DNA from: Octopus sinensis
Taxonomy: Eukaryota
Direction of reading: 5' to 3'
DNA length: 64,000 bases
Assembly: GCF_006345805.1 (NCBI RefSeq)
Contig: NC_043005.1
Span: 106,330,001-106,394,000, forward strand
The notes beneath the pieces were generated by a model, which was not told where the DNA came from, did not search any database, and worked only from the letters and a program-made list of their open reading frames with translations. The position numbers were made by a program, and so were the translations under genes. Below, piece by piece: positions 1 through 64,000 of the stretch (position 1 is its first letter; the number at the start of each line of letters is the position of its first letter).

Positions 1-377
1 TATGTGAGTAAGGGTGCAGGCATTAGAACCCTTCTGTTAAAATGTTACCCTTGAGTCCTGACCTGGTTTTTTTTTTTTGGTTTTGGACACAGTGTTTCTG
101 TATCAGATCACGAAATAGCCTTCCGTCTAATTTATAAGGACAGTGTCCAGAAGACAGGTTGCTTCCGATAAGGACAGTTGACCAGCTAAAAGAGACCGAT
201 GTGTCTGACTGATAACTGGTGATAAGAGCAGTGGTTAAACATTAACGTTGCTGCTTGATTACTCCACAGATATCTATTAATAAATTGATTGATGCTACTG
301 ATGCTATTGCATTGGCATACATATGTCTGTGTGTATATATATATATATATATATACACTCATATATATATATATATA

Positions 378-438
<61 letters not shown>

Positions 439-828
439 ATATATATATATATGTATATGTGCATGTGTGTATATGTGTGTGGTGTATATATGCATGCATA
501 TAATTTATTCACACACACACACGTGCAGACACTCACACATATATGTATATATGTATATATGACTGTGAATTAGATATATAGACACTTAGACAGACTATAT
601 AATATATATATATATATATATATACATACAGTGTAACTATCTATATATCTAATTCTAAATTACACACACATACACACATACACACATATATGCACGAGCA
701 CGTGCTGCCCCCACACATACACACACACACACATGTATTCATATATGTATTTACACATGTAAATGTAAGTTAGATAAATAGAGAGATAAACTGCATGTGC
801 ATGCTCGCACGTGCACGTGTGTGTGTGT

Positions 829-1200
829 AGGTGCCTAGCCCAGTGGTAAATAGTCTTAAACTCATGATTGTAAGAACAAGGTTCCAATTCCTGAACTGGT
901 AAGCTGTTGTTGTTGTTGCTAAGCAACAAGACGAGTAAGTGTGATTAGGTGAAGGTCTAGGGCTTAGGGGCGGGAGACCCCAGACCTTGGAAAAAAAAAA
1001 AAATTGGGTCGTCTTGTTGTAGTTGAGGGCTCTTCATTGACGCCTGCCTGTCACCACTGGGAGGTGGCCCTCGAAGTCGCTGGAAATGGAGATCTCCAGG
1101 TCCAAATTCTTGAACAGCAAACTGGTAAGCTTGTAGTGTCTTAGAGCAAGATGGTTCCTTTCACTTTGCCCTAGTGTATACAGTTAGAAATGAGTACCAG
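829..1200 (+). mobile_element. Degenerate tRNA-headed SINE (family D) split by a younger insertion
   Basis: A-box-like cctagcccagtgg and B-box-like ggttccaattcc, then tcttagagcaag...agaaatgagt; matches the reverse complement of 24710-24856. Confidence 0.6.
906..1119 (-). mobile_element. 214-bp retroposed insertion with (AAC)n tail and 12-bp TSD
   Basis: aactggtaagct at 894-905 and 1120-1131; gttgttgttgttg at the left end is the minus-strand tail. Confidence 0.8.
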
Positions 1201-1539
1201 ATGTATGGTGGTGCAGCATTTTCTCCCTGTGGCTGTCATATTGTTGATACTCTGCTGGTCAAGTGAAGGAAGGACGAGAGAGAGAGAGTTTATATCTACT
1301 TGCAACTATAGTCACCTAAAACTAATAGTAAAAGCATGATAGATGCTACCAAGTCATACTACTTTGCGACTAATGGCTATGATTTGGTTTGTTTGTAATA
1401 TGTATGCATGCTGAGTAAAGTGTGATGGATACAAAAAAAGAAATGGTGCACGCAAAAACGTTTCTTAAGTACCTGAAAATTGGTTCTTAAATGCAGAAAA
1501 ACAATAACACTGTGTAGTATGATTTATGTCCCTGGGTAG

Positions 1540-1848
1540 AAAACACCATTCGAGCATGATCGTTACCAGTATCGCCTTACTGGCACCCGCGCCGGTGACA
1601 TGTGTAAAAGAATCGAGCAAGGTCGTTGCCAGTGCCACCTGACTGGCCCTGTGCTGGTGGCACGTAAAAGCACCCACTACACTCTTGGAGTGGTTGGCGT
1701 TAGGAAGGGCATCCAGCTGTAGAAACTCTGCCAGATCAAAATTGAAGCCTGGTGCAGCCATCTAGTTCGCCAGCCCTCAGTCAAATCGTCCAACCCATGC
1801 TAGCATGGAAAGCAGACGTTAAACAATGATGATGATGATGATGATGAT
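1540..1848 (+). mobile_element. SINE-like family B, (GAT)n-tailed
   Basis: aaaagcacccactacactc...ccaacccatgctagcatggaaag...gatgatgat, shared with many copies in the window. Confidence 0.85.
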
Positions 1849-2330
1849 TACCCCTACAAAGTATGAAAAGTAACTAATATTTCCTTCAAACTTTGCTTTT
1901 GTTACATTTATTCAAATCCCCAAGAATCCCTGTCAACAAATGGCTATGATACTCCCCTAAGTAGTTCCACTCATGATCAGAGATGTACATGTTGTCAGCC
2001 AGTAAGGGACATGGTCAAGTGGTTAAGGTCCAAGCAATGGACAAGCAAATCTGTGGTACTGAGAAGAATATTTGCTATAATAATCTTTCTGCTTCATCAA
2101 CTTGACGGTAAATCTGTCTGAAATGGAATGGAAAACAGGTTAGTTTCAAAACATTGATGTCCAGGGGACAAAAGCAAAGTTTGAAGGGAACAGTAGTTAT
2201 TACCTTTGATCTCTAGATAGAAGCAAGTAGGAAGTAATACTTACTGACCAAAGACATAAAAAAAATAAAAACTTCGTTACGGAGTGTAATCTTAATGGTA
2301 ACTGTGGTTGACTTGCAAAAAGAGTTTAAA

Positions 2331-2672
2331 CATCATCATCATCGTCATCTGCTTTCCATGCTAGCATAGGTTGGACGATTTGACTGAGGGCTGGTGAACC
2401 AGATGGCTGCACCAGGCTTCTATCTTGATCTGGCAGAGTTTCTACAGCTGGATGCCCTTCCTAACACCAACCACTCCGTGAGTGTAGTGGGTGCTTTTAT
2501 GTGCCAGTCAGGCGGCACTGGCAACAACCTCGCTCGAATCTTTTACACATGCCACCGGCACAGGTACCAGTAAGGGGATGCTGGTAACGATCACGCTCGA
2601 ATGGTGTCGTTTACCTACCCACCGGCATGGAGGCCAGATAGCCACTCTGGCAACGATTATGCTCGGATGGTG
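2331..2672 (-). mobile_element. SINE-like family B
   Basis: Reverse complement of the 1540-1848 body, with (CAT)n at the left end. Confidence 0.85.
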
Positions 2673-3189
2673 CAACAATTTCTATAAAATTAGGAACTGT
2701 TTTCCTAGAAAATTTTATTTCCATATTTTTAGGGGAAATCTGATCTTTGTTTGCAGGTGAAAGCTACAGGTATGCCTTTTGTTATCTTTTTATCTTTTAT
2801 CCTTTACTTGTTTAAAAAAGTATTACAATTTTTTAAAAAGGTATCACAATTAAAGTTTACTTTTTAGTTATTGAACGAAACATTTAACCTATTTCTACTT
2901 GTAAAAAAGTCTGTTTTAGCAAACCAGACTCAAGAAGATTATACTTCACTAATAAGGTCTAATAAGGCTGAAACATATCTGTAACTGTCATCTTGCCTAT
3001 TTACCAACTTCAGATTTTCATTTCTAAGCATGAAAATTTAATATTTTTGTGAAACCAATAAACAATTATTTGAAGCCATTTCCTCTTTTCCATGAAACCT
3101 GATAACAAGAATCTTACTTCTATTTTCTTCATCTAAGTATGAGGTTAATATTAGTTCAGCCTCTCTCACTACTACTCTTATTATCATTG

Positions 3190-3725
3190 TCACTAACAAC
3201 AACCTCAACAACTACACTCGCTACCATCACAACCACCACCACTACAACTACTGTTATCCTCACTGCCACCACCACCACCACCACCACCACCACTATATGC
3301 AATAATAATACCGCCACTACCACAATCACCAATACCGCTATTAACATCACCACTGGCATCACTACAACCATTTTACCACCGTTACCACCGTTACCACTGC
3401 CACCACTGCCACCACTACCACCATCACCACCACCATCACCACCACCTCTACCACGACCACCACCACCAATACCACCACCACCACACCACCACCACCACCA
3501 CACCACTATATGCAATAATAATACCGCCACTACCACAATCACCAATACCGCTATTAACATCACCACTGGCATCACTACAACCATTTTACCACCGTTACCA
3601 CCGTTACCACTGCCACCACTGCCACCACTACCACCATCACCACCACCATCACCACCACCTCTACCACGACCACCACCACCAATACCACCACCACCACCAC
3701 CACCACCACCACCATATCAACTACC
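3190..3725. repeat. (CAC/ACT)-rich low-complexity tract containing a 213-bp direct duplication
   Basis: tatatgcaataataataccgcc at 3294 and 3507. Confidence 0.85.
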
Positions 3726-3753
3726 ACTCAATTGCAATAATAATCATAGCTAT

Positions 3754-3970
3754 AAGGTGGCGAGCTGGTAGAAACATTAGCACACCAGGCGAAATGCTTA
3801 GCAGTATTTTGTCTGTCTTTACGTCCTGAGTTCAAATTCCGCTGAGGTCGGCTTTGCCTTTCATCCCTTCTGTGTTGATAAATTAAGCACCAGTTGCATA
3901 CTGAGGTCAATCTAAACAACTGGTCCCTCCCCCAAAATTCGGGCCTTGTACCTAGAGTAGAAAAGAATAA
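3754..3970 (+). mobile_element. SINE family C (tRNA-like head; central part resembles the Meta/MESC SINE domain)
   Basis: ggtggcgagctggtagaa...gagttcaaattcc...ctttgcctttcatcc; multi-copy; the domain name is from recall, not alignment. Confidence 0.8.
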
Positions 3971-3981
3971 GAATCATAGCC

Positions 3982-4178
3982 TGGCTGTGTGGTAAGAAGC
4001 TTGCTTCCCAACCACATGGTTCCGGGTTCAGTCCTACTGCATGGCACCTTGGGCAAGTGTCTTCTGCTATGGCTTCGGGCCGACCAAAGCCTTGTGAGTG
4101 GATTTGGTAGATGGAAACTGAAAGAAGCCCGTCGTATACATGTATATATGTGTGAGTGTGTGTGTGTGTATGTGTGTA

Positions 4179-4216
<38 letters not shown>

Positions 4217-4456
4217 GTGTGTGTGTGTGTGTGGTGTGTATGTTTGTGTGTCTGTGTATGTCACCCCAACATTGCTTGACAACTGATGCTGGTGTGTCTA
4301 CGTCCCCATAACTTAGCAGTTCGGCAAAAAGAGACCAATAGAATAAGTACTAGGCTTACAAAGAATAAGTCCTGGGGTCGATTTTATTCGACTAAAGTTG
4401 GTGCTCCAGCATGACCGCAGTCAAATGACTGAAACCAGTAAAAGAGTAAAAAGAGT
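3982..4456 (+). mobile_element. SINE family A with internal (TG/TA)n tract and (GTAAAAGA)n tail
   Basis: tggctgtgtggtaag...ggttcagtcc...ccttgggcaagt...cagtcaaatgactgaaac; more than 10 copies in the window. Confidence 0.9.
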
Positions 4457-4805
4457 ATAGCAACAATGCATACCATCAAACAACCACTATATTAACAGCA
4501 ACTGCTACCACAACTCTCACATGACTACCAACAACAACAACAATCACTATAGCAACGACATACACCTCCACCACCACCACCACCACCAAAATAACAATAT
4601 ATATTATCAACCAATGTACCACAACTACTATACCCAATAGTAACAGCTGTAACTAGCGCTACCAACTATAACCACAACTGCAGCGGTCATACAGCCACCC
4701 CCAGCTACCACACAACCGTATCCAAACTTACCACCCCAACGCTTCCAACCACTCCACAATAACCGCACAACTACAACCAACACACACCACTGAAGGCAAT
4801 ATCAA

Positions 4806-4807
4806 CA

Positions 4808-4862
<55 letters not shown>

Positions 4863-4985
4863 TTACTACAAATACTACTACTACAAATACTACTACTACT
4901 ACTATTACTACTACTACTACTACTAATACTATTACTACAAATACTACTACTACAAATACTACTACTACTACTATTACTATTACTA

Positions 4986-5021
<36 letters not shown>

Positions 5022-5040
5022 AAATACTACAAATACTACT
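4806..5040. repeat. (CTA)n microsatellite with caaat interruptions
   Basis: Direct reading. Confidence 0.95.
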
Positions 5041-5635
5041 ATTGCTGTCAGCACAAGCACTATAAACATTCCACCACTTCCAACAACAACAACAACAAAA
5101 AGCACTACTACTACTACTACATCACAACAACACCACTGCCATCGTCCCCCAACAACCATACAACCACCTCCAACAGCCACCCATACCGCAGTAACAATCT
5201 TTAGATTTGATTAAGCTTTTGAAGTTCACTGAAAATGTTGAATGGATTGAAATTAAAGAAAATCTTAGCACTACGATGATGAGTGGGGGTGGGAGGAAGA
5301 GGAGGGGCGGAGGGAGGGGAGAGGGTGTGCGCGGGTGGGGGGAATGGAGTATGTGGGTAGGTGTGTGTGTGTGTGGTGGTGGTGAGGGGGTGAGAGATAC
5401 TGTTCTGAGTATTAGTTGTGGGTATGTGTATATGTACATGCATATGTATATGTGCGTGCGTGTATATATGGATGTGTGCTTGTTATATATGTGTATAACT
5501 TAATATATGTAGATATGCATATGTGCATGGTGTAATGAGAGTGTGTGTATGTGTATATGTGATGCATGTGTATCAGTATATGCATATGAGTGTGTGTGTA
5601 TGTTTATGTATATTTGTATACATACATTAACATAT

Positions 5636-5666
<31 letters not shown>

Positions 5667-5692
5667 ATATATATATAATATATATATATTTG

Positions 5693-5726
<34 letters not shown>

Positions 5727-5861
5727 TGCACATATATGTACATGTGTGTGTGTATATATATAATTGTATATATATATATGTATATATATATATAATATAT
5801 GTATATCTATAATATATATATATATATATATAGTATATTATATATATATAATATATATATA

Positions 5862-7164
5862 TTTCAACAATTGAGGGTAAAATTAATTAATTATTAATCA
5901 ATTTCACCAAGTATTCAGTATGTAAAGGGACCATTTAAGGCGAATTCAAATTATTACATTATATAAAAGGGCTTAGTAAAATAAATTACTTTGCCACATA
6001 CTGAACTCATTAGAATAGTAGCTAAAAAAACCTTTTTAAAACTATTTCTAATACTTAAAGAAAATCTCTCTCATATAGTGTTTGCTCAATTCAACTCACG
6101 AAAGTATGGGGGTAAAGACATTAAAAAATCAAATGCAAAGGTTATTGAGAACGTACGTTTCAAGATTAGTCAACTCGACATTTCTATCATCAGCTCAGAA
6201 CTCCTTGGTTTGGATTTGAAAACACTGAAAGTGGGAGCATACCCTTCGGCTTCTTATCGCTTCTGAAGATCTGCTCGAAACTAACAGTGCCAGCAAACCC
6301 AAAATATGCAATCGAAGAATTTCTGCTCTCCCCTTTCCACCAGCGTGGGTTAAAATCAGTAAACACTATGCTTTTTCGGTAAAATCTGAAGCATTAAATA
6401 GAGAGAGATGAATTATAATTTCAACAATTGAGGGTAAAATTAATTAATTATTAATCAATTTCACCAAGTATCAGTATGTAAAGGGACCATTTAAGGCGAA
6501 TTCAAATTATTACATTATATAAAAGGGCTTAGTAAAATAAATTACTTTGCCACATACTGAACTCATTAGAAATAGTAGCTTATTTTACTAAGCCCTTTTA
6601 TATAATGTAATAATTTGAATTCGCCTTAAATGGTCCCTTTACATACTGAATACTGGTGAAATTGATTAATAATTAATTAATTTTACCCTCAATTGTTGAA
6701 ATCATAATTCATCTCTCTCTATTTAATGCTTCGGATTTTACCGAAAAAGCATAGTGTTTACTGATTTTAACCCACGCTGGTGGAAAGGGGAGAGCAGAAA
6801 TTCTTCGCTTGCATATTTTGGGTTTGCTGGCACTGTTAGTTTCGAGCAGATCTTCAGAAGCGATAAGAAGCCGAAAGGGTATGCTCCCACTTTCAGTGTT
6901 TTCAAATCCAAACCAAGGAGTTCTGAGCTGATGATAGAAAGTCGAGTTGACTAATCTTGAAAGTACGTTCTCAAATAACCTTTGCATTTGGTTTTTTATG
7001 TCTTTACCCCCATACTTTCATGAGTTGAATTGAGCAAACACTATATGAGAGAGATTTTCTTAAGTATTAGAAATAGTTTTAAAAAAGGTTTTTTTTAGCT
7101 ACTATTTCTAATGAGTTCAGTATGTGGCAAAGTAATTTATTTTACTAAGCCCTTTTATATAATG

Positions 7165-7169
<5 letters not shown>
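5862..7169. mobile_element. (TA)n-embedded fold-back element: 557-bp unit, partial tandem copy, then inverted arm (Penelope-like architecture)
   Basis: atttcaacaattgagggtaa at 5861 and 6418; 5952-6540 is the reverse complement of 6580-7169; (TA)n on both flanks. Confidence 0.7.
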
Positions 7170-7215
<46 letters not shown>

Positions 7216-7662
7216 GATATACATATATATATGTGCACATATATGTACATGCATACATATATATATTACTTTATGCCTACATATTCTTAGGCATGTGGTG
7301 TATGCGTATGCGTGTATATATATATATATGGGCCTGTGTATATGCATATGTATGTTGCGATATACACATTTGTGTATGTTAGGTCTTTGTAAGTGGTTAT
7401 GTACATATTGTGATAGAGGTATGAGTATGCATAAGTATGTATTTGTTGTGATGTGTGTGTTAAGTTAGTGATTGATGATGGGGGTTGTTAGTTACAGGAT
7501 AAGGACGGGTAACGTGATTGGTCAATTTTTTGAATTTGAGTTGGTGATAGGCATGAGGGAGAGTGAATGTTTCTTAGCCACTGGATGGATAGGTTTGTAG
7601 TTTAATAGGAGGACAGTGGAGGAGCAGTTGTGGATTTGACTTGTGGGATCTGTTGCTATAGT

Positions 7663-8224
7663 CACAGGTGTGGCTTTGCGTGGGGTAAGTAGCTTGCTTA
7701 ACAACAACATTGTTCCGGGTTCAGTCCCACTGCATGGCACCTTGGGGAAGTGTCTTCTACTATAGCATCAGGCTGACCAAAGCCTAGTGAGTGTATTTGG
7801 TAGACGGAAACTGAAAGAAGCCCATTGTATATACATATATATATAGTGAGAATTTACAAAAGAAAAAATCAAAAGGTGAAGATGGGTGTGTAAACAAAAA
7901 GCAGATGTATTAGTTAAATTCTTGGGAAGTGAGAAAGTCTTTTACATTTTGAGCCTATGCTCTTCAACAGAAAGGAACACAGAAATAAACAGGGAGAGAA
8001 AAAAATGTGTATGTTATGTGTCTGTGTTTTTCCTCCCACCATCACTTGACAACCAATGTTGGTGTGTTTATGTCCCTGTAACTTAGTGGTTCGGCAAAAG
8101 AGACCAGTAGAATAAGTACTAGGCTTACAAAGAATAAGTTCTGGAGTCGATTTGTTCAACTAAAAGCAGTTCCCCAGCCTGACCACAGTCAAATGACTGA
8201 AACAAAATAAAAGAATAAAAGAAT
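7663..8224 (+). mobile_element. SINE family A carrying an insertion in its internal microsatellite
   Basis: Family A head and tail with about 160 extra bp at 7846-8005. Confidence 0.85.
7846..8005 (-). mobile_element. Fragment of a TA-associated element with a minimal hammerhead-like motif
   Basis: 7935-8003 is the reverse complement of 56839-56907; motif cttt CTGTTGA A GAG catagg CTC AAAA T GTA aaag. Confidence 0.55.
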
Positions 8225-8445
8225 CGGGACCAGTAGTGGGAGTGGACTGCAGGTCAATAATGGTAGAGAGAGGTATTCATTGGTGGATTGTGAGGGATAT
8301 TTAAGCAAGCAGTGGTAGTTGTTGGAGAAGAGGAAGGAGAGTTGGCTGCTGTTGTTGTTTAGCACCATGTTCATCTTGAATTTACAGCCCCAGGATCAAC
8401 AGTGCTCCAACTGTGGTCACCCTTCAATATTATCTGATCCATCCG

Positions 8446-8660
8446 GGTGGTGAGCTGGCAGAATCATTAGCACACTGGACAAAATGCTCAGTTGTATTTC
8501 ACCTCTTTTTATGTTCTGAGTTCAAATTCCACTGAGGTTGACTTTACCTTTCATCCTTTCAGGGTTGATAAAATAAGTACCAGTTGAACACTGGGGTCAA
8601 TGTAATCAACTTTCCCCCTCCCACAAAACTGCTGGCTTAGTGCCAAAATTTGAAATCAAT
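8446..8660 (+). mobile_element. SINE family C
   Basis: ggtggtgagctggcagaa...gagttcaaattcc...ctttcatcctttc. Confidence 0.8.
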
Positions 8661-8671
8661 ATTATTTAAAG

Positions 8672-8926
8672 CAGGGGTTCTCAACCATTTTTTGTCTATG
8701 GCACCCTTTTGATTACTACGTTATTCTGGTGGACCTCCAAAGCCATTCAATGTTTAAAAACTAGTCTTATAGAAACCTCTTTCAAATACATTCATCTAAA
8801 GCAAAATTTTTTTTCATTTACCCTTTAAATACTACTGTGGACCCAATCTACTCTTCTGCTGCATGGACCCCCAAAAATCTTATACAGGCCATCAGGGGCC
8901 ATATGGACCATACTCAAGAACCACTG
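8672..8926. mobile_element. hAT (Charlie-like) MITE
   Basis: Termini caggggttctcaa / caagaaccactg; 8-bp flanks atttaaag and atctacag match at 6 of 8 positions. Confidence 0.7.
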
Positions 8927-9599
8927 ATCTACAGCATCTCTTTTTCATTTTTAAGCAAATAGAGTAACAACATAGAGATCCTCTTGGTGGAGAGGTGGTC
9001 AATGCTGGAGGAATGCCAGATCATCAGTAGCAGTGGTCAGCAAAGCAGGAACAGTAAAGGTGACCAATGGTGGTAGTGTGTTGGAATTAGAGATTAGTGG
9101 GTAGGGTGTTGTTGAAAGAGAAGAGTTGGTACATGGTCAGACAAGGATAAAATTATAGGGAGGGGTGTGGGGGAGGAGAAGGAAAAGAATATGATGATAA
9201 AATGCAAAGAAAGAGTAAGAATATAATGGATTAGAAACTAACATTGAAAGATGGAAACATAGACATAAAGAAAATCAGTGAGAGAGAGAGAAATAAAGCT
9301 TTATGTGTGTGTGTATGTGTGGTGTGTGTGTGTGTGTGTGTGTACATATCAAAGTTCTCAAATGAACTACAACATTCTTATATATAAGAATGACAAACCT
9401 CCCCAATGAACAGATTGTCAGATGTACGCATATGTATGTGTGTATATATATATGTGTGTATATATATGTATATATGTGTGTGTATATCTATATATGTGTG
9501 TATATCTATATATGTGTATATATATACATATATGTGCATATATATGTGCGTGTGTGTGTGTGTTTATATATGCGTATATATGTGTGTGTGTGTGTGTAT

Positions 9600-10179
9600 T
9601 AATAATATCAAAGGGTAATAGGAAATATTAGAAATTTCCATTACCAGTGGCCTAGCATGTAAAAATTTAGTCAATAGATTATATATTATTCATTTAAATA
9701 CAGTGTACATTTAAACACATAAGAGGCATCCATTATAGGACTCCTTGCACGCTAGAGAGAACAGTTAAATTCCAAACCACTATTAGGGATAAAATTTCAA
9801 ACGGAATGAGAAATAAAAACATTTACCATCTAACTCCTGGACCAATGGTTTCAGACTTTTTTTTTAGCAAATAAAATAATTTGCTAGGTGAAGTCTTCTT
9901 CAGCAGGTACACCTTAGATTAAATATATATACACGAGGCAATCCAGTATATGCCCCGTACTTATACATTCTAATTTTTCAAATCTACCATGTAAGCGTAG
10001 CTCCTAGCAAATTATTTTATTTGCTAAAGAAAAAAAGTCTGAAACAATTGGTCCAAGAGTTAGATGGTAAATGTATTTATTTTCCATTCCCTTCGAAATT
10101 TTATCCCTAATAGTGGTTTGGAATTTAACTGTTCTCTCTAGCATGCAAGGAGTCCTGTGATGGATGTTTCTTATGTGTT
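9600..10179. mobile_element. Microsatellite-adjacent element with inverted arms 9714-9888 and 10003-10179
   Basis: Arms are reverse complements around a 114-nt spacer; homologous to 26948-27230. Confidence 0.7.
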
Positions 10180-10511
10180 CCGGGTTCAGTCCCACTTTGT
10201 GGCACCTTAGACAAATATCTTTTACTATAGCCTCAAGTCGACCAATGCCTTGTGAGTGGATTTGGTAGATGGAAACTGAAAGAAGCCCATTGTATATATG
10301 TATATGTGTGTTTGTATTCTGTGTTTGTCCCCCCAACATCGCTTGACAACCGATGCTGGTGCGTTTACGTACCCGTAACTTAGTGGTTTGGCAAAAGAGA
10401 CCGATAGAATAAGTTCTAGGCTTACAAAAAATAAGTCCTGGGGTGATTTGCTCGACTAAAGGCGCTGCTCCAGCATGGCTACAGTCAAATGACTGAAACA
10501 AGTAAAAGAGT
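10177..10511 (+). mobile_element. 5'-truncated SINE family A
   Basis: Starts at gttccgggttcagtccc and ends with the family A tail. Confidence 0.85.
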
Positions 10512-11109
10512 ATAAACTAACTTTGATATTCTTTTTTTAAGCTGAGGGGGTTGAAACAAAGAGATATGCAATGCTTTATTGACAGGCACAATGCATCACC
10601 TAGGAATTGAACTCATAATACAATGATCATAAACCTAAGACCATTACCATTAGGTTATATGCCTTCTGCCATCAGTACACACACACACACAAACACACCC
10701 ACACGCAGGTTCATCCACTCACATACATCCACACATACATACACACATAAACAAACACACATCCACGCACATATATCAACACATACTCACACTCACACAT
10801 ATACACACAGAGTTCTGAGATTATTCTTTGTTGCCATTCTAAGTTTTGAGAACTCTCGTTGATCCTAGCAGAGTTCTCATCACTATAATTATTAATTACA
10901 CTCTGCAGTCTATTCAATACTTTTCCCTCTTATATGTAAATTCAAAAGATACATGTACAAAACACACATACATACAAACACACTTACACACACAGACACA
11001 CACACTTACACACACAGACACATGTGCGTGTGGGCACAGCAACACACACAAACACTTGTATTAATGTGTGTGTGTGTGTAAGTGAGCATGTGTTCTTATC
11101 TGTGTTTAT

Positions 11110-11182
11110 GTGTGTATATATATATATATATATATGTATATTTATATATATATGTACATACATATATATATATATCAATATG

Positions 11183-11219
<37 letters not shown>

Positions 11220-11335
11220 GCATACATACATATATACACATACATGCATATATATATGTATGTATGTACACTCTTATCATTTTCTACGAATGATATATAT
11301 GTATATATATATATATATATCATACATATATATAT

Positions 11336-11368
<33 letters not shown>

Positions 11369-11426
11369 ATATATATATATATATAATATATATATATATA
11401 CATATATATATACACACACACACATA

Positions 11427-11465
<39 letters not shown>

Positions 11466-11541
11466 TGTATGTGTGTACATATATTCACAACTACATATGG
11501 AAATATATTTCTATCTATCTACCTATCAATCTTTCTATCTT

Positions 11542-11592
<51 letters not shown>

Positions 11593-12009
11593 TCATTAAT
11601 GTATCTGTACTCTATCTATGCACAATGAGTAAATAAAGAAATGAGAAATTGTATGGGTCATTATAATGAGATGGAATTTTAACAAAAGAAATCCTTACAC
11701 TTAAATAACATATGGACAGTCATCATCTGTGAATAGTGTTATATTATTTTTGAGTCTATATATGTAGTTGTGCACGTTTATGTGTGTTTATGTATGTTTC
11801 CTTCCTCTCTCTCTTTCTCCTCTCCTCACTCTCTCCCTTTCTCTCTCTAAATGTATATGCATATGTATAGATAAATATATATATATATATGTGTATATAT
11901 ATATATGCATATATATATATATATATGTATATTTATAAATACATACATGCATATATACGCACGTACTTATTTATAACATGTATCTATCTATCTATCTATC
12001 TATACATAT

Positions 12010-12041
<32 letters not shown>

Positions 12042-12210
12042 GCATGAATATACTCAAGTAAGCTGATATTGATGCATGTTGCATATGTTTGTGTATAAAC
12101 AAGGAAATAATTATATTACATACATATATACATAGTATATGTGTATATATGAATGTGTCTGTGTGTGTAATACATATACATATCTACATACATACATGCA
12201 TATGTATGTT

Positions 12211-12261
<51 letters not shown>

Positions 12262-12333
12262 GTGTGTATATATATTATATATATGTATATTTATATATAT
12301 ATGTACATACATATATATATATATATCAATATG

Positions 12334-12368
<35 letters not shown>

Positions 12369-12533
12369 GCATACATACATATATACACATACATGCATAT
12401 ATATATGTATGTATGTATGTACACTCTTATCATTTTCTACGAATGATATATATGTATATATATATATATATATCATACATATATATATACACGCATATAT
12501 ATATATATATATATATATCATACATATATATAT

Positions 12534-12617
<84 letters not shown>

Positions 12618-12699
12618 TGTATGTGTGTACATATATTCACAACTACATATGGAAATATATTTCTATCTATCTACCTATCAATCTTTCTATCTTTCTCTG

Positions 12700-12732
<33 letters not shown>

Positions 12733-12953
12733 TCATTAATGTATCTGTACTCTATCTATGCACAATGAGTAAATAAAGAAATGAGAAATTGTATGGGTCA
12801 TTATAATGAGATGGAATTTTAACAAAAGAAATCCTTACACTTAAATAACATATGGACAGTCATCATCTGTGAATAGTGTTATATTATTTTTGAGTCTATA
12901 TATGTAGTTGTGCACGTTTATGTGTGTTATGTATGTTTCCTTCCTCTCTCTCT

Positions 12954-13001
<48 letters not shown>

Positions 13002-13149
13002 GCATATATATATATAATATATATATATATATGTGTATATATATATATGCATATATATATATATATGTATATTTATAAATACATACATGCATATATACGC
13101 ACGTACTTATTTATAACATGTATCTATCTATCTATCTATCTATACATAT

Positions 13150-13181
<32 letters not shown>

Positions 13182-13352
13182 GCATGAATATACTCAAGTA
13201 AGCTGATATTGATGCATGTTTGCATATGTTTGTGTATAAACAAGGAAATAATTATATTACATACATATATACATTAGTATATGTGTATATATGAATGTGT
13301 CTGTGTGTGTAATACATATACATATCTACATACATACATGCATATGTATGTT

Positions 13353-13400
<48 letters not shown>
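11110..13400. repeat. About 1.14-kb tandem duplication, two copies
   Basis: atgagaaattgtatggg at 11641 and 12781; agctgatattgatgc at 12061 and 13201. Confidence 0.9.
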
Positions 13401-13401
<1 letters not shown>

Positions 13402-14669
13402 GTGTATATATATATATACATATACATCTTCATATATGCATATACATATATGCATGCATATATATGTGTATGTATGTACATATGTATATACAGATATTGT
13501 TCACTCTCACACACAAATATATAGGTGTAAACACATATGTTCATCGTCATTAGACATGCACACCAAACACAAATGTATTTTGTCGACAGTGCGTATCTTT
13601 ACAAACCAATTCCATAGCAAGGGGTGTCAGTGATGCGAGGGGTGGGTGGGGTGGAGGGGGTTGCGAAGGGGGTAGTTCCTGAAGTGTGACAGAGCCAGTT
13701 GATGGTGTTTTTTGGTGTGATTTCAACTGCCACATGGGATGGGGGTCGCGGGTCATTACAGGATAGGGTCTTTTTTTTTTCCGTTTTGTTGTTTTTTTTT
13801 TGTATTTGGTTTCATTTTTTTGAACAACAATGGTGTCAGCTTGAAATTGAAAAATAAAAATAATAAATTAAAATACAAAATACAAAAAGAATTTTAAAAA
13901 AAGGAAAAGAGATAGCCTTAGAATACTGTTAAAATATAAATATAAAAAAAAAGGTAATAGTAAAATAAATATTATCTAAAATAATAATAAAATAATAAAA
14001 CTATATAATAGATTGTCATGGAAGAAAGTACATCTGTCTCCATTACCTGCATGTATTTTACACCTCCTTAACCTTCTGCAGAATTTCTCAATTACGCTTA
14101 TACATTGCGCATTTAACGTATACAACACTGTGCAAGTGATGCTTGTATGTTTGTGTGTTTATTGTTATTTGTTTTTGTTTTGTTTTGTTTTGCATTTGTT
14201 TATAGGTTTGTTTTCTTTGTTATTGTTATTGGTGTTGTTGTTGTTGTTTTTGCTGTTTTCTTTTGTAGTTGTTTTTATCATTGATTGTTTTTTTTTTTTT
14301 TTTTTTTCGTTTTATTTTTGAAATGTGGGACATCTCTTGGAGGAAGAGGAAGAGGAGGAAAAGGAGGTGAAGGAGGGGATGGAAAGTAAAAAGAAAACGA
14401 TATTTTTAATAGTTTGTCAAAAGAAAAAAGAAAAAAAATATTAATAGACAATAATAGCAACAACAACAACAACAGCCACCAGGAAGAATAGTGGTAGTGA
14501 AAGCACCTCAACAGGAATAATGCTGCAAACAATATTGGAGCATTGATTGTTGTACTATATTAACTACAACAAGAAGAACAATACTACAAAACACTAGTAG
14601 AGGCTGACTAATATCAATACTCACTACTACTACTACTATTTCAACTTCTACTACCACTGCTGCTGCTGA

Positions 14670-14711
<42 letters not shown>

Positions 14712-14837
14712 AACTACTTCTACTACTACTACTACATATCAAGAGCAATGAGAACAGCAACTCCAAGGATTTATCAAATGCTAATAATAATGATTAATCT
14801 TAATATTTTTTATATAAAAATAATAATGTATAACATA

Positions 14838-14884
<47 letters not shown>

Positions 14885-15075
14885 CAACATTACTGCTAGA
14901 TAAGATGGAAATTAAGGAATGACATTGTTACCACTAGCTAGTGTTTGTTGTTGCTTACACTACTGCAACAGCAACAACAACAACAAGCTACAATAAAATC
15001 AGTAATAGCAAAAATGATGAAATAGCAATGAAGGTAACAACAAAACAAAGCGACACCAACGTCCACTCAATGATT

Positions 15076-15798
15076 AACTGGAGGTGATTTTTTTAAAAAT
15101 GAGAATATCTGAAATAAACTTATTTGCTCTCACAAACGAGGATAGTAAAATTGAAACAGAGCGCTCTCAAGAATTAAGTAAAAAAATGGGGAAAATAATC
15201 CAGAATCCTTGTCCAATACCGAATCTATCCCAAAATCTAATCAGTTTGTGCCAGTCACAAGGCCAAACATCCCTGAAAGTTTCATCCAAATCCATCCAGT
15301 GATTCTTGAGAAATCTTGTCCACGGACAAGTAAACACGACTGAAAACAATACCTATTTCTTTACTACCCACAAGGGGCTAAACACAGAGAGGACAAACAA
15401 GGACAGACAAAGGGATTAAGTCGATTATATCGACCCCAGTGCATAACTGGTACTTATTTAATCGACACCGAAAGGATGAAAGGTACAGTCGACCTAGGTG
15501 GAATTTGAACTCAGAACGTAGCGGCAGACGAAATACCTATTTCTTTACTACCCACAAGGGGCTAAACACAGAGAGGACAAACAAGGACAGACAAACGGAT
15601 TAAGTTGATTATATTGACCCCAGTACGTAAGTGGTCCTTAATTTATTGACCCCGAAAGGATGAAAGGTACAGTCAACCTAGGTGAAATTTGAACTCAGAA
15701 CGTAACGGCAGATGAAATACGGCTAGGCATTTCACCCGGCGTGCTAACGTTTCTGCCAGCTGGCCAACAATACCGCCACCTTCGCTAAGGTGGAGGTA
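15076..15798 (+). mobile_element. Helentron-associated (HINE/DINE-1-like) non-autonomous element interrupted by a SINE
   Basis: 3' hairpin ccacctt-cgct-aaggtgg at 15776-15793; imperfect subterminal inverted repeat ggaggtgattttt vs aaaacaataccgcc. Confidence 0.55.
15354..15765 (-). mobile_element. SINE family C with its 3' 184 bp tandemly duplicated; 9-bp TSD
   Basis: aacaatacc at 15345-15353 and 15766-15774; tatttctttactacccac at 15354 and 15538. Confidence 0.85.
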
Positions 15799-16009
15799 AT
15801 AATAGCAACTGCAAAAAGAAATTGGTCTTAGCAACAACAATATGGAGGTAGCGACTATAGTACGAACTATAACAGCAACACCACCAACAACAATGTCAGT
15901 CATAGCAAAATTAACATTAGTAGGACTTACAACAAAAATATCGGTAATAGCTTTAACGACAACAAAAGTGATTGTAACTATAACACAAGTAGTCATAGCA
16001 ACAACAACT

Positions 16010-16292
16010 GTTCCGGCGGGGGGGGGGGAACCCCGCTGTACTCTTTCACCACAACTTTCTCTCATTCTTTCTTCCTACTTCTGTCAAAAAGCAGAGGAAC
16101 CATGGTGCAACCCACTATGGTGTGGTAAACTTTCAGACCCACGTCTAGATTGCGAATCCTCTGTACCCCAGGATGGTTCAGCTCTCCATCCATTAAAAGC
16201 CACCCTTTACGGAATGAGGATAACAATGTAGCTTTTGCGCCCGTGCAACCGCCAGTCTATCGCATGTGGTGGGTGGATCTTCAAGTTGCCAC

Positions 16293-16366
<74 letters not shown>
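16010..16366 (+). mobile_element. Retroposon fragment with (GA)n tail, partly similar to SINE family E
   Basis: actctttcaccacaactttctctca is shared with the reverse complement of 43710-43735. Confidence 0.45.
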
Positions 16367-16371
<5 letters not shown>

Positions 16372-16511
16372 CTACTTCGTGAGTGAGACAAGCAGTCAGG
16401 CTGGCAGAAAGTGAAGTACAGGAATGGGTGGAATAGAGATTGAGGAGGAAAGAGTGTGCAGAGAGGTGAAGTGGAAAGGAATGATAAAGATATACACTAG
16501 AGAGAAAGAAT

Positions 16512-17486
16512 AAGAGAGGTGACTTGATAAAATAGTAAAGGCATACAGAGGAAACAAATGAAAAAGGTACATGCATGATATTAAAGTATGGCATATGATA
16601 TTAAAGCAATTGGCATATGAAGAGAAGTAGTGGAAACAGATTTTGGTTGAAATATAAGTTGACTTGCATACATGTATATGTGTGTGTGTGTGTGTGTGTG
16701 TATACAAACAAAGTTTGCTTTTTAGGAAGTGTTGAGATGTATTGAGATATACAGGTATGGAGATAATTTACTCCCAAGTGCAGAATAATGCATGAACAGC
16801 ATGAATAGGATAACATCCTTATGTTGCAGAAAAATTTGTCAGCAACCAGCCATGAGAATCAAACTCACATCTCAGTGATTACTGGTCAAGTGCTTTACCT
16901 TTAAGCTGAGAGAGGTGCCTTGATAGAATAGCAATGGCATATAGAGGAAACAAATGAAAGAGGTACATGAGTGATATCAAAGTATGAACAGAAAAACAAC
17001 TGGCATATGAAGAGAAGTAGTGGGAAAAGATTTCGGTTGAAAATAAAAGTGGACTTACATACATGCATGTGTATGTATGCATGTATGTGTGTGTGTGTGT
17101 GTATACAAACAAAGTTTGCTTTTTAGGAAGTGTTGAGATGTATTGAGATATACAGGTATGGAGATAATTTACTCCCAAGTGCAGAATAATGCATGAACAG
17201 CATGAATAGGATAACATCCTTATGTTGCAGAAAAATTTGTCAGCAACCAGCCATGAGAATCAAACTCACATCTCAGTGATTACTGGTCAAGTGCTTTACC
17301 TTTAAGCTGAGAGAGGTGCCTTGATAGAATAGCAATGGCATATAGAGGAAACAAATGAAAGAGGTACATGAGTGATATCAAAGTATGAACAGAAAAACAA
17401 CTGGCATATGAAGAGAAGTAGTGGGAAAAGATTTCGGTTGAAAATAAAAGTGGACTTACATACATGCATGTGTATGTATGCATGTA

Positions 17487-17500
<14 letters not shown>
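16512..17500. repeat. 401-bp tandem duplication plus an older diverged partial copy
   Basis: tatacaaacaaagtttgc at 16701 and 17102; agagaggtg(a/c)cttgata near 16513, 16910 and 17311. Confidence 0.9.
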
Positions 17501-17518
<18 letters not shown>

Positions 17519-17614
17519 GATAGATAGATAGATAGACAGATAGACAGATAAATAGATATAGATATATATATATATATTTATACATATATATATATATATA
17601 TATATATAGATATA

Positions 17615-17732
<118 letters not shown>

Positions 17733-18692
17733 TGAAATGAAAGAGTTGAGGAAAGAACGGAAAAGAAGAAATAATGATGCATAAGATTTACTGGGAATAA
17801 TGAAGGAGAGTGAAGGAGTGAGATTGCATGAGTGAAGAAGTAAAGGAATGATTTTTCAAGTGTACAATAGGTAATTGCGAGTCAAACAGAACAAGGAATT
17901 TCCAGTCACAGAGAAATTGCTCCAACTTCAAACTGAAGAGAGAATATAAAGATTATCACAAGAAGTCAATGATTGATGTGCGTTGGAGACAGGGAAGAAC
18001 TAAAGCAAAAGCAATATCAATAAACAAAAGCAAACAGTAGCCAGGGTCAAAGTAAAAAGAATAGGAATGACTGAAAGAAGGCAAAATAAAAGGGGCCAAC
18101 CTTGAAGCAGAAATATTTAAAGGTGAAATAAGCCAGTCACTTTTACCACATATGCACATATACATAAACTCACACACATATACATATATACATATACATA
18201 CACGTACACTCAGACGCACTCACATACACGTTTCCTTGTGGTGTCATCTATCACGTTAGCTTGTCTTATGCTCCAGCAGCTTATGTTGATGACACTGCCA
18301 ACTTGAACAATAGGAATTGTCGGAAGGTGTTGAAATTGTGATGATGTTTGGTTGACAATTGATCAGGAACTGAGCATGTCTGCATCTGTTGGGTGTGTTC
18401 CTTTCCTGTTTTTCCATATGTTCATTTGCTGTCTCCTGTGCAACATTTTTTCAATACATACATACATAATGTGTGTGTATATATATATATATATATATAC
18501 ATACAGCAAGAGAAGACTATATATATACACTCACATATATGTATGTATGTATTAAAAAATGTGTATTAAAATATACATATATATATATATATACATACAT
18601 ATATATATAAATTAATAAATAAATAAAACATATGCATATATACATACATATATGTACGTACCTACCTCTACATGTATATATACATGCATATA

Positions 18693-19237
18693 TGGGTACA
18701 GGACACCAAAAAAACGTCGAACACAATGAGAAACGAAAACATAAACACAAAACCAAGGAAATGGACATTTTTTTAAAACAACGAAAAAATAGAGTACAGG
18801 ACATACAAAACAAGGAAAATTCCCTTTCTTCAGTTGCCTTTATTTCATCTACTCCAAGTTTTGAAGGTCAAGGCGATACATGACTTCAATGAAATTTTCC
18901 TTCCTGCGAAAATCAAATTAAATGAAATTTGAGATTTTTTTGCGGAGGGGTAAAAATGGTAACAAAAACAGGACAGTAACGACAGTACAAAAAATAAACA
19001 GTAAAAGACAGGACAGGGAAAATAACAGTAACTGTCGTTACTGTCCTCTTTTTGTTACCATTTTTACCCCTCCGCAAAAAAATCTCAAATTTCATTTAAT
19101 TTGATTTTCGCGGGAAGGAAAATTTCATTGAAGTCATGTATCGCCTTGACCTTCGAAACTTGGAGTAGATGAAATTAAGGCAACTGAAGAAAGGGAATTT
19201 TCCTTGTTTTGTATGTCCTGTACTCTATTTTTTCGTT
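18693..19237. mobile_element. TA-adjacent element with 207-bp inverted arms (18780-18986 and 19031-19237)
   Basis: Arms are near-perfect reverse complements around a 44-nt loop; terminus tgggtacaggac resembles 29451. Confidence 0.75.
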
Positions 19238-19239
19238 TG

Positions 19240-19450
19240 TAAAGTATCAATAACTGTAGGAGGCTGGAATATCTTTAAGCCCCAAAGCAAAGTGCCAGTT
19301 GTTGAGATGTGATCCTAACAGTGCTAAGGATATGCCTGGAAAGATCAGTCTCATGGAGATCCTTGATGATAGTGGGGCTCATTGGACAATAGTGAGGGCT
19401 CTAGTAGTGTGCAGTTCTTGATTAAGTGGGTGTCTGGTGTGGTGTAATAT
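19240..19450 (-). pseudogene. Possible highly decayed LINE ORF2 C-terminal fragment
   Basis: Frameshifted pieces ETDLSRH and YSSLLQ resemble the E..LPR...LRSGYSSLL region of non-LTR reverse transcriptases. Confidence 0.25.
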
Positions 19451-19867
19451 TGCTTTCATGATATAAAATGTGTTTGTGTATTTGTATAATTGAACAGAGA
19501 CCAGATTGGTATATCTCCATGATCTTTGATATTCCAATCATGACTATCCTGTCTTTTTCAGGCAGTGTAGCCTATATGTTATGTGGAATGTGTCCTTTAT
19601 TTTTAAGCCTTTGTCTATGTATATCTGCGATGTATAACGTCTCTCCCACTTTATTCTGATAACCTTTCACTGTATCACTCGCTATCTTTTACATTCTCTC
19701 TGTCTCCTTTCTCTCTCTCTTGTTTTCTCTCAATTATTTTTGGTTATACATTTAACAGCTACTAATTCTCTCTTTTTTCTAAAAAAATTCTTCTTTTTTG
19801 AAAAATGGGCAAATTTCTTGGGAAGGCAAACTAAACTTAGTTTCTCTCTAACTCACATAAGCTAGTC

Positions 19868-19962
<95 letters not shown>

Positions 19963-19963
19963 C

Positions 19964-20034
<71 letters not shown>

Positions 20035-20035
20035 A

Positions 20036-20081
<46 letters not shown>

Positions 20082-20093
20082 GCCTGTCTATCA

Positions 20094-20132
<39 letters not shown>

Positions 20133-20240
20133 ATTGTTACTTTTTTATATATCTATCTGCCTAACCTACCTACCTACCTACCTACCTATCTACCTACCTA
20201 CCTACCTACCTACCTACCTACTTACCTACCTACCAACCAG
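19868..20240. repeat. (TATC)n and (TACC)n microsatellites
   Basis: Direct reading. Confidence 0.95.
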
Positions 20241-22119
20241 TCTGTCTAGTTAAGTATCTATTTATCTACCCATCTATATATAATATAAGTATCTATATGT
20301 CTATCTACCTACCTATCACTATGTCTCTCTCTCTCTGTCTCTCTCTCTCGCTCTCTCTCTCTCAGTAACAATCCATCCATACATGCAACCCTCCCTCAAT
20401 CCCTTTCCTCCATCTGACCAGCCACTGCCAATTCCCCTCCCCCATCCCCCACCCGTCCTTACCCTCTCTCCCCCTCCCTCTTCCCACCACCACCACCACT
20501 ACTACCAACAAAACTATATATATATATATATTACCATGGAGTCTTTCACAACCATTTCACTAATAACAAATTATTGAAAATCAATGCTAGAAATTTAGAT
20601 GTTAGATTTCTGAAAATCTTAACCAAAGCAGATTAGTCAATCTCTAAGGGAACGTTCTTTGGCCAATGGACTATGATTTATATAGGATTCTACAGAGATA
20701 TTAATGATAATGCATCAAAGAATGGACATTGGGCAGTTCAGTCCTTGCTTAATGAGCATTAATACCAATCTATTCACTGTTATTTGTTGTTGTTGTTGGT
20801 GGTGGTGGTTGTGTTTCTTTTGTGTGTTGGGGTTTCTTACTTTCATTTATTTATTTATTTACATTTTTTTATATCTGGTCAATTTCTATTCTCAATCTCT
20901 CCCTATCTCTCTCTGTCTCTCTTTCTTTCTCTCTCATACACACACACACACACACATACACACATACACACATGCTTTGTGTTTTTTTTCTCTATGTCTC
21001 CTTTATTTTCTCTCTTGTAACCTTTGTTCTCTTTTTCTATTCACCTTCTTCCTTTCTAATTTCTCTCTCTCTCTCTCTATCTATCCATCTCACTCCCCCT
21101 CCTCCTCCTCCTATTTCTATCACCTCCCTCCTTCTCTAGCTCACTCTCATGAAACACTCTCTAATTTTTCTTGCAATTCACCTTAATAGAAAATATTAAC
21201 AAAACTGTTCACCATAATACCTCAATTTTCAATCTAAACCTCAACACACCTCATCAAACTCACACCTACACACTCAAACACACAGAGAAACACATGTACA
21301 TACACACACACATACATACGCATGCACAGACACACACACACACACAGACATGCACATATACATATCAATATACATACACATACACAGATACACATACATA
21401 CATATATATACATACATTTATATACATACATATATATATATATTTACATATGTACACACACACACAGTGGCCACACATGCACACAGAAATAACATACACA
21501 AAAATCACATACTCTCACTGACAAATACTCACAAGGAGCAAATGAAAACGACTACACACACACACACACCACACACACACACACACACACATATATACAT
21601 ACATACAGACATAGATATACATACACACACATACGCATGCATACATACAGACATAGATACACACTCACGCACACACACACACATATATACATACATACAT
21701 ATCGACATAGATATACATACACACACATACATACATACAGACATAGATACACACTCACACACACACACACATATATATACATACATGCATATAGACATAG
21801 ATATACATACACACACACATACACATACATACACACTCACACACACACAAGCACACACGTGAACTGCTATAGAGGGTAGGGCCATAAAGATTAAGGGGTT
21901 AGCACCACTCTGATGTTGGCTGGTTTTCGATCATATCATGATGAAGATACTTATTCCCCGAATTGCTTTCCACTGTTTGATGGTTACCCCAAGGAATTTC
22001 AATGAAGAGATTAAAATCTACACAGCAATGTGCTCATTTCTGCAATTACTTTGTAGTGAACACATTAACCATATAATCCCCAGCTTCACATCCATATATT
22101 CATACATATATATACATAT

Positions 22120-22150
<31 letters not shown>

Positions 22151-22508
22151 TTTATTTGATAGTAATATAAATATACAAATTATGTGTGAGGGACATTATA
22201 CAGAGAAATATAGGCACTCTAATCACTACACTTGCAGTTATAAATACACAAATATAATCACATACATACATATATATATATGTAGCTATATACACTCGCA
22301 TATGTTTGATTGCATTGGTAATTATCACAAATGTCTGTGGAACATGGTTATTAGTGTTTGACTGTGACTAGCTGGAATATAATGTTGCAAAACTTACAGC
22401 ACACATCTATTGTTTTAATCTCTCATTTAGTAATAATATTGGTAATTTCACTTTCAGGAATTACTCAGTGTGTGTGTGTGTGTGCATATGTATATATGCA
22501 TATATATA

Positions 22509-22543
<35 letters not shown>

Positions 22544-22805
22544 GCATGTGTGTGTGTATGTATATATGTGTGTGCATGTGCATTTGTGTGCTTGTACATG
22601 TCTATGAGTGTCAGTGTGTGTATGTGTATGTGTGTACATATATATACCCACACACACGATAAACATTAGTTTCAGCTGGACACCAATTTTCCTTTCGCAA
22701 AGAATTATAAAGTTATTTCTCAGCTTTTTGGGATCTGTTATAACTTACTTATTTTTTCTGTTTTATATATTTCTATTTGTGTGTTTGCTTGCTTGTGTTT
22801 ATGTA

Positions 22806-22836
<31 letters not shown>

Positions 22837-24709
22837 GGGTGGGTGTTTATTGTTTGTTCACTTATTATGCAGAAGAATGGGGTTCATTTTAATGCTACAA
22901 GTAATATTATAGATGGAATCAAGCAACAACCTACAACAGATATGGAACAATGTTGTGGCAGCTGGTTATAGATTGCTGGGAAGCACCTGCTTCTATAAAT
23001 ACACACATACACAAATATATATACACACACATATGTGTGTTGTGTGAGTATATATGAATTTTTGTATGCAAGTTCACATATATTATATATGCTTTCCTTA
23101 GTACCATCACACTCTTGTTCCAAGTATAGCTGTTAAATCTCATGGAAAACAAAGCCAGATGGAATGAAGTGTATTATACTCCCATGGACACGATTTTTTC
23201 CTTTGTATCATAAAACAAATATCCATGTGTTTTTGAAATTTTGAGTGATTAGGATATGTGGATAAAGATTTCTGAAGCCATTATGGCACCAACATCTTAG
23301 AAGCTACCCTTGTTTTCATAATACGAAACTAATTAATTTAAAGAGTTTAAATTTGAATTCAGATATTCTTTTTCATAATTTCATTAAAGAATCTTCTGTC
23401 AGGTTATGTTCAAAAGGACAGATTAATATTGGAGAGATACAGTTGTCCAAATTCTAGACTATTGTAAAAATTATTCAATAATTGTGAAGACTGCAATTTA
23501 TTAGGAATATGATCATGAAAGGGCGATAAGAAATATTGGCAAGAATTGAGATATTTTTGTAATTCCAGACTTACAACTTATTCTGCTCATCTTTTTTGCG
23601 TGTCAAAGACCATGTTATCCAAAGTGTTCTTTTTATTTTTAGTTTAAGAAATAGGATATGATTTGAGAGTGATTTAACTGCTATTTCTAGCAGACTGAAT
23701 GATCTCATAAACGTTCCCTTGTAGTGTGGTACAAACTATTTTTAGAAACTATTTCATCTTCCTTTGGTCATAAGATGCCATTTGAAACTTTAGGCATCTC
23801 CTTTTCTTCGTGGTAAACTAGATTCCTTGGAATCTGCTATTTTACTTTTGTTACTGATGTTGAGCCAATGAAGAAACCTCTACATGGTCATTTAAATTGA
23901 CATGAATATCAGCTAAAGCTCCCTCAGTTACCTTAAATTGTCTCACAGTAGGAAGGACACATTACACAGGATAATCAAAGACAAAGAAAGTCACAGAATA
24001 TCGTGGCTGGAACAACTTTGATCATGGGTCTATTCTGTTGAAAACCCATAGTTACTTGTAGCCGTTGCTGCTTTCTTCTATTTCATACCATAAGAACTAG
24101 TTTAACGTGGATCAGGAACTCTTATCAAGATTACCACATGTTCAAGTATTTCATAACTGTGTTCAACATACATTAATTATACGTTGATGCATGGATAGAA
24201 AATGTATACAATATGATTATTAAACATATTGTTAGTCTCACTATGTTTTGGTAGCTAAAAGAGCAAAGTGTTTAACTACTTTTGTGTTTCATAATACTCG
24301 TCAGGGTTACTTTATCTCTTAACTGTGAAAGTTATGGAGAATATATCTTATCATGAATAATATAATAAACTATTACTGGTTAAAAATTACTTACATAATT
24401 GTATATTATTGATGATTAGGATTTAATTACAAAAGTACCAACTCAGCGTGGTTATGTTTAATTGTGTTGGTAGAAGTCGAACACTGCTTACTAAAAAAAG
24501 GCAGCAAATTAGCAGAGCCTTTAGGATGTTGGACAGAGTACCCTGGGGTATTTATTTTAACTGTCTGCACTGAGAGGCCTACTCTGGTTTTCAATCTTTT
24601 GGAGTTGGTAAAAACATACCAATGTACCGTGGTGGACTAACACAACTGGCAGAGGGCTGGGTGAGAGTCTTTGCAGTATCTGTCCTGGTTTATTATATTC
24701 TGATTATAT

Positions 24710-24856
24710 TCTCATTTCTACAGCTGAATGAACTGGAGCAACGTGAAATAAAGTGTCTTGCTCAAGAACACAACACACAGCCCAGTCTCAGAATTGAACT
24801 CACTACCTCATGATTGTGAGCCCAATGCTCCAACCATTGAGTCATGTGCCTTCACT
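24710..24856 (-). mobile_element. SINE family D
   Basis: Minus strand gtgaaggcacatgactcaatggt...gagttcaattc...cttgagcaagacacttt. Confidence 0.75.
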
Positions 24857-25187
24857 GTGGTATGGTAGCTTGGTGGAATTCTTAGAGCATCAGGTGAGAT
24901 GTCTTGTAGTATTGTTCTAAGCCTTTGAATTTTGAGTTCTTAATCAGCAGACACAACTTGTTGCCCTCATTTGATGCTACCGTTTGCTTTTTGAGTACCT
25001 TTCGTGGAGTTTGTCCTGTTGCAGGCTTTCTAATTAGACAATATCTTGTTTGACAATATCATCCTCTCTTCCTCTCAGCATTCTCAAAGCCCTGGAAAAA
25101 TAAAGAGTCTTAGATGCTAACTTCCCCTTCCTGACTAAATGATAAAAAGTATGCAGAACTCACTTTGTACTGGAATCAAAATCTTGA

Positions 25188-25608
25188 TACTCTTTACTCT
25201 TTTACTCTTTTACTCTTTTACTCTTTTACTTGTTTCAGTCATTTGACTGTGGCCATGCTGGAGCACCGCCTTTAGTCGAGCAAATCGACCCCGGGACTTA
25301 TTCTTTGTAAGCCCAGTACTTATTCTATCGGTCTCTTTTGCCGAACCGCTAAGTGACGGGGACGTAAACACACCAGCATCGGTTGTCAAGCAATGCTAGG
25401 GGGACAAACACAGACACACAAACACACACACACATACATATATACGACAGGCTTCTTTCAGTTTCCGTCTACCAAATCCACTCACAAGGCTTTGGTCGGC
25501 CCAAGGCTATAGCAGAAGACACTTGCCCAAGATGCCATGCAGTGGGACTGAACCCGGAACCATGTGGTTGGTAAACAAGCTACTTACCACACAGCCACTC
25601 CTGCGCCT
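25188..25608 (-). mobile_element. SINE family A, full length and little diverged
   Basis: Complete head aggcgcaggagtggctgtgtgg and (TACTCTTT)n tail; most CpGs retained. Confidence 0.92.
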
Positions 25609-26806
25609 TGTTGTAAAGTACTGAGAATGTTAATACCAAAGTAATCGAAAGTAGGCTCTTCTCTGGCAGTGACATGGCATGGTCTACCACAACTTACTTT
25701 CTAGAACCAATAGAAGTCATTGAGCAGAATTACTAATGAAGCAATTATCTCTCAGCCATCACTAGGGTGTCTGTAGCTCTTCTCCTCATATCAGTTATAA
25801 CGGTTAATATCATTTTCTGTTATACCTCCTTCTTATGGAAATACCTGTTTCTATTAATTAAGTGCTGGAATCACATTTGCAATTAATCATTTCTTAGACA
25901 TTATTAGCTCAATCTAACTTTGTCTTTGCGACTATCTTACACCAGAATTAAAAAGGCATTTAGATGAGTGATTGGCAGAATGAGCAGAATCGTGGGCAAA
26001 AGTATTATATAAAACTTTTACATTCTGAATTCAAACACAATCAGGACTGACTTTGTTTTTATGCACTGACACCAACAAAATTAAAATAAATATTAGTAAA
26101 ATGCTGAGGTCAAAATAATTAACTATGTCACTTGCCAGAAAACTTTAGGCTTTGGGCCTATGATAGAAATCAAATTCTATTGACTCAATAGTACAGTTAA
26201 GGTAAGTCATTTACTTTTAATTGTCTTGAACATTATAAGACAATATATAAGACATAACATAAATTATAAGACATAATATAATTTTATAATTATTAAATTA
26301 TATCATGGTGCTCTAGCTAGGCTGGACATTTTCATGAAGAGGTTTGTATGATTAAAATATAATTCAGTAGCATTAATTTCTATTCCCCATCTACAACTAT
26401 CCCAAGTTTTTTCAGGTTTGAAGCAGTTACTATAATCTATATCATTGCTAACTAAACTTACACTATGTATATTTAATTCTTTTCCAATCACCCTTACCCA
26501 CATTTGTTTCCAAATAATCATTGTTAGTTGAATTAGCAGGAGCTATGGGCACTGTCTGACGTTTCCAAGCTAAAGAATGGAAAAAAATTCTAAATTAAAA
26601 TACAACCAAAATTAACATATAATTAGAAGTGTCTAATTTTGATAAGTAAATACAATTTATATGTTTGGCTACTTGTTTAAGTAATCGCATTCTGTCCCCT
26701 GTTTCTCTCTCTTTCCCTCAGTATCTTTGTGTATGCACATGTGTGTATATATATATAGAGAGAGAGAGATAGATAGATAGACAGACAGACATTCAGATAG
26801 ATAGAT

Positions 26807-26843
<37 letters not shown>

Positions 26844-26947
26844 CATACACACACACACACACACACATACACACAAATACACAAACACATACACATATAA
26901 TTAGATAGATGGATATATATACATATAAATATATATTTATATAATTA

Positions 26948-27230
26948 ATAATATCAGGGTAATAAAAAATTTTAGAAATTTTTACTACCAGTGGCCTAGT
27001 GTGTAAAAAAATTTGTCAATAGACTATGTATTATTCATATAAATACAGTGTACATTTAAACACATAAGAGGTATCTGTCATAGAATTCCTTGCATGCTGG
27101 AAGGAACAGCTAAAATCCAAACCACTATTAGGGATAAACTTTGAAGGGAGTGAAAAATAATTTGCTAAATAAAAGTCTGAAACCATGGTCTGGGAGACAG
27201 ATGGTAAATGTTTTTATTTGTCATTCCGTG
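26948..27230. mobile_element. Second copy of the 9600 family with an internal strand switch near 27158
   Basis: Colinear with 9600-9815, then continues as the reverse complement of about 9800-9872. Confidence 0.7.
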
Positions 27231-27612
27231 GTTATATATGTGGTGGTTTCATGGCAAAGAATTCATATATAAAAAACTTCAGGGTCTCAAGCAATCGTCT
27301 TATACACCAATATGAGGTTGCCTTGATGTATCCATGACAGCGGTGAGCAATAACCAAACCTGGGGGAAACGTTTGTTAGCTGACATCATCTGTAGACGGA
27401 TTAATATCTAAGAAATTAAACTCATTAGATTTTAGTTAGACTATTTAGACTAGTTAGACTGCCGGGAGTTGGCACACCAATCGTTGTAAAGTCAATTGCT
27501 CATAAGTTGATGACAACCTGTGTATATATAAATATATATATATATGTATGTATATATATATATATACATGTATCTATCTATCTATATATATATATATATA
27601 TATCTATATCTA

Positions 27613-27647
<35 letters not shown>

Positions 27648-27654
27648 ATATATA

Positions 27655-27752
27655 TTAAAATCTTAGGGCAGCAAGAATATTTATTGAAAAAATTCTTTGT
27701 TACCAGTGGTCTTGCGAGAAGGAAAAAATTTAGTCAATAGACTATACATTAG
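27655..27752. mobile_element. Short (TA)n-embedded relative of the 9600 family
   Basis: Shares taccagtgg and aaaatttagtcaataga; flanked by TA-rich repeats on both sides. Confidence 0.6.
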
Positions 27753-27778
27753 ACTATATATATCAATATATATAGATA

Positions 27779-27867
<89 letters not shown>

Positions 27868-28539
27868 ATATATCAGTTAACACATGCTTCTATATTTCTT
27901 CCTCGTCATCATTATTTTATGTTTGCTTCACATGGTGGAAAGCATTTGATGGAATATAATTCTATCCTTAATGAAAAATATACCAATCCCACAACAAAAT
28001 GTTTATATGAAGTTTAAAGAAGAAGAAACAAAGCACCTTAAATGCATGTTGGAAAATACTTTTTTCGAGAAGGCTCAGATGAAGAATTTGCTAATACAAA
28101 ATTTAGATACAAGAGAAAATATCTGCAAAAAATGAAAACAATGAAAGCTTATGAACAGGAACTCCTGAATATGATATAGAAATATTCATTGCATTTAAGA
28201 ACAGATTAATTAATGATTTGTGAAATTTCTGTAATTCTAATAATTTATATGTTCCATTAGATAAGACAGAAAACATTTATGAGGTTGAGAAAGACTGGTT
28301 ATAAAGAGGTTCTTTCTAGTATGATATTATTATGAAAACTTGTAAGAAATATTACCTTATATGTGTGTATATGTTTGTACATATATGTGTATGTGTAGTG
28401 TTGGTGTGAAACGAAACTCATGAATATACACCAGAAATTCATCAGCACAGCGAAGTTGAGTTAAATCATTGCTATTGTATAAAAGTTTATTTTAAAGCTG
28501 CCAAAAATAGACAGAATAATTCACAGAAGGTGAAATAAT

Positions 28540-28722
28540 TGGTTTCAAATTTTGGCACAGGGCCAGCAATGAAAGTCAATTACTTTGATCCCAGTGTTTA
28601 ACTGGTACTTATTTTATCGATTCCAAAAACTGAAAGGCAAAATCAAGCCTGGTAGCATTAGAACTCAGAAATGGCCCTAAGCATTTTTCCTGGTGCAATA
28701 ATCATTCTGCCACCTCACCAAC
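28540..28722 (-). mobile_element. Degenerate SINE family C
   Basis: ctggtacttattttatcga...gaaaggcaaa...gaactcagaa. Confidence 0.65.
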
Positions 28723-29319
28723 TTGGAAGGTAAGATAACTGAGATGCTGGTGTATTAGTTTAATGAAAGAGATATGATATAAAGTCATATTTTTATACAT
28801 TTAAAATATTTTAGTACCATTGTATAAATTTATGCTGTATAAGACAAATAAGTATAATTATATACTATGAACAATATACAGTGTTATAGTAGAATCTCTT
28901 AAATTAGGTCTATAGCAAACATACATTGGCTTTAAACATATAATTATATTTCAATGCACCATTAAAAATTTCTAATCATATCATGCTGAGTTGTATTCAA
29001 TATAATTATTTTTAAAAGTTAATCAGAAGATGCTAAACAATGCTCATGAGCCTTCCAATTTGTGCAAGAATGGTAAGATTGCTAGTTAAACACAAGCAAA
29101 CACACACACACACACACATACTGAGCGATGTATACACCTGCACTTCAAGAAGAATTCATTGTAAATTAGCACCACAAGTCTGTTGTTTTTAACAAATAAA
29201 ATAGCTTAGAATTCCCTTGCTTGAAATATACATTTATTCCTCTAATGTAGAACCATGCACTGATTTCTTTGGCTGTATCAAGTTAGCCATATAAGATGCT
29301 GCTGCTGCTGCTGCTGCTG

Positions 29320-29393
<74 letters not shown>

Positions 29394-29449
29394 GTTGCTG
29401 GTGCTGCTGCTGCTGCTGCCGTATATATATATATATATATGCATGCATA

Positions 29450-29909
29450 TATGGATACAGGACGTCACCAACTGTCTAAACAACATGAAATACGAAAACA
29501 AACGAGTTAAATACGTAAAAAAACGAGAGAAAAAATGGAAAACAGGACAAGTAAATACAGTTTACTTCACCAGTCGTCAGCTGTCTATCTGCCCCTCATT
29601 TCGAGCATTCAACGACAATATGAGTCTTCAAAGACAGCTACTTCCATAAATTCCAGAATAAAATTTAGGATTTATGGAGGGTCAAAGTTGGGAACAAAAA
29701 CAGAACAGTGGAAACATACAAAGAAAGTTAACAAAAACAAACATGGAGGGTTGTTAGACCAGAATGAGAGGAGCATAGTGAATGCTGGGAGAAATATTTT
29801 CTTTGAAAAGAGAAAAGATAGAAGAGAGAGAAAGAAAACGTCCGGTCCTTTGAACGTCCGTGCAGGAATAGAAAGATGGACGATGGTCACGTTTGAGCAA
29901 CGAGAGACA
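29450..29909. mobile_element. TA-adjacent element, diverged homologue of the 18693 element
   Basis: Terminus tggatacaggac; colinear motifs ttcaccag, tttcga, cttcaa, ggagggt.aaa and aacaaaaacag. Confidence 0.55.
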
Positions 29910-29911
29910 TA

Positions 29912-30800
29912 CAGGGTGGTATCAAAAAGTTCCTGGACTTGTTATGTTTAATAAAAAAATAACTTACTTACCTAAGTTTTAATATCATCTTCAAAACGTC
30001 ACCTTGTACAGCATTACACCAGTCCCAGCATTCCTGCCACTTTTGGAATCCAGTCTAGAAGTCATTTTCCCTAAGTGATTCAAGGACCTTCTGCGATTCA
30101 CACTGGATCTCCATGGTGTTAAAATGGTGACCTTTGAGATGCATTTTCATCTTGGAGAAGAAATGGAAGTCTGCATGTGCTAAACCTGGTGAATAGGACG
30201 GGTGCACAAGTGATATAAAGTTTTTTCCAAGAAACTCAAGAATGAGGAGAGATCGGTGGTGGTGCGTTGTGGTCGTGAAGAATCCAATTCTTCAGAGATG
30301 TTAGGATTGTCTGCACAGCTCCATATAACAGACTAACAACACCAGCAATGTCATTGATTGTCTTTTGACCATCCTCATAAAAAGACTGATGAATTTTCTC
30401 CCCATCTCCAAGGGTGACACTTCTGGCAGGTCTTTCGAATCCCACATCAACTTCCAGGGATATTCTTTCAATTGTGAAGCTCCCATGTCACTTGAACCAT
30501 TGAGTATAATCCATTACCTCATTGAGGTTGCCATAGCATGCTCAATGTCTCTGTAGCAGACTTACCAAGTTTAGCACAAAATTTCATGTTAGCTCTTTGT
30601 TCCAACTTCCTGTCCATAACAAAAATTACAGACTACAGCACAAATTTCCCAATTTGTGAAGTAAACACAGTGATGTCACCCGGTCCACTGCCTCCTGAAC
30701 GTCACTGCTGGTTTTCACTGTACACACAGATGCTGCCATCTTTTGGTGCACTGGAGAACATTTTGGTGCACTAGTCCAGGAACGTTTTGATGCCATATAC
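29912..30800 (-). mobile_element. Internally deleted mariner transposon with both TIRs and a pseudogenised transposase
   Basis: TIRs ggtatcaaaaagttcctggact / agtccaggaacgttttgatgcc; minus-strand peptides LEQRANMKFCAKLGKSATETLSML, WILHDHNAP and FQKWQECWDWC. Confidence 0.85.
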
Positions 30801-30819
30801 CATATATATATATATACAG

Positions 30820-31130
30820 TTTGGAAGTTAAAGACGATTTACAGACAAGTACTGGAAAACCAATCCATCTTTTGTTCAATGTCAGTGTTTTCTTCGAAAA
30901 AGAATTGTTTTCTTCACATTTCAGCAATGAATCACCACTGGAAATCCATTGGATGAATTTTAGCCTCATTGAATTAATGTGGGACCCAAAATTTGAGCTT
31001 GCTGGCATAACCAAGTGGTTGGTAGTTTTCAACACTCGATTTGGATATTGGGAGAATATCTGCAATCATTCTGGTCATTTAATGGGAATCTGAGTTGACG
31101 AATTCCTTCATTTTGTTGCTGTTCCTTAGC
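30820..31130 (-). pseudogene. Possible decayed reverse transcriptase fragment (R4/Dong-like)
   Basis: RVLKTTNHLVM...KFIQWISSGDSL resembles the GIFQGDSL motif region once a frameshift is allowed. Confidence 0.35.
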
Positions 31131-31513
31131 ATTGACTGGCCAGAGTGAGGTGCATACTGAACAAAAACATTTCTTAATCAAAATGTTGAAAGCAACTTTT
31201 GGCATTCATATTCTGCAGCAGTCTCCCCTCCACACACAGTACATATTTACCTAAAGCTTTCTACCATTCATTTGCCTTTCTTTAATGAAAACATGGAATA
31301 TTGATAGTGTTTGATTTGGTTCTCCATTTTCAGGTGAACCCAAGGACACCAAATATGTCCTGTCTCACTGCAAGTTTGCCCTGAACTATGTTGAAGTGTT
31401 AAGTAGTCAATGAATGTGTATATGCAAAGGACATACTTAAAGTTAGCTACTTATTAGAGTGTCTGCTTAGTGTTGATAAAAACCAAATGGACTTTTTGGC
31501 CAACCCAGTATAA

Positions 31514-32410
31514 TGCCTTGGGGAACTCTTCCATGCTGATGACTGCCTTCTTACAGCTGAATCTCTATTAGGGTTAGAGAAAAAAGTTCAGCTGTGGAAG
31601 CAAGGATGGGAATCAAAGGTCCTTAGAGTTAGTTTAGTAAAGACCAAGCATGAAGGCAAACAAATCCCTAATCCCTTCAGGAAAATGGCTCTGTTCAATA
31701 TGTAGAAACGGTACCAGTAGAAATTCCATACAGCATCTTCAATGCAAGCTATGGATGCATAAGAGGTATGTTAGAATCACAGGAAGATTAACAGAAAAAG
31801 TAGTCTTTGTGTCTGTCAGATGTGCAGGTACAATAAATACTAAAACTGTACTGGAAATAGATTTCCTAAAACGTCCAGGGTGTCCTTAGAGTTTCTGTAA
31901 CCTAGCAGCAAAGGAGGTTGCTCTGAAAATATAGTTGCTAGAATAAGAGCTGGCTGGGTAAAGTTCAGAGATCTATTGCTTTTGTCAGTAACAAAAAAAC
32001 CTGTCCCTCAGAGTGAGAGACAGATTGTATGATGCCTGTGGATAAATAGCTATGCTACTTGGTAGTGAAACATGGGTTGTAGCTGTAGAGGGCATACTAA
32101 GGCTTGAAAGAAATGAAGCCAGCACATTCCATTGAATGCACAGTGTCAGTGTGCATGTATGACAAAATATGCTTTCAGTGAAAATTTGAGTATGAAGGCA
32201 TTAGATATAGAGTGCAAGAGAAAAGACTGTGTTAATACGGTCATGTGATGCATATAGCTGAAGGGAGGACCAGTGGAAGACTCAGAAAGACATAGGATGA
32301 AATAATGAGAAATGATCTTTAAATGTTGAGACCCACAAAGATGACAAAAGAGCAAGCCAATTGGTGATTTGCTGGGCTTGAGAAGACCTGTCCATCTAAG
32401 TAAAATTGAG
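31514..32410 (+). pseudogene. RTE-clade LINE 3' half, decayed reverse transcriptase
   Basis: ELFHADD (YADD motif), WKQGWESKVLRV, a Cys/His-rich insert, ARIRAGWVKFRDLL and LLGSETW; stops and frameshifts present. Confidence 0.85.
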
Positions 32411-32935
32411 ACCAGAAAGGCGTGTCCTTTATGTCCATGCTCTCTCAAACACTCAATCTTTCCCCTACCAAACCTCACCACAATCCATCTTCCCAACACA
32501 TTCCCCTTCCCCCACCAATGTATTCCTCTTTGCTCTCCCTCAAGTACCTTCCTGCATACAATATGCCCCCATTGAATCTTTTCCCCACCACATATCCTCT
32601 TAATAACCCCTCCCTCTACCTGTGTCTCCTCATAACATTCAACCTCCATCACTCACTCTCCTTTTGTGGACTCTCTCATCCACTCACCCTCCCCAATCCT
32701 CTATATACACCTTCCTGTAACTTGGATAAATGGCCCCACACCCCCTTCCCAATCAAACCATTGCCATCTTCACTTTCTCCTCTATCTTTTCCCCCTCTCT
32801 CTCAACTCTCTTTCCACCTGAGGTAGCTGCACAAAACACCTTTTACTGTCCCTCAGAACTTCTCCTGACCTCAGTTGAGGGGCTATTGTTTTCCAAGGTA
32901 ATTGGTATTCAAACTGCTGCTGGTACCATATAAAA

Positions 32936-33158
32936 AGTGGTGAGCTGGCAGAAACGTTAGCACGACGGGCGAAATGCTTAGCGGTATTTCGTCTGCCATT
33001 ACGTTCTGAGTTCAAATTCCGCCGAGGTTGACTTTGCCTTTCATCCTTTCGGGGTCGATTAAATAAGTACCAGTTACGCTATAATCGACTTAATCCCTTT
33101 GTCTGTCCTTGTTTGCCCTCCCTGTGTTTAGCCCCTTATGGGTAGTAAAGAAATAGGT
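32936..33158 (+). mobile_element. SINE family C
   Basis: Near-consensus head and gtagtaaagaaatagg end. Confidence 0.88.
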
Positions 33159-33929
33159 ACCATATAAAAAGCACCCAGTACACTCTGTAAAGTGACTGGA
33201 AAATGGACATTAAATGATGACGGTGAAGACGATGATGGTGACAATGATGACGACGACGACGATGTGTATGTGTGTGTGCGTGTGCGTGTGTATTTATATA
33301 TATATGCACACACATACATACATACATATATATATATGTATTGTGAAAGAATGAAAAAGACACAAAATATAAAAAAATAATAATGATAATAATATTAGAA
33401 TCTAAAAAACGTAGTAAGATTTCATTGTGAAGAAATTCAATTTTAAGCCAAATTTTTAGCTTTACTTTCTTATTTTTTGCACTTTTTTTTCTTGCTTCCA
33501 TGATGCAGCCAATACCACAGCACTGACACACTTCATATATTGCTCAAGAAAGTAGAGAACAAATATTCTCAGAATAACCATCTATCTGATTAGCTTTGCT
33601 GCCATCAAATGGTAAAGAAAATTCTCTTAGGATAGTGGAGAACTGCATTAGAAGGAATACATTATAACTGATGTAAGGACATGCACTTGTGCATACACAC
33701 ACACACACAGAGGGAGGCACATACATGCACACACACATACACATATATATTGTATGTATACATATATAAATATATATATATATGTGTGTGCGTGTGTATA
33801 TATGTGTATATATATATATACGCACATACATATCTAGTTAGACAGCTAGAGATGTACAAATGGATAGATATTTTCACACACACATATGAATACATATATA
33901 TAAAATATATATCTATATCTATATCTATA

Positions 33930-33967
<38 letters not shown>

Positions 33968-34009
33968 ACTTCAAATACATGTATTTGAAGTTACATATTT
34001 TGAAGTTTA

Positions 34010-34100
34010 TTTCTTCTTCTTCTTCTTCTTCTTCTTCTTCTTCTCTTCTTCTTCTTCTTCTTCTTCTTCTTCTTCTTCTTCTTCTTCTTCTTCTTCTTTC
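34010..34100. repeat. (TTC)n microsatellite
   Basis: Direct reading. Confidence 0.95.
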
Positions 34101-36565
34101 AATTTGGTTCCTTCTTATTATTGTCATTATCATTATTATTATCATTATCATCAACATTATATATATTTTTTTCATTTTCTTTTCTTATATTCTTTCATTT
34201 ACATTTTCTGAAAATGCGTCTTTTTTTTGTTATCTATTTTTTAATATATCTCCCTGTGCAGTTTTACTTATATATTTTTAGTTAAATTTTTTCTTTTTTC
34301 TTTTTCTTTAATTACCTTAACAAGACTGAAATCCTTATTATGAAAATGTGATTATCTCTAGAAACTTGTTAACTCACACAATAATCAAGGACTAACTTTT
34401 GCTTGGCCCCGGCAAGTCTCTGGAATTGCGAATTAGTTGGTATTTACCTGCTTAAACTTGATATTTTTTCTCTTTATTTTCATCTTTTATTTTTACAAAT
34501 AAACAAATAGCAAAAGAAAAAAAATTAATAAAACAAAAAAAGATATTGTAGATATATTTAAAAAAAAGTTTTAAAAAGAAGATTATCAACAAGAAAGAAA
34601 ATATAAATGGGTAAATTATGAATAATATAGATGGAAAGATGAAGTGAAACTGAAATAAATAAGAAACCAGAAATACACATTTATGCACACATATACACAT
34701 ACATACATACATACACACATATATAAATGTATATATATATATATACACATATATATATACATAAATATATGTATATATATGTATATATATATATGTATGA
34801 ATGTGTGTATGTATATGCTTGTGTATGTGTCCGTATATGAAAACCCACTTTTAATTTAGCAAGTATGTTGTTCCGTCCATGCCAATCTATTTCTGTGTGT
34901 GTTCATTTATTTTCATTTTTGTTCAACACTTTTATACAGTTTCTGAGTTTTAGTTCTACAAAAAAAAAACGATATAAATAAAACAAATAAAAGAATAAAA
35001 GGAACCCTTTTTTTCTCTGACACTCATCCTGTCTTTCCACAATATCAACGAAAAGTACCCATAATTTTTAGGCTTTCATTATTGCCAGTTTTAACCCATC
35101 CTCATCATCATCATCATTATTATAAACATCATCTTCCTCATTATCATCAATGCTATCTTTCTTCTCATCATCATTCTCCTCCCGTCTCTCCCACTTCTTT
35201 CCATTCCTCCTCCTCCTCCTCCTCCTCCTCCACCTCCTCAACATCATCATCATCTTCATCATCAGCAGGACTATTACCATCATCATCTACACTAATAATG
35301 TCTCACATTAACCTAACCAACCATCTATTTGAAACAAATTTTTTTTCCTTAACAAGACAATCAAGTTTAAATTGCTTTGTCAAAGCAACTCATTTACGTA
35401 ATTATTTAGAATTTATAAACAATAAATCATAATTATTTAAAATTAATAAACAACAAAGTTATACATATTTAAAATTAATAAACAATACAGCACTTAATTA
35501 TTCAAAATTTACGATAAATCACTTAATTATTGAAAATTAGCAAACAAATTAAGAAAATGTTTAGAATTACTAAACAAGACATCCCTACAGTATTTAAATC
35601 TAATTAAGAGTATGTTACTTAATTAATGTAAATGAATGAACAGAGCTAAAAAAAAAGGTTTTGTTATCTTTTGTTTTTGTTCATTCTTTTCTTTAAAAAA
35701 AGCTGGCCCTTTAAAAATTTTCTTTTAAAGAACTATTCAGCCCATGGGTAAACCAATTTGAGCAAACTGATAATCAAAGACATCTCAGCCCTGACATAAT
35801 GTTTGAATTGGGGGTTCTACTTCTCTAACCCTAGGGGTAATCATTAGTAATTACATAATGATTGGTTCAACCATTTCAGCCCATCACTACCATCTTTATC
35901 TTCATTTTCTTTCCAGTAACTGCTATTCACCCTGGTATAATATGGGGTAGCTATGTATCCCTTCTATAGCAAAAACACTCACTATCATACTTTAGCCCCT
36001 CAGCATCTGACATAACACCATCGCCCTAATACTCTTCCTACCCACTTGGCCTTTTTTCCATTCTATTTCTGTCTTGCAACTTATTTGGTGGGGTCACTAG
36101 TGGCAGTCACATGGAAAAAGCACCCAGTACACACTGTGAGGTGGTTGGCATTAGGAAATGGCATGAGAATTTTATAGTGTCCATAAGAGTTGTGCAGTGT
36201 GCATGAGAGTCACATAGAGTGCACAAGACTTGTGTAGTGTGCACCACAATTGTGTAGGGTGAACAAGAGTTGTGTAACTTGTGTGTCTTTTGAAGTTGTA
36301 CCGACAATGCTTTGATGCCTTTGTGATATTCTTCTTAATGAGAAAAAATGTTCTAATTCTGAATTGTTTAAATCATAATTGGTTGTGAGAAGGGAGTGCT
36401 GGTCACATGACTAGAAGTATAGTACGTTACTTTGTTACCTTATTTATTGTCTAGTTTGCTACCAGCAGGTGATAGCTATCATTATTTCTCAGATCATGTA
36501 ATTAGCATTATGAAGGTCATCTGTTCAGCAGTCATTGCATAATATTGGTAGAACTTGCTACTTAA

Positions 36566-36785
36566 CCCTTTCGTTACTGTATTTATTTTGAAATGCTCTG
36601 TGTTTCTTTCAATTACTTTAAATATTACAAAGAAATTAGTAAAATAATTTGGTTATCATTCAGCTAGTGTTAGGAACATAAATTGTGACTAAGGTTTGAT
36701 GGAAGATTTTAATTCAAAACTTATGAAAACAAGACATTTGTATTACAGAACCAGAGCCGGTTTCAGCCGGGTTGGTAACAAAAGG
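36566..36785. mobile_element. piggyBac-type MITE
   Basis: TTAA at 36562-36565 and 36786-36789; TIRs cctttcgttac / gtaacaaaagg; second copy at 47929-48381. Confidence 0.85.
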
Positions 36786-37863
36786 TTAACTATACTTATT
36801 TTGTTCACAAGAAACATCTACAAATGAAATCAATTCTCAGAATATTTCTATTTTTTACCATCTCCTCTTGTATATATTATTTAGTGATTCTCTCATTATT
36901 ATTTTTGTAAGTACAGTGAAATCTATGCACACAGAAGAGCTCAAATAAGACAGAAGCATGTTCATAGCATCCAATATTTGCCAGTTTTAGCTTCAGTATC
37001 ACTGATGACCTAATGCTTTGATTATAAATAAAGGATTGAAGGATTTTGCTTACAGATGTAGAAGCCTCAATGCTGTGCTCAAGATGCCCTGTCTGTCATG
37101 GCAAAAATGAGGTTCAAAGCATGTTTATATCTACGCACTAACCATGAACTAACCCCTACACCCTTTCTGTACCCAGAAAGCTTTCCCCACGATTATATTC
37201 CATACAACTATCCTCCCATCACACTTCTAACAGTGGCACTATTCAGCTGCTGTTGTCATATAACATATAACAGCAGAATCTGCATATATGTCATCTCTTA
37301 TGTGTCCCCAGTTACCTCTCCATCTCCTTGGAACCATCCTTCTTAAGCATTCATCCCTCATTCTCAGTATTATCCTATTTTTACTTTTACTTTCCAAAGA
37401 TCACCCTTTACTGTGTATCTAGCTATTTCTTCCTCTCCTCTGAGATCCATTGTAGGACACCTCCCATCTGCTAACACTCTGAAAGCATCTCACATCCAAG
37501 GTTGTCTTTACAATCTCTCCTTACCACTCTGCCACTCTGCATCTCATCCTTTTACTTTCTGATCTATCTAAATGTTTATCATACTCTTGATTTTCTCCTT
37601 CCAGTATTATCACTTAGCATCTTCCTGCACTATTTCTTTTGTCTTCTCCACATATTGATATTCATCATCTACCACACTTCCACACTTGCACATCCTACCA
37701 TAATTTCTACCCCATCTGTCGCTCTCCCCTCACACTCTTGTAAACCACCATACACAAACTCATACTTGTAAACCACCATACTCATACTTGTAAACCACCA
37801 TTCTCTCATACTCATACTTTCTCATACTCACCCCGTTATATCTTAAAAATATGTTCTGACACC

Positions 37864-38083
37864 TTACTCTTTTACTCTTTTACTCTTTTACTTGTTTCAG
37901 TCATTTGACTGCGGCCATGTTGGAGCACCACCTTTAGTTGAGCAAATCAACTCCAGGACTTATTCTTTGTAAGTCTAGTACTTATTCTATCAGTCTCTTT
38001 TGCCGAACCACTACATTACGGGGACGTAAACACACCAGCATCGGTTGTCAAGCAATGTTGGGGAGACAAACACAGACACACAA

Positions 38084-38158
<75 letters not shown>

Positions 38159-38324
38159 TACAACAGGCTTCTTTCAGTTTCCATCTACCAAATCCATTCA
38201 CAAGGTTTTGGTCAGCCTGAGGCTATAGTAGAAGACACTTGCCGAAGATGCCAGGCAGTGGGACTGAACCCGGAAACATGTGGTTGGTAAGCAAGCTACT
38301 TACCACCCAGCCACTCCTGCGCCT
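37864..38324 (-). mobile_element. SINE family A
   Basis: Full head and tail. Confidence 0.9.
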
Positions 38325-38449
38325 AATATTTTCACCAATATTTTTATATCCTCCAGCCATGACCACCCACTCTTATATAATGCAAAGTAGACACTAGTGC
38401 TTGTTCTCTCCATGTCACTTTTATGACAACTCTATTCAGTCGAACTGTT

Positions 38450-38869
38450 CTCACCAGTGCCAGTCATATGCAAAGAGCCCCCCACCGAAAAATGATTCAA
38501 GCGAGGTCGTTGCCAGTACCGCCTGACTGGCCCCCATACTGGTGACATGTAAAAAGCACCTACAACACTCTTGGAGTGGTTGGCGTTAGGAAGGGCATCC
38601 AGCTGTAGAGACTCTGCCAGATCAAGATTGGAGCCTGGCGCAGCCATCTGGTTCGCCAGCCCTCAGTCAAAATCGTCCAACCCATGCTAGCATGGAAAGT
38701 GGACGTTAAACGGTGATGATGATGATGAAAGTGGTTGGTAGAAAGAAGGGCATCTAGCAATAGAAACCATGCCAAAGGGGACACTGGAACTCAAAGCAGT
38801 TCTTTAGCTCATTGGATCTTATTAACTCATCCAACCCATGTCAGCATGGAAGACAGACATTAAATGATG
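38450..38869 (+). mobile_element. SINE-like family B followed by an older family-B 3' fragment
   Basis: Two successive ccaacccatg..agcatggaa...ttaaa ends. Confidence 0.8.
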
Positions 38870-38879
38870 GCCAGAATTC

Positions 38880-40010
38880 AGTAAACTCATTCAAAAGTGA
38901 TGAGGTAGAAAATACTAACAGGACAAGAAGTGGTTAAATTTGAACACAAGTAAGGCTAAAATTCATCTTTAAACCGTAGCATCTCTGTTATTTTTAGAAA
39001 TCATTTAATATAATTATGCTTATTTGAAAGATTTCAATGAAAGGAATCTATTTTTGTAAACCAAGTTATAAAAGATGCAGTAGAAAAATGCCTATCAGGC
39101 AAAAAATGGTCAAACTGGAAAGGAAGTAATGCCTGGCATCGCATTTGAATCATCATATTTCAGTTACTTAAAAAAAATGGTATAATGATGCTTAATGGAA
39201 AGATTTCAATGAAAGAAATCTATTTCTGTCAACCTCCTCAAAATTGGTTACAGTAAGAGAAAACTCAAAAAGCAAAAAAGTGATCAAATTTGAATGAGTG
39301 TAAGACCTAAATTAATCTTTAAGTCAGCATATCTCTGTTAATTTGGAGAAAAATTAATTAGTATAATTAAGTTTTACTAAAAGAGCTGAATGGTAGGAAT
39401 ATAATACTGAAAACCATGTCAAAATTGGCAAGGTGGAAAAAAAAAAATTATTAATTAAAAAGAGGTCATATTGTAGGGTGATCAGGAATAAATTATGTGA
39501 TATTGAAAGGTTTTTGGAAAAACTTAAGTTAAAAATGCAGAGAAGATGAGTAACATTGCACTACTTCGCTATTTTGACTGGTTTTTCTCCAGTTCCACCC
39601 AGTTTGTGTATGATATGGTTTGTTTACCCCCTTTTTTTTTGTCCTTTGGATGATAGCATTATACAAGCTAAAACATTTTCTGATTTCCAATATTTTGAAG
39701 GTATGAATATTTAATAAATTATATAAAGAAAGTGGATTTTAGGTGGAAAAAAAAAATCAGCTTTTTAGATGTAACTGTCAAAGGGAAAAATTAGGAGCTT
39801 TTGGTGCAAGTTTATATTTTGCATTCAAATTTAATAAAACACCAAAAATATTTGAAAATAAGATTATTTTTAGATGATTTTTGTATTTGGTTTGCAAGAT
39901 TCTTGATGTGAACTCATGTGTTGGAACAAATTGCGTTGTAATTTGGGAGGGTCATTGCACTAATAAACACACATACACACACTGGTTCAGTTTCACTTCT
40001 TTATTATTAG
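38880..40010 (+). repeat. Degenerate ~175-bp tandem subrepeats, possibly inside a Helentron-type element
   Basis: gaaagatttcaatgaaag.aatctattt near 39026 and 39198; a.atctctgtta near 38981 and 39331. Confidence 0.4.
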
Positions 40011-41443
40011 TCAATTGGTTAGTTACTTAACCTACAAACTAATTGATCATTTATTTAATTTGTCAGTTGTTTGTCAAAGTCCTTTCATCATCATTTGTGA
40101 CCTCATCAGTGACATGCCCTCTCTCCTTCAGGTGTGTTTCAGCCTCTCTGAAAATTAGTCCTATGTCTATGTATATGCATAGGTGTTATCACTTACAAGA
40201 GAAGTGAAGGAAGAACATAAAGGAAGTGCATGTGTATGAGTGTCTGTGTATATACAACTACATGCATATGTGTGTGTATGTTTGTATATTTATTTGAATG
40301 CATGTGTTTGTGTATGTGTGCACATTGGCCACTGCTTTAGTAATTCTCTACATATCTATTTCTCTTCATATCTAACTTTCTACTACCTTATCTCCTGCCT
40401 GTCGACCACTCTCCCTTTCTGGAATTCATCCATCTTCTTTATCACTCCTCCTCTCTATTATTCTATATTTCTACCATTCCACCATCTACCACTTTTCTTT
40501 CCTACTCCTCTACATCTTTGCCATTCCACCATTACTATTGTTCCTTTTCTGCTACTCTTTTCCATTACCTCTCCACCACTCTCCACCACTCTCCACCTCT
40601 CTCTTTCTATCAATATCTCTCTACATTTCTATCTCTCCACCTTTTATTCCACAAACTTACCACACTTTAATTTTGTCTAGTGCTATCTTTCTACCAGCGT
40701 ATCTTCCTCTCTCTCTCTCTCTCTGTACCTGTCTACCTTTCTACCCCTCTACCAATCTACCTGTCTGCCTTAGTACAAAATCAACAGTCATATTGCAAAA
40801 TTTCATCTTCAGCATTGTTATTTTATTTTTACCCTTAAATTTTCCCTAACTTACCGATGTATAGAAATTTGAATGAAATGCTAACTGCCAATTGTAAACA
40901 ATTTAAACAACCTGTTATTATCATGACTGGTAATTTAGAACTTTTCAATGCATTATTTTACTGAAGATAACAGCAGAGAAATGTCTAAAATAACAATGGC
41001 TTGAAAAATACAGCCAAAGATGTTATAGAGATTATACTTTTGCAGTGGAATGAATATAAAGTCGATTTAGCATCAAGTTAGCAATCAATGTTTGTACCCC
41101 CTGGACGTGAAGAAAATAGTAATTATCCCTTTTTAACAAAGATTTGCACAATTTAATCCTTGCTTTCAATGGGATTTTAACTGAAGATGTGCCATTTAAG
41201 AAGAATCAATAAAAGACAAGCTAGCAGAAAATAGTTTTACTGTCTACAATAATTTCAAATGTTGCTGGCTAAATTACACAGAATCTAAAGTTGTTTTATA
41301 GAGGCACATATACGGAGAAAAGACACACACATAACACACATATATTTGTGTGTGCGTATATACATATATTCATACATACATACATGCATATTATACATAT
41401 AGAAAATAAAGATTTTATATATATAGATATATACATATGTTTG

Positions 41444-41474
<31 letters not shown>

Positions 41475-41485
41475 ATATATATATG

Positions 41486-41557
<72 letters not shown>

Positions 41558-41774
41558 ATACATACATAAGTACAACACGTATATATATCTATATATATAT
41601 AATATATAATATACATACATACATAAATACAAAATATATATATAACATATATATATATATATAATATATATATATATATATAATATACACATACATACAT
41701 AAATACAAACATATACATATATATATCGATTTATATACACTTTATGTACATACATGTATATGTCTATCTCTATA

Positions 41775-41847
<73 letters not shown>

Positions 41848-42268
41848 GTCTGTCTGTCTGTCTGTCAGTCAGTCTGTCTGTCTGTCTGTCTGTCTGTCGA
41901 TCTATCTATCTATCTTTCTATCTTTCTATATTTCTGTCTGTCTATCTATCTCTGTCTGTCTCTCTGTCACTCTATGTGTGCGTGAGTGTGTCTGTAAAAG
42001 TAATTATATAAGTATGTGTGTAGTTATTATATGCATAATGATGTATGTATGTGCATGTGTGTTTGTATTTGTATGAATTTAATTATATATTTACGTATTA
42101 AAAAAACTTATGGTGGTATTTACATATGTATAGGTATATATACAGAATTACACAAACACACACTAATAAATATAAACACATATAGATACATATACACACA
42201 CACACATGTGTACACACATACATATGCTCATATACATGCATACATATATGTATATATATATATATGTA

Positions 42269-42312
<44 letters not shown>

Positions 42313-42582
42313 CATCTATGTATATATATATAAATAAATATATATTTTCATATGCATACATATATAAGCATATAACATATATATATGTATATACATATAT
42401 ACATACATACACATACATACATATATACATACACTCACATACATATACATATGTGTACACACATACATATGCTCATATACATGCATACATATATGTATAT
42501 ATATATTTATATATGTATATATAATATATTTATATATATATAATATTATATAATATTATAGATATATATATATATATAATAA

Positions 42583-42760
42583 TAAATATTAGGGAATAAA
42601 TCCAAATTTACAGGGAAAAAATCAGATTAGGATAAATCCAATTTTATAGTAAAATATTATAAAATATTATTAGAGACAAAACCACTATTTTGCAAAACAA
42701 ACAAGGAAAGACTTATCAATACATAAAATTTTAATAAATAGTCAAAAAAACCGCCACAAA
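42583..42760. mobile_element. AT-rich segment inserted between (TA)n tracts, possibly the same class as the 5862 and 9600 elements
   Basis: Microsatellites on both sides; AGGG about 10 nt from the TA junction. Confidence 0.35.
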
Positions 42761-42894
42761 TATATGAATATATATTTTTATATGCATACATATATACATA
42801 CATATATACATACATACACACATACATTCATACATACATACATACATACATACATACATACATACATACATACATTCATACATACATACATACA

Positions 42895-42930
<36 letters not shown>

Positions 42931-43507
42931 TACATACACTCACATACATATACACACCTACTATCAATTTAATAAATAGGCTTTGCGAACATAAACAGCT
43001 TAGTCTTAAAATGTCTCTCCAATTAAATCGGACCAATTCTATATTGTAATTATATTTTCAAAAATATCTATATTTCTTTTTTTATTCTTCTCTAGAAAGA
43101 TGTAATCAAAATTTGTATAGTTTTGCTATATTTCATCAACTTAGTGAATATATCAAACTGTACAGACACTTTTATGTGTGTAAAGTTTTGTGTACATGCA
43201 TAGGTTTGTGTGTAGAAATGGGAGGGCGTGAATGTGTGAATAGTTTTGATTCTGTATTTAGAGTTTTATAATTGTGTTTAGGAAAGTATAGCAGGAGAGT
43301 TTATAGCTGTTGGCTATGTGTGAGGTTGTGTGTTTGAGTGTATGTGTGTGAGGTAGAACCCAATTATTAATACAACACACATATGGATGCACATAAGGAC
43401 ACATACAATTATATGAGCACACACGCACACACAAACACACAAATATGCATGCATACACACACAAGTTTAATCATTTTCCTTTATGTATGTATGCTTATAG
43501 GTAAATT

Positions 43508-43538
<31 letters not shown>

Positions 43539-43579
43539 GTTACATATGCAAATTGGTACAATGATAGCAGAGGTAATAA

Positions 43580-43885
43580 GTTGTTTGTTCCTTTTCGAGC
43601 CTCGCCTGGCTCATTAGGGCCGCTTTCCCAGTTTCCTTGGCGTATAGGTTCCCCACCTGGACGGGACTACAGTCCATCGCAGGTGAGCGGCAAGATGCAG
43701 GAGGAAAGAGTGAGAGAAAGTTGTGGTGAAAGAGTCAGCAGAAATTCGCCATTACCTTCTGCCGGAGCTGCGTGGAGCTTAGGTGTTTCGCTCATAAACA
43801 CACACATCGTCCAGTCTGAGATTCGAACCTGCGAACCCTCGACTGCGAGTCCGCTGCTCTAGCCACTAGGCCATGTGCCTCCACA
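43580..43885 (-). mobile_element. tRNA-headed SINE family E with a V-domain-like segment
   Basis: Minus strand ggaggcacatggcctagtggctagagc...ggttcgaatctc; cctgcgatggactgtagtcccgtccagg. Confidence 0.8.
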
Positions 43886-44019
43886 GAGGTAATAAATAAG
43901 AGATGAAGGAGAAAATAAATACTGGAGGGTAGTAGATGTAGATTTAATGGCAACATAATGGTCCAGAGACCGCATTACACATACATAAAAAATGGGTGGG
44001 GGTGGGGGATCAAAGGGCC

Positions 44020-44260
44020 TTTGCAAACCACAAGCTCGTATGGCTGGTTTCCTGGATCTTGTGGTGTATATATTCCACCCTCCTGAACAGGGTGCCAATC
44101 CATCACAAGATTATTCCTTTTTGCCTGCTGTGGGGGCTGGAGCAGTGTGAAATGAAGTGACCTGCTCAAGAATACAACATATTGCCTGGTTCAGGAATTG
44201 AAACCCCAATTTTACAATCATGAGTGCAAAACCCTAACCACGAAGCTACAGGCCTCTGCA
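44020..44260 (-). mobile_element. SINE family D with a V-domain-like 3' part
   Basis: ggtttcaattcctga...ttcttgagcagg; tgtgatggattggcaccctgttcagg. Confidence 0.65.
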
Positions 44261-44334
44261 CATTCATGTATATATATACTGTACATGATGACTGAAATTT
44301 GATCTCAGTCAATGCCGCTGCAAGCTTGTTCACT

Positions 44335-44724
44335 AGCTGTGTGGTAAGTAGCTTGCTCACCAACTACATTGTTCCGGGTTCAGTCCCACTTGGGCAAAGT
44401 ATCTTCTACTATAGCCTCGGGTTGACCAAAGCCTTGTGAGTGGATTTGTAAATGGAAACTGAAAGAAGCCCATTGTATATATATATATATATGTGTATAT
44501 ATATGTACATGTATGTGTGTGTATGTTTGTGTCTATGTTTGTCCTCCAATATCGCTTGACAAATGCTGCCGGTGTGTTTACATTGCCATAACTTAATGGT
44601 TCAGCAAAAGAGACCAATAAAATAAATACTAGGATCACAAAGAATAAATCCTGGGGTCGATTTGCTTGACTAAAAGTAGTGCTCCATCATGGCCGCAGTC
44701 AAATGACTGAAACAAATAAAAGAA
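44335..44724 (+). mobile_element. SINE family A
   Basis: Family A head, body and tail. Confidence 0.88.
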
Positions 44725-45426
44725 TTAGGCATGCGAAGTATGGATGTGACTTTTCAGTTCTGCTACACAGTCTTGGTGAGATGCAGCAATGATGAGTGCC
44801 TCTTACAGCCTGTGTTCAGACAGCTTCCTACACATCCTGGCACAGGACTTCATTCTATCATGAAATTTTTCATTGAGTTCTTAGCTTTCTTTGGCAACGT
44901 CAAGCCAGTGTGTTTGATGTTAAAAATTAAGTGATGCTTGTACCTGAAATATTTCAAAGTGAGAAAAGGTATTGCACAGGGCCAGTCCCACTTTCTAAAC
45001 AACACACGCATTTGCCTCAAAAGAACTCATCAATATCGTTGGATGCAAATGAACTTGCAGGAGTTACATCTGAGTTTTCTTTCTCTCTACCAGAGAAATG
45101 TCTTAAGAAAAACTAGGGAGGGTCTCCCATTCCCAGTTGGATAGCCATTGACTCTACTGAGTTCATCTGCCTTTTGACAGGTGTTTTTGTCCTGCAGGGT
45201 GTCCAATGAAAACCATCCACCTTACCAAAGCTAGCTTGATAGGGTTGCCAGTTTTGTCACTGACAACCTATCATGTGGCATGTTATACTGGGTTGCCTTT
45301 AACAAGTAGCACTAAGAGTGACCTCACATACATTCATATATGTATTTATTTTCTGTGCTATCACACTCTGATAGCCATCATGTGTGTATGTGTGTGTGTG
45401 TGTGTGTTTATATATATATATATAAG

Positions 45427-46011
45427 CAGGGTAGCCCAAAAGTAGGTTTATAGTTATCACGTAAGTACTTTACATTTCTTTTAAAACATTTCATTACAGT
45501 CTCCTTTAGAGAGATTTAGAAATATCAATATTTCTATTTTTGAAAACCAGTGGATGTATTCCACTGAATTTATTTAAATGATCCTTCGAACAGACGGTCA
45601 ACAGCAATGCCTGCTGGGTTTGGCTACTCCACATTGATAAGGGGCAACTAACCCGAAACTAGTTTGTGGTTGCCAAACCAGCAAGGGGAAGCTGCTGACC
45701 TCCCTGTTCAATGGGTATAAGGGACACAGGTTTGTGTGTCACATAGCTAGCTAGAGGTGATGGCCTCTTGGAGCTAATCAACAGCAGCATTCGTTCTATT
45801 TTCCTGGACTGCTATGTTAGCATGGTGATAATTATTAATTTCATTACATTTAAATTTCTATCTTACAAACTGAAAAGGGAGCTTGAGAAAATTAACTAAA
45901 TTAGCATAGAATAATGGTTTCATATTTTTTCATAATTAAGATCAAAACTGATAATGTATGAATGCAAAAGAAATAGCTGAATAACTGAATACCTACTTTT
46001 AGGCCACCCTG
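45427..46011. mobile_element. Tc1/mariner-type MITE within (TA)n
   Basis: TIRs cagggtagcccaaaagtaggtttatagttat / ataactgaatacctacttttaggccaccctg. Confidence 0.8.
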
Positions 46012-46035
46012 TATATATATATATATATATATATA

Positions 46036-46289
46036 CTGGCATCTGTGTCGTGACACATAAAAGCACCAACCAATTGTGACCATTTGCCAGCCTCCTCTGG
46101 CTCCTGTGCCGGTGGCACGTAAAAAACACACACTACACTCACGGAGTGGTTGGCGTTAGGAAGGGCATCCAGCTGTAGAAACACTGCCAAACCAGACTGG
46201 AGCCTGGTGCAGCTTCCATGAATTACCAGACCCTGGTTGAACAGTCCAACCCATGCTAGCATGGAAAACGGACGTTAAATGATGATGAT
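46036..46289 (+). mobile_element. SINE-like family B
   Basis: Family B body and (GAT)n tail. Confidence 0.85.
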
Positions 46290-46439
46290 ATATACATATA
46301 ACATATATATAATAATTATATATATATATATAAATATATATAGTATATATATACATATATATATTCACACTCATATATATATATTAATATATATATATAT
46401 GTATGTATATATAATACATATATATATATACACACACTC

Positions 46440-46471
<32 letters not shown>

Positions 46472-46592
46472 ATATATATATATATAATATATGTGTATAT
46501 TATACATATATATATATATACACCCACTCATATGTATATATATTATATATATATATATATATGTATATATATACATATATATATATTACACA

Positions 46593-46642
<50 letters not shown>

Positions 46643-47021
46643 CACACCACACATACATGTGTGTGTGAGAGAGAGATGCAGATCCCTATGTCAGGATCTA
46701 TTCTGCCCCCACCTCTCATCGTAATCCCCTTGTTCTGTAACTTGAAGCTGATCCCCTCCCCACCTCTCCCAAAGCCCGTAACCCTGTGAAGTGCCTGGTG
46801 ACCTCAGTAGCGCAGGTGGTATGAAAAGAGCATTCAGTCCATGCTATAAAGTGGTTGGCATTAGGAAGGGCACCCAGCCATAAAAACCTGATATTTGGGC
46901 TGAATGTAATCCTTGTACGCAAACCCTGCTAACATGGGATGAGAACTTTGAATGGGGATGATGACGATGCTTATGATCTGACATGAAATTGACGCAATGG
47001 TATGGATGGCACATACTGTCT

Positions 47022-47236
47022 CTACTCTTTTACTCTCTTTTACGTGATTCAGTCATTTGACTGTGGCCATGCTCGAGTACCACCTTTAGTCGAGCAAACT
47101 GACCCCAGGACTTATTCTTTGTAAGCCTAGTACTTACTCTGTCAGTCTCTTTGCCGAACCACTAAGTTACGGGGATGTAAACACACCAGCATCGGTTGTC
47201 ATGCGATGATGGGAGGACAAACACAGACACAGAAAC

Positions 47237-47287
<51 letters not shown>

Positions 47288-47728
47288 TATATCATCATCA
47301 TCATCGTATAGCGTCTGCTTTCCATGCTAGCATGGGTTGGACGGTTCTACTGGGGTCTGGGAAGCCAGGAGGCTGCACCAGGCCCAGTCTGATCTGGCAA
47401 TGTTTCTACGGCTGGATGCCCTTCCTAACGCCAACCACTCCGTGAGTGTAGTGGGTGCTTTTTACGTGCCAGACGAGTCTGGCAAACGGCCACGATTGGA
47501 TGGTGCTTTTTATGTGCCACCGGCACGAGGCCAGTCGGGCCTCGTATATATATTAACATATATATGATGGGCTTCTTTCAGTTTCCGTCTACCAAATCCA
47601 CTCACAAGGATTTGGTTGGCCCAAGGCAATAGCAGAAGACACTTGCCCAAGGTGCCATGCATTGGGACTGAACCTGGAACCATGTGGTTTGTAAGCAAGC
47701 TACTTACTAAACAGCTACTCCTACACCT
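47022..47728 (-). mobile_element. SINE family A with a family B copy (47292-47540, minus strand) inside its internal TA tract
   Basis: Family A halves flank a (CAT)n-tailed family B copy. Confidence 0.85.
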
Positions 47729-47928
47729 ATATGTGGATTTCATTCTCCATTCTGCAAGTTAACTGTTTAGCATTTAAACAGACCATGTCTGGCCAAAATA
47801 TCCTGTCTGTTTTATGTTAAAACTGGCCAGATCTGGCTTCTCACATCCATCCTACAATGTCATTCTAAAATTTAAAAAAACACAAAGTTTGAAATCTCAA
47901 AGTTGTGAGATAATGCATGTTTAATTAA

Positions 47929-48381
47929 CTGTTTCGTTACCAACCTGGCTGACACCATCTCTGGCTCTGTGTACAAATGTCTTGTTTTCATAAGATTTTA
48001 ATTAAAATCTTCCACCAAACCTTAGTCACAATTTATGTTCCTAACACTAGCTTAATGATAACTAAGGTGGCTAGCTGGCAGAAATGCAAGCGCTCCGGGC
48101 GAAAGGCTTAGTGGTATTTCGTCTGCCGTTACATTCTGATTTCAAGTTCTGCCGAGGTCGACTTTGCCTTTCAGGATCGATGAATAAAGTACCAGTTACA
48201 CACTGGAGTCGATGTAGTCGACTTAATCCGTTTGTCTGTCCTTGTGTGTCCCCTCTGTATTTAGCCACTTGTGGGCAATAAAAAAATAGATAACCAAGTT
48301 ATTTTTCTAAATTCTTTGTTACGTTTAAGATTAATTGAAAGAAACATAGAGCTTCTCAATAGAAATAGGGTAACAAAAGGA
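47929..48381. mobile_element. Inner piggyBac-type MITE (36566 family, opposite orientation)
   Basis: TTAA at 47925-47928 and 48382-48385; body is the reverse complement of 36566-36785. Confidence 0.85.
48064..48288 (+). mobile_element. SINE family C with TSD
   Basis: gataac(t/c)aag at 48057 and 48289. Confidence 0.85.
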
Positions 48382-48464
48382 TTAAAAACTATGTGGATAG
48401 ATAAACATTACATTTGACAGAGTAATCTGAATGCCAAAGGGTTAAAGATTTGGTTCTTCTGTAC

Positions 48465-48479
48465 ATCGTCATCACCATC

Positions 48480-48510
<31 letters not shown>

Positions 48511-48929
48511 ACATCATCATCACCACCACCATCATCATCATCGTTTAACGTCCGTTTTCCGTGCTAGCATGGATTGGACGGTTCGACCGGGGTCTGGTAA
48601 GCCAGGAGGCTGCACCAGGCTCCAGTCTGATCTGGCAGTGTTTCTACAGCTGGATGCCCTTCCTAACGCCAACCCCTCCGTGAGTGTAGAGGGTGCTATT
48701 TATGTGCCAGGGGAGGCTGGCAACGGCCATGATCGGTTGGTGCTTTTTATGTGCCGCCAGCACAGAAGCCAGTCAAGGCGGCGCTGGCATCGGCCACGTA
48801 AAAGATGGTGCTTTTTACGTGCCACCTGCACAGGTGCCAGGGGAGGCTGGCAACGGCCACAATCAGTTGGTGCTTTTTACGTGCCACTGGCACGGAAGCC
48901 AGTCAAGGCGGCGCTGGCATCGGCCACGT
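48465..48929 (-). mobile_element. SINE-like family B with 130-bp internal repeats
   Basis: gtgccaggggaggctggcaacggcca at 48704 and 48834. Confidence 0.85.
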
Positions 48930-49169
48930 ACAGATGGGATAAATAAACATTACATTGACAGAGTACTCTGAAGGCCAACTGTAATTATAGTGGCTAGGTG
49001 TTATGTCACAGTGACCTCTTGTATACAAGCATCTACATACACACCACATAAGCATACACATGCAAGTCTTTATGCACTTACATACAGGCTCACACAGAAA
49101 TACACTTAGATGAATGCAGAGAATGCAAGAGAAATATGTTGGCTTCATCTCCAGTTGTACATGTGTATC

Positions 49170-49402
49170 TTTTATCTTTTGTCTGTTTCAGTCATTAGAC
49201 TGTGGCCATGCTGGGGCACTACTTCGAAGAATATTAGTCAAATGAATCAACCCCAGTCCTGTTTTATTTTTTTTTTTGAGTTTGGTGCTTATTCTACTTA
49301 TTCTATCAGTCTCTTTTGCTGAACCACTTGGTTATGGTGATGTAAATACACTAACACCAGTTGCCAAGCTGTGGTGGGGGACAAATACACACACACACAC
49401 AC

Positions 49403-49446
<44 letters not shown>

Positions 49447-49580
49447 ATGGACTTCTTTCAGTTTCTGTCTATCAAATCTATTGACAAGGCCATAGTGGAA
49501 TACACTTACCCAGGTTGCCATTTAGTGGGACTGAATCTGAAGCCATGCAGTTGGGAAGCAAATTTCTCACCACAGTTGCA
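49170..49580 (-). mobile_element. Older SINE family A relative
   Basis: Diverged family A tail, body and head. Confidence 0.7.
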
Positions 49581-49829
49581 CCATCATCATCATCATCATG
49601 ATCCGATTTCCATGCTTGTATGGATCAGAAGGAATTGTTAAGGTGGATTTTCTAAAGCTGGACACCCTTTCTATTGCCAACCCCACACCTGCATCCAAAT
49701 AAGATAATATTTCTTTAAGACCAGACATGTTTTCATGGCAGATTGGCATTGATGAACACCATCTCCATGATCGTCACATTCGCTTACAATTATCACGCAA
49801 TGTTAAGGCACAGAAAACCTAACTCACAA

Positions 49830-50545
49830 ACATCACATTGAATATGATAGAGAAAGTTGTCATAGTGGTACCTACTCAGAGGCCTATGTAAAGTTGCAGA
49901 AAGTGTATGGAGAGGAGTGTATGAGCTGCACACAGGTGTATGAGTGGTTCAGACGTTTCCAATATAGTCGAAAAATGTAGATGTTCATGAACGTTCTGGG
50001 AGACCTGCAACCAATATAACTGAGAAAAGCATTGCAGATGTACATGCAGCTGTAGGGGGAAATCATCGAATCACCATCTGTGAGTTAACAAAGACATGTG
50101 CAGATTAGTTACGGTTCAGTTCAGTCCATTATCAATCAAGATTTAGGTATGAGATGCATGTCTGCCAAGTTTGTGCCAAAGACGCTTTCAGCTGACCAAA
50201 AGGACACTTGAGTTTCATTTGCAGAAGATCTCCTTGATTGTGTCGGGAACGATGAAAACCATTTGGAAATTTTTCCCAGGTTTCTGAGCAGTTGTCGCCA
50301 AGCTTTTGGCAAAATTTGATGCAGATTCTCTGCTCAACTTTCTCTATCATGGTCAATGTGATGAGCACACACTACACACCTTCCTTCCAAGCAATGCTGT
50401 AAACAGCAGAAGTGACCTAGAACGTCAAAACTTAGAGCACATCCACAGCAGAGTTCAAGGTCAATCTGTACCTAGTAGATTCACTCTGCTTGCGCTAGCT
50501 TCGTTACTATGACAACAGTCCGGATTCTTATTGATCAGACCACGT
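49830..50545. mobile_element. Rearranged mariner relic made of two converging 5' halves
   Basis: Plus strand KLQKVYGEECMSCTQVYEWFRRF and LGMRCMSAKFVPKTLS; minus strand MIEKVEQRICIKFCQKLG with TIR tacgtggtctgatcaataagaatccggact at the right end. Confidence 0.8.
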
Positions 50546-50781
50546 ATTTTTAGAGAACTGACATTTACATAAGCTTATGTGTATGCTTGAGTGTGTATAA
50601 ATGCATGCATGCACACACCTAAATACAATTGAATGCATATATCAATATCCATATCTATATGTCTATCTAACTCACTGTCTCTCTGTTTTCGCAATATTTT
50701 TATCTATCTATCTGTCTGTCTATCCTCTCCCCCTCACTCTCTCTCTCTCTCTCTCTCTACATACACACACACACATGCATA

Positions 50782-50817
<36 letters not shown>

Positions 50818-50835
50818 TGTATGTATATATATATA

Positions 50836-50884
<49 letters not shown>

Positions 50885-51213
50885 TGTATGTCTATATACA
50901 CACTCTGCACATTCATGTAAATATATCTGCCCAGCTATCTATATATATAGGTGTATGTGTGTGTGTTTATGTGTATGTATATATATATATATATATGCAT
51001 ATAAACAGATGTATATCTTTCGCATTCTGTGTCTAACTCCTGAAGTAGAATATCAATGACCTTCTAGAGTTTTAAGGTTAATTTGTAACCAGAGAATAGC
51101 TTAGCAAGCAGACCATCTTTAATTGGCCTTTTAGCATTTCGGAAGTCTCTGCAGATACTGCTCTATTGATAAATAATGGAACAAACAAACTTCAAACTAA
51201 AACAGCACACACA

Positions 51214-51286
<73 letters not shown>

Positions 51287-51302
51287 AAACACACACACTC
51301 AA

Positions 51303-51338
<36 letters not shown>

Positions 51339-51639
51339 ATATGTATGTATGTATACATGCACGTACATGCACACACACACACATGAGATGATGATGCAGG
51401 CATAGATTTCATTTCTGCTATACATGGATCCACTCATACACAGATACATTTGTGTATATGTTTGCATGTATACGAAACTCATATTTTAATCCATTATTGA
51501 TATTTGCAAGTTAACACGTATACACACACACACACACACACACTTCATATGCATGTGTGTGCACACATGTTTATATATATAGAAATGCATCCTTGTAGGA
51601 ATGTATTTCCATAACTATATATGTGTATATATATATGTG

Positions 51640-51671
<32 letters not shown>

Positions 51672-51709
51672 ATATATATTATATATATATATATATTATA
51701 TATATATAC

Positions 51710-51775
<66 letters not shown>

Positions 51776-52829
51776 ATATATATATGCACACATATATAGA
51801 TGTATTTATATGTTAATGTATATATTGATAAGTATAGTTATAAATGAACATGGGAGTGTTTGTGTATGTGTGTATATCACATATGTCTATATAAATACAT
51901 ACATATATATATATATATATACATATTTAAAATCATCCATACACTTTGTACTTTAGTTTCACAAAAAAAAAATTAATAAATAGATAAAATCAAACACATA
52001 AAACAAAAACAACCAACCAAAATAAAAAAAAAACACTCTATCAAATTAAGAAGTATCCTGTTGATATTTTCACTTTATATTTCTATAGAATTTCTCCCAT
52101 TTTCTATTTTCATATATTTGTAAGGTCACTTTTATATTTTTCTGTTCATGTCCATTTATTCATCATACGTCTCTTCTTTCTCATTTTCTAAATTGCCACT
52201 CACATAAAATTCATCAGTATATTGTTATAAATACAATTAATCTTTTAGAATTCAATGTTGCTAACAGATACACATTTGCTGTGCTTATTGAAGTCTCTTA
52301 TTCATACTGTCACCAACATTCAGAGTTGATGAAGTGCTGAGCTAACTCTGCCTGCTTGAATATCAATGCTTTCTCTCATTCTCTCATCTCTGTTGCTATG
52401 TTGAGTGTTCGCTTGATTTTAAATCCACCCCCCCCCCATGTTTTCATGGTTTAGACAAGTATATCATAGAGGCATTGTTTTACAGCTAGATACCCTTTCT
52501 GTTGCAAACACTTCCTTGAATTTTAAGTAAGGGATTTTTTTTCATTTCACACCTCTTTGAAAGCACAAGGTGAAAGGGATCTCTTGTTAAAGGGAAGTGA
52601 CAATAAAAATATCATTCACAGCCACCAGTTTTGCAGAAGGCAAATGTAAAGCAGGTATGAGCATCTTTTTTGAGAAGCGAGCCACATGGGACATGCCTCA
52701 TCATCAGGTAGACTAAAAAGATTCAAGGAAATTTTTTGCTCACATGTGCCATTTAGAATGTTCCATGGGTTGCAGTCTGCCCATAATTGATGTAAATAAA
52801 TACATAGACATGCGCACTCACATGCTCAC

Positions 52830-53020
52830 GTGCATCATAAACCCCTGTACTTGGCTTTTGTTGGCATGGAGAAAGCCTTTGACAAGGTCCCCCGATCCCT
52901 AATCTGGTGGTCAATGAGGAAACTAGGGATAGATGAATGGTTAGTGAGAGCTGTGCAAGCCATGTACAGGGATGCTGTTAGTAAGGTGAGGGTTGGCAAT
53001 GAGTACAGTGAAGAATACTG
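52830..53020 (+). pseudogene. RTE-clade reverse transcriptase fragment
   Basis: KPLYLAFVGMEKAFDKVPRSLIWWSMRKLGIDEWLVRAVQAMY matches the RT D.EKAFD.V motif region. Confidence 0.88.
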
Positions 53021-53311
53021 TGTACCAAATTCATAAACAAAGCTTTGATTATCCTGACAGTATAGTACAAGTCATAGTGAAGGGGCCATTTGGTGGGCCT
53101 AACCCTGAAATTGCATGGGTGGGAAAATAACTTCTTAAAACCTATGTGCTTCCAATATCAATCCATTTATCGTTCTGTCTCTGTGTGTATATACACGTGG
53201 ATACATACATACATAGATACATACATTCATACACACATACATTCATACATGCATACATGCATACATGCATACATACATACATACATACATACTTGCATAC
53301 ATACATGCATA

Positions 53312-53825
53312 CATGATGGCTGCCCCCTCGTTATCGAGTATGGCCATTGCACGAAGCTTAACTGTTAACGATGCTGTGATCGAATGTGACATTTTAGCCC
53401 AGCCAAAGATCTACAATGTCTTGGACAGAATTGGCAGCTAAAACCTTTACCGGCAGTAGGTGGCTGTAGTTGTAACTGGGCTTCATGTACCTTTGCATGT
53501 CGTTTAAGTCCTCCTGCCGAATTACACTCTCTTCCACATGCCCGACAGTTATGATTAGTATGGTGTGTTACACCACCACCAGTGGCCAGGTTGTCACTCA
53601 TCTGTCTCATTTTATGACTACGAAGATGACTCTTGAGTCCAGCTTTACTGAGGCAGGGTCTTGCACAGACACTGCATGTAAGCATCATAGGAAGACCCTT
53701 CCCATCTGGAAGTGTAACAGTGATGCCCTTCCTGACATCCCTCCTTACTTTCTCATGCGCAACTCAAGATTTCTCAAAAGTAACTGTCATCTCATGCACA
53801 ATCCTTCTCCATATGCTACAATCAA
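53312..53825 (-). pseudogene. 3' end of an RTE-like LINE with three C2H2 zinc fingers and a (TATG)n tail
   Basis: DCSIWRRIVHE...FEKS*VAHEKVRRDVRK, then CxxC-12-HxxxH motifs, a short 3' UTR and a microsatellite tail. Confidence 0.75.
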
Positions 53826-54122
53826 TAGCTACATACACACATACATGTATATGTGTGTGTGTGTGTGTGTCTGTGTGTGTGCATGTGTGAGTATATGCTT
53901 CTTATTTGCCTTATAACAGCAATTTGAGTGTGCTCAGCTATCACTATTTACAAATTGTAGGAATAAAATTATATCTAATCTCATAACTAATTATATCCAA
54001 AATACAGAAAGGACCTAAAAGTCAGTATAATGTCACTGAACATCACCAGAGCGAAAACAAACAACATGAGAACAAAGCACTGAACCATAACAACATGCAA
54101 AAGTTAAACACAACCAGGGAAT

Positions 54123-54169
<47 letters not shown>

Positions 54170-54577
54170 GGGAGTAGCGCAATATTCTATTTTGACCTTC
54201 TTTTGAGGTTTGTATAGATCCAGAAATTATTGAAGAGAAGGGTCAGCGTTTAAGATGTACTATTAAGTTTAGGATGTACTTTGGTGATACTTATAACTAG
54301 CATTAAATGCATTTGTAGAAAGCCATCAGACAGACATCCCACTGCGTCTCAAGCATATGCATCAGCTCAATAAAAACAAATGAATAAGTATTCTCTCAGT
54401 GTTTTTAATTCCATCAGCCATTACTTAACCTTATCATTGAAAGAGCCTTGTCCAAATTGTCCCCATTTGCTTTTACTCTTTGCAACAACCAGACTGATGG
54501 TTAGAAATCATCTTAAATTTTATATCTGTTGTTGTTAATGCTGACCAGCTCCATTTATGCTACTTTTGATAAACGGA

Positions 54578-55610
54578 TTCATCCATCCATTTTCTTCATT
54601 CACCATTCCTGGAAGGGTTGTAGTGGTAGAGTCCTCAGGTATTTTCTCTATAAGATTCTCTCAGAAGCAGCCATCCTTACTCTTTCCAGCTGGATTCCCA
54701 AGCATAACCAATCGATACTCTCTCATTATTGGCCTACTCCTATGTCTCCTGCTGGTTAACTTAGCTTGAAGAATCCCTCTAACGATTCTTTTCTAAGACA
54801 TTCTAATCACATGTCCACAGTACCAGAGCTGGAACCTCTCAATGCAGAGAAGTAGCAGCTGAGCTAGAGAGGCTTCTTGATCTCCAAGATATTCATCCTG
54901 TCAAGTGACTCTACTCCAGAAATCCTTTGGAGAACCCTACTTCAGCCCTTTGTATTCATGATTGTGCATTTCTAGTCATTGCCCAACATTCGTGACAATA
55001 AATTCGATGATTGGCATCCGTGCTAGCGGGGTGCAAAGCGCACCATACGAGTGTGATCGTTGACAGAGCGGCTAACTGGCTTCTGTGCCAATGGCACATA
55101 AAAGGCGCCATTCGAGTGTGATCGTTACCAGCGTCGCCTTACTGGCACTTGAGCCCCGTGATAGTAGGGTGCTAAGAGCACCATCCAAGCATGATCGTTG
55201 TCAGAGTGGCTAACTGGCTTCCATGCCGGTGGCACGTGAAAGGCACCATTCGAGCGTGATTGTTACCAGCAACGCCTTACTGGCACCTGTGCCGGTGGCA
55301 TGTGTAAACAGTTTTGAGCGAGGTCGTTGCCAGTACCACCTGACTGGCCCCCATGCCGGTGGCATGTAAAAGCACCCACTACACTCTCAGAGTGGTTGGC
55401 GTTAGGAAGGGCATCCAGCTGTAGAAACTCTGCCAGATCAAGATTGGAGCCTGGTGCAGCCATCTGGTTCGCCAGCCCTCAGTCAAATCGTCCAACCCAT
55501 GCTAGCATGGAAAGCGGACGTTAAATGATGATGATGATGATGATGATGATGAAGTGAGGATAGGCATGGAATCCAAACTGAAGATAGAAAGTTAGGGATT
55601 CTTACCAGCT
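54578..55610 (-). pseudogene. RTE (Expander/Rex3-like) LINE 3' fragment interrupted by a family B element
   Basis: PILT|YCHECWAMT, IERFQLWYCGHVIRM and RRHRSRP; (GATG)n-like tail at 54578. Confidence 0.75.
55003..55551 (+). mobile_element. Longest family B copy, with about five 5' subrepeats
   Basis: gcaccat.cgag.gtgatcgtt near 55040, 55105, 55178 and 55243; (GAT)n tail. Confidence 0.88.
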
Positions 55611-55685
55611 GTTCCTCTTTTGAGCTTTGATAGATTAAACCTCCAAAATGTTTGAATATATTGATAGATAAAATGTTAACTACGT

Positions 55686-56082
55686 AGGAGTGGTTGTGTG
55701 GTAAGTAGCTTGCTTACCAACCACATGGTTCTGGGTTCAGTAACCACTGCATGGCACCTTGGGCAAGTGTCTTCTACTATAGCCTTGGGCCGACCAAAGC
55801 CTTGTAAGTGGATTTGGTAGACAGAAATTGAAAGAAGCCAGTCATATATATGTATATATACATATGTACGTGTGTGTATATGTTTGTGTGTCTGTCTTTG
55901 TCCCCCCCCCCAACATCGCTTGACAACCGATGCTGGTGTGTTTACGTCTCCATAACTTAGCGGTTCTTCAAAAGAGACTGACAGAATAGGTACTAGGCTT
56001 ACAAAGAATAAGTCCTGGGGGCGATTTGCTTGACTAAAGACGGTGCTCCAGCATGGCCACAGTCAAATGACTGAAACAAGGA
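55686..56082 (+). mobile_element. SINE family A
   Basis: Family A head, body and tail. Confidence 0.9.
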
Positions 56083-56745
56083 GTACATTCATGAACAGGA
56101 AATCGATGTTTATCTTTGCATGAAATAAAACGCTTCTTTACCATAAAACAGTTGATACTCTTTCAAGAGCTCCATGAAGAAATTGAACCAAAGAATCTAG
56201 TAAATATTTTCTAATGCAAAATAATAAAAATCGTGTTAGAGTCCCAATAAGAAGAGCAAATAAATACTTGTATGAAACTAAATCACATAATATACCCTTC
56301 TTTAGAATATAAAATAACTCAGGCTTTTACTCTCAGGACAAATGTATTGACACCTTTGTTTGATGCTGTACTGTGAAACTTCAATAGGAATGGCTTAGAA
56401 TCAATGAAGTAATCTCTATTATGTCACAAAAGTTCATTATCCAAAAGTCACCAACTCTGGCATAATTTGAACTCACAGCCTCAGAATTCAAATTCCACTG
56501 TGAATGATATTGATTCTCATTTTACCATGACAAAAAAAAAAACACAAACTTAAACACAATTCTGTTGTCAGTTCAGCCACTACTAAAGTTTAGTCTCAAT
56601 ATGATAACAGGTTATCAATCCCAGGTTTATTTACCCGAATGACTATTACCAGTATCAAATGTATTGAGTCATAAACAAAGCTTCTGCAACTCAAACAGGC
56701 CATAGCTGGATTAAAATATAATATATATATATATATATATATATG

Positions 56746-56908
56746 ACTATTTTATTATTTCCCCTTCTTTCTAGCTCTCCTGTGTAACCCTCTGTCCGGC
56801 ATTCGCCATGATTGATTGCTAGCCACTAAAACATTTTTATTTTCTCTCCCTGTTTATTTCTGTGTTCCTTTCTGTCGAAGAGCATAGGCTCGAAATGTAA
56901 AGGACTTC
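56746..56908 (+). mobile_element. Microsatellite-embedded element fragment, same family as 7846-8005
   Basis: Lies between (TA)n and (TG)n tracts; ttttctctccctgtttatttctgtgttcctttctg is shared. Confidence 0.6.
56867..56903 (+). ncRNA. Candidate minimal type I hammerhead ribozyme with a variant core
   Basis: cttt CTGTCGA A GAG catagg CTC GAAA T GTA aagg; stem II and a short stem I can pair. Confidence 0.4.
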
Positions 56909-57230
56909 TGTGTGTGTGTATGTGTGCGTACATATATACATATATATATAAGGGTGGATATATATATCTGTATATATGTATGTATATATGCATAAATAGC
57001 ATGAAATATTTAAATATTTAAGAACACTTATATAAAAAGAAGAAAAAAGACGGTAAGAGGAACAAATTTTTGTCCAATTGCAATTGTTATATGTATCTGA
57101 TCCTCACGAATTGAATTGGTTTAATAGGCAAAAAGATGAATTGAAAATATGAGAGTATGGACGATGATAAGGGGGAAGGCAGAAGAGAAGAAGGAGTAGA
57201 TGATGGTGATGATGTTGGTGGCCATCATCG

Positions 57231-57274
<44 letters not shown>

Positions 57275-57496
57275 GTCATCATCCACTTAAGCATTATAAC
57301 TATGATTATGATGAGGTTGATTGAGGAGATATGATGTATGGTGATGATGATGAGTATGATGATGATGAGAGCAATGACGACAACCTTATATGAAGACAAC
57401 GACAACGACCACAATGACAATGATGCTGACGGTAGTAGTGGTGGTGGTGGTGGTATTAGTGGTCTCCTAACGTAACTGCTTCTAATAACGATCCCA

Positions 57497-57536
<40 letters not shown>

Positions 57537-58822
57537 GCAATGATTGTGAGGGTGTAGTGGTAGTGTCAGTTGTGGTAGCAGTCTATTCATATATGACATC
57601 AATTACGTTATATGCTATTACTGCAGAAAAACGTGACATATTAAGCCACAGACTCACAGACACTCCCATACATATACAAACACATTCACAAAATGGGGAA
57701 ATCAGATATATATATATATAAAGACATGCATGCATTTAAAAATAAAAGATATAAATTTGAAAGAAAGTTCTGTATGAAGCATTTCAAGATAACAAAAAAA
57801 TGCAAAATAACAATAATAAACTGAATTGCTATCTAATTAATAAAAGAAAATAAATTGCCAAATTAAGCAACGAACAACACTAAAATGAATTAGTTTAAGT
57901 TGAAATTTATGCAAAGTTCTACGAAATACTGGATAACAAATATTTCATACAAGGGATCATAGTAATAATAATGATGATAAAAAAAATAAAAAAATAATAA
58001 TAATAATAATATTTTTTTTTTATATTGATGTATTTTATTTTAATTTTTCTTCTTTATTTTTCATCCTTAATGAAGGTATTTTAGTGAATTAATACAGAAT
58101 TTTTTTCTCAAAACTAAAAATTTAACTCAATGGAATAAACATACAAATGCAATAAATAATAATGATGATAGTAACAACAACAAGAATAATAATGATAATG
58201 ATAAATATTAAAAAGATAAAAAAAAATTGGATAAATTTAAAATGAATTGGACGTATTTTTTCTTTCTTTCTCTCTGGCAATTTGATTGATTTATCAAGGA
58301 CCCTGGATAATATTTGTGTTATTATGAGAACCCGTGAGAAATGGCTTTATTTGCAAAATGGTGGGAAAAAATGTATTGAATTTGAAGTGAGATAATTTAA
58401 AATCATAAAAAAATTCCTCTCCTCTCAAAAATGAAGTAAAACAACAAGGATAAAATGGTGAGAATAAATTAAGAAAATAAACGAATAAATAAAACGAGAT
58501 TTAAAAAGATATTAAGGGAAGATGAATTCAACAACAACAACAACAACTATAACAACATTGCGAAAATCCTGATTAAGCTTGGTAATCTATAATTTCGTTA
58601 AATGATGCTAATTAAAATATCAAAAAAAAAAAAATATATATACAAAAGCAATCTCAAAAAAGCTACAACACTGGCAACTACAGCAGCACTGACACAAAAA
58701 CTAAACAAAAACATACACACCACACACACACACACATACAGTCTGTCTCTCTCTCAAACATGCATACGTACATATATACATATATACATACACTCATATA
58801 TACATGCATTTATATATACATA

Positions 58823-59194
58823 TACTCTTTTACTTGTTTCAGTGATTTGACTGTGGTCATGCTGGAGTACCGCTTTTAGTCGAGAAAATCGACCCCAGGA
58901 CTTATTCTTTGTAAGCCTTAGTACTTATTCTATCGGTCTCTTTTGCCGAACCGCTAAGTGACGGGAACGTAAACACACCAGCATCGGTTGTCAAGCGATG
59001 TTGGGGTAGGGACAAACACAGACACACACACACATATATACATATATACGACGGTCTCTTTTCAGTTTCCGTCTACCAAATCCACTCACAAGGCTTTGGT
59101 CGGCTCGAGGCCCAAGGTGCCACACAGTGGGACAGAACCCGGAACCATGTGGTTCATAAGCAAGCTACTTACCACACAGCCACTCCTACGCCTA
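58823..59194 (-). mobile_element. SINE family A
   Basis: Family A sequence with a small internal deletion. Confidence 0.9.
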
Positions 59195-59222
59195 TATATA
59201 AAACTTAACATCTATAACAACA

Positions 59223-59277
<55 letters not shown>

Positions 59278-59730
59278 ACTACTACTACTACTACTACAGC
59301 AGTAAGAAATATTACCATCAACGTGAACAACTACAACAATAAGGATATCAAGAACATCACTAACACCACCACCAACTACACCAATATCAACAAGGACACT
59401 AATAACAGCAATTACAACAACAACAACCACAATAAAAACAGGAGCATCGTCAGCATCAGCATCACTATCACCATCACCTACAAGATGGCTAAGAAGTCTT
59501 TATATGACCAGTAGCAGCGAGATTGCCTTCATGTTGCTCATTCTACATATCTGGGTAATGTGGTTTTGGGTTTCTCACAAAAAAAGGAAAAGGATAGGAT
59601 GGTCACAGCTGGAATCGTTTTGCTTACGGATCGGTTCAGTTTGTGTTTACGTTGGCCTAAACACCAATAAGGAAGAAACCTCAACTGCGGCCCCATTGGT
59701 CTTAACAACAACAGCAAGGACGGGAGATAT

Positions 59731-60095
59731 ACTCTTTACTCTTTTTACTCTTTTACTTGTTTCAGTCATGCTGGAGCACCGCCTTTAGTCGGGCAAATCG
59801 ACCCCGGGACTTATTCTTTGTAAGCCCAGTACTATCGATCTTTTTTGACGAACCGCTAAGTGACGGGGACGTAAACACACCAGCATTGTTGTCAAGCAAT
59901 GCTAGGGGGACAAACACAGACATACAAACATATACACACATACTTATATATATATACATATATACGACAGGCTTCTACCAAATCCACTCACAAGGCATTG
60001 GTCGGCCCGGGGCTATAGCAGAAGACACTTGCCCAAGATGCCATGCAGTGGGACTGAACCCGGAACCATGTGGTTGGTTATCAAGCTACTTACCT
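59731..60095 (-). mobile_element. SINE family A
   Basis: Family A sequence with several small deletions. Confidence 0.88.
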
Positions 60096-60220
60096 ATATG
60101 CATCTTCAGTAAAAAATCTTAATATTAGCAATGAAAACTTGTACAATTAACAACAACAACGACCACAAAAACAAGAACAGCAACTATATAAAAAAAAACA
60201 AATAAAGAAATAATTAAAAT

Positions 60221-60281
60221 GGCGGTGCCCCAGCATGGCCACAGCTCGTGAGCTGAAACTAGATAAAATAAAAAAGATAAA
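60221..60281 (+). mobile_element. Very short 3' end of a retroposon related to the family A tail
   Basis: ggcggtgccccagcatggccacagctcgtgagctgaaac; flanks aaataattaaaat / aaataataaaaat. Confidence 0.6.
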
Positions 60282-60684
60282 AAATAATAAAAATCAAGGG
60301 ATATTGTAACAAGAATGCTACACTTGCAGAATTTTTAAAAAAGAACAATAATACCATAAAAGAAACAACATCAATAACAACAACGACAGCAATGGCAAAG
60401 CAACAACTATTGAGGGAGGAACAACAACCTTATCAGAATCAACATCAAGATTGAAGGATGAGGAGAAAGGGATAGCAATAATAACAACGATAACATTTAA
60501 CTAGCTGAAGAGTATATATATGTGTGTATGTGCGTGTGTGTGTGTGTGTGTGTATGTATATATATATATGTATATACATATATTTATATTTATATATACA
60601 TATATATATAAAATATATTTATATATATACATACACACACACATATATATTTATATACACACACACACACACATACGCACACAC

Positions 60685-60715
<31 letters not shown>

Positions 60716-61647
60716 TATATACATATATTTAGATACACATACATATATATGTGTATGTGTATTTATATAGCCATATATACACATATACACATACACACAC
60801 ACATATATATATATACACATACATACATATACACATACACACACACAAAATTAATACATATTTCAAGTTTGATAATAGTAATAAAAGAATCAAATTCAAA
60901 TATAAATCGATATAATTTTTAAGTGTGACTTCATTAGTTTCCAATGATGTGTTACCGAATTATTTTTACAACTTTTCGTATTTTCTCTTATTTTACTTTA
61001 TTTTTGCGTATGTATGTTCGTGTGTGCTCGTTCATTTGTGTGTATGTCGTCTGTGTCTGTGCGTGTAGAGGTAGTGCAATTAAGAACGAAGAAAAATGCC
61101 TTAAAAACGCGTTTTTTTTAAAAATTCTTTTTAAATACAAAACTCAAAAGCAAACTACAAAGAAGACAGCTTAACATAACACAAACCACAGAAACCACAA
61201 GAACAGCGATAATAAAAGCATCTCCCTCACCACATTAAAAACAAAAAAAACCCCCAAAAATATATATATAAAAAAATCAATAAATAAATGACGTATTCCA
61301 CAAGCTACAATTTTACATATTTTGAACATCACTTTAACTAAAATAAAATAATATAAAATTGTCTCTATTTTTTCCCACCTCTACTATCTCCATTATCTTC
61401 AGCATCGCAACCTTTATATTTAATGAAGTAAATTTTACTAAAAAAACAAAACAAATATAACACAACTTTGTTATTTATTCCTACATGTTTGTATTTAGTA
61501 TTACGTTATTAGCTTGGTGTTTCTTCATTTTAATTATTCATAGGTTTATTTATTTATCTATCTATTTTCTCTACCCATCATGTGTGTATGTATACACATA
61601 CACACAGACACACAGACACACAGACACACACACACACACACACACAC

Positions 61648-61681
<34 letters not shown>

Positions 61682-62842
61682 CATACATACACACAAACAC
61701 AAGTGTGAGTTATGTGTGTATATAGGTTAACATATATGTGTATATGTGAATCATTTATGTGTATATATATGTATATATATGTGCATCTATCTATCTATTA
61801 TCTATCCATCTATCTATACATATATTATATTATATATATATATATATATATATGAAGATGTATGTATATATGTATGCACGTGTATATATATACAAACACA
61901 CACACATATATATGTACCTATATATTTTTAGGATTTTTAATCTAGTTAGTCTTAGCCATCAATTTTAGACTATAATCCGTTTTGTATGCTTATTTAAAAA
62001 AAATATAAAAAGAAGATTAAAAATTAATGAATACACACACATACACACACATATATACACACATATACACACAAGTGCATACATACATAAAATGCGTTAA
62101 AATTGACAGGGAGAGAAAGATGTAAAACGATAATATTAAAAATAATGATAAAATGAAAAAAAAAATGTCTGAAATCCTTCTGTAAACCCATAAAAATAAT
62201 AAATAAAATGAATATGAAATTTTAAACATGATATTAGAAAAATATATGAATAAAATTTAAAAATGTAAATTGGTAGCAAGTGTGACACATTTCTCTTATC
62301 TGGTTTATTGGCTGTTGTTTGTAGCTCTTCTTTGGATTCGTGTATGTTAAAGTGTATGTGCCCGTATGTGGTGGAGTTTAAGTGTCTGTATCTGTGCATA
62401 TGCGCACGCACGCACATGATATATTCATGTGTTCGAGTATGTGTGTGTTTGCTTGTTTTAGTATACGCCTGTATGTATATGTGTATGAAATATGAGATTT
62501 ACTTCGAATATGAGAGTACAGATGTATGTGAATGCCTTCTTTATAGTTTGATGTGCTTATGCACTCTGAGAGAATGTGTTCGTATGGATGAGTGTGTACA
62601 TGCGTGTAGTTGTAAGTGTGTGTGTGTCCACAGTTTATCGCGTTATTATTATTATTAGTTAACAAAGCCTACTGTTGCACTCAATATTATAGTGTAGATA
62701 CACACATTTGAAACACCAAAACCGCCTTCAACAAGCTTCGCTGTATCTGATACAACCGTCCTTCTCCTTTTTGTTCTATCATCGTCCTAAATATCTCTCA
62801 GGCTCCCCCTCACAGAGCCCACACGAAACACCGACCCAATAA

Positions 62843-63075
62843 TTTATTTCTTTATTGCCCACAAGGGGCTAAACATAGAGGGGACAAACAAGGACAGACA
62901 AAGGGATTAAGTCGATTACATCGACCCCAGTGTGTAACTGGTACTTATTTAATCGACCCCGAAAGGATGAAAGGCAAAGTCGACCTCGGCGGAATTTGAA
63001 CTCAGAACGTAACGGCAGACGAAATACCGCTAGGCAGTTCGCCCGGCGTGCTAACGATTGTGCCAGTTCACCGAC
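62843..63075 (-). mobile_element. SINE family C, near consensus
   Basis: Complete body with CpGs retained. Confidence 0.9.
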
Positions 63076-64000
63076 CCAATAACATCTCCTGTCTGCTACT
63101 GGTATCGTCATTCGACAGATTTGAAGCTGATCATTAATGCCCATCGAGTCCACCGATCTTAAAAGGAAGAACTGTTTCAAAAATCATAGATCATGGCCAC
63201 TGAGCCCATTCTTCCATTTTTTAAATATCAAGAATAGTAATTATTGCTCTGATGAGTAAAACTAAAACATTATGATTCAGTTTTAACTGTATAAATAATG
63301 TGTGGCTGTCACTGAAATATAACAGATTGTACGAGAGTAACAGGTGCAAGTACGACTGTATAGTCAACAATTTGGCTTTGCAACTACATGATGTCGAGTT
63401 CGATCCACGGCACAAAACCTTGAGCAAGTGTCTTTTACCAGAGCTTCTTGTGGACCAAAAATTTCGAAATGATAATTAGAGAAGGAAAACTGTGTTAAGG
63501 CCTCGTTCTTTGATGGTAATTCCTCACCTGGTGTAACACAACTAACTATTCATTGAGTGCTTTAATTGGAGCCGTTATTAGAGCCTTGCTTTAAGAATAT
63601 CACGAAAGGTTTGGGTGGAGGACACACTTTCGAGTTCTTCTACAGGGCTTAGAAAACCTGTAATGCCGCTGCAATAAGTGTGTGAATCTGAGAGGAGAAT
63701 ATGTTGAATAAAATCATAATTAGCTGTTCCTCCTGTTTAACCCAAAGTCAGGATTCTTTCAGTACCCCGTCGTATTAATTTATTGCTATTTCGAATCATG
63801 TAAAGCGTAGACAACACTGCATGATATAGGCGCAATACTGCAGAGGAGTAGGGGCCGAAACCGGACGTGGTTCCTCCTCATGATGTCTTGAGCTAACTGG
63901 ATCCTATAAAAGAGCTGTTGTGGTAGCAGACCACGAAACACGGTTGAAATTCCTCTGATAGAAAGGAAAATAGCGAGACATTGAATCATACGTAAAGCAA

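Follow-up and report, generated by a model that had tools for sequence, protein, structure and literature searches.

This locus raises the question of what kind of RNA is shared by the segment 19121-19195 and a second element at 29567-29639 of the window, which is the whole stretch of 64,000 nt of DNA that was analysed. The initial annotation had noticed hammerhead-like core motifs beside crossing helices in both elements, and had proposed either a non-canonical or switchable hammerhead or a new structured RNA motif. In this study, we believed that the segment is probably a mutated copy of a type-SGC hammerhead in a high-copy non-coding Penelope-like retroelement, and that intact copies give rise to an RNA predicted to self-cleave just 5' of stem I. 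Judged by its sequence, the element would be a known rare kind (type-SGC) with a new variant fold in a new host context, and not a new RNA class.

Order of the core blocks and parts of the motif

The host genome (2.7 Gb) was scanned with the core pattern CGAAA-N4-5-GAGTAGA-N12-20-CTGANGA, and the same pattern reversed was used as the control. The pattern was met at 4602 places (2245 forward and 2357 reverse) and the reversed control at 0, and the first 100 matches contained at least 10 different versions of the variable segments. Seventy pattern places (30 loci and 40 others) were fetched and parsed into 119 distinct instances. In the sense RNA of at least 10 subfamilies, the core consists of C3-A9 (CUGANGA), G12-A14 with A15.1, U16.1, and H17, which is A or C. 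These nucleotides lie in three blocks, S (16.x-U-H17-1.x), G (11.x-GAAA-15.x) and C (2.x-CUGANGA-10.x), which follow each other from 5' to 3' in the order S-G-C (Site-GAAA-CUGANGA), and stems I, II, and III all cross. The motif is carried by three retroelement families, A, B, and C. The third block reads CUGAUGA in the majority of families B and C and CUGAAGA in family A, with C-GAAA in all, and the similarity-fetched majorities of families B and C keep CGAAA and CUGAUGA at a column frequency of 0.9 or higher. The exact core pattern was present in 26/30, 9/30, and 10/30 loci of families A, B, and C, respectively, which fits the ages of the families.

Stem I, with 6-7 bp where copies are intact, joins the nucleotides just 5' of CUGANGA to a stretch lying upstream of CGAAA; stem III joins the 5-6 nt before the triplet that precedes stem I to the 5-6 nt after GAAA, with A-U as the first pair; and stem II joins CUUC or GCUC before GAAA to GGGG or GGGU, one nucleotide past CUGANGA. 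Among the 119 instances, stem I had at least 5 contiguous bp in 85, stem III had at least 5 bp outward from A15.1-U16.1 in 64, and stem II had 4 bp, preceded by one extra nucleotide, in 75. The triplet directly before stem I was ATA, GTA, GTC, or ATC in 79 of them (29, 25, 17, and 8, respectively), and the instances without these triplets were mostly 5'-truncated or mutated copies where the parse fails. All stem and triplet features occurred jointly in 56 instances, in which the linker from stem I to stem II measured 1 nt (11 instances), 2 nt (6), 3 nt (14), 5 nt (8), or 6 nt (17). In the right arm of an inverted repeat in the window, the parts of the motif are as follows (all on the plus strand).

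19121-19128, plus: S1a, 5' strand of the peripheral helix S1 (aatttcat), read from the sequence
19129-19133, plus: internal loop between S1 and stem III, conserved 5' strand UGAAG (alignment columns 34-38)
19134-19139, plus: stem III 5' strand, 16.6-16.1, with U16.1 at 19139 (4/6 pairs change on both sides)
19140, plus: H17 (A), with the predicted cleavage between 19140 and 19141 (triplet counts, 119 instances)
19141-19147, plus: stem I 5' strand, 1.1-1.7, UCGCCUU (5/7 pairs change on both sides)
19148-19150, plus: linker from stem I to stem II, 3 nt
19151-19154, plus: stem II strand 11.4-11.1, CUUC (alignment helix 3)
19155-19158, plus: core G12, A13, A14, and A15.1 (sequence and alignment)
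19159-19163, plus: stem III 3' strand, 15.2-15.6
19164-19168, plus: internal loop 3' strand AGUAG, which includes the GUA once taken for the cleavage site
19169-19176, plus: S1b, 3' strand of the peripheral helix S1 (atgaaatt), read from the sequence
19177-19183, plus: stem I 3' strand, 2.7-2.1
19184-19190, plus: core C3, U4, G5, A6, A7, G8, and A9 (CUGAAGA)
19192-19195, plus: stem II strand 10.1-10.4, preceded by one extra A at 19191

The pieces named in the initial annotation are all in place: CGAAA at 19154-19158, GTA at 19165-19167, and CTGAAGA at 19184-19190, as well as the helices aatttcat 19121-19128/atgaaatt 19169-19176 and gcctt 19143-19147/aaggc 19177-19181. The second element likewise holds agctgtct 29579-29586/agacagct 29632-29639, gtcgt 29573/acgac 29612, and CGAAA-N8-AGAT-N13-CTGGTGA; these features lie on the minus strand, so the homologous strands had been compared correctly. 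The idea of a non-canonical hammerhead survives in the unusual order of the core and in the crossing, covarying helices, but the drawing itself was wrong. It had taken GAAA before CUGANGA for the type II order, whereas the real order is S-G-C and there is no stem I hairpin between GUA 19167 and CUGAAGA. The 2-3 bp stem III read from GAAA-CU-ugg-AG-UA does not covary, and the covarying stem III is 19134-19139 with 19158-19163. Cleavage had been placed after GUA 19167, which belongs to the internal loop, and the predicted site follows A19140. The stem I that could not be drawn is the crossing 5-bp helix itself, and the 8-bp helix, although present, is peripheral (S1) and joined to stem III via the GAAG/AGUA internal loop.

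The segment 19121-19195 sits within the right arm of a 207-nt inverted repeat (left arm 18780-18986, right arm 19031-19237, 44 nt apart), whose arms are 98% complementary. The copies in the window and their surroundings are the following.

18451-18600, no strand: TA/TACA-rich microsatellite (low-complexity repeat family D1), flanking the 3' end of copy A
18601-19032, minus: family-A non-coding retroelement copy, 5'-truncated, whose sense is the minus strand of the window
18601-18695, minus: conserved TA-rich terminal region, the 3' end of this family-A copy
18813-18909, minus: left-arm putative type-SGC motif, mirror of 19108-19204 (x' = 38017 - x)
18877/18876, minus: predicted cleavage site of the left arm
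19031-19237, plus: inverted, truncated second family-A copy (the right arm), whose sense is the plus strand of the window
19071-19114, plus: hairpin H1 upstream of the motif in the right arm (z -2.4 vs shuffles)
29454-29905, minus: family-B retroelement copy (copy B) found by oriented alignment, whose sense is the minus strand of the window
29567-29639, minus: putative type-SGC hammerhead motif of family B, decayed
29619/29618, minus: predicted cleavage site of copy B
29643-29678, minus: hairpin H1 of copy B (z -2.5 vs shuffles)

The right arm departs from the family majority at 19160 in stem III (T vs G), at 19182 in stem I (A vs G, which leaves a C.A mismatch with 19142 and costs one stem I pair), and at 19192 in stem II (A vs G). 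The left arm has these changes plus a G12 to A change at 18862 (CAAAA instead of CGAAA). In copy B, A6 is changed to G (CUGGUGA at 29567-29573, minus strand), a 6-nt deletion removes the stem II strand 10.x, and the internal loop is also mutated. With such core or stem mutations, the right arm, the left arm, and copy B are likely to be inactive relics. The hairpins seen beside both elements in the initial annotation are real and fold better than shuffled sequences, with folding energies of -13.5 kcal/mol for 19066-19120 (plus strand, z -2.4) and -10.9 kcal/mol for 29640-29684 (minus strand, z -2.5). The sequence of H1 differs between the families and the hairpin is retained. The 3' end of copy B adjoins (TA)n and repeats of the form (CTG)n(CTA)n, and a long compound microsatellite of trinucleotides, (CTG)n(CTA)n(CTG)n, occupies 29299-29420 next to the (TA)n tract.

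Covariation of the stems and likeness to published hammerheads

An alignment of 29 sequences (26 genomic copies and 3 window copies) with 17 pairs was used to evaluate the stems. The 26 genomic rows, with at most 2 per stem-sequence combination, came from the 57/119 instances that passed the intact-stem filters. Paired cells made up 88.6% of these preselected rows vs 76.3% in shuffles, and the U16.1-A15.1 pair (columns 44-65) was U-A in 29/29 rows, all selected for U16.1. The pairing percentage and the invariance of the core are inflated because the rows were preselected for intact stems and an exact core, and the informative evidence is only the compensatory changes and the slid controls. Doubly changed cells numbered 89, vs 32.8 +/- 5.4 in shuffles, and 0 of 500 shuffles reached 89. 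Changes on both sides were found in 10/17 pairs overall, that is, in 4/6 pairs of stem III, 5/7 of stem I, and 1/4 of stem II. The slid controls were 44-56% paired, with a covariation score of 0.10-0.17 vs 0.49 observed. The versions of stem III were CAUGU/ACGUG, CUCAU/AUGAG, CGUAU/AUACG, UACGU/ACGUA, CGCGU/ACGCG, and CGUGU/ACACG, and those of stem I were UCGCCUU/AAGGCGA, UUGUCG/CGACAA, UUGUUG/CAACAA, UCGCU/AGCGA, and UUGUCCC/GGGACAA. The covariation is strong in stems I and III and weak in stem II, which has 4 bp only, two of them G.U pairs. The covariation and core conservation proposed in the initial annotation were borne out by these changes and by the cores kept in the majorities of families B and C.

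At gathering scores, Rfam reported no hammerhead or other ribozyme family in the whole window. The comparison with its hammerhead models that the initial annotation suggested gave no match at E <= 10 in the two window elements, and there was none at E <= 1 in the full units L017, L028, L033, and L035 or in the Penelope-like loci. What did match were hairpin models of the microRNA type, on the inverted repeat and on the TA repeats. No hammerhead match was to be expected, because covariance models cannot represent the S-G-C strand order. The cyclic order C-G-S with a nested three-way junction, as in types I, II, and III, was not found here: the order is S-G-C with crossing stems, and it is beyond the reach of circular permutation of types I-III. 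A type I fold whose core would be the UUGAAGA that follows S1a was also drawn and rejected; its U4 is not conserved (UCGAAG and ACGAAG in other families) and it has no stem II hairpin.

Studies have shown that such an order exists. Eckert, Friedrich, Weinberg & Weinberg (NAR 2023, PMC10085705) described the type-SGC hammerhead, comprising the HRIMA-1 motif and its variants. According to that paper, these ribozymes were supported by covariation, came from metatranscriptome contigs that also carry hairpin ribozymes, cleaved in vitro, in cis, at the site predicted by analogy, and had about 3 nt linking stem I to stem II; the accessions in its supplement are all from IMG/M except one bacterial RefSeq record. 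The S-G-C order that had looked like a possible new motif in the initial annotation is therefore the permutation already published as type-SGC (PMC10085705). Compared with that report, our element has the same block order Site-GAAA-CUGANGA with a complete core and three mutually crossing stems, a similarly short linker between stems I and II (here 1-6 nt), a single extra nucleotide separating A9 from stem II, and a strand lying between blocks G and C that joins a fourth helix. In the published fold, the fourth helix is formed by a strand 5' of stem I (2.x side) and a strand 3' of stem II, and encloses block C; unlike this, the fourth-helix strand here has its partner on the 5' side of the Site block, and the helix prolongs stem III by way of the GAAG/AGUA loop. 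It is on account of this difference that we call the element a variant of type-SGC. The context differs as well: in contrast to the metagenome and metatranscriptome contigs of the published examples, which were located through hairpin ribozymes, there are here thousands of genomic retroelement copies, in a large eukaryotic genome with EN+ Penelope-like elements. Full-text literature searches returned no type-SGC ribozyme in animal genomes or retroelements, and the literature searched on hammerheads, retrozymes, and Penelope held no such permuted ribozyme; papers beyond the searched literature are possible in both cases.

A non-circular permutation of an RNA fold has been documented once so far, in 2023, in environmental sequences of unknown hosts. 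If our reading is true, the type-SGC permutation gains a host and a genetic setting, together with a plausible function, namely the processing of retroelement transcripts. The copies would also offer a wealth of natural stem variants to structural studies of how cross-stem connections are tolerated, and the finding would mean that order-dependent tools (Rfam models and classic hammerhead descriptors) miss such ribozymes. Retroelement lineages described as without hammerheads would become checkable for permuted ones.

Helix S1 and the competing explanations

S1b pairs with the strand 5' of block S, and S1 prolongs stem III via the conserved purine-rich loop UGAAG/AGUAG (GAAG/AGUA). The versions of S1 include AAUUUCAU/AUGAAAUU, GUUUCAU/AUGAAAC, CUGUCU/AGACAG, and CUGUUUU/AAAACAG. 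Its longest complementary run averaged 6.5 in 64 copies vs 5.2 in cross-family pairings; the control separates only modestly because the S1 sequences are related across families, and the covariation of S1 is modest. A 3' partner for S1b as in the published type-SGC fold was looked for, and this yielded nothing but wobble-rich runs in a U-rich tract. We also considered the GAAG/AGUA loop as a K-turn, which was ruled out by its strand asymmetry.

Only 0-3 nt lie between S1b and the stem I strand. Because S1b abuts stem I in this way, S1 would be hard to reconcile sterically with a hammerhead formed by one molecule, and from its geometry it seems incompatible with a hammerhead folded in cis. The conflict may be relieved by an opening of S1, by a bend in the loop, or by another unit whose C block completes S and G. 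Eckert et al. point to a similar, unsolved problem of distance for some of their own ribozymes (PMC10085705).

One alternative is that the hammerhead is active only between two units, either two molecules or tandem copies, with the CUGANGA block of one unit docking on the Site and GAAA blocks of another, and that the monomer is protected from cleavage. By geometry, the arm of S1, loop, and stem III, with about 19 stacked layers, would put CUGANGA far from its own site, and tandem units are common. Small hammerheads of Penelope-like elements reportedly cleave as dimers (Lunse et al. 2017). The reasoning is purely geometric, however, S1 may open or bend at the internal loop, and the published type-SGC ribozymes cleave in cis (PMC10085705), and we give this explanation a minor chance.

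It is also conceivable, though unlikely, that the element is a structured non-catalytic RNA of the retroelement, for example a structure for recognition or priming by reverse transcriptase, in which the hammerhead-like nucleotides are kept for another reason or are the relic of an ancestral ribozyme. This would agree with the steric clash of S1, with the stable nested arm of S1, loop, and stem III that was recovered by free-energy folding of copy B, and with the conservation of the GAAG/AGUA loop, which we presume to resemble protein-binding loop motifs. What it leaves unexplained is that 11 invariant core positions, U16.1, and a non-G H17 are kept in subfamilies with fully diverged stems, and that all three stems stand directly beside the core blocks, as the hammerhead fold demands; a binding structure has no need of CUGANGA and GAAA at helix ends. 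A chance likeness within a low-complexity repeat that has no selected structure is very improbable: this genome is rich in simple repeats and its A/U-rich segments pair easily, with many wobble-rich spurious runs, but the 4602 matches of the core pattern, where its reversed control has 0, the compensatory changes in 10/17 pairs, and a doubly changed count that no shuffle reaches speak against it.

In the type-SGC hammerhead that we favour, the cut would fall between H17 and 1.1, at the sites listed above (19140/19141 on the plus strand, 18877/18876 and 29619/29618 on the minus strand). Tandem or read-through transcripts would be cut to RNAs of unit length that carry 5'-OH and 2',3'-cyclic phosphate ends, and these RNAs, possibly circularised, may template a Penelope-like reverse transcriptase, as proposed for retrozymes. 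S1 may act as a switch in this process, or the ribozyme may assemble between two units. Contigs from 4/24 sequencing runs, whose RNA nature is a guess, bridge the predicted site, and little or no contig from the same runs of uncertain kind covers about 18844-18891; both observations are uninformative either way.

Retroelement families carrying the motif

First-look candidates numbered 3441 genome-wide for family A (43 matches among those listed; 40 scored, 95-97% identity), 4464 genome-wide for family B (identity about 84-88%), and 3868 for family C, which was first met as a stray copy next to a family-A locus. In oriented loci, the three families have a common layout, with a constant 3' end against (TA)n and variable 5' truncation; in family A this was seen in 30 loci. 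The constant end of families A-C reads ...GUCCUGU-R-CCCA-Y-AUAUGCAU and is followed by (TA)n. The constant end and the variable truncation define the sense strand, which is the minus strand for 18601-19032 and 29454-29905 and the plus strand for 19031-19237. No long open frame was found in the family copies. We had also considered that family B might be a MITE bounded by terminal inverted repeats; this impression came from loci aligned in mixed orientation, and the oriented alignments show a 3'-anchored, 5'-truncated element.

Head-to-tail tandems were found at loci L017 and L028, and 5 same-strand pairs of the core pattern, 592-879 nt apart, were present among the first 100 pattern places. 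Adjacent inverted truncated copies were found in the window, L004, and L016, and the inverted right-arm copy of the window is absent from most other family-A copies. The (TA)n also terminates other copies of family A, and the microsatellite at 18451-18600 is likely to be the insertion target of copy A. About 45 extra conserved bases past the usual 3' terminus and before (TA)n were found at L008, L010, L016, and L017, and not at window positions 18601-18640; by analogy, they resemble the optional tail of Penelope-like insertions. The unit length here was about 590-880 nt, and metazoan retrozyme units are shorter.

Studies have shown that type I hammerheads occur in Penelope-like elements and metazoan retrozymes (Cervera & de la Pena 2014, 2020). 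The likeness to these lies in a hammerhead near the 3' region of a Penelope-type or non-autonomous retroelement with tandem units, and in multimeric transcripts that are presumed to be processed. The type I ribozyme described there is the canonical circular permutation CGS with a very short stem III, whereas the permutation here is non-circular and stem III has 5-6 bp. For the Naiad and Chlamys groups of Penelope-like elements, Craig et al. 2021 (PMC8557442) describe (TA)n insertion bias, 5' truncation, partial tandems, inverted 5'-truncated copies, and an optional 30-40-bp tail. Families A-C present the same picture (5' truncation, partial tandems, an adjacent inverted truncated copy, a microsatellite target, and an optional short tail), and by this analogy they show the habits of a putative non-autonomous retroelement with Penelope-like insertion. 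The same source describes Naiad/Chlamys elements as without a canonical hammerhead, and some elements as carrying hammerhead core strings that fit no stem/loop descriptor (PMC8557442). We would only tentatively suggest that type-SGC ribozymes are the 'missing' ribozymes of Penelope-type elements thought to be without hammerheads, and that S1 forces intermolecular action, so that only tandem or multimeric transcripts are cut to circularisable RNAs of unit length, as in a copy-number sensor based on a knotted ribozyme topology.

For the coding elements, at least 5029 first-look GIY-YIG candidates were present in the genome, with 147 matches among the 150 scored. L097 (1165-3264, minus strand of the locus) has an intact frame that encodes a reverse-transcriptase motif and, C-terminal to it, a GIY-YIG domain, and L098 and L107 are also coding Penelope-like loci. 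The sampled autonomous elements here have C-terminal GIY-YIG, unlike the Naiads, in which it is N-terminal. Of the at least 5029 candidates, 30 were fetched; the 3' end of families A-C was not found on the 5 coding Penelope-like loci that were read, which have a different 3' sequence and likewise end in (TA)n, so a protein-coding partner was not found among these 5 loci, in contrast to Naiad/Chlamys. At 2/30 GIY-YIG loci (L102 and L112), a family-D copy in the same orientation lies downstream; it is not the 3' end of the coding element, and the two are separate insertions into one (TA)n tract.

A type-I-like, hammerhead-shaped motif was observed near the 3' end of coding Penelope-like elements in 16/30 loci (L091-L120), on the sense strand about 0.7-1.5 kb downstream of the GIY-YIG match (e.g. 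L098 near 2347-2420); Rfam gave it no score at E <= 1 in these loci. It has UUGAUAA in place of CUGAUGA, where positions 3 and 8 are both changed and would keep the 3-8 pair, and continues with a GGUUC...GAACC stem II, GAAAC, and a palindromic ACAUGU. Beside family-A copies at L002 (about 2140-2330) and L023, there is what we take to be a tRNA-like SINE with box A/B-like strings, unrelated to the ribozyme motif. Palindromic, E-box-like strings similar to CACGTGAC were seen repeatedly near the 5' region in all three families, A, B, and C (window about 29880-29890 on the minus strand, L017, L028, and the majority lines of families B and C), and could belong to an internal promoter.
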